Part shown: positions 1 to 64,000 of the stretch, piece by piece
Layout: each line of letters opens with the position of its first letter
Position numbering within the stretch: position 1 is the stretch's first letter
Notes under the pieces: model-generated
What the model saw: the letters and a program-made list of their open reading frames with translations, nothing else
Told to the model about the DNA's origin: nothing
Database searches by the model: none
Source of the DNA: Selaginella moellendorffii
Taxonomy: Eukaryota; Plantae; Lycopodiophyta
Assembly (NCBI RefSeq): GCF_000143415.4
Contig: NW_003314284.1
Location: 248,001-312,000 of the forward strand
Direction of reading: 5' to 3'
Length of the DNA: 64,000 nucleotides
Position numbers and translations under genes: made by a program

Positions 1-1018
1 AGAGATGGTTTGCTGCCCCAGTTCTTCAGTATTATTCACAAATCTACCTTGGTACCTGTTAATGGCGCTGTAACAACGGGGACGATAGCGGTGTTTGTTT
101 CTGTGTTTATGGACATCAGTCAACTATCCGAAATGGTAAAGTTCTAATATCTTCGTCGCTTATAATTGTGTTGCTATAGGTGAGTGTTGGAACACTAATG
201 GCTTTTACTTCTGTAGCACTTTGCGTGCTCATCATAAGGTACTCACCGCCTCACTCAGCGGTCCACCTTCCAGTATCCATTTCTGTAGAAACAACGAACA
301 CTCCGCCGACCACCTCAAATGACGTGGACATCTCCAATGAGAACGAAGAACGAGAAGAGCCGGAAGAAAATGACGCACCTGAGGGTTGTTCTATCGATCT
401 GAAAAATCCATTGCTTGACACTGAAGAAATCTATGGTAAGCTCAAATCAATCAATTCCATTTACAAAAATCTTTCTTTTGTATGTAGCGACCAAAGGTAA
501 ACAAGGAGTGGCCGGATGGAGCATTTGTATATTTGTGCTCGGAAGTCTCATCCTCAGCCTATTCTTATCTATGGCCATTTTTCCTCGGTAAGCTTTCTTT
601 TTTGCTTACATATGAACAAATTCGAGTGCTCGCTTCAGCTGGCTGCAAATTATTGGTGGGACGATTGGAGGTTTACTTTTCGCTGGCGGAGTAATCGTCC
701 TCTCCATGACTAAACAAGACGAATCTCACCGAACTTTTGGAAATCCTGGAGGTACGCTACGAATTTCTAGATAGAACTAACAGCATGTGGTGTCCTTCAG
801 GATTTCACTGCCCGCTTGTTCCTTGGCTGCCAGCCGCGTCTGTTTTTGTCAACGTCTACCTCCTCGTCAATGTGGGGTATGGGATTGAAGTTGCTATACA
901 ATTGGAATTCTTTCTTTGTCGAGTGATCAGTGCAGCGACATGGATTCGAGTTTCAGTATGGCTTGTCTTGGGCGGCCTCGTCTACATTTTCTACGGCATT
1001 CATCACAGCATACACTAG
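1..1018 (+). CDS. Cationic amino acid transporter (APC/CAT family), 3' part, multi-exon
   Basis: Exons read RDGLLPQFFSIIHKSTLVPV..MDISQLSEM|VSVGTLMAFTSVALCVLIIRY and the C-terminal FHCPLVPWLPAASVFVNVYLLVNVG..TWIRVSVWL..YIFYGIHHS motif; GT-AG introns; 5' end lies outside the window. Confidence 0.9.
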
Positions 1019-1495
1019 AAGGAAAAGATATAATAAACGTGTGGTAAAGTTCTCTTTCTTTTTTTCAGATGGCTTAAAAATGATTGTTACAGGAACTATT
1101 GAGAGTCGAGGCTTTTTCAACTCTATTGAGGTACCATACCATTGGTTTTCGGCATCTCTTTGAGTATCTATTCACCGAGAACTGGACACAACACCAACAC
1201 GGTGCAGTTTGTCCAGAGCTTTACAAAACAACACTGAAGGTGCCATTTCTGACAGTGAAAGTTGCCAACCGAGAGAGATCTAGTTTTCATCAAGGAAGAT
1301 CACGAGCAGCTGCAACATGACTTCTTTGAGTTCGATTAATAGTAATAGCGTATATTGCGGTTTTAACCGTACTGGCACCTTTGATCTGGTTTAAATGTAT
1401 AATAAAAGCGCATATCTACTTTGCCCTAAATCAAAACAAGCAGCATGCATCTTTTTGGCGGGTAGATCCGTCCATTTCTACGTACAGTGGCAGAC

Positions 1496-3141
1496 CTTGC
1501 TGACTTGGTGACCGAGATCACCAGCTATAAGTACTTCCTCACCACTGGGCCATGGCAGTCGGGTAAAAGTCGTCGCTTGTGTACGCTCTAGCTAGCGCGG
1601 CCTTGGACAAGGGATTCTTGCCCGTCGTCACCTCTATCACCCAGCCCATAGTCGCTGCTGCTGCCGCCTGCGACACCACCAAATCGGACAGGGACGCTGC
1701 CAATGAGTTCTTCGACATCTTGACGGAGGATCTGGTCGATAACAGCCGTGGAGGATTGCGTCGCTTGCCCCATGGAGGCTTGAGGGGCCTCTTGCAGACG
1801 CTCAGCTCGACTACAGATGGAAGGGAACTTATCTGGTTTATCGACGAGGCTTAAGATAAGGAGCTCTGTGTTAAACACATTACTGGCCGAGTTGAGGATA
1901 TGCAAGGAAGGGTCCGTGGCAAGGTACCTTAGCAGCTTTGTGCTGGTGGGTCGACCGCAGCTCCGCGACCTCCTGGTGTGAGCCGGGCAGCTGGCAAGAA
2001 GCAGATCTCCCCTTGCCTTGGAGATGGTCAGGTCGGCCGATTGTCTTGGGATCGAGGACGTCCAGTACATGCTACTCGAGTACTCTCAGGAGTATCACGT
2101 ATCCTTCAGCTCCAAACTCACCTCTCCAGACGGGGCAGTCGGGAGGGTCAGCAAGTCGATCCTGGGACTAACGGGTGGTCACAAGGGGATGACAGTTAGC
2201 TGCTGCGAGTATCTCACATGCAACGGTATCTTGACGGCTGAAGAGTGGGATCGCCATGTCAGACTTGGGGCATGTCTCCAGATACATTTTCTACTCGAAG
2301 CTGTATCGCCACACACTTTCAAACATCTCCAGCTACAGCGAGGGTACCAAGCAAGTCATTCTAGAGTGCGTGCAATCTGGATCAGGCTCTACCTTTGTAA
2401 GAGGCTTGTGGCCTCTTCGACCTGCTATTGATGACGGGGTGCTGCAAGTCTCTGGAGACTGCATGGAGCTCAGCCCCAGCTTGTTATTGAGTGCTATCCT
2501 TGAGGATTGCTCGCTTGCTTTGGAAACACTGCCCTGTGAAGCTGATTCCTTCAACGAGGCTGTTCAGTTGGCTTTTACCTACATTGAAGCCAGATTGTTT
2601 GATGGGACCAGAAGTCATGAACAGTAATGGTCATCTATTGAAGTGCATCTTGCGAAGCGAATTCCTATTGGCGCTGAAGTTTGTATTGGACAACGCCTTC
2701 ACAAAATGTAAGTATACCATTTCGGTGGAAGCGAAGCAGCAGAATAATGGCCAAAGAAGGGCACATGTGGATTTTCTCGTCAAAAATGGGGGTTGGCCTT
2801 CCAAAGGCTTCAAGATTCAGTGCCTGGGAAGTAAGAAGTCTATTGCAGATCACATTAGCAAGTCGGATAGGTATAGACTTCTTTATGGCAGTGAGATGCA
2901 CTACGTTTACTTTGTTGTGGGGCCATATGATCTTGAAGAAGTCAAATCTACTATCAAGTTGGAGAATGCAAAGTATCTGCTTATCAAGAGCTGGTTAGTG
3001 CAGTTCTTGCTGCAGGAAAAGAAGTGGAGTACTGAGCAATTGGAAAAGATTGATGACGATAAGAGTGGTTGGTTGTCTGTGAAGCTAGATGTTACAACAA
3101 ACTTTCCCAGGTTTTTGTTTTGTGCAAGGCCTTCTCTTTGA
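1496..3141 (+). pseudogene. Decayed P-loop NTPase + PD-(D/E)xK restriction-endonuclease-fold gene (Crinkler/CR-effector-like architecture)
   Basis: Walker A YFLTTGPWQSGKS (GPWQSGKS at 1547-1570); frameshift into SLVYALA..; Walker B ELIWFIDEA then TAA at 1852-1854; FVLVGRPQLRDLL and LTGGHKG; C-terminal SVEAK..RRAHVDFLVKNG..GFKI..SIADHISKSDRY. Several frameshifts and stops. Confidence 0.65.
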
Positions 3142-3469
3142 TCGAAATGTACCAAGATCACTTCCAAGCCAAGGAAGAGAGCTCCAACTCTCTCTTTTCA
3201 TCCTTGCTAACAAAGCGACTCCCAAGAAAACTCATTGCCACCCTCCTCATCCCCTCGATCACTACTGCGGCCGGTGCCACTGCCATTGCCGTGGTTACCA
3301 GCGGGAGGAGTATCGCCATCAATCACTGCGAAGTCGATGATGTTCTTTCAACCTCCTCACCATGGAGCGGTATAATGGCAATTCTTGATGCCCGCCGGGT
3401 TTTCAACCCAATGGAGAAGCACAGCAGTGTGTCGTGGATGACACTTAAACTGGGCTATTCGATGAGCTT

Positions 3470-3599
3470 TCGAAGCTCTTCGTAGGGGGTCTTGAATGGG
3501 TAAGACAATTAAGTTGTAGAGAAACAATTGGCCTTGCTTGAGAGGACACTGCTGTGTGGCCATCGAACCAGGGAGTTCTTAATTGCTGGATCCAATGCC
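3470..3599 (-). pseudogene. Laccase/multicopper oxidase exon relic
   Basis: Minus strand: acceptor cag| then H(W)IQQLRTPWFDG, frameshift, TQQCPLKQGQLFLYNL, then YPFKTPYEE. Resembles laccase HGxxQxRTxWxDG..TQCP..GQxFxYNF, with the splice site where plant laccases have an intron in HW|HG. Confidence 0.6.
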
Positions 3600-4167
3600 T
3601 GTGATGCAAAGTTTTAGAATGTGCTCCTCGCAGTGGGCTGGGTGTGGTAAAGGAATTGCTATCGAAATTCTGGATAGATTTGCTGTGCAAACACCCCAAG
3701 AGCATTCTATACGATGTCATATCAGAACCCTTTTTTATTAGCTTTCATAGAAAAAACAGGCAAAATTCTAAAACTTCGGCATATTTGCAAATAGGGGCTT
3801 TATGCAATTTTCAAATTTTAGGTATTTCGTCAGGAAAATAGCAAACTTAAATCGTGGACGAGAGCTGATAATGAACGTGGAGCGCGCGGACAACATGAAG
3901 AAGCACTGAGTAGGATGAATCGCACTTGCTCTTGCAAAGTAGGATGAAGCGAACTGGAGAATGGAAGCCATAGCATTTTATTATCAGTGAATTAAAAACC
4001 TTTACATCTAAATTCTATTTCTCCAGCAATTGCATATTCCGTCTAAGTGGTAGGCGGGGGAGCGATGGGAAGCTAGGGCGGAGCTGTGTGATGGCGCGCC
4101 ACAGATCTACCAGATCCTCCATGTAAGCGATGGCTAGGGTTTAGATCGCAGGGGATTTCTATCAGCC

Positions 4168-7100
4168 ATGGGGGAAGCTGCGGATTCTGAGGCGACGGAT
4201 GCAGTGGCGGAGCCGCGGCTAGGGCTCCCCAAGCTCATCGGCGCGGCGCTGGACCGGATCGTCAAGAACACGTCGTGGCGTGGGCACGGCAAGCTCGTCC
4301 AGGAATGCAAGGCCGCGCAGGAGCGCCTCAATGCTCCCAGCGCCAAGGAGAATGGCAATTCCACTGCAGCTGCCGCCGCAGCTGCCGCCGCCGCCGCGGG
4401 ATTGGAATCCTCCAAGTTCCACGCCAGGGCTTTCGAGAGCTTCCTCTTCGACGGGCCAGTGTGCTACAATGCCAGCTCCGCCGAGCTCATTCTACAGCCT
4501 CTCGTCACTGCCTGCGACAGCCAGTCGGCCAAGTTGGCAGATCCAGCGCTGGATTGCATCCAGAAGCTCATCGCTCACGGCCACTTGCGGGGAGAGGTGG
4601 ATGCCGAGAGTGGATCTGAGTTTTTGGTGCTCGTCCAGATGATGGACAACGTCTGCAAGTGTCACGAGCTGGGTGACGAGCAGATCGAGCTCCTGGTTCT
4701 CAAGACGCTGCTCACGGCTGTGACCTCGACCACTTTGCGAGTCCATGGAGACTGCTTGCTCAAGGCCGTCCGGACGTGCTACAACGTTTTCCTCGGGAGC
4801 AAGGCACCAGTAAACCAGACCACGGCCAAGGCGTCGCTCACACAGATGCTGGTGATCGTGTTTAGGAGGATGGAGGCGGATTCGTCCACGGTGCCCGTCC
4901 AGCCCATTGTTGTGACGGATCTCATGGAGCCAGCCGAGAGGTCTTCTTCCGACACCAACACAACGCAGTTTGTCCAGAGCTTTATCACCAAGGTGGTGCA
5001 AGACATCGAGGTGGCCTTGAGTCCCGCTACGTCGTTCAAGTCTCTGAAGCACGACGGTGCTTTCGAGTCCACGGCGGCCACGGAGAATAGCGGGAGCTCT
5101 GATTTTCTGGAGTCGACCGACAGGGACATGCTCGACGCGAAGTACTGGGAAGTCAGCATGTACAAGAACGCTCTCGAGGGGAAAAGGGGGGAGTTTGCGG
5201 ACGCAGATTTGGACAAGGACGGGGACTTGGACGTGCAAATAACGAACAAGCTGAGGCGAGATGCGTTCCTCGTGTTCCGGGCCCTTTGCAAACTTTCCAT
5301 GAAGGTTGCTCCTCAGGAAGCCATGGATAATGTCTCGTTGCGTGGCAAGATTTTAGCACTGGAGCTTCTGAAGCTGCTGCTGGAGAACGCTGGTGCGGTT
5401 TTCCGTACAAGCGACAGGTATGGCGTTTTCTCTCTTTCTCTTTGAGTTCCTCACGATTGACGCTTTGGTTGCTGGAAATGCAGGTTTGTCGGCGCCATAC
5501 GGCAATACCTCTGTTTGTCACTTCTGAGAAACAGTGGTATACAGCTGATGAATATTTTCCAACTATCCTGCTCGATCTTTATGAGTCTGCTTTTGAGATT
5601 CAGAGCAGGACTCAAGGCTGAAGTGGGTGTTTTTTTTCCGCCGATCGTTCTTAGAGTGCTCGAGAACGTGGCTCAACCAAACTACCAGCAGAAGATGATA
5701 GTCATTCGGTTCCTAGATAAGCTTTGCGTGGACCCGCAAGTTCTCGTCGACCTGTTCGTTAACTATGACTGCGACGTCGATTCCCACAACATTTTTGAAA
5801 GGTATGCCTCGATTGAATTCATGTTCTTCGCTGATAATTTGCTATTTTCTAGGCTGGTAAATGGACTACTTAAAACTGCTCAAGGTGTACCTCCGGGCGT
5901 GGAGAGCAGTTTGACTCCTATCCAAGATGCCGCTATGAAGCTTGCTGCAATGAAATCTCTTGTTGGCGTGCTACGATCGATGGGGGACTGGGCCAACAGG
6001 CAGCTTAGGTTGTCAGATGCAGCCTACCTGAGAAGTTTGGATCAAACTGACAGCACCAGTGAATCTAATTCCGTTGGTCACAATGGTTTTGAGGAAAATG
6101 GCGATGGTGCTGAGTCTCGCGTCTCCGAAATCTCTTCAGAAACGTCTGAAGTGGCAACTTTTGAGCAACGGCGTGCTTACAAGTTGGAGTTTCAGGTACT
6201 GAAGTTCTATGCTTCTTATCATATTCTCACGCTAGAAAACTGCAGGAAGGCATTTCCCTTTTCAATCGGAAGCCTAGCAAAGGCATTCAGTTCCTGATTA
6301 ATGCCAAGAAGATCGGCGATTCGCCGAAGGAGATAGCAGGATTTTTATTAAGTTCAACCGGCCTGGACAAGACTGTTATCGGAGACTATCTGGGAGAAAA
6401 TGACGAGCTGCCTCTAAAGGTTATGCATGCCTACGTTGACTCCTTCAATTTCCAAGGAATGGAGTTTGACGAGGCCATCAGAATCTTTTTGCAAGGATTC
6501 AGACTTCCAGGAGAAGCACAAAAAATTGATCGTATCATGGAGAAGTTTGCAGAGCGATACTGCAAATGTAATCCCAAGGCCTTTACCAGTGCGGATACCG
6601 CCTACGTGCTTGCATACTCTGTTATTCTACTGAACACTGACGCACACAATCCGATGGTTAAATCCAAAGTAAGTATACTGTTTTCCTTTTACTTCTGCCA
6701 ACGGTTAACTGCAGATGACAAAAGCGGAGTTTATGAAGAACAACCGGGGGATTGACGATGGAAATGATCTACCCGAGGAGTTTATGAGTGCTTTATACGA
6801 TCGTATTGTTAAGTGCGAGATAAAGATGAAGGCCGACAGTCTTGTCCCAACAAACAAGCCTACAAACAGGATACTCGGCATCGAGAGTATTTTGAACATC
6901 GTTATTCGTAGGCCCAAGGAAGACAGACTGCAGGAAACGAGCGATGATATTATAAAGAACATGCAACAGCAGCTGAAAGAGAAGGCTGGCAAATCGGGGT
7001 AAGAGCTTTTCTTTTTCTTATATTTCTGAGAACTTATTTGAACTTTCTTGCAGCTCTGTCTATTACTCACCGTCTGATGTGGAGATCTTAAGGCCCATGG

Positions 7101-10032
7101 TCGAAGTTACATGGGCTCCAATGCTTGCAGCCTTCAGTGTTCCACTGGAGAAGAGTGAAGACGAAGTTATCACTTTTCAGTGTCTCGAGGGATTTCGATA
7201 CGCAATCCGCGTTACTTCTATTATGTCTATGCGGACAGAGCGCGACGCATTCGTGACTTCGCTAGCGAAATTCACATATCTTCATTCGCCCGCTGATATA
7301 AAACAGAAGAACATAGACTCTATTAAGGTATTTTTTCTTTCTCCTCTTTTCATACTCATAATGTAATTCCATGCTGCAGGCGGTGATATCCATTGCTGAT
7401 GAAGATGGAAACTATCTACAGGAAGCCTGGGAACACGTCCTGACGTGTGTTTCTCGCTTTGAGCATCTCCATCTTATTGGTGAAGGCGCTCCTCCTGATG
7501 CCACCTTTTTCGCCGCCCCGCAGTCCGACTCCGACAAAACAATGCAGCTGAAATCGCCTGTCCTTCCTGTGCTTAAGCGGAAATGGCCTGGACGAATGCA
7601 ATATGCTGCTGCTGCCGCAAGAAGAGGATCGTATGAAAGTGCTGGAGTTGGAGGAAATTCGGCTGGGTCTGTTACTGCTGAGCAGATGAACAACTTGGTT
7701 TCGAATCTCAACATGCTGGAGCAGATTGGCAGCTTCGAGATGAACAAGATATTTACCCGCAGCGACCGATTGAACGGCGAGGCAATTGTGGATTTTGTAA
7801 AAGCGCTTTGTAAAGTTTCGATGGAGGAGCTACGATCTCCAACTGATCCTCGGGTATTCAGCCTCACCAAAATTGTTGAAATATCGTAAGTAATCTGTGG
7901 CTTCTTTCTGGTCTCAATTTTCTAAATTACGCTTTTTGCAGGCATTTCAACATGAACCGCATCAGACTCGTTTGGTCGCGAATCTGGAACGTTCTCTCCG
8001 ACTACTTCGTCACGGTTGGGTGTTCTGACAACTTGTCCATTGCAATGTATGCAATGGATTCATTGCGTCAACTGGCAATGAAGTTTCTGGAACGTGAAGA
8101 GCTGGCAAATTACAACTTCCAGAACCAGTTCCTGAAACCTTTTGTTGTGGTTATGCGGAAGAGTAATTCTGTTGAAATTCGGGAGCTGGTGATTCGCTGC
8201 GTGTCGCAAATGGTTTTTGCGCGCGTTAAAAACGTGAAGTCTGGCTGGAAGATTATGTTCATGGTAAGTTTTTCTCATACCTCGCATGCACAAGCTGACT
8301 GTCATTTTCTAGGTGTTTACCACGGCAGCTACAGACGAGCACAAGAGTATGGTGCTTCTGGCTTTTGAGACTATCGAAAAAATTGTCCGGGAGTATTTCT
8401 CGTTCATCACGGAGACAGAGACGACAACGTTCACAGACTGTGTTAACTGTCTCATCGCTTTCACAAATAGCAGATTCAACAACGACATCAGCCTGAATGC
8501 TATTGCATTTTTGAGGTTCTGTGCGCACAAGTTGGCGGAGGGCGAGCTTGGTGCATACGTAAAGAAGGAAGATCGCGTGGCAAATGGTGATATGTCTGAA
8601 CCGACTTTTACTGATCGGGATGATGATTTGCATTTTTGGTTTCCCTTGCTAGCAGGTAAGTTTGTTTTTTCCGTTGATTGTGGAAGGTGTCTCATACTTT
8701 CTGTGTTTCGATCTTCTCTAGGCTTGTCGGAATTGACATTCGATCCTCGGCCTGAAATTCGCAAAAGTGCTTTGGAAGTGCTTTTCGATATATTGCGGTC
8801 GCACGGACATATGTTCTCTCCAGCGCTCTGGGAGCGAGTCTTTGACTCGGTTCTACTTCCTCTCTTTGATTATGTCAGGCGAGCAATCGAGCCCTTACAA
8901 GCAGCGGAAGATGATCACCCAGAGTTTGAAATGGATGCGTGGCTGTACGAGACTTGTACCCTGGCCCTGCAGCTTGTGGTGGACTTGTTCGTAAAGTTCT
9001 ATCCGGTGGTCGCCCATCTGTTAGGGAGAATACTGCTGCTACTTACGGGCTTTCTAAAGAGACCGCACCAGAGTTTGGCTGCAATTGGAGTAGCCGCGTT
9101 CGTGAGGCTGATGAGTCACACAGGGCATTTATTCACGGATGAGAAGTGGGACGAAGTTCTTGCCGCACTGCAAGAGGCCGCCGAAGGCACTCTCCCAGAT
9201 ATGAGCAAAGTTATGGAGTGCCTGGAAGATATCGAGCTTCAGAAAGCTATTCAAGGATATAAAACAGAGAACGATGCCATGGCCGAGGAAATGACTAGAC
9301 TCCAAGCAGCACTCTCGGACTACAAGTGCAGAACTGCTGTCCAGCTTCTCTTAGTTCAGGTACTAAATCAGACTTCCATCATTCTCTTTGCTCATGCCTT
9401 TCTTCGCTTTACAGGCTGTTAACGAATTGTTTACGAACCACGGCAGTCGCCTGGCAGCGTCTCACAGCATGCTTCTCCTGGACACCCTTCACGTTGTGGC
9501 CGCGCATGCACACAACGTTAACAGTGACATCGCACTCCGAACGAAGCTGCAGCAAGTGAAGGTGGCAACGCAGCTGTCTGATCCCCCACTACTGCGTCTG
9601 GAAAGCGAGTCATACCACGCCTACCTCAACCTCTTGCAGACTCTATCGGTCTTGAAGCCCGAGCTTGCAAAGGACGCGGAAGTGGAAGGTCGCCTGGTGG
9701 AACTGTGCGAGGAGGTGTTGCAAGTGTACCTCTGTACCGCAACCGGTGTTGCCGCTGCTTGGGACTCCGGCGACAAGAGTAGTGCTCAGCCTCTCTGGTC
9801 GATTCCGCTCAGCTCGTCTAGGAGGCGTGAGCTGAGTGCCCGTGCTCCTCTCGTGGTTTCCACGCTTCAAGCTGTCGGCGGACTGAAGGAGTCATCGTTT
9901 GAGAAGCACCTGCTCAGATTTTTTCCGCTGCTGGCAACGCTGATAGCTTGTGAGCACGGCTCGGAGGAAGTTCAAGTGGCATTGAGCGACATGTTTAGCT
10001 CCTGGATCGGCCCGATTCTTTTGCAAGCCTGA
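4168..10032 (+). CDS. BIG: Brefeldin A-inhibited ARF guanine-nucleotide exchange factor (BIG family, Sec7 domain)
   Basis: DCB/HUS N-terminus ([33 protein letters not shown]), Sec7 motifs [17 protein letters not shown] and [15 protein letters not shown] region ([24 protein letters not shown]); multiple short GT-AG introns. Confidence 0.97.
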
Positions 10033-10134
10033 TGATATCTTTGGAGGTATATTTTTGTTTATTCTCTCGTAGCTAACCAATTCGTCTTTGCTTTCCCAAG
10101 GCTAGAGCATGATAAAAGCTGGTAACTAGAAGTT

Positions 10135-11040
10135 TTAAACAGTGGAAGACGCATGTTCTACTGAGCATAAGCCAGGTCTGGGACAGCCCCGTGCCATTGG
10201 CATGGACAAGTTTTTGGCAGACCTGAAAGTTCTTGGGATGAACTTGTCCACGTACAAGGTCCCTGCGAGATGGTCGCATTCGTGCTGGAGGATTCGAGCC
10301 TGCCAGCCGGAAGCGTCCACTTTCAATGGCCTGCCTTCGCGGTCCAGTCCGGTGACTTCCACGTCGAGGTGCCTCTCCACCATCGCCCGGAAGCCATGAA
10401 CGCTGGCAGCAAAAGAGCTCGCAGGGAAGAAAGATCAGCGGCAGAAAGTAAAGTTTGGACGAGATCACCTGAGACATCCTTCAAAGAACCTGGCAGTGGC
10501 ACTGGTGGTGGGTCTGAGGATGGGATTGATGATCACCTGGGCAGATATATGAGCTCCCGAAGAAAAGGAAAGGATTGGACTGGAACTTACCAGGAGCTCG
10601 AATGGCTTTCGCTGCTGGGAAAGAGCCTCGTCGCGGGAAACGTAGCTGATATACTCGGCGGTGTCCTCGAGCACAATTATCTGGAAGAGAAGAAGGGAAG
10701 GCATGGCAACCTGGAGCTATCGGCCTACCTGGAGAGGAACTCCGATCTGGGGAGCGGCCAGACCCACGGCCGGTGCCTCCCGCATTGCATCAATCAAGCC
10801 TTGGATGGTGTTCTGGACGGTGTCGCTGCTCACCTCGGAGTGTAGCACCTCTCGCGCGGCCTCATGCAAGACAGGGTCCCCGGCCTGGACGATTTCGAGC
10901 TTGGGCGCCTTGCTCTTGAATCCAAACAGGCTCCGACACTGGAATCTCCTTCTCACCTCGGCTCTCCTCACGCAGTGGTGGACGCGCAGTGGTGGTCTGA
11001 GAGTTGGCAGTGGTGTGGCTGGACTCCAGGCAAGCGCCAT
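10135..11040 (-). CDS. PDF1A: Peptide deformylase, organellar (PDF1A-like)
   Basis: Transit-like N-terminus, [23 protein letters not shown](S) and QHECDHL metal motif across 4 exons. Confidence 0.92.
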
Positions 11041-11509
11041 TTCTTTTATCTTCTTTGCTTTGCTACATTGTTGACTAGTGGAATTTAACTCTTGTTGTTA
11101 ATCTATACAATCTATCATAATATCTATTAAAGAGTATTTACACTTTATAGAAGACGAAATGAAAGGTGGTAAGCCGTTCGAGGCTTGTTTGATTGAGGCT
11201 TTGCTTTTTCTTCTTTCTTTCTCTCTATCTTTCAAGCGCTCGTTTGAAGCTATGTACAGGAATCAAAGCGCAGGCACCAGCCTGTACCCGACGTATGTAC
11301 ATAAGAGAAAAGGAAGAACTCTCTCAGCAGAGGAGAGACGAGAAGAAGCTCAGGGAGGAAAATTTTGGCTGGTGGTAGCAGCAGCAGCAGCAGCAGCTAG
11401 CGGGAATTCTTCGCAGATCTTCGAAAGTTTGTTTGTTCCTTCTTCCGGAAGCCCAGGCGATGGAAGTCGTCGACGAGTTGGCGGGGGAATAATATATACA
11501 CAGCGCCCC

Positions 11510-13692
11510 TCAGGTGTAGGACTTGAGCAGGCCCAGCGTGTAGAGAAGTCTCTCCGAGTGTGAGCGGAAGAAGCTCCCGAGCGAGAAGCGAGCAGCCGAC
11601 TTGTCGGCCGATTCGGTCGGGGATGAATGGAGCATCTTCGGGGGGAATCTCTCCTGCGTCACCTTAAGGATGGCCAGCCCGACCTCCTCCCGGATCGCCT
11701 CCACCACTCTCATGTCCACGCTCCCGCCGTTGGCGTCCGTGACGTAGAACACATTCACGGCCATGTCGTCTCGGGTCGTCACCTCGGCCCTCGCCACGGA
11801 CAGGCCGTTTTCTCGGAAGATCCGGGTTACGTCCGACAGCAAACCGATCCTGTCCTGTGTGGACAGCTCCAGCCTCACGCCCTGATGCCGAAAGGAATTA
11901 GTTAGATACAGATCCAAGAGAAGAAAAGAACAAAAGAGGAGCTCTTGGTACCTGTGAAGCTCTACGTAGAATAGCAGCCTCCAGACAGCGAACGACTCTT
12001 TGTCGTTCAGTTTCGGTATTGAGCGTGTATCCGTCAAGATGCCGAATGTAATACTCCTGCGGATCAAACAAACAGGGCCAGCGTGAGTCCAAAAGCACAA
12101 GAGAAACCGATCATACACATCGAAAAAACACACAAGCTTGGCAACCAGGCCTCGCAACACGCATAACAGACATAGATCCGAAAACGGACACCGCAAGCGT
12201 CCAGAACAAGCTCCAGATTCCACTCGCAAACACCCGCGGAACACACAAGACAACTTCCAAGAGATCCATTTTGCGAGTAGCACCAAGTCAAGCCGGCGTC
12301 AAAGCGACAATAAACAAAACACAGTCCAAGTCACACAACACACTTCCGCGAAAGAAAAACACGCAAAGACCAACACGAAGAAAAACATGAAAGAAAACAT
12401 AAAAGGAAAAAGGAAAACAATCAGAGCGAAAAATAGTACCTGGAACGCATTCGGGCCCTCTGAGTCGATGGTGGCGTGGAAAACCACATACTCCATGTCG
12501 GTGAGCGTACACACGGTATCGAACAACAGTTTGGGACGGTCCGCGCACTGCACCGTGACAACCGAGTAGCCTTTCTCCACGCAATTCTTGACTGTTACGG
12601 TCGGCCTCCCCTTGTAGTCGACCGAGTCCGAGATGGAAGTCGGGGCCGGGCTCAACGCGGCCTCCTCTTCTGCTACCTCCATCTCCTCCTCCTTGTCCGC
12701 GGACATCATCTGATGGAGCCTCCTCTCCGTGTGAGTAAGTCCCATGGCAAAGTCCGTCCTGGCAGTCTTGCCGTCGAGCGAATCGCCCTTCATCACCTGC
12801 CCGAGCATCTGTTTGATATGGCAGAGCTTGGTGGGATCTTTCACTGGACCTCCATGGCCTTCGTGGTCGGTCACATAAACCATGCACGCCACTCTTGTGT
12901 TGTGAGTCCACACCTCCGCGGCCACAACGTTGCAGCCAAGGCTGGCGAGGACGGCCGAGATCTCGGAAAGCAGACCCGGGCGGTCGTTGCCGGTTAGCTC
13001 GATGGCCGTGTGCTCAGCCAGCGACTGGACTCCAATTGTTCGAGCTCCAGAGCAAGTTCTATACGCTTGGCATACGCCTTTCTCGCCAAGAGCCTGGAAT
13101 GGGAAAGTTACAAGCGTTGTTAGCGAGGCAAAGAAGATTGATGTGGGAGAAGGAAGAGTTCTACATACATGCTCGATGTGGGCGATGACCTTCTCGTCGG
13201 AGAGCTTGTTCCCATCACGATCTGTGACATGGAAGACTGAAAGAGGGGAGAAAACAAACATGTAAGAGCTTCGCTTGAGATGCTTGATCGTAAGAGAATG
13301 GAGACTTACCGTCCATAAACCATCCACCATCGGAGGAGATGAAGGCCTTGAGTATCGACAGGTCGAGATCTGTGAGGACCTGGACGACATCGAGAAGAAT
13401 CCCATGCCGGTTTGAGCTATCAAGCTGGAAAGAAAAAGAGGCAAATCTTAAGAACAAAAGGAGAAAAAAAAAGGAAATGGTTCGCGAGAGCTCACCTTGA
13501 TGATGGTGGCGTGCTCCGAAACCTTGTTATCGATCACAACTCTGAGAAGACCATCACGAAATCAGTCAGCAAGAATTTTTTTTCTTTTTTTTTGGTGAGA
13601 GCGAACCTTGGAGGATTGATCCTGGCGGCCAGCGTCTCATACTCGGGATCGAAATACGGCCAGCCCCTTCCAGTAGCCACCGCCGCAACCAT
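11510..13692 (-). CDS. ACR: ACT domain repeat protein (ACR1-8 type)
   Basis: MVAAVATGRGWPYFDPEYE..INPPR; DSSNRHGILLDVVQVLTDLDL; IELTGNDRPGLLSE; DRPKLLFDTVCTLTDMEYVVFHA; DRIGLLSDVTRIFRENGLSV, giving four ACT domains. Confidence 0.95.
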
Positions 13693-16600
13693 TTTCTACG
13701 AAGAACCAAATCTCTAAGAAGACCAGAGATCTCGAGATTCTTCCACGAAATCAGGGCCTCCACTCTCTCCACCTGCGATGAGCCAGTTCCAGCGCTTCCA
13801 AAACCCCTCTCTTCTCCCGACCTGTGGCTGGCTGCCCGGCTGCTGTGCGCCCGCGCCGCCTACCACCGGGAATCACACCAAAATCACCTCCCAGCGCGCA
13901 GCAAATCTGAAATCCGACGAAATCCAGAAATTCCCTGGATTCCAGCGAAAACGCGCGCGATCTCTCGCGGCGGCTCCTCTCTTTTCTCTCTCTCCTCGCT
14001 GTGGAAGAACTCTGTTGTAATGTTAAGGCGGGCCACTTTTATCTTTAGGGTTCTTCCTTGTTAAGTAGTCTGCCAGCCACATTTAGAGCCATTTGTTTGG
14101 AGCTGTTAACCATATACTGGCGTGACACGTGGCACACGCAGATTTAGCGGGGAAATAGCGAAAGGGCGGGAAAATCAACCGGCCGGAAAATTAAATGGTT
14201 GATTTTAATGCGGCGCCGACCGGCGGGGACGTTACAGGGCGGCGGCCGTTTTCCTGAGAGTTAGGTAAATGCGCAAACCGGTGCCGCCGGTGGCCAGCAA
14301 CCGGTACGGGCTGCAGCCGGTTACGCCCACCAGGTGGGGCTACCGTAGCCCGTCCGGGCCGTCACCCTTTAAGTTAACGGCCGTCGCCCCCGTCGCTTCA
14401 AATTCCGCCAGCTGGCAGCCAGCTAAGCACGTGCACGGGCAATGGCGCGAAATGGGCTGTCGGCACGCGCTGACAGGGTGGCAATGAGTACGGACGGTAC
14501 GGGCCTTCCTTCGCGGCGCCGGTCGGGGCGCGCCAAAGGCCGTGGTAAAAAAAAACGAAAACGAGGGAATTGACCGGGGCCGGGACTGGCCGGGCCGGGC
14601 AGCAGCTAAAGCGCATGTCATTTAATTGGCCCGTCCCAAGGGTGGCGGAATGACATGACGTGGAGGGAGGGGAAGTGCGCATTAAAGCCGGCGTCCCCGA
14701 AATATCCAACAACACACGCGCCACGTCACTCTCGCGCAACTTGGACTGGGTGGTGCCTATGACATGGTGCCGGCGGGGGGCACTTTCGACAGCGCCTTTA
14801 AAAGTCCTTTCCCACTTGTTGGTTAAAATGCCGGGGACGGGAAAATCCCCTCCCGCCAGCCAGGCAAAGTCATGCCTAGAGCAAAGCGTCGTGTCAGAGA
14901 GATGGGCGTTTTGGCCCCCCCATCTTTGCCCAAAATGGGCCACCAGCCCTAAAAGTGGATGTGAATATTCCCGCCTTGTGATCTCGCGCCACATGGCGTG
15001 ACGTGGCGCGCCCCTAGTGGTGAGGTGTTGAGAGGGAGGGAGCATCATATCTGTGGCATTGAGGAATTGGGGGGCCAAATCTTCCTTTATGTGCCCTATT
15101 TTCCCATGTGCAACACATTTGCTTTTTGAAAGTTTGGCGCGACCACCGGATATTCGCTGCACAGAGAGGAGAATCCAATTCGGTGTTAAACTCCTGCAAG
15201 TTTCTCTAGCGGGGCTTTTGGAGATTTTCTATTGGTGATGGATGGGTCGAATGACAAATTGCCAAGAACTGGGATGGACGCATTCAAATGCCCAATGGTG
15301 GCTTTTCGAATTGTTTAAGGATCACGCCAGCTCTTAAAGCTTTTGTGTGGCATAGCTCGCCGTTGGTCGTGTGAAAGCGCTGGAATCTCCAAGCACGCCA
15401 CAGGCCACCACACAACTGCTTAAGCTAGCGCAAAAAATTGGTTTTCTAAGGGGAAAACTTTTCGAGGACTCGAGAGCTCGAATGGGATGAGAGAATGTGT
15501 GGTGCGGGTGGACTGGTTGATTCCCCTGTTGCATTTCCGGGAATAGTCTAAACGCAAAATGATATGGAATCTCCGCGAGAATCGTGGAGCCGTGTCAAGC
15601 AAGGTCGTGAGATTGTTTTACCTCCCGATCTTCCTAAACGCTGGTCATGTCAAATATAATAGAAAAGAAAAAGAAAATATCAAATATATTTTTGCTTTTC
15701 TGGCTTCTGGAGAAGCCGAGAGGTCAGGAGAGAGAGATTCTGTTGGTCAACAAACCCTATGTAAATTCACATGGTATACACAAAGAAAAATTTATATAAA
15801 TTCGATCATGTGATCAATCTCATGAACTGGGAGCCAGCAAAATCATGGGCCTTTGCGTGACACCTTAGATCCTGTCGTGCCATTAAGAAAATCAGAAATC
15901 TCCAGACCCGAGAGCTTGAGGAATCGAAATCACCCACATGGGGAAGTGAAGTAGCGATCAGTGACAAAAACAAAGACAGTCCATGGTACCAGATGGAGCA
16001 TCAAGAAAAAAAAAAATTAAAATCTCGTTGTAAGATCTGGCACGAATCATCTGGATCCCGTTGTCAAGTTTTTTTATAATTTATTTACGGATATTATAGT
16101 AAATACAAGCCAAGAACCACAGCTTTCCAGTTCAACTCGGAGATTTACAGTTCATCACGTCGTCGTTTTTGAGGCGCAAAGGTGGAATTCCAGCAGTAAC
16201 AACAAAGAACACGATGAGGGCCTCTTCGTGTTCGTGTTCTTGTCGGCCACAAGAGCGATTGTTTCTATGGCTTGTTGCCTGATCCAATTTTAATATGCCT
16301 CCGTGAGCCTGCTGCCACGTTAGAAGCTCTTTGATGCTCTTTACCAGACATGGATTAGCTCGTCCACCATTTTTTAATCTCAGCTTTTCTTTCTAGTTGT
16401 TTGTGACACATTTAGGTGTAAACAAGCTTTCCAAGTTGGTACTGATATGATCCTACGATTAAATACCATTCCCAGCACTGCAGGCTTGACAACAAAGTCG
16501 TGCTCATCTCGAAAAAACATTGATCTCTCGCCCATTTTTAAAAAACCAAAGCAATTGGATCCAAACAGGCATGCTAGTTAGAATAAATCAATCACAAACG

Positions 16601-18294
16601 GTTGAGATTCCGCATTAAATTACAATGTTCAATCACTCAAAAACACGATCCCCCAGCTGCCCTCCGTTGGATTGGAATCTATCCAACCGCCTGGATGGAT
16701 CTATACGAAAGAAATGCTTGCTCGAATCTCTTCCCCTTGGATGGGAGTACTATACGGTCTACGTACCGTCTTGGGTCCCATGCTCTTGGAGATTGAATAT
16801 GAAGTGTTTACAGTCCACTCAGAGGATTTGGATCTAAAATCTCATCTGGAAGATCAAATGCCGTACGTAAGATTTTTTTTTTTCTTCGGTGCAGTACGAC
16901 AACATGCTTGCTTGCTTTTTTCTTTTCCAAGTTGGATCCAGCAACACGAGCTAGCCCAAGCATTTCTACTCCCAATTGAAGACTACAACAACAAAGGCTA
17001 CGAACAAGTGGTCATGTTCCCTTTTTTTTTTTCTTCTTGCTCTCTTTCTTGTTTCAGTGGATTTCACGGGCAAGGTCAACAAAATCGGTTTCTATTCGGT
17101 TGAATGAATCCATCGCGCCGTATATTTCTACGTTTTTTATGCCACGCTGCCCGCATGTGAGGATTGAAGTCCGGCAGAGGCAGCTTTGACTGGAATCACA
17201 TGAATCTTGACACAGCCCAGACAAACAAAAAAAAAAAGTTAGAAAAGAAAGTCGTAAAGAAGGAAGAATAAAAGAGAGACTATACTAACCTTGCTGGCTT
17301 GCTTTGCTGGAAGCCCTGTGGAATCTAGGGGGTTGACATTCCACTCCATTTGTCAACCTGTCATGAGCGGAGAACTTGGAGCTGCGAGAGGAGCGGAGCG
17401 GGCGGCTCGGGTCTATGTCAGCTGCCCGAGGGAGCTGTGACACCAACAGGCCGACCAAAGACGACCATTCAAGCTTTGGCTGCGTCACAGAGCTCTCCTA
17501 AAACGAAAAGAACCTCGTTTCGCTGACCGGATCTAAGTGAAGCCCTCCCGCTGGGTAGATAATACTGGTGGTATCGTAGGCCGGCAAGAAGCACCCGGTC
17601 AGAAACGAAAGAGATGCGGTTTCTAGATGAATGACGAGAACCTGGATAATGCGACAGCGTTGTGACGGAATCACAAGATCACAGACCATTCCTTTGAAAG
17701 TCCTGGAAACTTCGGCAAGGCGCATAGGGTGTCAAGCACGAAAAAAGAAGAAGGGAGGTTTACCTCAAGTCACGAATGTAAAGAGTTGCCGGACTAAGTC
17801 ACAGTTGTTCGCTGCGTCCTGAAGTCGAACTCATAGCAAAGCTATACCACGTCAACTTCAACTTCGACAAAACCTTGGGAAGGTACCGTGCAGACAAAAT
17901 TCCAGTTTTTCGCTCTCGAGCCTGAAAATGAACGTCTACATTAGCCGCGTAGTTGCGTTCCCAACAAGTCCTGCCTTTGCGCATGGATTGTCGAGAGAAG
18001 GTGTCATTTGCTCCAATAAGTCGCATCTGCGCCGTCACCGTCTGTCTGGAATAAACTGATTCGTTGTGAAAGCCTGTAGAGTTTGTCAGCCCAAGCCTCC
18101 AACTAAACAATTTCGTACCGGAAGCGTGCCGTCGAACTCTTGTTACACATATCTTCCCGGCTAGACGAACTTTGTTTAGCAGTCTGCATCCAATTTGCTG
18201 AGAGTGTTAACTAAGGACCGAGCTTCTAACTCCGGAAGAGCCAGATGTCGGCACAAACTGTTAATCGCCATAATGTGGTGCCTCTTAGACAGAT

Positions 18295-21037
18295 TTATGT
18301 CCTATAAGGCGATAACAGCAAACAGGTAAGAGGCCCATCAGAGATATTTTCATACCATGGAAGCTTGCGAACCAATGCTGCAGGATCCTTGTCCCACTCG
18401 GCCACTCCAAGGCTTTTCCCTGTAAGTTCGTCAGCGTAGCGGAGAGCCTGCCTTTGTAGAAGCATGATAACGAACTTCTGAGACAGAATAAAGCTGTGGC
18501 GATACATGTCTGGTGCCACGCCAATGATTTGACGAGCAAGATCGACCAATGCTGCAGAGGCAACAATTAGTTGACACATTTGTTTGGGCAGGCCAAGTAA
18601 TGTCACTTACCTGCACCAGATTTGTCCGAGAACAAGTAAGGTTGCAGCCAAGGCCACAGTCGCTGAAGTGTCTCTATAGACTTTTTATCTTCTTGAGACA
18701 AGTGTATGGCACCAATAATGAAACCTGGAATAGGAAGTCCTAAAACAGAAGAGAAAAACTGCCAAACTTGGAGATGAGCAGTTCGAGACAAGGCATCAAC
18801 CAAACGCACGAACTGAAAGAAAATGTTTTAGAGGATCTTTACCAAAACAAAAACATACCTCAGCCAGCGCAAGCTCTTGAATAAAGCTTCCTTTAGGATC
18901 AAGTAGCAGAGACACTGATTGCTTGGCAAAATCGTCTGGAAAATCATTGCTGTGTTGCTCAAGAGACATGAGCTTCTGAAAGTCCTGAAAGCTGGTAAAT
19001 ATATACTCCAGTCTTGTCACATTGAGCTGATTGTTCTCGGAGTACAAAAAGTACTTGAGAACTTTTCGCATTCGAGAGCTGTAACCATGAGTACGTGTTA
19101 TTCAACCTACAGCCAAAGTGGTTGCCAAACCTGTCATCGGTGACTAGACGCTTCGCGACATATGGATAACACTCCTTTGTGATAGTGTAGTCTGGATCAA
19201 ATTCAAGGCCAATCCCTTCCAACAGCGAGAATGCGCGAATGATCAGTGAAAAGTACGATGGAACAACTAAAGGATAATCTTTGGAGATTTTTGCGATGCC
19301 ATTGGATATCTGTGACACGAGAAATTAGCAGAAAGAATCAAGTAAAAATAAACTTACCTCTTGCATGTTAACCTTTCGTGCGCCGCCACCACGGAGTAGC
19401 TCCGTAAAAATTTGAGTAACTTCTGGTACTATTGTAGTAGTCATTCTAGGATCAGTTTGATCTGGCAAGAAACCCAGCTTCACAAGATCTTCGGCTACAC
19501 CAACGTAATCGGAGTTTCCTACATGTGCCAGGTATTCAATCATTGCTAACTGCCGTTCTTCTGTAACCTGTGCTGTGGATAACAATGTTTATTCGAATGG
19601 CAATGAAAAAAAACAAGAAATTGAAACGGTAAGCCCACCTCTGTCATTAATCCATAGTCTAAGATACAAAGGCGTCCATCCTCGGTCCGCAGAAGGTTTC
19701 CGGGATGAGGATCCGCATGAAGGAAACCACTCTCGAGAAGTTGAAACAAATAGCAAGTCAGAGCAGTATTTACCAGAGACAATGCATTCGCTTCTCTGAT
19801 TTCCGATAACTTCTCTCCATCAATCCATTTTGTCGTGAGAACCTAAAGGAGAACGTAAAACAAATGGGAAGTACAAGCACGAGAAAAACTTTGTTACCTG
19901 ACCAGATGTATACTCCATATAAACTTTGGGGATCACAACCATCGGAACTGGAGACATACTCTTTATAAATCTTTGCGCATTATTGGCCTGCTAAATAACG
20001 TAAGATGCAAACACTGAAATGACCGTGGAACAAACCTCTTTGAAATAGTCAAGCTCGTCAAAAAACCGCAAAGCCCATGTGTCCAGAAGATCGACAAAGT
20101 CCGTGTGAGACTTTAACATGCGCTGTAAAGTGCCTGCGACTAGTCGCAAAATAAAAAGATCGCAAGCTATGACTTGGAGCACTCCGGGCCTCTGTACTTT
20201 GACAGCAACGACGTCGCCATTACTTTTCAGTCGAGCTTTATACACCTGAAAGATGGATTTCACATTCCCTAGAGAATACCAAGTTTTGTACGCAGCGTAC
20301 CTGGCCCAAAGAGCCCGCAGCAATTGGCTCCGATGAGATGTCGTAGAAAACATCGTTTCCAATATTCTTTTCGATCATTCGCGTAGCCAACTCGTTCGAG
20401 AATGGAGACACTTTGTCTTGAAGCTTTTGGAGCTGCTCCAAGTAAGCAGTGGATACCATGTCGGGTCGAATGCTCAAAGCTTGGCCAATCTATCGAAAAA
20501 CACCGAAACAATTGATGAGCTTCCGAACAAAAGGGGAGAAAACATGAATTTGCGTACCTTGATAGCAGTCGGCCCGAGCTTAGTGATGAGCAGCAAGAAT
20601 TCGGCAGCGCGACGCCTCTCGTTCTCTCTCGACTTATCTAAAGTCTTGTCAAGCACAATGCTTAAGATAAACAAGGAGCACTCGGACGCTACAGCTAAAA
20701 CTCTCGCAATCACTCTAAATGGCCGTGCTTGGAAATACGAAGAAATGGCATCTGGATCGTACCTCACGGAAAGCTCATCCACACGGCGCGATCCCTCGAT
20801 CCGACGCAGGATTTTCGACAATGCGGGCTCAAATCGCCTCGCCACAGAGCTAAACCTATCATTCAGTGCCGTGCGACGCTGCGCCAAGGAAAAAGAGGAT
20901 CGCAAATGCGATCCTCTTCTCCCATTCCGCTGCAGAGAGCTCCATTCCACTCGAAATCTTCGTGGAATCCCTTCCTTGCCCGCTGAGAATCTTGGATCGA
21001 CGAAGACCGCCCTGGATCCCCGAGCCTCGCAAGCCAT
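18295..21037 (-). CDS. ABC1/UbiB atypical kinase (ABC1K), probably plastid-targeted
   Basis: LGPTAIK(L)GQALSIRPD, PIAAGSLGQVYKA, VAVKVQRPG, GFLHADPHPGNLL, ILDYGL, LIIRAFSLLEGI; Arg/Ser-rich N-terminus; many short introns. Confidence 0.93.
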
Positions 21038-21183
21038 GCCAAAATAAAATAAAAAAGATATGCTAAAGAACCCTAAACCATGAAGACTTGAAAAACTTGA
21101 ATCGCAGCCGTTTGTTCGCAGATCTAGGGTATCATTAGGGTTCTTTCGTTGTGCTGCGGCTGAGGAGGAGAAAGAGCGCCATC
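21038..21183. promoter_or_regulatory. Short bidirectional promoter (ABC1K / RPS21) with telo-box-like motifs
   Basis: 146 bp between divergent ATGs; AACCCTAAA at 21069 and TTAGGGTT at 21135. Telo-boxes are typical of plant ribosomal-protein promoters. Confidence 0.6.
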
Positions 21184-21557
21184 ATGCAGAACGAGGAGGG
21201 CGAGAACGTCGATCTCTACATCCCCAGGAAGTGGTAAGCGCGAATCTCCCGCTTCCTTTGTGGCCGCTCTCATCAGCGCGATTGATTTTCTTGCGCAGCT
21301 CGTCGACCAACAGGCTCATCACTTCCAAGGATCACGCGTCCGTGCAGATCAATGTCGGGCATCTGGATTCCCAGGGAGTTTACATCGGCAAGTACACCAC
21401 ATTCGCCTTCTGCGGCGCTGTCCGATCTCAGGTAAATCTCCGCGACTTTCTCTTCTCTTCGAGAGCTCTGAGTTCTTTTTCGTGCTCTTTCCAGGGAGAT
21501 GTGGACAGTGCGCTGGATCGGCTATGGCAGAAGAAGAAAGCCGAGCTCAAGCAGTAG
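21184..21557 (+). CDS. RPS21: 40S ribosomal protein S21
   Basis: [17 protein letters not shown]|[33 protein letters not shown]|[20 protein letters not shown]; 3 exons. Confidence 0.98.
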
Positions 21558-21775
21558 CGGCGGTGAACCACCAAGAACTCGCTTCTCATGTTTTTTCTCG
21601 TTTCTCCTTGGATGAAATAGTAAAAGATCTTCCTTTCTGGAACACATTGTCTTCGTTCGCCAAAAAGCAATGCCAGAGTTTTTCCTTCGCTTGTAAACTC
21701 CCTGGGAATCCAGATGCCCTTTATTTCTTCGGAAAGTATAAATACTCGAACCCTAAAAACTCTCGTAACTTGGCT

Positions 21776-22782
21776 ATGGCGACTACAAGCAACGACGCAC
21801 TTGCGGCATGGAAGGCTCAGTTGGCGTTTAAAGGAAAGGTGAGAACGTCCCTGATAGGCGATCTTCTGGGGTTAGTGGCGCCGAGCGTCCCAAAACGCGA
21901 ACAAGAGGAGCTGCAATCGCTGCTCGCCGCGAGTGGCATCCACAGAGGAGAACAGCTGCGGAAATTCCATGCCGGCAAGCTTCTCGATATGGGCGTCTCG
22001 GAATGGGTGTGCAAGGTGCTGCTGGAGAAAGAGATCATACGCTCAGGTTGGTGAATCTTTTTGGCCTTCAAAGAATTATCTTGTCGATGGCAGGAATATC
22101 GACTCCCGTGGCGATGAGTGCGCTAGCGGCGTCGCGTGTGGACATCAAGTCGTCCGACCTGGCGATTTTCGACGGGGGATATGCGAGCCAGGAGCTGCTG
22201 GATCGGCTCCACAAGGAATTCCGCAACAAGACGTGGTTGGATCTGGCAAAGGCAGACATGCGAGAGGATGATGCCGAAGCCTTAGATTTCCGAAAGAAGG
22301 AGGTGGAGGCTCTCTATGGCTACCGCGCGGTCCTCAGGACAATTGTCAGGGAGGCGACGGTTCCATACGCTCTTCGCGACGACGAATGCTACGTCGGGAG
22401 CTTCTACTTCATGAAACTCGCCAAAACATCTCATGATTCGAAAGAGAGGGAATGGTCGCGGGTGGTGTGGATGCTGCAAGTGCAGAGCGATGAGATGGAG
22501 TTCGCGGAGGCGCTGGGGAGATTGATCCAGGGCATGCAGAAGATCCAGCAGCACCAGGCCTCGAGAGATCTGGCGTACGGAGTCGTTTGTGGCACGAAGT
22601 TCGTGAATGTTTACGAGTTCCATCTCCAGCTTGGCAGCGATGCTGGAGTTCTTCCCCAGGCAGTAGAGAAGTACGAATTTACTTTGTATCAGCCCTTGGC
22701 GGGGTTTGAAGCGATCGTCACCCTCATGTGTGCTAGCGAAAAGGCTCACGGTTTTGTAGGTGATGAATTGGAAGAACCCTAG
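21776..22782 (+). CDS. Uncharacterised 2-exon protein: SAM-like N-terminal module + degenerate REase-fold-like C-terminal module
   Basis: TATAAATA at 21737; ATG 21776; intron 22047-22093 joins the two open frames (..IIRSG|ISTPVA..); intact to TAG at 22782. The gene model is well supported; the domain calls are by-eye inference. Confidence 0.7.
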
Positions 22783-23276
22783 ATGATTTGAAAGAACCCT
22801 AATCCTTACAAGAACCCAATTTCGAATTTGCCGCCCGACACGTGGTGGGGCACGCATGCTGTCACGTTTGCGTGTTGCGTATGCGTGTCCCCATGCCGTG
22901 TAACGAAGGTAGATCGTGTGGTGGGGTAACCGGCATATTCACGAGATATCCTCTCCACTTAAGCTTATCCTAACAACCGACGGCGCCACGTGGGCGGAAT
23001 TAGGAAAGAGCCCGGAAAAATCGGCGGTGGAGATGCCGGCGGCGCAGCAGCGGCGCCGCTTCGTTGCTTCAAGAACCAGCTAGGGTTTATATTTCTGGGC
23101 AGGGCGCCGCGACGCGGGGAGCTTCCAATCGTGTAAGATCTGCGTAGCTAGGGTCGTGTTTGTCTGGGGATTCGGCCATGGGAGGCGATTTTAGGATACA
23201 GAGATTAAGGATCCTATAGCGGTGGCGCAGGGCGATCTAGGATTCCAGCACAGGCTTGATCGATTCGAGGCGGCAG

Positions 23277-25872
23277 ATGGTCGTCTGCTCCATGGCGCTC
23301 TACTCCAGCTCCCCTCCGGCCCCTGTTTCTTGCGGCAGCCATTGCTCCACTCACCACAGCAGCGGCGTCTCTAGCGACTCGGAGGCCCATCTTTGCTGGC
23401 TCCAGGGCGGGCAGAGCTCGGGGCCACGGCAGTCAAGGGCCGGCGGGCTCTCCTACCTCTTCGCCAGTCCCAATGCGCGGCAGCACTCGTCTTGCGCGAT
23501 CAGTGACGCGCTGGAGTCGGGCAGCTTGTCATCGTCGGTGAGGAGCGTCTCTCAAGTGGATCATCCCAAATGGGAGGATGGTCGCAGCGGTAGCATTAAC
23601 ATTCCCGGATCTTCGTTTGGCAAGCGCAGCTCGGTCTCGATCATCCAGAGCCCATACACTTACAGTAGCTGCATCTTCTCGGTGGCCGGGCGCGAAGCTC
23701 CGGTTTGCGCTGATCTTCCTCCGCTGGATCCACACGTTGGTTCGTGGGGTAGAGGTATTGCCACTGTTGACACGCGGACACCGGTTTATAGGAGAGAAGG
23801 ATTCGAAGTTAGTCAAGAGGAGAGCAAGAGCTTGACAGCAGCGCTCACGGATTTCCTTGTACATAATGGCGGTAATTCTTTCGTGGGCTTTGACTTTAGT
23901 GACGTGCCGGATTCCAGAACGGCGAAACAGGCGTCACCAAACGAGATCTTGGTGGACGCCCAGCGGCGGCACAAGGTTTTCAAGGATCCGTTCATAATCA
24001 AAGCGTTTAGATTGGCCGAAGAAGCTCATCGCGGTCATGTAAGTTTTTCTCTTTTCTTGTTTCCTTCTTCTTATCTTCTTACGTGTTCTTGCTTGCTTTC
24101 TTGCAGTTTAGGCGGAGCGGAGAACTTTACCTGACTCACTGCGTAGAGACTGCTATACTTTTGGCGTCGGCTGGTGCGGAAGCCACCGTAGTTGCCGCTG
24201 GTTTACTACATGACACGCTAGATGATTCAAGCATTGACGAGGCGCAAATTCGTGCCATTTTTGGAGACGATGTCGCTGACCTTGTTGTAGGGGTAAGATG
24301 TAGTTTTGATACTGTTTTTGAACGATGGTACTAACTTTGGTTCTAAACAGGTATCGAAGATAAGTCAGCTAAGCCAGCTTGCTAGGGACAACAACATCGC
24401 TAGCAAGACGCTAGAAGCAGATCGTCTCAGGACAATGTTTCTAGCGATGGTCGACGTGCGTGTGGTGTTGATCAAGCTTGCTGATAGGCTGCACAACATG
24501 CGAACTTTGGAAGCTTTGGCAGCGGAGAAGCAGAACCGGATCGCCAGTGAAACTCTTGAAATCCTCGTACCCATAGCAAACAGGCTGGGAATATGGAGCT
24601 GGAAAGCAGAGATGGAGGACCTGTGTTTCAAGTACTTAAATCCTACCGAGTATCAGGAACTTGCTGCCAAACTGATAGAATGCTGCCGCGGAGGCGTGGT
24701 ACTGTCGGCGATTGAGCAGCTTGACAAGGCGCTACGTAAAAGTAAGATCAAAATCGAAGATCTTTGTGGCCGGTCTAAAACTCTTTTCAGCATTTACACT
24801 AAGATGAAGAAGTAAGTTGACAAAAAGTTCGCTCTTTATGATTTCGTCTCATCATTGGTCATTTGCAGGAAAGGGCGCAGTATCGATGAAATATACGATG
24901 TCCGAGGTCTTCGTTTGATTGTCAAAGATGAAGCTGATTGCTACAAAGCCTTGGAGTTTGTGCACAAGCTCTGGGATCACATTCCAGGAAAACTAAAGGA
25001 TTACATCAAACAGCCAAAGGCTAACGGGTAAGTGGCTGGCTTTCATGTTTTGGAGCTTTGAACTGAGTCCGCCTTTCGCAGGTATCAGTCATTGCACACA
25101 GTTGTAAGCGGCAAGGATGGTCTTCCTTTGGAAGTTCAGATAAGAACGAAAGAAATGCACAGTCATGCCGAATTCGGGATGGCTGCGCACTGGCGATACA
25201 AGGAAGGAAACGATACAAAGCACTCCGCTTTCCTTTTGCAACGAGTGGAATGGGCAAGATGGATCCTCACCTGGCACAGCGAAATCATGGACAACAAGCT
25301 ACGAGTTTCACCATCACACATGGACTTGAAGTCATCCTGCCCGTTTCCTTTCCACAAGGACGATTGTCGGCACGCTCACCCCTTTTCTGGACCGCCGGAA
25401 AGCGAGGACGATCCACTGTTCGTGATCATGCTCAAAGACGAAACGGTAACTAGCTTTTTGTTTGTTGAAGTTTCCAAGTTGGGCTGACTTTGCTTGTGTT
25501 TCTCCATAGATGATTGTTCAAGAGCTTCCTCCGGGTTGCACTGCTGCCGACCTCGTCACGGAAAGAGGCGCGGATCACTTTCTTCTCGATCCAGGCGTGC
25601 TCTCGGAGATGACACCCCGAGTAAACCATCAGGAGGTGGAGAACTTTCACCAGAAGCTCCGGATGGGAGACGTGGTGGAGATCGTGGACAAGGAGGAGAG
25701 GTCCAAGGTGTTGGTCACCATGGCTCGAGTTCCAGCCAAAGCTTCCAACGAGATAAGCGTTTACAGAGAGCAGATCCGCCGCATGTACGCTGCTGACAGG
25801 AGCTGCAAAGTCGATGCACGGAAGATCTTCGAGCTCGCCAAAGAGAACACACAAGTTGCGGGGCTGACTTAG
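23277..25872 (+). CDS. RSH: RelA/SpoT homologue (RSH2/RSH3 type ppGpp synthetase/hydrolase)
   Basis: [11 protein letters not shown] transit start; [23 protein letters not shown] (HD), [48 protein letters not shown]. Confidence 0.96.
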
Positions 25873-26111
25873 ATAAACCAAAGAGAGAAAAAAGAAAGGA
25901 AAAGAAGGAAGACTTCCTCACAGGTACATTGTTTCATTCGATTTGTACATTTCACTGTGTATATAACAGGAATCTTGACTTTGTACCACCGAAAAGAAGT
26001 TTCTGGTGTTCACTCTAAAAACTTTAAGGTGGCTTTCAATTCAATCGTTGGTGGGGATTCCTCCAGGATGTGATCTTCACCCTCGTCATCGCTGGATTTG
26101 GCTCAAATAGT

Positions 26112-26502
26112 ATGGTTTCAGTGCGAAGATTTTCATTTGCGAGGAGCTCGAATCGGAGGATGATCAAGGTTTTAAGTTTGCTTCTTGTGATACTCGCGTG
26201 TTGTGAAGGAGCAAGGCTCCAAGGTACTTTACTGTGTGTGTGTGTTTTCATCCAAGTGGTTGTAGCTAACAAGGCTATGGTTTTGCCCAAAAAAAAGCAA
26301 GTAGTTTGGCACTGGCACACTGGAGGAAGGTGAGTGATGAGATTATAATTATCATCACTGATAATTTGATTGCTGGAACCTTTGGTTGTGAGATTTTTGA
26401 TAGACCGACTATGAGGATGTGGATCCTATTCCACAGCGGAGGTATCGTCCCAGGCCAGGCCCTACTCCAAGATCCATCCCCAAAGTTTCTAAAGGGAACT
26501 AG
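26112..26502 (+). CDS. Putative small secreted peptide precursor with DY motif (3 exons; 64-80 aa)
   Basis: Exons 26112(or 26160)-26223, 26298-26329, 26404-26502; two 74-bp GT-AG introns keep the frame; product ..MIKVLSLLLVILACCEGARLQASSLALAHWRKTDYEDVDPIPQRRYRPRPGPTPRSIPKVSKGN*. Confidence 0.65.
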
Positions 26503-26821
26503 AGAAGAAAACATATCATACATATCATATCTTTGTTAATATATAATAACAAAGAGTAAGATAAATAAGAAATAACAAAGATAACAATAATAGTTTGTAT
26601 AAACCCTAAACCCGTATCCTCTGTTTTTATCTAGGGTTTTTCTTTGACGAGTTTCACACGCGCTCGAAGGTAATAGAATTCTTTACTCGCTAATTAATCC
26701 GATTCTAGGCACGATGCTTTCGATTCTCAAGAGAGGCCTCGTGCATTCTTCGTTTTACCTCAAACGGGAAGTTTTGGACCAGGGCTGCGATTCCAGGGTT
26801 GGGCGCTGGAGCTCCAGATTC

Positions 26822-28573
<1,752 letters not shown>

Positions 28574-28693
28574 AGTAGTTTTTCGGAATGAAATGGTTGC
28601 TCTCTTTTCTAGCTCTCATCTTCACGCTTTTAAAGGTAGTACTTTCTTTTGTACTTCGCATTTTTTGCTAGGTCTGCGCTTGCTCTAGTAGCG

Positions 28694-30979
28694 ATGGGTC
28701 CTTCCAGGTTGCAGCTATGGATGCGCTCGGTCATCAAGCGGCGAAGGGCGTATGGTCTCACAGCCAAGAACAAAGTGGAGCTCTCGGGCAAGGCTGGAAA
28801 AAGATGGGTGGCGCTGTGGGGAAATGGCGATCAAGGCAGGCTAGGCCTCAGCGAGTCGGGCTCTCAATTCGAGCCAGTTTTGTGCCGAGCGCTGGAATCT
28901 CACGAGCCTTGCTCTGTCTCTTGCGGTGGTGCTCACACACTCATCCTCACTGGTATGTTGGTCTTTTCCTCTCGTTTCCATGGATTTTTCTCTTCGCTAC
29001 TTTGGATGGTATTTGCAGACAAGGGACGTGTGTTTGCAACTGGATTGAACAGTAGCGGTCAGCTTGGAGTTCCATTGAAGAGGGAATCTAGCTTTGTAAG
29101 TTTCTTCCTTTTTTCTACGTGGGAGTGTTCATTCTACGTGATTTTTGGTGTAGGATCCTGTGGAGGTGCATGGGTTTCCTGATCCTTGTGTACATATTGC
29201 AGCTGGACGGTACCATTCTGCTGCCATCACTTGTATAAAATCTCTAGCTGGATTGTCTTGCATGTTCTTTGTGATCTCTCTCTCTTCTTTCTCTTTTCGC
29301 TTTGCTGAATCGTTTGTGACTTGTGTGTATGCAGCAAGTGGCGAGACTTATGTCTGGGGAAGAAACAGCGAGGGTCAGCTGGGACTCGGCAAACGTAAGT
29401 GTAGTGTTTTCTTTTCTCCCAATCGTTGCAAGCTCTTGCTTGTTACAGGTGCTAAGTCGGTTTACATCACTCCGCAGAAGATGGAATCCTTGGCCGGAAT
29501 GCGCTTGAAGGCTCTGGCTCTGGGAACGGACCATTCGCTTGGACTTGCTGGTATGAAGGGAAGAAACATATGACAAATGGTGATGTTTGTTGTCTTGTTG
29601 TTTATTTTTCCAGAAACTGGCCAAGTTCTGAGCTGGGGAACCAATAGATTTGGTTGCCTTGGACACGGCGAGATGACGGGATTCTTTGACTTCTTTAAAG
29701 ATACAAAGTAAGTGGTGTGTTTGTTGCTTACGTCTGTAATCTCGTACTTCACAGTGAGTACACTCCAAGGATAATCCACTGTCTAGAAAAGCTCCAGGTG
29801 AAATTCGTATTCACTAAGTAGACATTTATTTTTCTCTTCGTGCAGATTCGTAGCGTTTCGGCCGGACTAGTGCACTCTGCGTGTGCGGATGGTAAGGAGG
29901 TGATGTGTGCAAATCTTTCTTTATTTCAATGTTTTTATTTTCTCCACAGACAGTGGAACGATTTACTCGTTTGGCCAAGGCTCGATGTGTCAGCTGGTAT
30001 GCTCGTCTCGTCATTTTCTTCTTAGCTTAGAGGAGAGGTCTTGAGATCTCAATCTCTGATGAATTTCTTAGGTGAAGATGACGAACCTGCTTGAATCTTA
30101 GATCAACAACCAAGAAGGCGGCGCAAGTCACGTAGTTGCTTGGGATAGTGTGTGTGTGCTAAAGTCTTTTTTCTTCTTTTCTCTTTGTCTTTCTCCCTTT
30201 TCCTTTCACTCAAGGTGTGATATTTATGCAGGGCCTTGGCAACAACAACGATGCGTCACAGCCATGTCCAATTCCAGATCTTCCTCGCGTCTCTTCCATT
30301 TCGTGCGGAGGCTATCACACCGGTGCTATAACTCGTAAGAAGAAAACGCTCGTTTCATCCTCACTATCTTTTCTCTTGTGTTTTAGAGGACGGCGACATT
30401 TATACGTGGGGATCTAACGAGCATGGCTGCCTGGGCTCTGGGTAGGCACACAGAAAAGCTTTCATTGCCAGGTCTCAAGCTTTTATCAGATTTCGTGCGA
30501 GTAGCAAGCCACTGCGTTTGGAAAGCTTGGCCGAGGCATTCATGTCAGAGGTATCTATCGCATTTCACTCTAACAAATCTTTCTGTTGCGTGATTTCGTG
30601 TTTTAGATATCGTGTGGATGGAAGCACACAGCAGCTATAAGCGGTAAGCAAAACCCAAGCTAGAAACTTGAAGAAAGCTCTAAGAAACAATTTCCCTCGC
30701 GATTGTAGATGGCTACATTTTTAGCTGGGGATGGGGAGGATCATATGGAACGTACGCAACGCAAGCAGAATCAAGCGGCGGCCAGCTCGTAAGTTTCTCC
30801 AAAGTTCCAAAGTTCTTCGTGAAAATATCGAAAGGTCTTCGTGCTTTTTCCAGGGAGTTGGGACCGATTTTGATTTTTTCGAGCCTGTTCCAATCGAGAT
30901 GGATGATCGGCTTTCGGCCCTTCACGTCTCCTGTGGTTTCAATCACACGGCAGCCATTCTCGAGGAGATAGAGATATAA
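28694..30979 (+). CDS. RCC1-repeat protein (RUG1/RUG2-like, organellar)
   Basis: ALWGNGDQGRLG, SCGGAHTL, WGRNSEGQLGLG, SCGGYHTG, SCGWKHTAA, WGWGGSYGT..SSGGQLGVG, SCGFNHTAAILEEI; many small exons. Confidence 0.9.
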
Positions 30980-31492
30980 AAATTCTTTGCTTGTATTCTT
31001 TTGAAGTCACAACACGAGGTGGTCCGGCTATTCTTTTTTCAGACTATCATTTCTTTGGATCAGGTCGGCGGTTTCATTCCTACTACTACGCGCGCTGCTT
31101 CCCCCCTGAAGTAGACCAGTGGAACAATTGACGAGCCATCAGAAGCGAAGCTTGGAATTCTTTATCTAAAATTTGGTTTATATATTGGAATTATTGATTG
31201 GAATAAGTATTGGTTTTTGGAACGAGAAATGCCAGGATCACCATTGGTTTGTAGGAGCAGGAACTCTTGCCTATGACTTTCTGTGCGATAAATGCAAGGT
31301 GGTGGCCGAGCTTCCTCTTCTGAACTCATAACTTTTGCTACGGGAGCCGGCAGTAGCAGCAGCGAGATTGAGAAACTTATCAAAGGCTTTCAAGAGCTTT
31401 CGAGTTCTTCCAGATCGACGATAGGTTCTTATTCCTGAAATGCTTTGGAGACAGAACCATTGTATTTCATATTTATTCTGGTATAGTTAAAT

Positions 31493-33197
31493 TTAATTAG
31501 ATAAACGATCTGCTAAGTCCAGAGTGAGAGCAACCATGGTTAAAGTCGGGTTCCAGGATCCACTTCTTGGCCACAGTGCAGCACCTGTGATATAAATGTT
31601 TTGCGAGCCCGCCAAGCGATAGTCAAGATCCACTAATTGATTACCATCCTCTCCAATAGGAAGAGATGATCCCTCGTGAACGCATCCTGGTCGGCGAGTC
31701 AGCTCTTTGGCCGGGCGCTGGCTAGTCCATTTGCCCTTGTTCCAATACTGGAGAGAGCTTGACTTGTTGGGGGAGAGGATGTTCTCCAGCACTTGGAAAG
31801 CTCCTGCTTCCATTGCATCCCACACTTCCATATCACCTCTAGACTGCTGGATCTGCAGCTTGATGTTGGTTGTCAAGTCTGGATCTTTGTCGTTCTTTCG
31901 AACCCAAGAGGAATTCTTAATCTCTTGCTCACCCAAGATGGCAAACACAAATAAAACGTACTCCTTTGACTGTTTGAGCTGCTCCGGAGTTGCACTAGTG
32001 AGAACATCCGGCATTCGATGACCCATGGTAATGATATCTTCGGATTCCAGACGTGGGCTTGATATCACAGTTGCCTGGATGTGGAATTGCAATTTTCCAT
32101 GTACACCTGAAAAACCAGAAAAAAAAAACAGTTAAAAGTTGATGAACCAAACGAAGAAAACAACCTGCCAAGTAGAACGCTCCAATCTGTGGTGTCTGCT
32201 GGATATCAAGTCTGCTGGCAAATGGATACTCCTTTCGAGGCACTCTTGCTGTGATGGCACTAATAAGATGGGAGCTAAATTGCAGTGGAGCTTTTGCCAG
32301 CGCTGGGATGGAATTTACGAGTAGAGTGGCGGGTGGGATTGCGCCCATGGCAAGCACGATTCTCGTTCTAGCGCTCAACGTGACTTCTCCTTTGGATGTC
32401 TCAAGCACTCCTTCACTTTCTGAAATTCTCTTCACCACGCAGTTGATAACGATTCTCAAAGGAGCTCCATGACCTTGCTTCGCAAGCGTTCTCTGCCGCA
32501 GCACTAGCTGGAGCAAAGAACCGACCACTGAAAATTTGGATCCGTCTTCAATTGAAAGTGGAGCTGGCATCACCCGCGTTGCAGAGCTGACGGTGTGGAG
32601 TCGGCTGTGCATTAGCTGCATGATCTCTTCCTGCAAAGCGGAGCGGTAGAATGAATTAGTAACATTCAAAAGCCTCTCAGCTCTTTCGAAGTATCGTCCA
32701 GCGGCGTCGATCACGGACGGGTGCCATCCCTCCATTTCTTGGGCAGTCGGTCTCGGGCACCAGCCGCTCCATTTCGTCGATCGCCCGCCAAAAAAAGGTG
32801 CCACCCCGTGTACCCACTTTGCATAGGGAGACTCTGCTGTGGCTTGCGTGAGTGTCCACGGATAGCTTTCGAGTTTTGCTGCGACCGTGCCTTGGAGAGC
32901 AAGGGGAAGACTTTGGAAGTGAGCGGGCAAAAAGAAAGGTCCTCGCTCCAGCATGAGGATTTTTGCATGAGGATTTTTCTCTAGAATTTGAGCTGCAAAG
33001 GCGTAGCCACAGAATCCTGTGCCAACGATGATGTAGTCAAACGGGCCTGACTGCTGGACACTGTCCCAGCTTGGAACGAAAAAGAGGTCGTTCATGATCG
33101 AAGTGGAAGTGGGATACTGTTCCCCAGGATGTGGGAATCCAAATTCCCCACTGCAAGCATAGAAAAAGGAGGCGAGCAAAAAGCAAAGATGCAACAT
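31493..33197 (-). CDS. Secreted FAD-dependent GMC oxidoreductase, pyranose-oxidase-like
   Basis: Hydrophobic signal peptide; FDYIIVGTGFCG Rossmann motif, LMLERG, FFGGRSTKWSGWCPRP, VLAMGAIP; C-terminal VHEGSSLPIG..NIYITGAALWPRSGSWNPTLTMVAL; one intron 32107-32164. Confidence 0.88.
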
Positions 33198-33279
33198 AGT
33201 GTAGAGCAGAGGAATGAAGTGTGAGGCGAAGAGAACTCATATATATATAAGAAGTTGCAATCTTCAGAAGTATCAGTGA

Positions 33280-34325
33280 AAAAGAAAACAAAAACTTTTA
33301 GAGCCAAGCAATCAGCACAACACTTGTACATTTTCACAAGGCAGCAGCAGCATTGGAAATGGAACCATCTCTGGAGAGCCATCAACTTCGCTTCTAGCTC
33401 GAATTAACTACTTCGATACTCTGTGGTGGCTTTTCTCGAACTCAAAACGACAACAACATTCACTAGCTTGTTTGGGAGTAACCGTGAACAGTATCAAGGC
33501 AGTACTAAGATGTAAGAAGATAAGTGGCAAAACAAAAAGGCCGTCATATGATGCCATATTCATGCGACCTTTGCCAAATCCTTGTGCAAGCATATTGACA
33601 GCAGGTACACGCACCACTTCCATGAGCACCTATACAAAGCGCAATCAAAAAGTACCTTTAACAAGCTCTCGGTTGAGATCCAGCTTGTCCTCCCGCCGTC
33701 CAAAAGAAAGTCTAGGCATCCCCTTTCACATATCACATTGCGAACAGTTGAGCTTAAGAAATCGAGAAAATCAAAACAATACTTCTCCAAAGGAAGCAAC
33801 AGAAATATGACAGGATAAGGGACAACTCTTGGTCTCGAAGCCGTACCAAATATTAAGAATGGAATCAGTGCTACTGCGTGCTTGTCATGCTGTAGTCTGG
33901 AGTCAAAAGTGTCAATACTTGACGATGATATCAGGATTCCCGTTCCAGTACGATGATATCAGTGTCCCTTGAAGGTTTCAGTACGATGAAAGCAATTCCT
34001 GCGTACAGCATGTAAGAAAGCAAGCCAAAGAATCACCAAAACGTACCATTTGAAGGAAGAAAGGAGTTTCTCTGTTGATCATTCCCATACCTGCAAACCA
34101 GAAAACGAAAGAACGAATCGAACGAAGCATTGCGAGGATAACCCTTTCCACCAAAGAGCAGCGCATGAACTGTTGCTTCAAAAAATCACTGCTCCGTTCA
34201 CTCGACTGAGCCTGCATGAAAAAAAACTTTGCATGTACTTATAACTTCTTAATTCTTATCCCACCTCCACCGGAAATATTTGTCGCGATCGCGCGCCATT
34301 GGAAAGGAGCTGAAATCTGGCGCTG
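33280..34325 (-). repeat. Left arm of diverged ~1-kb inverted repeat (degenerate gene-like sequence)
   Basis: Reverse complement aligns by eye with 38600-39705, including shared translations YKCCADC.ALKVFVFF and MINRET..FQM.RFGD.L.C.L.CC, and the strings cttttggacggcgggagga and gatcgcgaca. Confidence 0.85.
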
Positions 34326-34635
34326 GGAAGAGATTCCAACAACCGCACCTAGTACAGCTGATCAGCCGTATCGTCACAAAATCGAGGTCGCAGCTGCCAG
34401 TGGTTAGCATCCGGAAGATCCGTGACCGTGGCGCCAGCGCGAGAACGAAGAACCCTAATGCGGAAGAATACCACCTAGTGTTATGACTTCAAAAGAATGG
34501 ACATGTTTTTTACTTGGAAAACTGTGACAGATAGCGAGAAAAATGTTCTGGGTTCCACGAGCATGGCTTCTTTCCCGCACTTGTCGGCGCCTCTCAACCC
34601 GTTTTGGTGAGCATGGGTTAGAAAGAATGGGAGGC

Positions 34636-34755
34636 AATCAAGCGGCGGCCAGCTCGTAAGTTTCTCCAAAGATCTCTTGCTTTTTCCAGGGAGTTGGGAC
34701 CGATTCTGATTTTTTCGGGCCTGTATGGATGATCGGCTTTCAATCACACGGCAGC
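34636..34755 (+). pseudogene. Deleted copy of the 3' end of the RCC1 gene (30769-30955)
   Basis: aatcaagcggcggccagctcgtaagtttctccaaag..tgctttttccagggagttgggaccgatt..atggatgatcggctttc aatcacacggcagc; both splice sites of the intron are retained; internal deletions. Confidence 0.9.
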
Positions 34756-34869
34756 ACCATGGTCCATCGACGGGCACGATTAGCCAGATCCGGCGGCCTT
34801 TACTCTACCTTTAAAAAAAGCTCCTTTGTTCTTTCTTTAAATTGAGGTTGAATGGTAAGGGTTTGGTTA

Positions 34870-36439
34870 ATGGAGGCTATGGCACCTGGTTTTGCATTGA
34901 TAGGAGCTGGAGGTTTTGCCAAAAAGCAATATTTGCCACTACTCTCTACGAAGCTGATGGATAGAGTTTCGTTTAAAGCAATATGGAGTCGTTCGCAGGT
35001 AGGTTTTTGAAGGATTCTTTTCAGGCGAGATAACCTTTTCTCCAGGAATCGGCAGAGTCAGCGGTGTCCTTGATCAAAGATCGTGTGCCAGAAGTACAGC
35101 CTAAGTGGGGTGAAGAAGGTTTTAATGACATTCTAATGGATAATAGCATCATTGGGGTGGCTATAGTTCTTGAACCAGAGATCCAGGTATGAATATCATT
35201 TTTTTAGTTTTCTATTTCTCACACATTATTTAATAGGGGACTTATGCAATTCAAGCTCTTACTGCTGGGAAACATGTATTGCAAGGTATGATAGTTTCAA
35301 ACTTAAAATTGCTACTAAAATCTCACATTACAGAAAAGCCATTAGCCCCAAGTACACAGAAGGCTCAAAGTTTAGTAAACCTATACAAGGGATTAGACAA
35401 TGATAAGCTGGTCTGGGCAATAGGGGAAAACTATAGATTTGAGCAAGCACTTGCAGAGGTATGAATCTTTTAAAACATAAAATATAGTTAATAAATACTT
35501 CATTTGAAACAGGCTAGTAAGTTGGTGAAGGATATAGGACACATGGTGGCGGTGGAAGTAATTCTTGAAAGTCCTATGAATATTTCACGACCTTCTTTTT
35601 CAAGCGTTTGGAGAAGGCAACTCCAGGTAATCAAATTATAATTTTTATTGTTTTGTTTTGTTTAAGCACTATTTTGCAGGGGGGATATATAATGGATAGT
35701 GCTGTTCATCAAATAGCGGGACTAAGATTGGTAAGAAAGAAGAGTTAAACCTTGATTTATTTATCTGTTTATTGGTTTTGATTTTCTGTAAATAGATAAC
35801 TGGCTTTGAGATTAGAAGTGTGTCAGCAATCTCCCGTCATGTGGATAATGCTCTACCTTCTCCAGACAATGTCTCAGCATTGATGTAAGTCTTTCTTTAA
35901 TTAGCTTTTTAAAATGTTGTTAAAACTTGGACTTACAGAGAGTTGGAAAATGGGTGTGTGGGTACCTTAATGATATCATTTTCATGCATTACTAAAAAGG
36001 TACTAAGAAATTTGCTTTCAAATCTGTTCTCATATAAATTATCTGAACTTTAGATGAGCTGGAAGGTTGTTGGAACTGAAGGTACAATCTATGTAGATCA
36101 AGATGTTAAAGATGATCAGCCAGGATTTTTGGTGAGTTATATTATAGACTAAGCTTACATTGACTAATAATTTGTGATGTGCGGTGAAGGTAACTTGTTC
36201 TACTTCAACTGGTAAAAATTCAGTGTTCTATCCCTGCTGTGGGGTGGAAGAAGAATTAGGAGCATTTATCAATGACATCACTATGGTAAGCATGAAGATC
36301 CTATATAATATTGACTCACTAGTTGACGTTTATTCAGGGAGGAGTACCTGACAAGCGCAGCAGTCCCAGCGAGGCATATGCTGATGTTGCCGTCATTGAA
36401 GCCATTCTTAAATCTAATGGCAATGTCATTCATGTTTAA
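34870..36439 (+). CDS. Gfo/Idh/MocA-family NAD(P)-dependent oxidoreductase, 11 exons (largely missed by the ORF track)
   Basis: Spliced frame is open throughout: MEAMAPGFALIGAGGFAKKQYLP..KAIWSRSQ|ESA..|..ALTAGKHVLQ|EKPLA..WAIGENYRFEQA..WRRQLQ|GGYIMDSAVHQIAGLRL|..GTEG..|..SSPSEAYADVAVIEAILKS..HV*; all introns GT-AG. Confidence 0.9.
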
Positions 36440-36509
36440 TGATATACCAAAATAAGAAGGATTAAGTTAAAATACTACTGCAACGACTTCTAATAATCTC
36501 TTGTTTCCA

Positions 36510-38530
36510 GGGACCTCGATCAATGTGTCAGCTGGTATGCTAATCGTGTCATTTTCTTTTAGAGAGGTCTTTAGATTTCAATCTCTGATGAATTTCTTTT
36601 AAAGTCTCGTTTTTTCTTTCTTTATCCCTTTTCTTTTTACCCAATATGCAGGGCCTTGGTATTTCGTCTCCAATTCCCGATCTCCCTTCCTTCTCTTGTG
36701 ATTAGAGGAAGGAACGTGATGGGCGGGCACACACAAAAACTTTCATTGCCAGAAAGTCTTAGGTGCTCATTAGGTTTTGTGCTAGTAGCAACTGCGTTTG
36801 GAAAGCTTGGCCGAGGCATTGTATCTATAGCGTTTTACTTGAGCAAATCTTATTGTCGCATGATTTCTTGTGCTAGATATTGTGTGGATGGAAACACACA
36901 GCAGCTGTAAGCTGTGAGCAAAATCCAAGTTCACAATGCAATGTGTTATTATTGTTATGACGGTTGATTTTATCGTGACAAGAGCCTTCGTGAAGACTTC
37001 ATGTTTAACACGAGGAAGTCGTTTCGTCAGCATGTCCGCTAGCTTGGAGTTTGTCAGGCAGAACTCCAGCTCGATCATTCCTCTCTGGATCTACTCTCGT
37101 ATAAAGTGGAAGTGCAGCTCAATGTGTTTAGTATGAGAGGTGAACCTGGAGTTCTTGGTCAAGGCTATTGCAAACTGGTTGTCACACAACACCTGTGTTG
37201 ATTTGTAGATCCTGGAGAAGTCCCTTCAGCCACGCTGCTTCCTTGGTTGCAGCTGCTGCAGCTATGTACTCAGCCTCGGTACTTGACATTGCCGTAATAG
37301 CCTGTTATTTGCTGCACCAGCTTGCGACATTTCCATTTAGCAGGAAAACGTAGGCTGAAAAGATGCTTTCTCCTCCTCTTGAGATTGATCAAGGTACTCT
37401 CGACTCTCAGCAGATAATTTCGTGCCTGTGTCCATGGGAGTAGCAACAGGGTTAACGTGAGCAAGGCCATACCTCTGGAGCACGTCGTAAGCATATTTTA
37501 CCTGAGAGTGCCTCGCTCCCTGTTGATACTGAGGAGGTCTTTCATGGCAAATTCAGCTTCAAGATACGTTTTAAATTTATGGATCAAACCTACCACGAGG
37601 ATCGCAAGTAACACATAGCCCTCAGCGTCAAAATATGTTACAAGCGCACGAAAATTAGAAAAAGGATCTATTCTCATCTACCATTGGTGTGGCGACTAGA
37701 GAGCTTTGTGGAGCTTGCAAACGAGGTGTTCTTCTCCAGGCTTGATAAAACCAGCTGAGCATACACCTCTTCATTGATGTCCATGTTGAGGAATGCCTGC
37801 CAGATCGCCTCCTTCGGGCGCTCCTTCAGCAACTCCACCTGGCTCTGCACCGGCTGGATTATCTGGTGCTGGGTAGAGAATTGGAACGTCGTCCAAAATC
37901 TCAGAAAGATCCACCAGAGGTGGTGGAGAAAGGGGGGTTTATAGATAAAAGATGAGCTTCATCTCATCACTAATTTCCTGCGTTGGCAGTTATAGTCAAT
38001 AAGCTTTACCTGCATTTCTCACTCTTGGGATCCAGCTTCCAGTGCTGAGCATCTGGAAGGTGAGCGTAGGCGACCCCATTCTGCTGCAAGGGTGTGCTTG
38101 CGGTGGATTCTTCGTGGAGGTAAAAGCCTATCGACTCTGTAACTGCCAGCCCAAGAAACTAGTGGGGAGCCGAGATGTGGTGTTTGATGAAGTTAAAAGA
38201 TCGTTCACTGCTCGGAAACCATGTGGTAATATAAAACGGTGTTGTTATTATTGTTATGACGGTTGATACATGGTTAAATGTATGAGTTCATGGATGGATC
38301 GCTCATGTGGCTGCGCGCTGACGTGGTCCCACAGATAGAAACTCGAAGAAAGCTCTAAGAAACAATGTGTCCCTCGCGATTGTAGATGGTTACAGTTTTG
38401 GGGAGGATCAGTTTCTCCCAAGTTCCAAAGTTCTTCGTGAAAATATCGAAAGCTCTTCGTGCTTTTTCCAGGATGATCGGCTCTCGGTCACACGGCAGCC
38501 ATTCTCTAGGAGATAGAGACATTGCTTGTC
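36510..38530 (+). pseudogene. Second degenerate RCC1 copy (matches about 29980-31000), split by a copia insertion
   Basis: 36510-36929 matches RCC1 exons/introns 29981-30659 (tgtgtcagctggtatgct, ctgcgtttggaaagcttggccgaggcatt, tgtggatggaa.cacacagcagct); 38335-38530 resumes at tagaaact.gaagaaagctctaagaaacaat. Confidence 0.88.
36930..38334. mobile_element. Degenerate Ty1/copia retrotransposon fragment (RT/RNase H on minus, integrase-adjacent SH3 motif on plus)
   Basis: Minus: AFLNMDINEEVY, NPVATPMD, SSTEAEYIAAAAATKEAAWL, TKHIELHFHFIRE, LADMLTK. Plus: KAYRL...KLVGSRDVVFDE. Many stops. Confidence 0.88.
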
Positions 38531-38599
38531 CATTCATGGGTTCCATTCTTATCCTCTGGCGCGCATTCATGATCAGCACGGCGTATCTGGTACGGCCTA

Positions 38600-39705
38600 A
38601 CTCCAGATTTCATCGCTGGAGATGGCGCGCAGTGAGATCGCGACAGATGTTTTCCAGCGGTCTCGGATTTGGAGGAATATGTACTGAAGACGTTATCGGG
38701 TGCGTGATGCAGGGATTATTTTCATGCACTTGTTCAGGTTTAATCGAGTGAAGGAAGCACTGATTTTCGAGGCAACAGTGTTGCTCTTTGGTTGAAAGGT
38801 TATTGTCGCAATGCTTCGTTCTACTTGTTCTTTGTTTTCTCTAATTCTTTGGTTTGTAGGTGTGCGAATGATCAACAGAGAAACCACTATCTTCCAAAGC
38901 TTATTTCAAATGGCACGTTTTGGTGATTGTTTGTCTTGCGTTCTTATATGCTGTTGTTACACAGGATCGTACTGGAACCTTGGAAAGGCAAAGAAGAACT
39001 AAGTATTAACACTTTTTTTTAACTCCAGGCTACAGACACAGTAGCACTGACACATTCTTAATGGTCTAGTACGACCCCGAGACTCAGATTGTCCAATTTA
39101 TCTGTCATAGTTCAAGCTTTCATTAGGCTGAGGAAGTGTTAGGGAGTACTTGAACGCTGTGCTGAAAGAGGATCTCTTGCTTTCCTTAGAGAAAGTATTG
39201 TTTTGTCTTTCTTTGTTTTCTTTCTTTCGACTAGCTTAAGCAAGCTGTACTGTTTGCAATGTGATGTATGAAATTCTTTTGGACGGCGGGAGGATAAGCT
39301 TCGGATGGCGATCTCAACCTACCACCTCCGAATGTCCTTTAAGAGGTTGTTGAAGGCAATTTTTTATTGCGTTTTGTTTAGATGCTTGTGGACGAGTGGT
39401 GGCAATATGCCTGGACAAATACCCTTGATGGAGGTCGCATGAACATCACATCATGCAGGTTTGACGGCTATTTTGTTTTGCTGCTTTTGATACTGTTCAC
39501 GAGTATGCGTCTACTCGCAAGCAAGGAATCTTTTCGTTTTCAGTTTCGGAAAAGCCACCACGGAGTTTCGACAATTCGAGCTAGTAGAGATGTTGATGGC
39601 TCTCCAAGCGGCACGGTTGATGGTTCCAATGCTGGTGCTGCAATGGCGAAAGGGTACAAGTGTTGTGCTGATTGCTCGGCTCTAAAAGTTTTTGTTTTCT
39701 TTTCC
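38600..39705 (+). repeat. Right arm of diverged ~1-kb inverted repeat
   Basis: Reverse-complement match to 33280-34325 (e.g. gtacaagtgttgtgctgattgct.ggctctaaaagtttttgttttctttt). Confidence 0.85.
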
Positions 39706-39938
39706 AAGCGCTACTCAAAGGATGGATTGGACTGATAGGAGAAGCTAGGAGTGTGGTCCATGTGTCCTTTTGACGAGGGAACGATAAGATTCCCCGTGGG
39801 ATTCTTAATAACGTGATCAGCACTTCTAAAGGTCAGGTTTGTCTTTGTTCGAGATACCCTGTCTTAATTCGTGTGTAGTTTTGTGACAGTGGCATGGCTA
39901 CAAAAAACTCGAGAGCATCTTCATTTTTTCATTTTTTT

Positions 39939-40565
39939 TCATTTTTTAGCAGCGATCCATGCTTGGACGTGTTCCAAAAACGTGATACCCGGCGGCCGGT
40001 TCCTCCGCGGAACATAATTCTCCGCCTCGACGGTGCTGTAGCTTGGCAAGTGTGGAGCTCCCAGCATCTCCATTGCGTAACTAGATCCTGCAAAGTAAGC
40101 CTCGGCATTCACAGCTTGGGACTGAGCTAAACTTCGTTCCAGGCCCTCGACGAGAATGGATCGGCGCTCGTAGTGGCCCTTGCCGAGGCCCTCGAGCTCG
40201 TCGAGCCTGCGAAGACCAGCTTGGTCTACGAGATAGACTTCGCCGCGGACGCGGTGGCCTTGGCAGGGGAAATTGAGAAGGAAAGGCACCTGGAATGGGC
40301 CGCAGACGAGCGGGAATTCGAGCTTGGTGGTGGCGGCGGACACGAAGCAGGCGTGCTGCTGGCTCACGAGCTCCTGCATGAGCCACTCGTTCCCAAATCC
40401 TTTCTTGAGCGTCCCATAGACGAAGACGAGGCTGGAGCTACCGAGCGAGGAATCGCTATTGCCCCTGGCAGAGATCTGGAAAGAAGTAGCGCAAATTCCC
40501 AGCGCTAGAGGAACTGACGAAGTCGCTGCTAACGCCATTGAGGTTTTTCCTCCCTTGGCGTCCAT
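39939..40565 (-). CDS. Gamma-glutamylcyclotransferase, AIG2-like
   Basis: LVFVYGTLKKGFGN, FPLVCGPFQVPFLLN, VRGEVYLV..RLDELEG..HYERR; intronless. Confidence 0.92.
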   Translation of the reverse strand: MDAKGGKTSMALAATSSVPLALGICATSFQISARGNSDSSLGSSSLVFVYGTLKKGFGNEWLMQELVSQQHACFVSAATTKLEFPLVCGPFQVPFLLNFPCQGHRVRGEVYLVDQAGLRRLDELEGLGKGHYERRSILVEGLERSLAQSQAVNAEAYFAGSSYAMEMLGAPHLPSYSTVEAENYVPRRNRPPGITFLEHVQAWIAAKK

Positions 40566-40759
40566 TTATTAAAAGTCTGTCACGTGGCACCTACGTGGAT
40601 TAAAGTCCAGTCAAAGCCACGTGGCAGTTATGTGGACAACCATGGAGTTAAGAATAACCATTATTTGACTGAAAAGTGTATGGATAAGAGGAAGAAACTT
40701 GAATATTATGTGTTTAGACATAACTAGTAAAATGTGTTACGCTTGATATTTCCACAATT

Positions 40760-41220
40760 GCTATAGAAGAAGAGAGGAAAAGTGCAAAAGATACCAATAC
40801 TTAGAAGAGCCTATGCCACTTGAGATTAGCAAGTGGAACACAACAAGGGGAAATTGCTGGCAAGTATGGAGTTGGGTTTACTATTGGTCAATGAGCATTG
40901 AGTTTTGTGGAGCTTTGGACATGGAATTTGGTACCTTATACATCAAGTAGCCTTCAAGTGATCGTTTACAAACTCTTCCAAGAGAGTTTAAGAGGAATAC
41001 CACATGTTGTAGGAGCAATAGATGGGAGCTATGTTCCAGTGATTGCTCCCAAAGGATCCTCAATAGAACAGGAAGGGATTATACTTCAAATCATTATCTC
41101 CATGAAAAGTTTAATTTGGGATTTTTATTTTGAATGGGTTTGACTGGACAGTATTTCAAAATTCATTTGGACGCCAACTTGGAAAATACATTCTCGTAAA
41201 AAATGCTACATATCCACCAC
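40760..41220 (+). mobile_element. PIF/Harbinger (DDE_Tnp_4) transposase relic
   Basis: LRGIPHVVGAIDGSYVPVIAP and ILQII..LIWDFYFEW, decayed forms of GAIDGTHIPI and LQ...FWD...GW; AT-rich, CpG-poor, with stops. Confidence 0.7.
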
Positions 41221-41347
41221 AAGGGATTTAAAGATGGATTAAATCGTTGTTAATAACATTGAAATTAAGCGTTTTAACTAGCTATATTATGTGTGCCGAC
41301 GTGGACATAGTTAAGTAGTTTACGTTGTAACTGATGCGCTTTGAATG

Positions 41348-43034
41348 CTACCCTGGAAACGAAAGAAACAAATCGAGAATATAGCTAAACTAGAAAAGAA
41401 TCGATGAAATGAAACTTACTCGTCTTGTTCTTGAGCGGCAGCGATGGCTGTCCAGGGCATCGCCGCATCAGGAACTTGAAAACCTGGCATCCATTCGCTC
41501 CCTCGGTCTTGTGGCAGCGCACAGCGTCGTAGAGGCCATCGTAGCGGTACTCCTTCCTGGACGGGGTGAAAGCCGAGGGTCTCCCGCGGATCACACGAAC
41601 CGGGATGTTGAGATCCACGGAGTTCGCGAGAGCTAAGTTGCCGCGAGTGAGCTCCTGGTCCCGTGCCTTCTCGTCACGCACGCTCACAGCATTGTTGCCG
41701 CCGCTGCCGCAGTACTCAAACTCGTCGCCGTTGTCGCGGTTGTCCTTGTAGCCACCCGAGAGGATGATGCTGGTGGCGATGGCGCGGCCGAGCGGGCTCT
41801 GGGACTCGGGGAGGAAGCCGATCCCGGCCTGGACGTGGTTGTGGAGGCCGACGATGAGCAGCTCGGCGCGGAAGGAGAAGACGTCGAACACCTCCACGCC
41901 GGGGACGTGGCCGTGGGATCGGTGCTCCTGGTTCACCCATTGCTTCTGCGAAGGAAAACAACGGTGGATGAGAAACTTTGGAAGAACTACACAAAAGCTG
42001 GCCAAGAAGAAAATCCTGAGAAAGTCCGAGAAACTGAAGTGGAAGAAGATCATGGCGATGGGAAGAAAAAAAGGCTAAGAATGTTCGATCGACGAAGAGA
42101 CGAGCATGCGAAACAAAGCAGCAAAAAGAATGCCGGCAAGAAGAACACGAGGAGAAGAGAGAAAAGGCGGAGGAAGATAGTGTGGGATAGAATGGAAATC
42201 TATCACGAATGGTGGATGAGAGAAACTTGGAAGAACTATGTACAAGAGCGAGAAAGAAGAAATCCATCCGTGAGAAAGTCCGAGAAACCGAAGTAAGATG
42301 ACGATGGGAAGGAAATAACACTGTTTGATTGGCGAAGAGAGCATACGAAACAAAGCAGCAGTGAGATCCAAAAGAATGCCGGCAAGAAGAACACGGGGAG
42401 ATAGAATGGAAATCGAGGAGAAAAGTGAAAGGAACTTACATCGATGCGCATTTGCTTCATCGCGGCTGTGTCCGGTCGCACGGTGCCCTTCGCCTCGAGT
42501 TTCTGGCGCAGCGCCTCGAATCTCTCCTGCGCTTGCTTCACTCGCCGCCGCGCCTCCTGCCATGACTGCCGCGGGATGATCGAAAGCTCCATTCTTGGCT
42601 GTGGCACTGGCTCGGATTTCCTCTTCTTGGTCCTGGCCCTATCCATCTCGAACATCATCAGGCTCGTCGGCTTGGGGCGCTCATTCCCTCCTCCTCCTCG
42701 CTCTGGCGCTAGGCGTTTGTTCTCCTCCTCCGGATCCTTGCGCCGCGGCGATTCCTCCTTGATCTTCCGCTGCTGCGGCCACCGCCGGACGGCGATCGGC
42801 AGCGCCGGCTCCACCGATTTCGCCGCTTCTTGCCCGCGGGATTTCTCCTCGCCGCCGCCGCCGCTCGAATTGAGCTGCAATGATCGATCGCCGGATGAAG
42901 CAAACCCGCGCGCAAATATCAACGACAACGATCAAGAACTCTACCTCGCCGGATTTTGGATCGCCTCCTTCGCGAAGCCTCTTGCTCGGCCAGGAGCGAT
43001 GCGCGATCGGCCGCATGCCTACATTGCTCTCCAT
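41348..43034 (-). CDS. SRA/YDG methylcytosine-binding protein (SUVH-derived, no pre-SET/SET)
   Basis: 4 exons (introns 42875-42944, 41946-42439, 41353-41419); two-helix head RVKQAQERFEALRQKL..RPDTAAMKQM; SRA motifs GHVPGVEVFDVFSFRAEL..GLH..QAGI, SIILSGGYKDN, GNLALANS..PVRVIRG, YRYDGLY; stop right after ..KNKTR. Confidence 0.85.
41963..42414. repeat. Diverged tandem duplication (~240-bp and ~200-bp units) inside the SRA gene intron
   Basis: 41963-42200 and 42211-42414 share ggtggatgaga..tggaagaacta, tgagaaagtccgagaaac, cgaaacaaagcagca, aaaagaatgccggcaagaagaacacg and gatagaatggaaatc. Confidence 0.85.
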
Positions 43035-43224
43035 CGCTTTGCCCAAAACCTAGCTCGCCTCACCTGGCCGTACAAGTCACCAACGATCATGTGTACGAAC
43101 GTCATTTTTTCATGTTGGAACTATGGAGGGAAATCATTCACTTCCCATAAAACAAATTTGACACGTGTTTGAGGTTAAAATCGCGTGACACAGACAGAGA
43201 GCTGACCTAGGTTTCTCCAGCGCT

Positions 43225-44787
43225 ATGGCGAGCTCGAGGTCGGTTCTTCTGATCTGCGGCGATTTCGTGGAAGACTATGAGGTGAGTTTGATTGATCGGG
43301 ATGGATAGAGGAGTGATCTAGGGCCGAGAGAATGTAGGCAATCATCTAGATTTGGCAAGTTTTTCGGCAAGAGCATTGATCTTCGATTTCTTTGTTCTTT
43401 TAAGGTTATGGTTCCATTTCAAGCCTTGCAAGCTTATGGTGTCAAAGTCGATGCTGTTTGTCCGGGAAAAAAGGCTGGCGAGAGCTGCGCGACCGCAATC
43501 CACGACTTTGTTGGTTTCCAGGTGAATGAATTCCTTCTTTTGGACTGAGAGCGTGGAGTGGATTATTTTTGGCTTGTGTTTGGCAGACTTATGCCGAGCT
43601 TCGTGGTCACAACTTTAGTCTCAACAAGGACTTTCATGGCGTGAAAGCTGAGAGCTATGACGCTCTCGTTATTCCAGGTGGTCGTGCTCCGGAATACTTG
43701 TCTCTTGACGATGAAGTTCTCGAGATTGTCAAGTCGTTCCACAAGTCTGGGAAGCCGATAGCATCGATTTGCCACGGACAGCTGATCCTCGCCGCGGCAG
43801 GAATTCTGCGAGGCAAGAAGTCGACGGCGTATCCGGCAGTCAAGCCTGTTGTTGTCAGTGCTGGTGGAGTTTGGCAAGAGCCGAATCCAATCTCCAAGTG
43901 CTTCCGAGATGGTAGCCTCATCACCGGTGCTGCATATCCTGGCCACCCGGAGTTTATTGGTCTTTTGCTCGACTCTCTTGGTGCAACCATCGAAAACGGC
44001 AAGAAGAAAGTATTAATGCTATGCGGGGTAAGAAGTCTTTCTCTCTTTCTTTTCTACTTCTTTTGGTTTTTTCTACTAGTTTTCCTTGACAACTTGATCG
44101 AGAAGTAGTTTTCCTTGCAGTTGTGCTTTGATCATGTTCTAAGCCAAGTTTGTTTTTGCTTTGAAGGATTTCATGGAGGACTACGAAGCAATGGTGCCAT
44201 GCCAGACGCTGCAAGCTGTTGGCTACACCGTCGACTCGGTGTGCCCGGGTAAAAAGGCCGGCGAGACCGTGGCCACCGCAGTTCATGACTTTGAGGGAGC
44301 GCAAACTTACAGCGAGAAGCCTGGTCACAACTTCCCGCTGACCGCCACCTTCGACGCTGTCAAGGTTGAGGAGTACGACGCGCTTGTGATCCCGGGAGGC
44401 CGCGCTCCAGAGTACTTGTCTCTCAACGACAAAGTCCTGAGGCTTGTCCGGGAGTTTGACACGAGCAGCAAGCCCATCGCGTCGATTTGTCACGGGCAGC
44501 AAATCCTCGCTGCAGCAGGAGTTTTACAGGTGAATGATATATCTTTCTTGAGTTTGCTTCGATTAAACACAGCGCTCGTTTGGTTTCTACTGCAGGGAAA
44601 GAAATGCACGGCTTATCCAGCAGTGAAGCCTCAAGTTGTGCTAAGTGGTGCTCAGTGGATCGAGCCGGATCCAATAACGATGGCTCACACACATGGCAAA
44701 CTTGTCACCGCTGCTGCCTGGCCCGCGCATCCAGAGTTCGTAGCTCAGTTGCTCTCTCTTCTCGGGACCACTATCCACTTCAAGTAA
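43225..44787 (+). CDS. DJ1D: DJ-1/PfpI family protein with two tandem domains (DJ-1D / glyoxalase III type)
   Basis: Two copies of [26 protein letters not shown] and ASICHGQ.ILAAAG. Confidence 0.95.
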
Positions 44788-45290
44788 AAGCAAGTAAGCC
44801 GAGCTTTTCCTGTTTTCCTTGAGACAGAGTTGGAGATTTCGTCTACCTCTCCGTGTTGATCGGGTCAGTGTTTGATCCAAGTCCGATCCGGTCTGGAAGA
44901 ATGACAGTCCATTTGGTGTTTGATCTTCTCGTCGTCTAAGTCTTTCCTGGGCCTTGTTGACGCAGGAGTAAAGCTTTAGCGAAAGAATGATGGAATGATA
45001 TTTATCCTTCTGGAACTAGAAGACACGATTTGGAAACGTTCAATGGTTTTTTTCTTTTGTGTTGTTCAGGGACGTGCGTGATTTTCGATCTTGTATCTAT
45101 TACATCACGACAAAACGATCATGGTCTCGTCTTTAAACATATACAAGCACAAAAGATTTTAAGAATACCCGTGGCGCGGGGCCGGCCGTTGGATCCATAG
45201 ACAACCGACGTGAAATCTGGCCGTCGGATAAGTCTGTTCCCCTGTTTTAGGGCTTTATAGTAATTTTGAAAGAGAGGGAAGAGCACGGCT

Positions 45291-47369
45291 ATGGCGGACA
45301 GGCCTAGGGCGAATGGCGCGTCGTCGTCCTCCATGCGCGAGCTCGTCTCGCCGCTCGCGATCAAGCTCCAGCAAGTGTGGCTACAGACGCAGTTCCGCCC
45401 GTCGAGAGATTCCAATGCAGCAGTGGATTTGCCGCTGCCGTCGCCTGGCGGAGCGGCTGGATCGGTCGGCGATGTTGGAAATTTCTCGCCGTCGCCACCG
45501 ACGCTCACCTCTCCGGTCAACGCCGCGGCCATGGCAGTGGCGGGCACTCCGTCGTCATCCTCGGAGAGTGGCGATGATAGCTGGGGTTGCGTCGCGATGG
45601 AACCCCGCGTGTCTGGGGTCGACGAGAATGCGGTGCTGCAGTACATCGACAGCATGCTCATGGAGAACCAGATCGGGGAGCAAGCGTGCCTGGATCTGGA
45701 GGTGAGCGTCGGCGCGCTCCAGGCAGAGCTCGCGGAGCTGATCCAGACCTCGCCGCCCGAGGTAAGCCCGAATCTCGACTGGAGGAGCGATATTTCGAGC
45801 AGCGCCGGCTATGGTGCCTCGCAGCCATCGCCGTCGCAGCTTCCACCGGCCCCGCAGGGATCATCGTCGCGAAGGAACTCCCCCTCCTCGCTCCTGGGTT
45901 CTTGGACATCGCAGCCTTCCTTCGCCGTGGATAATCCTTCTACTTCGTCCTTGCATCACCACCAAGAAAACACTGTGGAGAGGAATCGAGAGAGCTTGCA
46001 GCCATCGCCCAGCCTTAAGAAGCGGAGCCACGGGGAGACGAGCGCCAGTGGCAGTGGCTTCCAGATGGTGGGATTTTTCGAGCGCCAGAACCTCTTTGGG
46101 CTGGATTGGAACGGCAGGTCGAATGGAATTGCAGCAGCGGGGGCGACGACGCAGGGATTTCCCAACCGGCCTCCCAGGCTGATCGTACAGAGGAGCGAGA
46201 ACTACACTCGGCTGTGGGATAGAATGGGGCTCAGGAGTCATCTCCTGGACAAGCTGGTGCTGTGCGGCGAGGCGGTGTGGAGCGACGACTTCGGCAGCGC
46301 TTTGGCGATCATGGAGGAGCTCCGGGAGCAAGCCGGACCCGAGGGCGACGCGACGCAGCGGGTAGTTCATTACTTCCTACATGCATTGAACGCCCGGATG
46401 AGCAACACGGGCTCCAGGTTCTACAGCGTCATGTGTAAGGCGCGGCCTTCCATCGCCGAGACGCTCAAGGCGGTCCAGATGATCCTCAAGCACACCCCCT
46501 TCCTCGGGCTGCCACATTTCTTCACGAACCAGATCATCCTCGAGGCCATCAAGGGCGAGCGCAAAGTACACATTGTCGACTTTGGGATCATGTATGGGCT
46601 CCAGTGGCCGGCGCTGCTCCAGCTCTTGGCGGAGAGGAAGGAGGGTCCCCCGCAGCTCCGGATCACGGGGGTGGATCTTCCACCCAGAGCGCTCAACAAT
46701 CACTCGGGGAGGATACGAGAGACGGGGAGCCGGCTCAAGCGCTGCGCACAGGACTGGGGGATTCCTTTCAAGTTCCGGTCTCTCTCGTGTGCATGGGAGA
46801 GCATGGAGCCGGGGTTGCTGCAGCTCAAGGACGACGAAGTTCTCATCATCAGCTGCTCGTTCAAGCAGACCAACTTGTTTGATGGGTCGGTGATCGCCGA
46901 GAGCCCGAAGCTCCAGTGGCTGACCCGGATCCGGAACCTCCACCCGAAGGTTTTCATCCAGTCGCTGGCCAGCTCCAACTTTGCGGGGCCGATCTTCCTC
47001 CAGAGGTTCCAGGAGGCGCTCGTCCACCACGCGGCAGTGTTCGCGGCCATGGACGCTTGCATCTCGAGGATGCTGCCCGAACGGCGGGTGATCGAGCAGG
47101 ACAAGTACGGGCGGGAGATCATGAACATCATCGCCTGCGAGGGGTTGGACAGGGTGGAGCGGTCCGAGACGCACCAGCAGTGGCACCACCTGGCCGTCAA
47201 GGCGGGGCTTGAGGTGATACCGCTCAGCCCGGCCCTGTTCGAGGAGTCGAAAGCCTTCGCCAGGTTCTACAACAGGGATCTCACAGTGAACAGGGACGGG
47301 GAATGGATGTGGCTGGGTTGGAGAGACCAGATCATCCATGCGTACTCTGCATGGCGTGCGGCAACGTGA
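45291..47369 (+). CDS. GRAS transcription factor, LISCL (SCL14-like) clade
   Basis: Intronless; VLQYIDSMLME N-terminal motif, GDATQRVVHYF, VHIVDFGIMYGLQWP, LRITGVD, NIIACEG.DRVERSET, terminal SAW. Confidence 0.94.
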   Translation: MADRPRANGASSSSMRELVSPLAIKLQQVWLQTQFRPSRDSNAAVDLPLPSPGGAAGSVGDVGNFSPSPPTLTSPVNAAAMAVAGTPSSSSESGDDSWGCVAMEPRVSGVDENAVLQYIDSMLMENQIGEQACLDLEVSVGALQAELAELIQTSPPEVSPNLDWRSDISSSAGYGASQPSPSQLPPAPQGSSSRRNSPSSLLGSWTSQPSFAVDNPSTSSLHHHQENTVERNRESLQPSPSLKKRSHGETSASGSGFQMVGFFERQNLFGLDWNGRSNGIAAAGATTQGFPNRPPRLIVQRSENYTRLWDRMGLRSHLLDKLVLCGEAVWSDDFGSALAIMEELREQAGPEGDATQRVVHYFLHALNARMSNTGSRFYSVMCKARPSIAETLKAVQMILKHTPFLGLPHFFTNQIILEAIKGERKVHIVDFGIMYGLQWPALLQLLAERKEGPPQLRITGVDLPPRALNNHSGRIRETGSRLKRCAQDWGIPFKFRSLSCAWESMEPGLLQLKDDEVLIISCSFKQTNLFDGSVIAESPKLQWLTRIRNLHPKVFIQSLASSNFAGPIFLQRFQEALVHHAAVFAAMDACISRMLPERRVIEQDKYGREIMNIIACEGLDRVERSETHQQWHHLAVKAGLEVIPLSPALFEESKAFARFYNRDLTVNRDGEWMWLGWRDQIIHAYSAWRAAT

Positions 47370-49392
47370 GGGCATGATTGAATTTCAAAGGTACTTCTTT
47401 ATCTCTCTCTAGATTTTATTGCTTTCTCGCTCCCTCCTTTCTCCAGCTTTGCGTCTCGAGTCACTTTCGTAAGCAAGTCGGCTGACTTTGTTTCAATAAC
47501 TTGCAGCTCGGTCCATTACGGGGTGGCTCGCTGTTGCTGGAATCGATCGTTCACGCGTCTGCTAGCATGGAAGGCACGCATTGTTCGCTGGATGGTCAAG
47601 ATTTGGATCCCCGCCCGTAAGTGTTCAGTGTGAAAGGTTGGAGTTCCAGAAAGCGGGGGGGAGAAAGACTTTCTTGTGTTGGGAGCGATGCTGGATTGGT
47701 GTAATTGTCATGCTGTGGTGGGGTGTATAGTTGTTCGCTGCTTGTTTCTTTTTTTTTTCTTCTTTCTATTACTTTTGGTTTTTTCTTTCTCGACTATCAA
47801 TGGCTCCGCAAGCAAAGAAGATGTTGGGGCCAGAGAAGAGAGATATATATATGTACCTCCATTCTTTTTTAACTTCATCGTCTAACACATCTTGTGCAAT
47901 TGTTTACCGAAGATAACTCGCTTTGGAACAAGTGTTGGCCGACAGCATCTGTCAACATCAAAGATGATGGTGTTACTTGTACGGGTAAGTTTATGATCTC
48001 CCGCAAGGAACCAGTTGCTCGTTTTTCCTGATCTCCACGCTCTTTGTTCCAGGAATCACTGGCTAAACAAACAGCTCTAGACAACGACGATACAAACAAG
48101 CAGAGGGAAGTGCATTTTTGCAAACAGTGTCGGCAGGATTAAAGCAAGCACTCAGATGATTTAATCAACAAGGAAGAGCACAGTTGCTGGATTGCGCGCC
48201 TAGAGTTCTCAAAAGGTTCGCTATGTCCCTCTTTTTGTTTATGACAGCGTTGCTCAGCTACTTGCTCTGTAGAGTGTGTAGCGCTCCTTTTGCGGGGCCA
48301 TGGAGTGATGGTGTGCGCCACTAAACAAATCATGGAGGCACAACACAAGTGGGTCAATGGATCGACTCAACAGTGAGCCCAAGGTAGAAAAGCTTTACCG
48401 CTCTTGTGTTCGTTCTTTGACTTGACGATAGAAAAACGTTTCAGGCTGCTGTTCGTTTTTTGACTTTGACAATACTGTGTGTTAGAAAAGGTGAAAGAAG
48501 TTTCAACATGTCAAATCGCGAAGGGCGGCAGTTTGGCCACGAGAGAAAAAATATTCTCTGTGTCCCTCGTGATTTCGGCACTCGCTCTGGCATCGCCGCA
48601 TACAAACATCGTTCCAATTGGGGACGTGGTGTTGCGGAGAACAAACGGATCTAGCGCACGCCTCGGCGCAAGCATCCAAATCCGAGACCCCACACTCAGT
48701 GCGTCACATCCATTGCAAAGCTGCCCACTCGCTTCATCATCCGATCCGACGCGCACACGCGCTTGCAAGCGAATCGATCCCGCAGGGAATCCAAATCCTG
48801 CGCGACGCCGCCACCGGATCACCACGAGCCCTCATCCTATCCGCGCAACAAAGCATAGAACCCGTTCGTTTGATCATGTCAGGAAAAAAATACTATGTTG
48901 AACAAAGTCGTGTTCATTCCTTGACTTGGTTGACCGAAGTTTCAGGCTGCTCGCGGGTCTTGTGTTCGTTCTTTGACTTTACGAACTTTCCACAAGAAAC
49001 CATGGGACGGAATGTTTGAATTTGAATGGGACGGAATCTTTGAATTTGCAAGGTGGCGAACTGTTTGTAGAAATGAAACGAAAGAGGCCAGATACTGTTC
49101 TGGAAGAAGGTAAAAATCTCCCAACTTTTGTGGCTCACAAACCGTTGACGACTTAAGTGTCTCTTATTTTATTTTATTTTCCTTTGCAGTGAAGTACGAT
49201 GGCGTGTCCCCTGATTTAATTGAAAGGTCACTGGCCACAAAGACGAGCAAGAAAGAATACGACACGACAGAAGAGATAGAGATACCTTTTGGCTGTACAC
49301 AAACTATATCAACAACAGTGGCCGAGAAGGAGTGAGCACCAACGCGTACGTAGACTTTCGCTTGTCTCGCTGGACTTGCTCTAGCTTATCTT

Positions 49393-52300
49393 TCACGATC
49401 TCCCCGGGAGGATCTGCAACTCCAGCGCAGCGTCCACCGCAGCATCTGCCACCTGCGGCAAGCTTGACTTTCGGAGGCGCAGCACCACGTTTTCCAGCGA
49501 CGTGACGGCCGCTGCCGGCCACGCCGACGCGCTCCTCCTGCCGCTGGAATCGCCCAGGCGTTGCTCCTTGCACGCCAGCGTGAGCGCCTGGAGGAGCCGC
49601 CGCTGGAGCAGCGACAGCAGCGCCGAGCCGTGGCCTCCGCTGGTGGACCTCTCCAGCACCTTGGCCAGCTCCTGGAGGCTCGAAAGGACGGACGGCGCCG
49701 CCAGCCCCGGCGCGGCCTTCACCGCCAGTATCAGGCACTCGGACGCGGTCTCGGCGATCCGGGGCTCCGGATTGCCGCACAGGTCCACGAACAGCCCCGC
49801 TCGCGCGCTGAATCCCCCGACGTCTTCCAGCTGAGAAGGCAGCTCCTCCACTTTGAAACCGTTGTTGGTGGCGCTGCTTCCACTGCTCTTGAGCTTCCCC
49901 GCGTTCCGGATGAGCAGCAGCCGGCAAACCGATAGCGTGGGATCCAGGAAGTCCTGCATCCCCTTGAGGTGGACGAACTCCAGGAGCGCGACCAACCTGC
50001 TCACTACATGCAGCTCGGAGATCACTGCGGTTTCCACCTCCTGCGACGATACCAGGAAGAGGCAGAGCCGGACGTTGTGGAGGTTGACGGTGGCGAGGTC
50101 CTCCTTGAGGAACTCGAAAAACTGGGAGACGATCTTGAGCTGGAGAATGTCGTTGATGTCGATGCATCTGAGGTCCAGGAGCATCACCAGCAGCTTCTGC
50201 GCGTACATCGGGATCGGGTCTTCGTCGTCCAGCAGCACGGGGTACAGTGGCAGGAAATACTGCTTGATGATCAGCCTCATCTGGTCCTGTCTCGTGCCGC
50301 TCGACTGCTCCGCCATGTCGTCCATGATGACGAGAAGAATGTCGCAGAAGACCTTGAGGCACAGGAATCGCGTATCTCCACAGGTGTTTCTCCTGTAGAG
50401 ATTTGCCAGGCTTGGAAGCACTTGCGTTATGAAGATCTCCTGGTGAGCCAGGAGGATACTCGGCTGCTGTGATATTGACTCTATAATTCGCAGCAGTGTC
50501 GTTTGAAAGTCATCCTGGCCCTGTGCAGAAGAAGGCCACGTAAACAAGAAAATCAAAAGCACAGTCAGTACCTGACTCGTTGCTGCTTCCATCCGTTTCA
50601 GAAAGGTGGCCAGCTGCTGTAATACTTGCGAGTTGACAATCCTGTCCCGAAACGTCATGCTCCGAAACAGATGTAGTACGACTGGGAAGAGCGGCATGGA
50701 GCCTCGAGGCTGACTCCGTCCAAGAGTTGCATGCTGAGTCGTGGTGGCCGAGCTTGGCCGCTTGCTGTTTGCTGACTGCTGGAAATCGGCACCGATGCTG
50801 TCAAGGATGCCCGGAACTAGCGAGACCACGATCTGTATGAGCGCGTCAACGCACTGTTGGACATAAGCATCCTTTTCCTTCGTCAGTCTCTCCACGGCTG
50901 GCACAATTTTAGCGTTGCAGAATGACAGCATCCACCTGCGGTTGATCTTGCACAGCAAAGCGGCGCAAACGAACGCCTTGCCGCGAAGAACTTCCGGACC
51001 CTGTTCCAAGATGGCCATGATGTTGGGGATCAGAGCCTTCTCGTCGAAGAGCACCTGCAAGTGCCTGCTGGCATTGTTCATAACGCTAGATCCGACCAGC
51101 GCAATGTTCAGGAGGTTGATGTAGACCTGCTGAAGCTTTGCACCTCCTTTGCATAAACCAGCGATCAGCTCTTTAAAGGTCACCTTTTCCAGAACCACAG
51201 CGACGCTTGAAGGGCTGAAACGGACCAACCGCACCAAGCAAGACCCTGCTGTTGATCGAACAACTTCTTGTTTGGATGAAGTCTTCATTATATAGCAAAG
51301 ATTCCCCAGCACGTCATGAGTGGTGAAACGGGCCGCCCACTCTCCTCCTTGACTTGAAATGTTCTCAATCGCTTTCAGAGCGTAATGCTGAGTGACATCA
51401 TCTTCGCCCTTCCGGAGAATAGATGCCACAAGAGCTATCGTCGTGCTGGGAACCTGATAGGAGAATAACAGAAAATCAAAACTTGAACGTATGTAATGCT
51501 CAGAGGACGAACCTGCCAAACAGAAGATCTTCCTTCCTTTGGTACGTTGTCGTGACCAGCCCCAGATCTTGGAGACCCTCCGTTTTGAGTTGCAATATAG
51601 AACAACAGTTCGCCAAGTGATGCCATGGCACAACGGCGCACTTTTTCCTGCTTGTCCCTTAAAGTTTCCGTTAGAACCGCAATGATACCTGAGCTCGCAA
51701 GGTCGTCTTCAATCAGTGTTGCATGTCGAACGAGAAGGCCAATAACGGACGTAAGTTGCACTCGCAATGCCGGTAGCTTCGTTGTTCGCAGTAGCTTGAC
51801 AAGTGAGTGCATCAGAACTCCGTTGATAAACACGTTCGCAGCATCCATGCTAACACAGATAGTCTCCAGATACTTGAGCGTGTTCATCTTCTCGTTGACA
51901 GATGTATTCCCACATATACTGTTCATTATCCGAGTCACAAACGCTTCCAGTTCGTCGGGTTGTAGCTTCAAAAACTCTGACGACGACAGCGAATCCACTG
52001 GCAGCGTTTTCCCATCGAAACGGACGTCAGCTGCCTGGTCAGCCTTGCGGTTCTGCATAATTGGCCTCACAGCAAGGTCGGACGGATGCCAGAGAGCCTG
52101 AGATAACGTGATTGAAGCCTTTGGATGATCCTCAGCTTTGGAGACAGCCGGTTTCTTCTTCTCTCCCGTTAAAGCAGCAATCCTCTGAGCTTTCCTCGGT
52201 ATTCCAGCACCAGGGGGCGTAGCAGCAACCTCCATTCTTAAAGCCTCCAAACGAACTTCTTCCACGTTTTTATCATAATCCAGCTCCTTGCCGTTGCTAT

Positions 52301-54031
52301 CCGCTCCATCTTCGTGAACGCTTTCGTCATGTGTTGTAGCTTCCGCAGCGCTGACACTTTCGTCATCCTCGGTTTCTCCATCGGTGTCCGGACGCTCCGC
52401 AAAGTCGAGTTCCTGGTCATGGTTTTCCAGCGTCAGATCTGAATCGTTTGTAGCTGCCCCAGCATTTTGCTGCCGGTATGAATCCCCTTCGGCCTCTCTT
52501 TGCAAATTCGTCTTCACTATCTTCGACAGTCTTAAGACGTTGACAACAGCATTGGCTCGTCCTGAAGCTTCCGTCAACGGCCCTGAAGATGCTGGACGTC
52601 TCCCTGGAGGCGTTTTTCCATTGGCGATAGTTTCCCCTTTGTCTGCTGTCTTGTGCAAGTACTCGTGCTTCTTGATTGTTGCCGGCTGCTGCTTTGGACC
52701 CGATCCACCATTCCGTGACTTTTCTGTTATATCCTGTGGCTCTGAAGTCTTTTTCGAATCCAGATACTTCAGAACAGCTGGTTTGTGACGGTAACACCAA
52801 AGGCTTGATTTTTTTCCTCCAAAACGAATGATCCCGTAACTCCGACCACTTCATTCTTTCCGCAGGATCTTTCACAAGGAGCCGGCTCAGAAGATCCTCG
52901 AAGTCCTTATTCGTTGACGCAGATAACGCTGGGGCTGGGTCATGGAGAATAGACTCCACCAACTGTGTGAAGCTCGTGGAAACGAATGGCGGCTTTCCGG
53001 CATAACACTCGTACATGACGCAGGCCAAGAGCCCATAAATCAGATGAAAAAGAATGAACACCTCCCTGAAAAAGCTCTGGGGCCATGTAACATGGTGTGC
53101 CTCTCTTGGCTTGCGGCAGCTGACATAAAAAGAATTGCGTTTCACATCAACAAGAATGTTCAACGAAAAGTACCTGTTGAACAGTGTTCTTTGAAATGTC
53201 AGCGAGTCGTCGAGCCAAACCAAAATCGCACAGCTGCAAAAGAAGAGTCAAAAAGTGCCCAAACGACCAAAATGCATGTATGTCTAACCTTGATGCGGCC
53301 ATTCTCATCAAGCAGTAAGTTCGAAGGCTTAAGGTCACAGTAAACTATTCCCTTTGAATGCAGAAACCTACAAGGCGATATTAGTCAAGGAGAATATATA
53401 CAAGCACAACTTAACTGTAGCGCTTCCACTAAATCACGGGCAAAATCGTGAACCGACTCTTCAGGCAGTCTAGTATCCTGCAAGACAGATCATAGAGCTG
53501 GGTAAACTGTGAACCGTTCCGTTTCCATGCATAAAAGCCAAATCTATGCCCACCTGTTTGAGAAGCGTCAAAAGATCGCCTCCAACGCAATACTCTAAAA
53601 CCAGCCACAAGTGAGCAGAAGTCTCATACCTGGAAAGGAGGCAGAACGAGAAGAACGAAACTAGATCAGAAAGAAAAATGGAAGAGCATCTCATTACCAC
53701 GCATAGAACTTCAAAACGTTTGGATGATCCAAGGAATGAAGCGTTCGAACCTGGCACACAAAGGTTATTATAGTCTATACAGTGCAAATCCCACGTTTTC
53801 TAGACACGGCCACTTACTTCTTGGAGGACTTTGTTCTTCTGGCTCTTCTCCACGCTCTTGATGGCGTAGTACTCGATCGACTTCTTCTTGCGGCCCTTGT
53901 ACACAGTCTGCCATCGCGGCGCCCACGGTGAGAAGAAGCAGCATTCTTGGAAACCCTAAAGCTCGGGCAAGGAGGCTACTCACCGAATGCTTGCCCCGGC
54001 CGATTGCTTCGTAGATGTGGTACTGATTCAT
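49393..54031 (-). CDS. RUK: RUNKEL/ULK4 microtubule-associated pseudokinase with HEAT repeats
   Basis: [16 protein letters not shown]|[95 protein letters not shown]. Confidence 0.95.
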
Positions 54032-54265
54032 GCTACCCGCGCCGAAATGCCGGATGCTAGGACACCATCGCAGGATCCGCTCGCGCTGGAATGCATTGCC
54101 GCCTCGATCCGATCGATGGCAGCTCCCACGCCCCGGGCGCAAAAACCCTTGCCGCTACCCAAACAATTTCAAACACACTATCGTAAAAACTTTCAACGGA
54201 TATTCCGGTATGTACCCCACAAGGTAACGGATCGATTCCCAGGGCAGCTTTTAAAGCCTCCCTGA

Positions 54266-57248
54266 TTAAGTTAGTCGGACTGGATAAACACATTCTAGCC
54301 TACACGCTAATGGATCTGCAGCTTCGTTTGCTTCATTGATGGCTTCTTCGTTGATTTCGAGGACCTGAGACAAAAGAAAGAAGAAAAATTCGTATGACAA
54401 AGACGGATCGAACTTCTCGAGTTTAAAAGAGAACCTTCTTCTAGAGCTTTGACGAACGTATTTCACGACCTCGTTGAGAGGCTGGACCTGTAGAAGCCAA
54501 TCAAACCAAAACTCTCGCGAGGAAAAAGTAGAACCTGTGTGATCCACTCGTGTTTTAGCAACTGCTGAGGAGTCATGCGTTGTTCTTTGTCCCACTTCAA
54601 GCAGCATGACAAGAAGTTTACGAAGCTTTTGTCACTGCATCCGACAACCATCCTGAGATCTTTCGTGCTTGGGAAGTGCCTCGTGCCGGATGAGTTTGGA
54701 ACGATCCTCGGCTTGTTGTCGGAATCTACGCAGGCAAATAGAACTCCTAGAAGCCAAGAGACACAAAAGAACTACTTTTACCGAAAAACATCTTCTTGCG
54801 TTTTGCTTGACTGATGAGGGATAGCGGCGGGGTCCCGAGAACTTCCATCATGTAAGCAAGCTGTTCCACTTCGTCCTCCCCAGGAAACAAAGGATATCCT
54901 GAATACAAGTCGAGTGGATATTTGAAACATTTTGAGAAATTGAATGGTTTACCTGTGAACAACTCGGCAAGAATGCAAGCGAAGCTCCACACGTCAATCA
55001 TCATGTCATACGGCAATCCTGGAATCACCATACATTTCCCGTAAGCAGCGTTTTAAACTGCAAAAATCTGGGTCTGGTCGATACCAAGGATGACTTCCGG
55101 AGCGCGATAGAATCTACTCTGTATGTAAGTATAAACTGCAAAAAAGAAAAACAAAACAAGAGTAGAAATCAGACGTAGTAGCAAAACAGGAGCTTACTTC
55201 GTTCGTGCTCGAAACAACTGGATCCAAAATCAATTAGCTTGATTTTCGGAGAAGCAGGTTGTTGAAGTAGTATGTTCTCCGGCTTCAAATCGCCGTGGAT
55301 AATACGCGCTCTGTGCAAAAACTGGAGCGACACAAGTACTTGTCTGGCAAAGCACTTGACAAGGCTCAAGTTGAACCCTTCGAAATGGTTCTTCTTGAGC
55401 ATGTCGAACAGGCTGATGTCATGCACTGCAAAAGACAGACATAGATGCCCCCGAAATTCGAAGCTTTCGTAGATCGTCACAATGTTGTAATCTACTCCTT
55501 CTTCTGCAGCCTGCAAAGACCTTTCAACCAGCAAAGGAAGTATTTTACGCTTTCACTGATTTAAAAATCCCGACTTGTATGTTAAAACAATTAATCTCAC
55601 CTTGTTTCTCAGGAACTCCAACAGATTAATCTCAATGAAGGCCTGCTGGGTGAACTGCTTCTTGTTGCGAATGATTTTAATGGCTCGCGGAACTTTGTAC
55701 TTGTGATCTGTGCACTTCAACACCTGGCCAAAGCTGCCTCTGCCAAGCTTCCCAAGAATTTCATATCGGTAAGCGATATGGTCCTGCATGATGGCATTGT
55801 AGTCTCCCTTCTCAGTATCAAAACCTGTAAGAGCATGAAAACATGAGTATTTCAAATCAAGCAAATTTACCATAATTGTATCGCCCCTGCCCTCCGACAA
55901 CTTGAATCTTCTTCTGTGGTAAACCAATATAGTAAATTTCAGGATATTTCAAAATTTCCTGCTTTTCGAAGTCCGTCAGGGAGCTTGGATACTGTTTCAG
56001 AACCGCTGAACGCACAAAACAATTAAGCCATGTTGAATAATAAACGATAGTTTTACCTTCCGGAGTCATAAAAGTTTCCCAATCTTTCGATGGAGTTTGC
56101 ACAACAGTTTGCGGGATGGCTACATCGGCATACGCGCTTCTATCCGTTTGTGCCATCCTTGGCGTAGGCCCAACAACCACCTGACAGAGCAGGAGCAAAC
56201 TGGTAAGAAGATAGTGAACATAATCAAGTGTACAACTTTGGAAGGCCTTGAAGTTTGAGGACACTCTGCTGGTTCACCTCCAAAACCTGTAAAGCAATGT
56301 CGTGGGCGATATATTGGAAGCTAATGGGAAAGCAAAGTACCTATGGGGACGGAACTCTTGGTTGCGTCCGGAAGTTTCAAAGGCTTCAAAACCGATTGCT
56401 TTGGAGCAGCTTTTGTTGTCGCCTTCTCCGAAACCCTGCAAAACGAAGACGTTAGAAAATGTTTTTTCTACTTGCTACCATTACCTTGAGCTTTTGTGTG
56501 ACATTTTTTTCACAGCATCCTTCGTTTCCGTAAACTTAAGCGCCTGTTTCCTCGGCGTGGCGTCACGCTGTTGCTCTTGACCCTCTGAAGCTAGCAAGCA
56601 TGGAACTGTCAGGTCACGAGCACTGGCTATATCCTTCGTCTCGGCTGCCTGGGCGGGAGATGTCGCTTCTTCATAAGCCTCGGGCGGATTTAAAATCTCG
56701 TCCACCTTCCTGTCGTCAACCTCAGCCAAAATCCTTCGATCGACGTGAACTATCGGAGCATAGTTCAATGCCTGAAGAATCATTTGCTGTTGGTACGGCC
56801 TGAGCTGTTCTCCAAGAAACTTCTCCTGATGCCTCTCAGCATAGCTATCCTGCTTCTTCTTTCGCTTGGTAACGTCATTCTCGAACACTATGTCGATTTT
56901 CCTGGGCGTCCTCAGCGTCATGCTCTCAAGCTGTGCGTCGGTCTTGCGCTGCTGCAAAGCGGTACAAGCGAGCGAATGCTCCCTCCTCCCACTGTAAGAC
57001 GACGTATCACGCCGGGAAGACCCGTGTTTTTTATCCAGCCCCTTCTTCACCTTGGAGAGATTGAGAGATGGGAGAGCCTTGCTGCGCTTGGAGGAGGCCT
57101 GATCGCCACCACCACCGGCATTCTTCTTTTCCTTGTCCTTCTTGCTCTTGCCCTGCTTTCCAAGTCCTTGCATGAGGCTCTCGATCAGATCGGCATGGAA
57201 GTAGGAAAGAAAGCCCGGCTTGATCTCTACTGTGTCCTTGAGAACCAT
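54266..57248 (-). CDS. Dual-specificity tyrosine-regulated kinase, DYRK2 (class 2)-like
   Basis: DH-box-like [89 protein letters not shown]. Start and last exon are tentative. Confidence 0.88.
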
Positions 57249-57460
57249 TCTCGCTCGCTTCCACCACTGCTACTTCATCCCCAGCGCTTTCTCATCAATG
57301 TACCTTCTGATGGACTAGCCCAGACCATCGCCTCGCCTCGCGCCACGCTATCTCCAAGTCAAAAAAAGCGCGATGCCCTAAGAATATCCCCCGGGAATCT
57401 CCCGCCATATTTCGAAATGCCGCCTGGCGGTATCTGCGCGATCCAGTGGAGAGAATTGCG

Positions 57461-59146
57461 ATGCTCACCGATTTCGAGGCCTGTGACCGATTGGTGCGAT
57501 CGTGTACCGATGCCGCGAGCTGCGATCTCGCGCGCCGCCACATCCTCCACTGCGGCTATGGCGGAAATCTACACCTCGCCAATCTCCTGCTCCAGATCCA
57601 CGGCCAGTGCCGCGATCTGCCCGGCGCCCGCCGCGTCTTCGCGTCCATCCAACGCCCTAATCCCCTCTCCTGGAACATCATGCTCGATCTGTGCGCCAAG
57701 AATGGATCGCTCCAAGAAGTGCTCGAAATCTTCGACGCGATGCCGCGCAAGACCACCGCCTCGTGGAACATCCTCGTCGCCGCGATCGCGCAGCTAGGGC
57801 GCATCGATCTTGCTGCCGCGGCCTTCGAATCCGTGCCATACCCTGACGTGATCTCCTGGAACACGATAATCACAGCTTACACCTCCATTGGACTGCTAGG
57901 CCACGCCCGCCGCTACTACGAGGCAATGCCCGAGAGGAATCTAGTATCCTCGAATGCGATGATTGCGGCATATTCCCGGGCCGGGCATCTGGACGACGCA
58001 AAGCGAATCTTTGACAGCATGACGCAGAAGAATATTGTGTCATGGACGTCGATGCTTACGGCATATACCCATGGTAGGCATCTACGAGATGCTCGCCGCG
58101 TGTTTGATTCTATGCCGGAGTGGAACGTCGTGGCATGGTGTGCTATGATCACGGCTTATTTCCAATCAGGATCTCTGGAGAGTTCATGGGAATTTTTTAG
58201 GGATATTCCAGAACCTAACATTGTTGCCTGGAATGCAATAATCTCAGCCGTTGCAATGAGTGGAGATTTGGATCAAGCGTCAGAAATGTTTAAGAAAATC
58301 CCCCAGCGTAATATCGTGACGTGGACAGTGTTACTTGTGGCATATGCCCAGGCAGGGTATGTGGAGGAGGCCAAGTATGTGTTTGATAGGACGCCCGAAA
58401 GGAATCTGGAAATGTGGACCGGGCTAGCAATGGCTTATGCCCTCACTGGGCATACTGAGAGTCTCCGAGCGCTTGTAGTGAGCCTTCCATTTTGTAATGT
58501 GGTATCTGACACAGCCCTTCTATGGGCATATTCCCAGCTTGGGAATATCCAAGCAGCAAAAGAAGTGTTTGATCAAATGTGCGAAAGGAACGAGATTACG
58601 TGGAACTCTATGATCGCTGCTTATGCCCAGACTGGGCATCTTTCAAAGGCACGGAGCTTGTTTGATGCGAGCGATGGTCGAAGATCTAACCTTGTGAGCT
58701 GCACGACTATCATACAAGCTTATGTCTGCTGTGGATATGCGAAGGAATCTCTCTCGCTGTTGTTTGATGCCATTGTGGAAGGGATCGAGCTCGATTCCAT
58801 CGTGTTTGTGAGCGCTCTCGTGGCGTGGGGCCTTTGCGGATCTATCTACAAAGCCATGAAGTGCTTCGTTTCAATGCAACAGGACTATGGCGTTGATGCT
58901 AGTGCCCAACACTGGCATTGCATCGTGGATCTTCTCGCTCGCAATGGGAAATCTGTGGAAGCTACCGAGCTTTTGGCAAGCATGCCTTTCGAGCCCGATA
59001 GTGTGGGTTACACGAGCTTGCTGGAAGCTTGTGACACTCCTGAAAGTGGGATTACCAATGCCACTGCCAAGAACTTCGCGGAGATCCAGCCTCACAGTGC
59101 TACTCCTTTATTGTTGCTGTCCAAGAAACTAACGTTTACACAATAA
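57461..59146 (+). CDS. PLS-class PPR protein with E-like C-terminus
   Basis: Many 31-35 aa repeats (MPERNLVSSNAMIAAY..GHLDDAKRIFDSM); C-terminal HWHCIVDLLARNG..MPFEPD..SLLEAC; no DYW; intronless. ORF is open from 57446, first ATG at 57461. Confidence 0.9.
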   Translation: MLTDFEACDRLVRSCTDAASCDLARRHILHCGYGGNLHLANLLLQIHGQCRDLPGARRVFASIQRPNPLSWNIMLDLCAKNGSLQEVLEIFDAMPRKTTASWNILVAAIAQLGRIDLAAAAFESVPYPDVISWNTIITAYTSIGLLGHARRYYEAMPERNLVSSNAMIAAYSRAGHLDDAKRIFDSMTQKNIVSWTSMLTAYTHGRHLRDARRVFDSMPEWNVVAWCAMITAYFQSGSLESSWEFFRDIPEPNIVAWNAIISAVAMSGDLDQASEMFKKIPQRNIVTWTVLLVAYAQAGYVEEAKYVFDRTPERNLEMWTGLAMAYALTGHTESLRALVVSLPFCNVVSDTALLWAYSQLGNIQAAKEVFDQMCERNEITWNSMIAAYAQTGHLSKARSLFDASDGRRSNLVSCTTIIQAYVCCGYAKESLSLLFDAIVEGIELDSIVFVSALVAWGLCGSIYKAMKCFVSMQQDYGVDASAQHWHCIVDLLARNGKSVEATELLASMPFEPDSVGYTSLLEACDTPESGITNATAKNFAEIQPHSATPLLLLSKKLTFTQ

Positions 59147-59200
59147 GATCGCTCAATCACTTTGTATATAACATCTAAAGAAAACGATGTCGTAGAAGAC

Positions 59201-60781
59201 ATGATGGTAAGTCATGGTGTCAAAGATGCTGGTGGGATCTGGACGTGGAGAACCGATGAGCAGCGAGCAGCCGAGAAGCAGCAAATTGTGGATCTTTTCA
59301 CCAAGCGGATGAAAGAATCTGGAGATGCCAAGGATCTCCTTGAAAGCAAGCGCATCCACGTAGAGATCAAAGAGAAGGGGCTGGGTCGGAACAGGCTGCT
59401 CACAAATCTTCTGATTGAAATGTATGGCAAGTGTGGGAACCTCGAAGATGCAAAAGATGTTTACACAAACATGCATCATCCGAATGTGTTCTCGGGAAAC
59501 ATCATGATGAACGCGCTCATTAAAAACGGGCATCTTCAGCAAGCTAGAAATGTGTTCGATCGAATGCGCGAGAAGAGTGCGGTGTCCTGGAATACGATAA
59601 TTGCGGCATATGCCCAAGTTGGGGATATGCGGGAAGCTATGAGAATATTTGACGAGATGCCTTCTCCAAACGTGGTAACTTGGAACTCGCTGCTTGCCGG
59701 ATACTCGGAACAAAAGGATCTGGAATCTGCAAAGAGGATCTTTAACAAAATGGGAAAGAAAAACCAGGTATCATGGACAACCATGGCTCTAGCTTATGCC
59801 CAATGCGGGCATTTGGAGAAATCCCAGAAATTATTCGAGGAGATGCCTGACAAGGATGAGATTTCGTGGACGGCCATGATCTCCGCTTACGCAATCAATG
59901 GCCACATAGAGGGCGCACGCAGTGTATTCGATCGAATGCCCTTTGAGAAAAACGTGGTGGCGTGGACAGCCATGCTTAATGCTTACACTCAGGGAGGGTA
60001 TCTCGAAGATGCCAAGAATCTCTTTTGGCAGATGCCAGACAGGAATGTGGTGTCGTGGACGGTGTTGATTCAAGCGTGTGTGGACAATGGAAACATATCC
60101 GACGCTAAAGAGTTCTTTGACAAAATGCCACAAAGGAATCTACTGTCGTGGACAACGATGATCGTTGGATATGCCCACAAAGGGCATTTGCGCCAGGCAT
60201 GGAGCCTGTTCCAACAGCTGCCGTACTGGGACCAGGTCTCGTGGACCGCTATGTTCCAGGCGTATGCACGGCATGGCCACATCTTGCGAGCCAGGGTAAT
60301 GTTTGAGCGTATGCCGTACCACGACGTGGTGGCATGGGCCGCGATGGTCCACTCGTATGCCCTGACAGGGCATACGCTGGAGGTGTTTGAGGTGTTCCAG
60401 CTCCTGCTACTCGAGGGCGAAACGCCCGATGATGGAGTGTTCGTGAGCGTTTTGACCGCCTGCAGCCACAGGGGCTTCTACAAGGAAGGCTTGCGTTACT
60501 TCAAGTCAATGATGGGCGACCACGGCGCAAAGCCAATGGTGGATCACTACCACTGTTTGATGGATATCTTGGGTCGATTGGGTCGCCTGGAAGAGGCCGA
60601 GGAGCTCTTTGCGATGATGCCATTCTCGAGAAAATCGCTGGGGTGGATGACGCTACTAGGTAGCTGTAGAATTCATCGCGAGTTTGACAGAGCCCAAGAG
60701 ATCGCTGGAAAGGCTGTGGACTCTGGGAGTGGCAATCACTCGATGTATGTGATGCTGGGAAATATATACAGGAGAAAGTAA
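59201..60781 (+). CDS. PLS-class PPR protein with E-like C-terminus
   Basis: NLLIEMYGKCGNLEDA, repeated SW..M..AY..GH...A...F..MP, VLTACSHRG, HYHCLMDILGRLGRLEEAE..MPF..WMTLLGSCRIH..YVMLGNIY; start codon uncertain. Confidence 0.92.
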   Translation: MMVSHGVKDAGGIWTWRTDEQRAAEKQQIVDLFTKRMKESGDAKDLLESKRIHVEIKEKGLGRNRLLTNLLIEMYGKCGNLEDAKDVYTNMHHPNVFSGNIMMNALIKNGHLQQARNVFDRMREKSAVSWNTIIAAYAQVGDMREAMRIFDEMPSPNVVTWNSLLAGYSEQKDLESAKRIFNKMGKKNQVSWTTMALAYAQCGHLEKSQKLFEEMPDKDEISWTAMISAYAINGHIEGARSVFDRMPFEKNVVAWTAMLNAYTQGGYLEDAKNLFWQMPDRNVVSWTVLIQACVDNGNISDAKEFFDKMPQRNLLSWTTMIVGYAHKGHLRQAWSLFQQLPYWDQVSWTAMFQAYARHGHILRARVMFERMPYHDVVAWAAMVHSYALTGHTLEVFEVFQLLLLEGETPDDGVFVSVLTACSHRGFYKEGLRYFKSMMGDHGAKPMVDHYHCLMDILGRLGRLEEAEELFAMMPFSRKSLGWMTLLGSCRIHREFDRAQEIAGKAVDSGSGNHSMYVMLGNIYRRK

Positions 60782-61083
60782 AGGTATGATAAAGGAAGGA
60801 AAGGAGAGATGAGATGTGATCATTCTAACCTTGGTTTAAAGGAAGAGAATTACTGCAATGGTTGTTACCGTTTTACCTTGCAACGTTCGACTGCCACCTA
60901 AGACGCAAACCGTTTGTCCTCGAGGTAACTGTTTTTTTCTCTTTGTGTGGGTGTTTTCTATCGGTTGTTTCATGTGGAACAGGCTGCCGATAGATAGGTT
61001 TGTCTCAAGCTGGAATTTTTTTCCCATCCATCGGGAATTCGAGCATGGTTATCAGATTCGAGGTCTCGCAAGAGCGAAAAAAA

Positions 61084-61521
61084 ATGGAACCAAGAGTGGC
61101 AAGATCGAAGGTAGGCCGCCCAGAAGAACAATGCGAGGACCAAGTTTCATGCAAGGAAGCTTGCTGTAGCTGCTGTGGCGGGCTCACTGGGATTTGCGCG
61201 GCGTTTTGCTGCTGCCCACTCACGATCCTCCCGCTGGCGGGATTCGTGTGCGTCAAGATCCCCGCCAAGCTCGCCAAGAGATTCGCGAGGAGGTTGAGGA
61301 AGCAGCCCAGCCGGAAGCTATGGAGGATGGGATCGTCCGAAAGAGGGCGGCCTGTGAGCCTCAATCTCTTTGGCAGCGGCAGGATCCAGGGTGGCGACGA
61401 GCAGCTACGATTCGTGGAGAGCGTGGGATTTGGGAATTCGGGCGATTGGAGGGAGTATTTTGGTGGAGGATCGCGGCGGGGTAGTGGCCGCTGCCCGGAA
61501 GAACAAGACGCGTGTAGCTAG
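61084..61521 (+). CDS. Small Cys-rich plant protein of unknown function
   Basis: CCSCCGGLTGICAAFCCCPL..GFVCVKIPAKLAKRF matches a conserved plant 'CGG.T..CAA.CCCP..K.P..L..R' family; intronless. Confidence 0.65.
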   Translation: MEPRVARSKVGRPEEQCEDQVSCKEACCSCCGGLTGICAAFCCCPLTILPLAGFVCVKIPAKLAKRFARRLRKQPSRKLWRMGSSERGRPVSLNLFGSGRIQGGDEQLRFVESVGFGNSGDWREYFGGGSRRGSGRCPEEQDACS

Positions 61522-61722
61522 ATCCTGTAGGTAGGCTAGTTCCTCTACTTGTATAAAGTATCCACGAAAGACAAATGTATGTTGGGCATTAGCAAAATTT
61601 CTCCAGTCTCTAGGGTTTTTGGCGATTGGAGCGCGCACGGAGAGATCCAGCGCCAGGAAGCTAGGTAATCCAAGATCTCGCGTCTTCCTCCTCGATTCAG
61701 CTAGAAATATCTCTCCTCAGCG

Positions 61723-64000
61723 ATGGAGGATCTCCCGGAGGAGCTGAGGACTCCTCCCGTTGCGCTCGCCGCGCTGGTGGGAATGCCCGAGCTTCATCCA
61801 CAGATTTCGATGTCGCTCCACACGGAGCAGCCGCCGATCAACACCCTGGCGCTTCCGGATTTCTCCAAGGTGGCTGTGATTGGAGGCAAGGAGGGAGCTC
61901 CGCTCGAGGCTAGGATTCCAGCTCCAGCAGGGGTCCTCAAGGCCGATTGGATGCACAAGCATCGAACCAAAGTTCCTGCCGTGTTGGCTGTGCTCTTCGA
62001 TCGAGAGCAAGTTAACGGGGATCCAGCGCAATGGATGGAAGTTTGTAGCCATCTAGACAATGTCAGGTTAGTCTTTTGCCTCTTCGTGTTTGTACTCTAA
62101 CTGAGACGAGTGTACTAGGAATGTGATTCGCGGAAGGAACACGAAGTTGGTTGTGGCGATCGTCCAGCCAACTCTTCACGGTATTTATATACATTTGTCC
62201 CTCTTATAATGAATTTTTTCTTGCATATCCTTCTGTTCAGGTGAAATCAACGATGATCGAACGGCTGCTCTTCGAAAACGTGCAGAGCTTGACAACAAGT
62301 GTTGTATGACGTTCATATCTCACGATCCGACTGAATTGAAACGATCTCTCGCGAGGTTCGTTTTTGTTTTTTTGTGCTGGTGAATATCGTTTTCTGTGTA
62401 CGATGCAGGCTAGGGAGTATTCTGGGGGAGCTTGCAAATCTTTATTACAAAGAACAGTCGCGCCGTGTGAAAGCTCGTCTTGACAAAAAGAACTGGACTG
62501 CGACCGAGATTGCTGTTCGTTTCAATTTTAAGGTATTGCCAGCATTTCAAAGCTTTGAACTTCTGATTACTCCGCTGTGATGCAGATGGGTTACTACGCG
62601 GAGTTTCGCAGAGATTGGGTGACTGCCCTCAGGTTTTATGAAACGGCGTACACTCTTCTGCTGGAGGTGCTTCTCTTCTANNNNNNNNNNNNNNNNNNNN
62701 NNNNNNNNNNNNNNNNNNNNNNNNNNNNNNNNNNNNNNNNNNNNNNNNNNNNNNNNNNNNNNNNNNNNNNNNNNNNNNNNAGGTATTTCATGTTTTCTCG
62801 TTCATCGTGGTCTGAAAAAAAGTGAACGTTGCAGATAGCTGCTTCGTATATGGCTGGACGAAGACGAACCTTTGAGAGAGCGTTTGCAACTTTCGAGTCG
62901 TTTGATAATCCAGATGCAGTGGACGTTCTAGCTGGTCCTCCAGAAGAAGTTGGTCCGCCCCTCTACGTCGGACAAGGTCCTCGTGTTCTAAGCAGAATGT
63001 CAGAAGAACAGAGGTAACTATTCGCGTCGCTCTTGTTTCAGGCTCTTACATATGCCATTGCAGTGCTACACCCGACGAATACATGAGACATGCGATGCTG
63101 ACGGAAAGACAATTTCCTCATTCGCGAGCTGCAATAAATTTGTTGACTAAGGCTCACGAACAGTACAAAGCCACGCAAGCGACCCGGATGATTTACTATC
63201 TTGGAACGCAAATGGGCCGCGAATACTTTCATGCGGGCGAACATGAGAATGCAAAACGGCTATTCGACACCGTCGCCGAAATGTACAGAAAGGAGGCATG
63301 GGTTGAGCTTCTCGCCGCGAGCCTGGAATATCTGCGTGAAACGGCTAAACATCTCGGACTCTCTAAAGAGTTTCTGGAGTACAGTTTAGAGCTGGCGGCA
63401 TTGCCGGAGGAAAGCTGGTCAGAGGTGGCGAGAAGAAGTACTGCACTGACAGACGTCATTGCGGCTATTACAGGGACTGATGCACTGCCAGATGGTGAAG
63501 CTCCAATTGCTTTGGAGATCGACCTCGTCAGTCCTCTCAGGGGAGTTTTATCAGTTTGCGTTGCCTTCCACGAGCAGGCGGTGAAACCGGGTATGTCAAC
63601 ACGCTTGACAGTTTCCCTGCTCACTCATTTACCGCATCCGTTGGAACTTGATGACTTGGAGATACACTTCAACCAGAATGCTTGTAACCTTGCTCTCAAG
63701 CATTCTCTGGACCAGGGCCACGATCTGAAACTTATGCCGCATCAGTGGAAACGACTGGAAGTTGATATAATTGCAGGTACAATATCTCTTTCGAAAAATT
63801 ATCGGTTGTGATGTTTTTGTGCTTGTTGCAGTAAAAAGCGGGAAACTAGAGTGTCTGTTCGCTGTTGCACGACTAGGACGCAACACCACCGTTCGCTGTC
63901 AAGTGGAGAGCCCGGCTTCTAGAGAACCTGATCCGTTTTGGCAGTTTGAGCCAGCGCTCGAGAGTTACCCCGTGAAGGATAAGAACTTGGCTTTTCTAGG
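61723..64000 (+). CDS. TRAPPC11: Trafficking protein particle complex subunit 11 (foie gras/gryzun), 5' part
   Basis: MEDLPEELRTPPVAL..QPPINTLALPDFSK, GVLKADWMHKHRTKVPAV, YAEFRRDWVTALRFY, MGREYFHAG..YRKEAWVELL, LEIDLVSPLRGVL..VAFHEQ; runs off the window end. Confidence 0.93.
62681..62780. other. Assembly gap (100 N) inside TRAPPC11
   Basis: Run of exactly 100 N; one or more exons are probably missing. Confidence 0.99.

Follow-up and report, generated by a model that had tools for sequence, protein, structure and literature searches.

Between RSH and GSNOR in Selaginella moellendorffii: An Unannotated Candidate Gene for a Probably Sulfated, Secreted DY Peptide

Results

In Selaginella moellendorffii, the gap between an RSH gene and a gene for a class III ADH of the GSNOR type holds a candidate three-exon gene for a small DY-motif precursor, located at positions 26112-26502 on the plus strand. 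All coordinates refer to the window, that is, the whole stretch of 64,000 nucleotides that was analysed (contig NW_003314284.1, positions 248,001 to 312,000). The public annotation of the corresponding sequence GL377623.1 describes the upstream neighbour as a protein of 762 aa with HD_4 and RelA_SpoT domains, and lets the RSH gene end at the equivalent of window position 25872. The identity of the downstream neighbour follows from the matches of an ADH exon to 4dl9 and 3uko (E ~1e-52), and its annotated start is the equivalent of window position 26714. There are no gene models at all in the public annotation of GL377623.1 between these two genes. The sequence-only reading from which the candidate originates had given the size of the gap as 950 bp, which is right if one counts to the MASATAG start of GSNOR, but the distance to the publicly annotated ATG at 26714 is only 841 bp.

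Two observations concern the GSNOR gene itself. Its public model has 416 aa and begins at an ATG that lies 109 nt 5' of the conventional MASATAG start (window 26714-26822; 15036 onward at the GL377623.1 locus). This upstream ATG yields a basic N-terminal extension of ~36 residues, a possible targeting peptide, unless the start has been annotated too far upstream. In addition, a telo-box, AAACCCTAA, is located at 26601-26609 and an inverted copy of it, CTAGGGTTT, at 26631-26639, 75-113 bp 5' of the annotated GSNOR start codon. Telo-boxes are typical elements of plant promoters or 5'-leaders, and the present pair probably marks the start of the GSNOR promoter, limiting the room for the 3' end of the candidate gene.

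At the other end of the gap, a candidate TATA box (TATATAA, 25960-25966, plus strand) can be read 146 nt 5' of the first methionine of the candidate, Met1, but this element may equally well belong to the 3' UTR or poly(A) region of RSH. A minimal uORF, ATG-TGA, is found at 26068-26073, 44 nt 5' of Met1. It would be part of the 5' leader if transcription begins near the TATATAA at 25960.

We now consider the gene model. Re-reading and re-translating the DNA gave exactly the exons, the two 74-nt GT-AG introns and the translation that had been proposed in the sequence-only reading, all of them on the plus strand. Exon 1 (26112-26223), which ends in phase 1, contains two possible starts, Met1 (26112) and Met17 (26160); it encodes a basic stretch followed by a hydrophobic core and then by a c-region of small residues. 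Intron 1 (26224-26297; 74 nt, GTACTT...AAG) has the borders AAG/GTACTT and AAAAG/CA and contains a (TG)n run and, at 26266-26270, a CTAAC branch motif. The acceptor follows 28 nt later and is the earliest AG far enough from this branch point to be usable. An acceptor AG at 26264-26265 was also considered and rejected, because the intron would then be 42 nt, which is too short. Exon 2 (26298-26329) is only 32 nt long and contributes propeptide sequence ending in His-Trp-Arg-Lys. Intron 2 (26330-26403; 74 nt, GTGAGT...TAG) has the borders AAG/GTGAGT and GATAG/AC. Exon 3 (26404-26502) consists of 32 codons and a TAG stop, with the DY codons at 26407-26412. It is followed by a candidate 3' UTR (26503-26600, plus strand), an AT-rich segment (G+C 0.23) with AATAAA-like and TGTA motifs that would end at the GSNOR telo-boxes.

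The base composition agrees with the model. The G+C content is 0.44-0.53 in the exons, 0.39 and 0.32 in introns 1 and 2, and 0.23 in the 118 nt past the stop, and this alternation at the proposed boundaries fits what is expected of exons and introns. The length of the introns is ordinary for the region, since the introns of the neighbouring GSNOR gene, read by eye, are 84 and 89 nt long. Not all of the splice signals are strong. The donor GTACTT of intron 1 and its acceptor, in which a run of A precedes the AG, are just moderate, and a competing acceptor AG is present in intron 2 at 26391-26392, 11 nt 5' of the chosen one; its use shifts the frame, and the DY is lost. The codon-usage log-odds are higher for the claimed frame than for the shifted frames, yet they are not separable from the background.

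Another option considered was a two-exon model in which exon 1 is read through to a donor at 26301 and joined to the acceptor at 26403. It also reaches the DY exon, and it adds a second hydrophobic stretch to the product. This model was rejected, as it is broken in GL377623.1 by a 2-bp difference between the haplotypes.

GL377623.1 (GCA_000143415.2) aligns to window positions 11652-32234 with 97.6% identity and many small indels, and on the basis of this alignment we take the two sequences to be different haplotypes, or different assemblies, of the same S. moellendorffii region. The 841-bp gap contains 8 positions at which they differ, plus one 2-bp indel. In GL377623.1 each of the three exons can be translated in frame without interruption, and the DY peptide is identical. 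The only difference in exon 1 is R15W, 5' of Met17, which may hint that Met17 is the true start or that the extension is tolerant of change. Exon 2 is the same in both haplotypes, and the TAG stop is changed to TAA in the other haplotype and thus remains a stop. The sole indel is a length difference in the (TG)n microsatellite at 26232-26246 in intron 1. It therefore shifts the frame of models that read through this intron, while the three-exon model is spared. The haplotypes diverge by 0.5% over the span of the gene and by 1.3-1.4% over the remainder of the gap, which corresponds to two events where ~5 are expected; this is compatible with constraint, but the counts are too small for significance.

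The alignment also draws attention to a locus further upstream (window 21260-22782; 10001-10575 at the GL377623.1 locus). There, the annotated LOC112351209, an 'uncharacterized protein' of 175 aa, covers just 22% of the 259-aa ORF in the window. This stretch is the most divergent one between the haplotypes, with 4.35% mismatches and 19 gap columns compared to ~1% elsewhere, and the haplotypes may differ in the gene model or in the gene itself.

The predicted precursor of the candidate gene has 76 aa when counted from Met1 and 60 aa from Met17. The hydrophobic core encoded by exon 1 consists of 12 uncharged residues (VLSLLLVILACC) and is preceded by basic residues. The signal cleavage proposed in the sequence-only reading, CEGA/R, violates the -3/-1 rule by placing a Glu at -3; a cut following Gly34 or Cys32 would agree better with this rule. 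Exon 3 encodes a Thr and then a 31-residue, Pro/Arg-rich DY peptide that ends in Gly-Asn at the C-terminus of the precursor. The DY sits in the context K-T-D-Y-E-D-V-D. Such a strongly acidic D-Y-E-D-x-D environment of the tyrosine would suit TPST and resembles that of TPST substrates. Past this acidic head the peptide is strongly basic, with 6 Arg and 2 Lys in the 31 residues. Published working criteria for precursors of this type ask for fewer than 200 aa, for a secretion signal at the N-terminus and for a peptide located at the C-terminal end (PMC8462819). The candidate has all these generic features of TPST-dependent precursors, being 60-76 aa long, with a predicted hydrophobic secretion signal and with the DY 31 residues from the end.

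The DY peptide was compared by hand with the mature Arabidopsis peptides tabulated in PMC11534595. A DY sulfation motif forms the N-terminus of mature CIF/TWS1-type peptides (PMC9169856), and this feature is present in the candidate (26407-26412). These peptides also carry an [S/N/D]-P-x-P core, at positions 6-9 in CIF1-4 and 7-10 in TWS1 (PMC11534595). The candidate has D6-P7-I8-P9, that is, the DY-x3-[S/N/D]-P-x-P pattern in exact register with CIF1-4, with the reservation that this short, Pro-rich motif, matched by hand, can occur by chance. The similarity to CIF4 amounts to 9 shared residues in 23 and includes P-x-P-G-P-x-P, followed by His in CIF4 and by Arg in the candidate. Its P-x-x-I-P-K segment (P-R-S-I-P-K) furthermore resembles the P-x-x-x-I-P-N tail of CIF1/2. 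Mature CIF peptides end in Asn or His, and the candidate precursor ends in Asn. On the other hand, the candidate differs from the CIFs in that it has no Gly at position 3 and has Lys instead of Asn after I-P, and in that it counts 31 residues from DY to the end compared to 21-23. The C-terminal rule of the CIF/TWS1 peptides, 21-23 residues with a His or Asn at the end, does not hold for it: it has Arg22 where CIF4 and TWS1 have His23, and a terminal Asn occurs only at residue 31, where the precursor itself ends.

The resemblance to TWS1 (TWISTED SEED1, At5g01075), a ligand of GSO1/GSO2, extends to the architecture of the precursor, which is likewise small: its 81 aa include a signal peptide, and the only DY is found near the C-terminal third. 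An alignment with one 1-residue gap gives 9 identities in 23 positions, and in both peptides a V-D-P-x-P follows right after the DY head and a P-G-P comes 7 residues further on. Residues continue past the aligned core in both cases; in TWS1, this C-terminal extension is removed by ALE1/SBT1.8, and the N-terminal cleavage is guided by the sulfotyrosine at P2' (PMC9169856). The two differ at the mature end, where the His23 of TWS1 is replaced by Arg in the candidate, and in the N-terminal processing context, which is K-T/DY in the candidate and E/DY in TWS1. No statistically supported homology between them was found in the HMMER search of 1.84 billion representatives or in the phmmer search of the PDB.

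Among the PSY peptides, PSY5 (At5g53486) fits just as well as the CIFs and TWS1 do. It is identical to the candidate at 9 of 21 positions in an ungapped alignment (DY, D4, P7, P9 and R-x-R-P-G), and the two are alike in their acidic head, their basic Pro/Gly tail and the size of the precursor. However, the candidate lacks the Asn8, His11 and Pro13 of the PSYs and has Ile8, Arg11 and Tyr13 in their place. These three residues recur in the nine Arabidopsis PSYs, with His11 in 9/9 (PMC11534595). The RGF/GLV/CLEL peptides share with the candidate the DY at the N-terminus, a Pro-rich basic body and a C-terminal Asn. They have only 13-16 residues, and their (K/R)PP-type motif is followed by a terminal His-Asn or Asn-Asn, whereas the candidate has 31 residues and a Lys-Gly-Asn end. 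The YIYTQ pentapeptide of PSK is absent from all three exon translations.

The sequence-only reading had suggested that the peptide may form a distinct family. The defining residues of CIF/TWS1, PSY, RGF and PSK are indeed missing, but that reading had overlooked the in-register CIF-type DY-x3-[S/N/D]-P-x-P core and the VDPxP and PGP spacing of TWS1. Moreover, it takes more than one isolated sequence to define a family, and the new-family reading is thus unsupported. Judging from the alignments, the peptide appears to be of the general kind of secreted DY precursors, with CIF/TWS1 and PSY5 as the closest, while neither membership in one of these families nor a new family is established.

A number of database searches were performed, in which the exons were used separately and not as a joined protein. 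A word search of 5.8 billion clusters with the unspliced ORF that contains exon 1 gave no called protein of 40-128 aa, transcript-derived ones included, that shares exon 1, which suggests that no assembled spliced transcript has ever been called. With exon 3 as the HMMER query, nothing was found at E<=0.001 among 1.84 billion representative proteins, a result that for a query of 32 residues excludes only near-identical proteins. Pfam was blank for the exon translations and for every ORF of at least 77 aa in the gap on both strands, phmmer against the PDB (E<=10) gave no hit, and Rfam returned nothing beyond a sub-threshold chance match to a CRISPR repeat. Self-BLAST and tblastn revealed no repeats or paralogues within the window. 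There was also no match for a degenerate DNA pattern of the DY core in the JGI metagenome contigs, for the peptide's own motifs in a full-text literature search, or for the last RSH exon in a word search for syntenic contigs of other species. One lead from the ESM Atlas, an 84-aa Streptophyta 'transmembrane protein' cluster, was discarded, its score of 0.76 being under any useful threshold. Two of the findings that the sequence-only reading had named as refuting it were thus looked for, and these searches turned up neither a protein derived from a spliced transcript nor a homologue in which the DY is conserved. We regard the absence of transcripts in the accessible data as mild negative evidence.

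It is necessary to ask how often an arrangement of this kind arises by chance. We enumerated, on both strands, all products of 50-130 aa that begin with an ATG and a signal-peptide-like start, use at most two GT-AG introns of 45-150 nt, and contain a DY with a basic residue no more than 3 positions ahead of it, a distance of 12-45 residues to the end, and at least 5 Pro among the 25 residues that follow. In the real window, the candidate is the sole qualifying locus on either strand, and in the reversed window there are none. Block-wise dinucleotide shuffles, which do not reproduce all structure of real DNA, gave 5 loci in 122 windows under these loose criteria, and 4 loci in 1026 windows (~0.4%) when the DY and its tail had to lie in one terminal exon, as they do at the real locus. 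No chance locus has all of the following at once: a clean h-region, short introns, a C-terminal Asn, 7 Pro among 25 residues, and 4 acidic residues no more than 5 positions away from the Tyr. DY/Pro-rich terminal ORFs alone occur ~0.2 times per shuffled window, and the rare part is thus the joinable upstream signal-peptide ORF (~2%).

Discussion

The ORF and splice anatomy of the candidate, its rarity per window and its intactness in both haplotypes are established. In the explanation that we favour, the locus is a genuine gene missing from the annotation, and its product is a secreted and probably sulfated DY peptide, nearest to CIF/TWS1 but divergent from it; we assign this reading a probability of about 0.5. 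The candidate needs confirmation at the RNA level before it can be counted as a gene.

A quite possible, if somewhat doubtful, alternative is that the gap is composed of nothing but the RSH 3' UTR and the GSNOR promoter or 5' region, and that its ORFs can be joined on paper without there being any such mRNA or peptide. The locus is unannotated, and the databases searched hold no called protein, transcript-derived protein or homologue that corresponds to it. That the ORFs can be joined is a weak constraint, as 38 distinct GT-AG combinations connect the signal-peptide ORF to the DY ORF. Full models occur 0.004-0.04 times per shuffled window, and over the ~3,700 windows scanned in this genome, ~15 chance loci of the observed architecture are expected, or ~150 under the looser definition, so that a chance assembly is plausible despite the rarity per window. 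The codon-usage score does not discriminate, and the haplotypes are too similar to reveal selection. Against a chance assembly speaks the ~0.4% frequency of the architecture in a single window, where no chance model equals the candidate in quality, with its two introns of 74 nt, its strong 12-residue h-region, its acidic sulfation context, its terminal Asn and its 7 Pro among 25 residues. The G+C content, moreover, alternates exactly at the proposed boundaries, the only indel between the haplotypes is intronic, the stop survives a mutation, and the CIF/TWS1 motif matches in register.

It is unlikely, in our judgement, that the transcript is real but has another product or role, such as an alternative splice form, a basic Pro-rich peptide that is not a ligand (antimicrobial or wall-associated), or a uORF in a long GSNOR leader. 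Alternative in-frame assemblies do exist, and the AG located 11 nt 5' of acceptor 2 competes with it. The peptide is highly basic after its acidic head, is longer than any known CIF, PSY or RGF peptide in the table of PMC11534595, and has no C-terminal His or Asn where CIF4 and TWS1 end. However, the two-exon assembly is disrupted by the 2-bp indel in GL377623.1 and brings in a second hydrophobic stretch, the telo-boxes at 26601-26639 suggest that the GSNOR promoter lies 3' of the candidate ORF, and the D-Y-E-D-x-D context is typical of TPST substrates.

Under the preferred reading of a secreted DY peptide, we infer its transcription, secretion, sulfation, processing and receptor as follows. 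The hydrophobic N-terminus would direct the precursor to the ER and would be removed around residues 32-35. TPST in the Golgi would then sulfate the Tyr of D-Y-E-D-V-D, and some of the prolines would be hydroxylated. A subtilase could cut the Thr/Asp bond right after Arg-Lys, in parallel to the guidance by the P2' sulfotyrosine in TWS1. The released peptide would have 22-31 residues, be rich in Pro and Arg, start with DY, and act as a ligand in the apoplast, perceived by an LRR receptor kinase. Going by the register of the motifs, the nearest model would be a CIF/TWS1-type ligand of a GSO-clade receptor, with either a TWS1-like C-terminal extension or an unusual C-terminus. S. moellendorffii has TPST as well as LRR-RLK XI receptors of all seven clades, including GSO/PEPR (PMC8462819).

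A more far-reaching proposal would be that the peptide is the founding example of a fifth class of tyrosine-sulfated hormones, specific to lycophytes, defined by a DY peptide of ~31 residues whose head is acidic, whose body is rich in Arg and Pro and whose end is Gly-Asn, and perceived by an LRR receptor kinase of its own that is not an orthologue of GSO, PSYR, RGI or PSKR. We consider this to be very improbable.

Conclusions

Small genes of the kind described here escape annotation, and peptide ligands are therefore poorly catalogued in seedless vascular plants. Lycophyte roots form endodermal barriers. They arose independently of euphyllophyte roots (PMC8462819). If the candidate between RSH and GSNOR is a true CIF/TWS1-like ligand in Selaginella, it would provide a natural variant with an unusual C-terminus for studies of receptor specificity, and it would make it possible to test whether barrier surveillance of the GSO type predates the seed plants.
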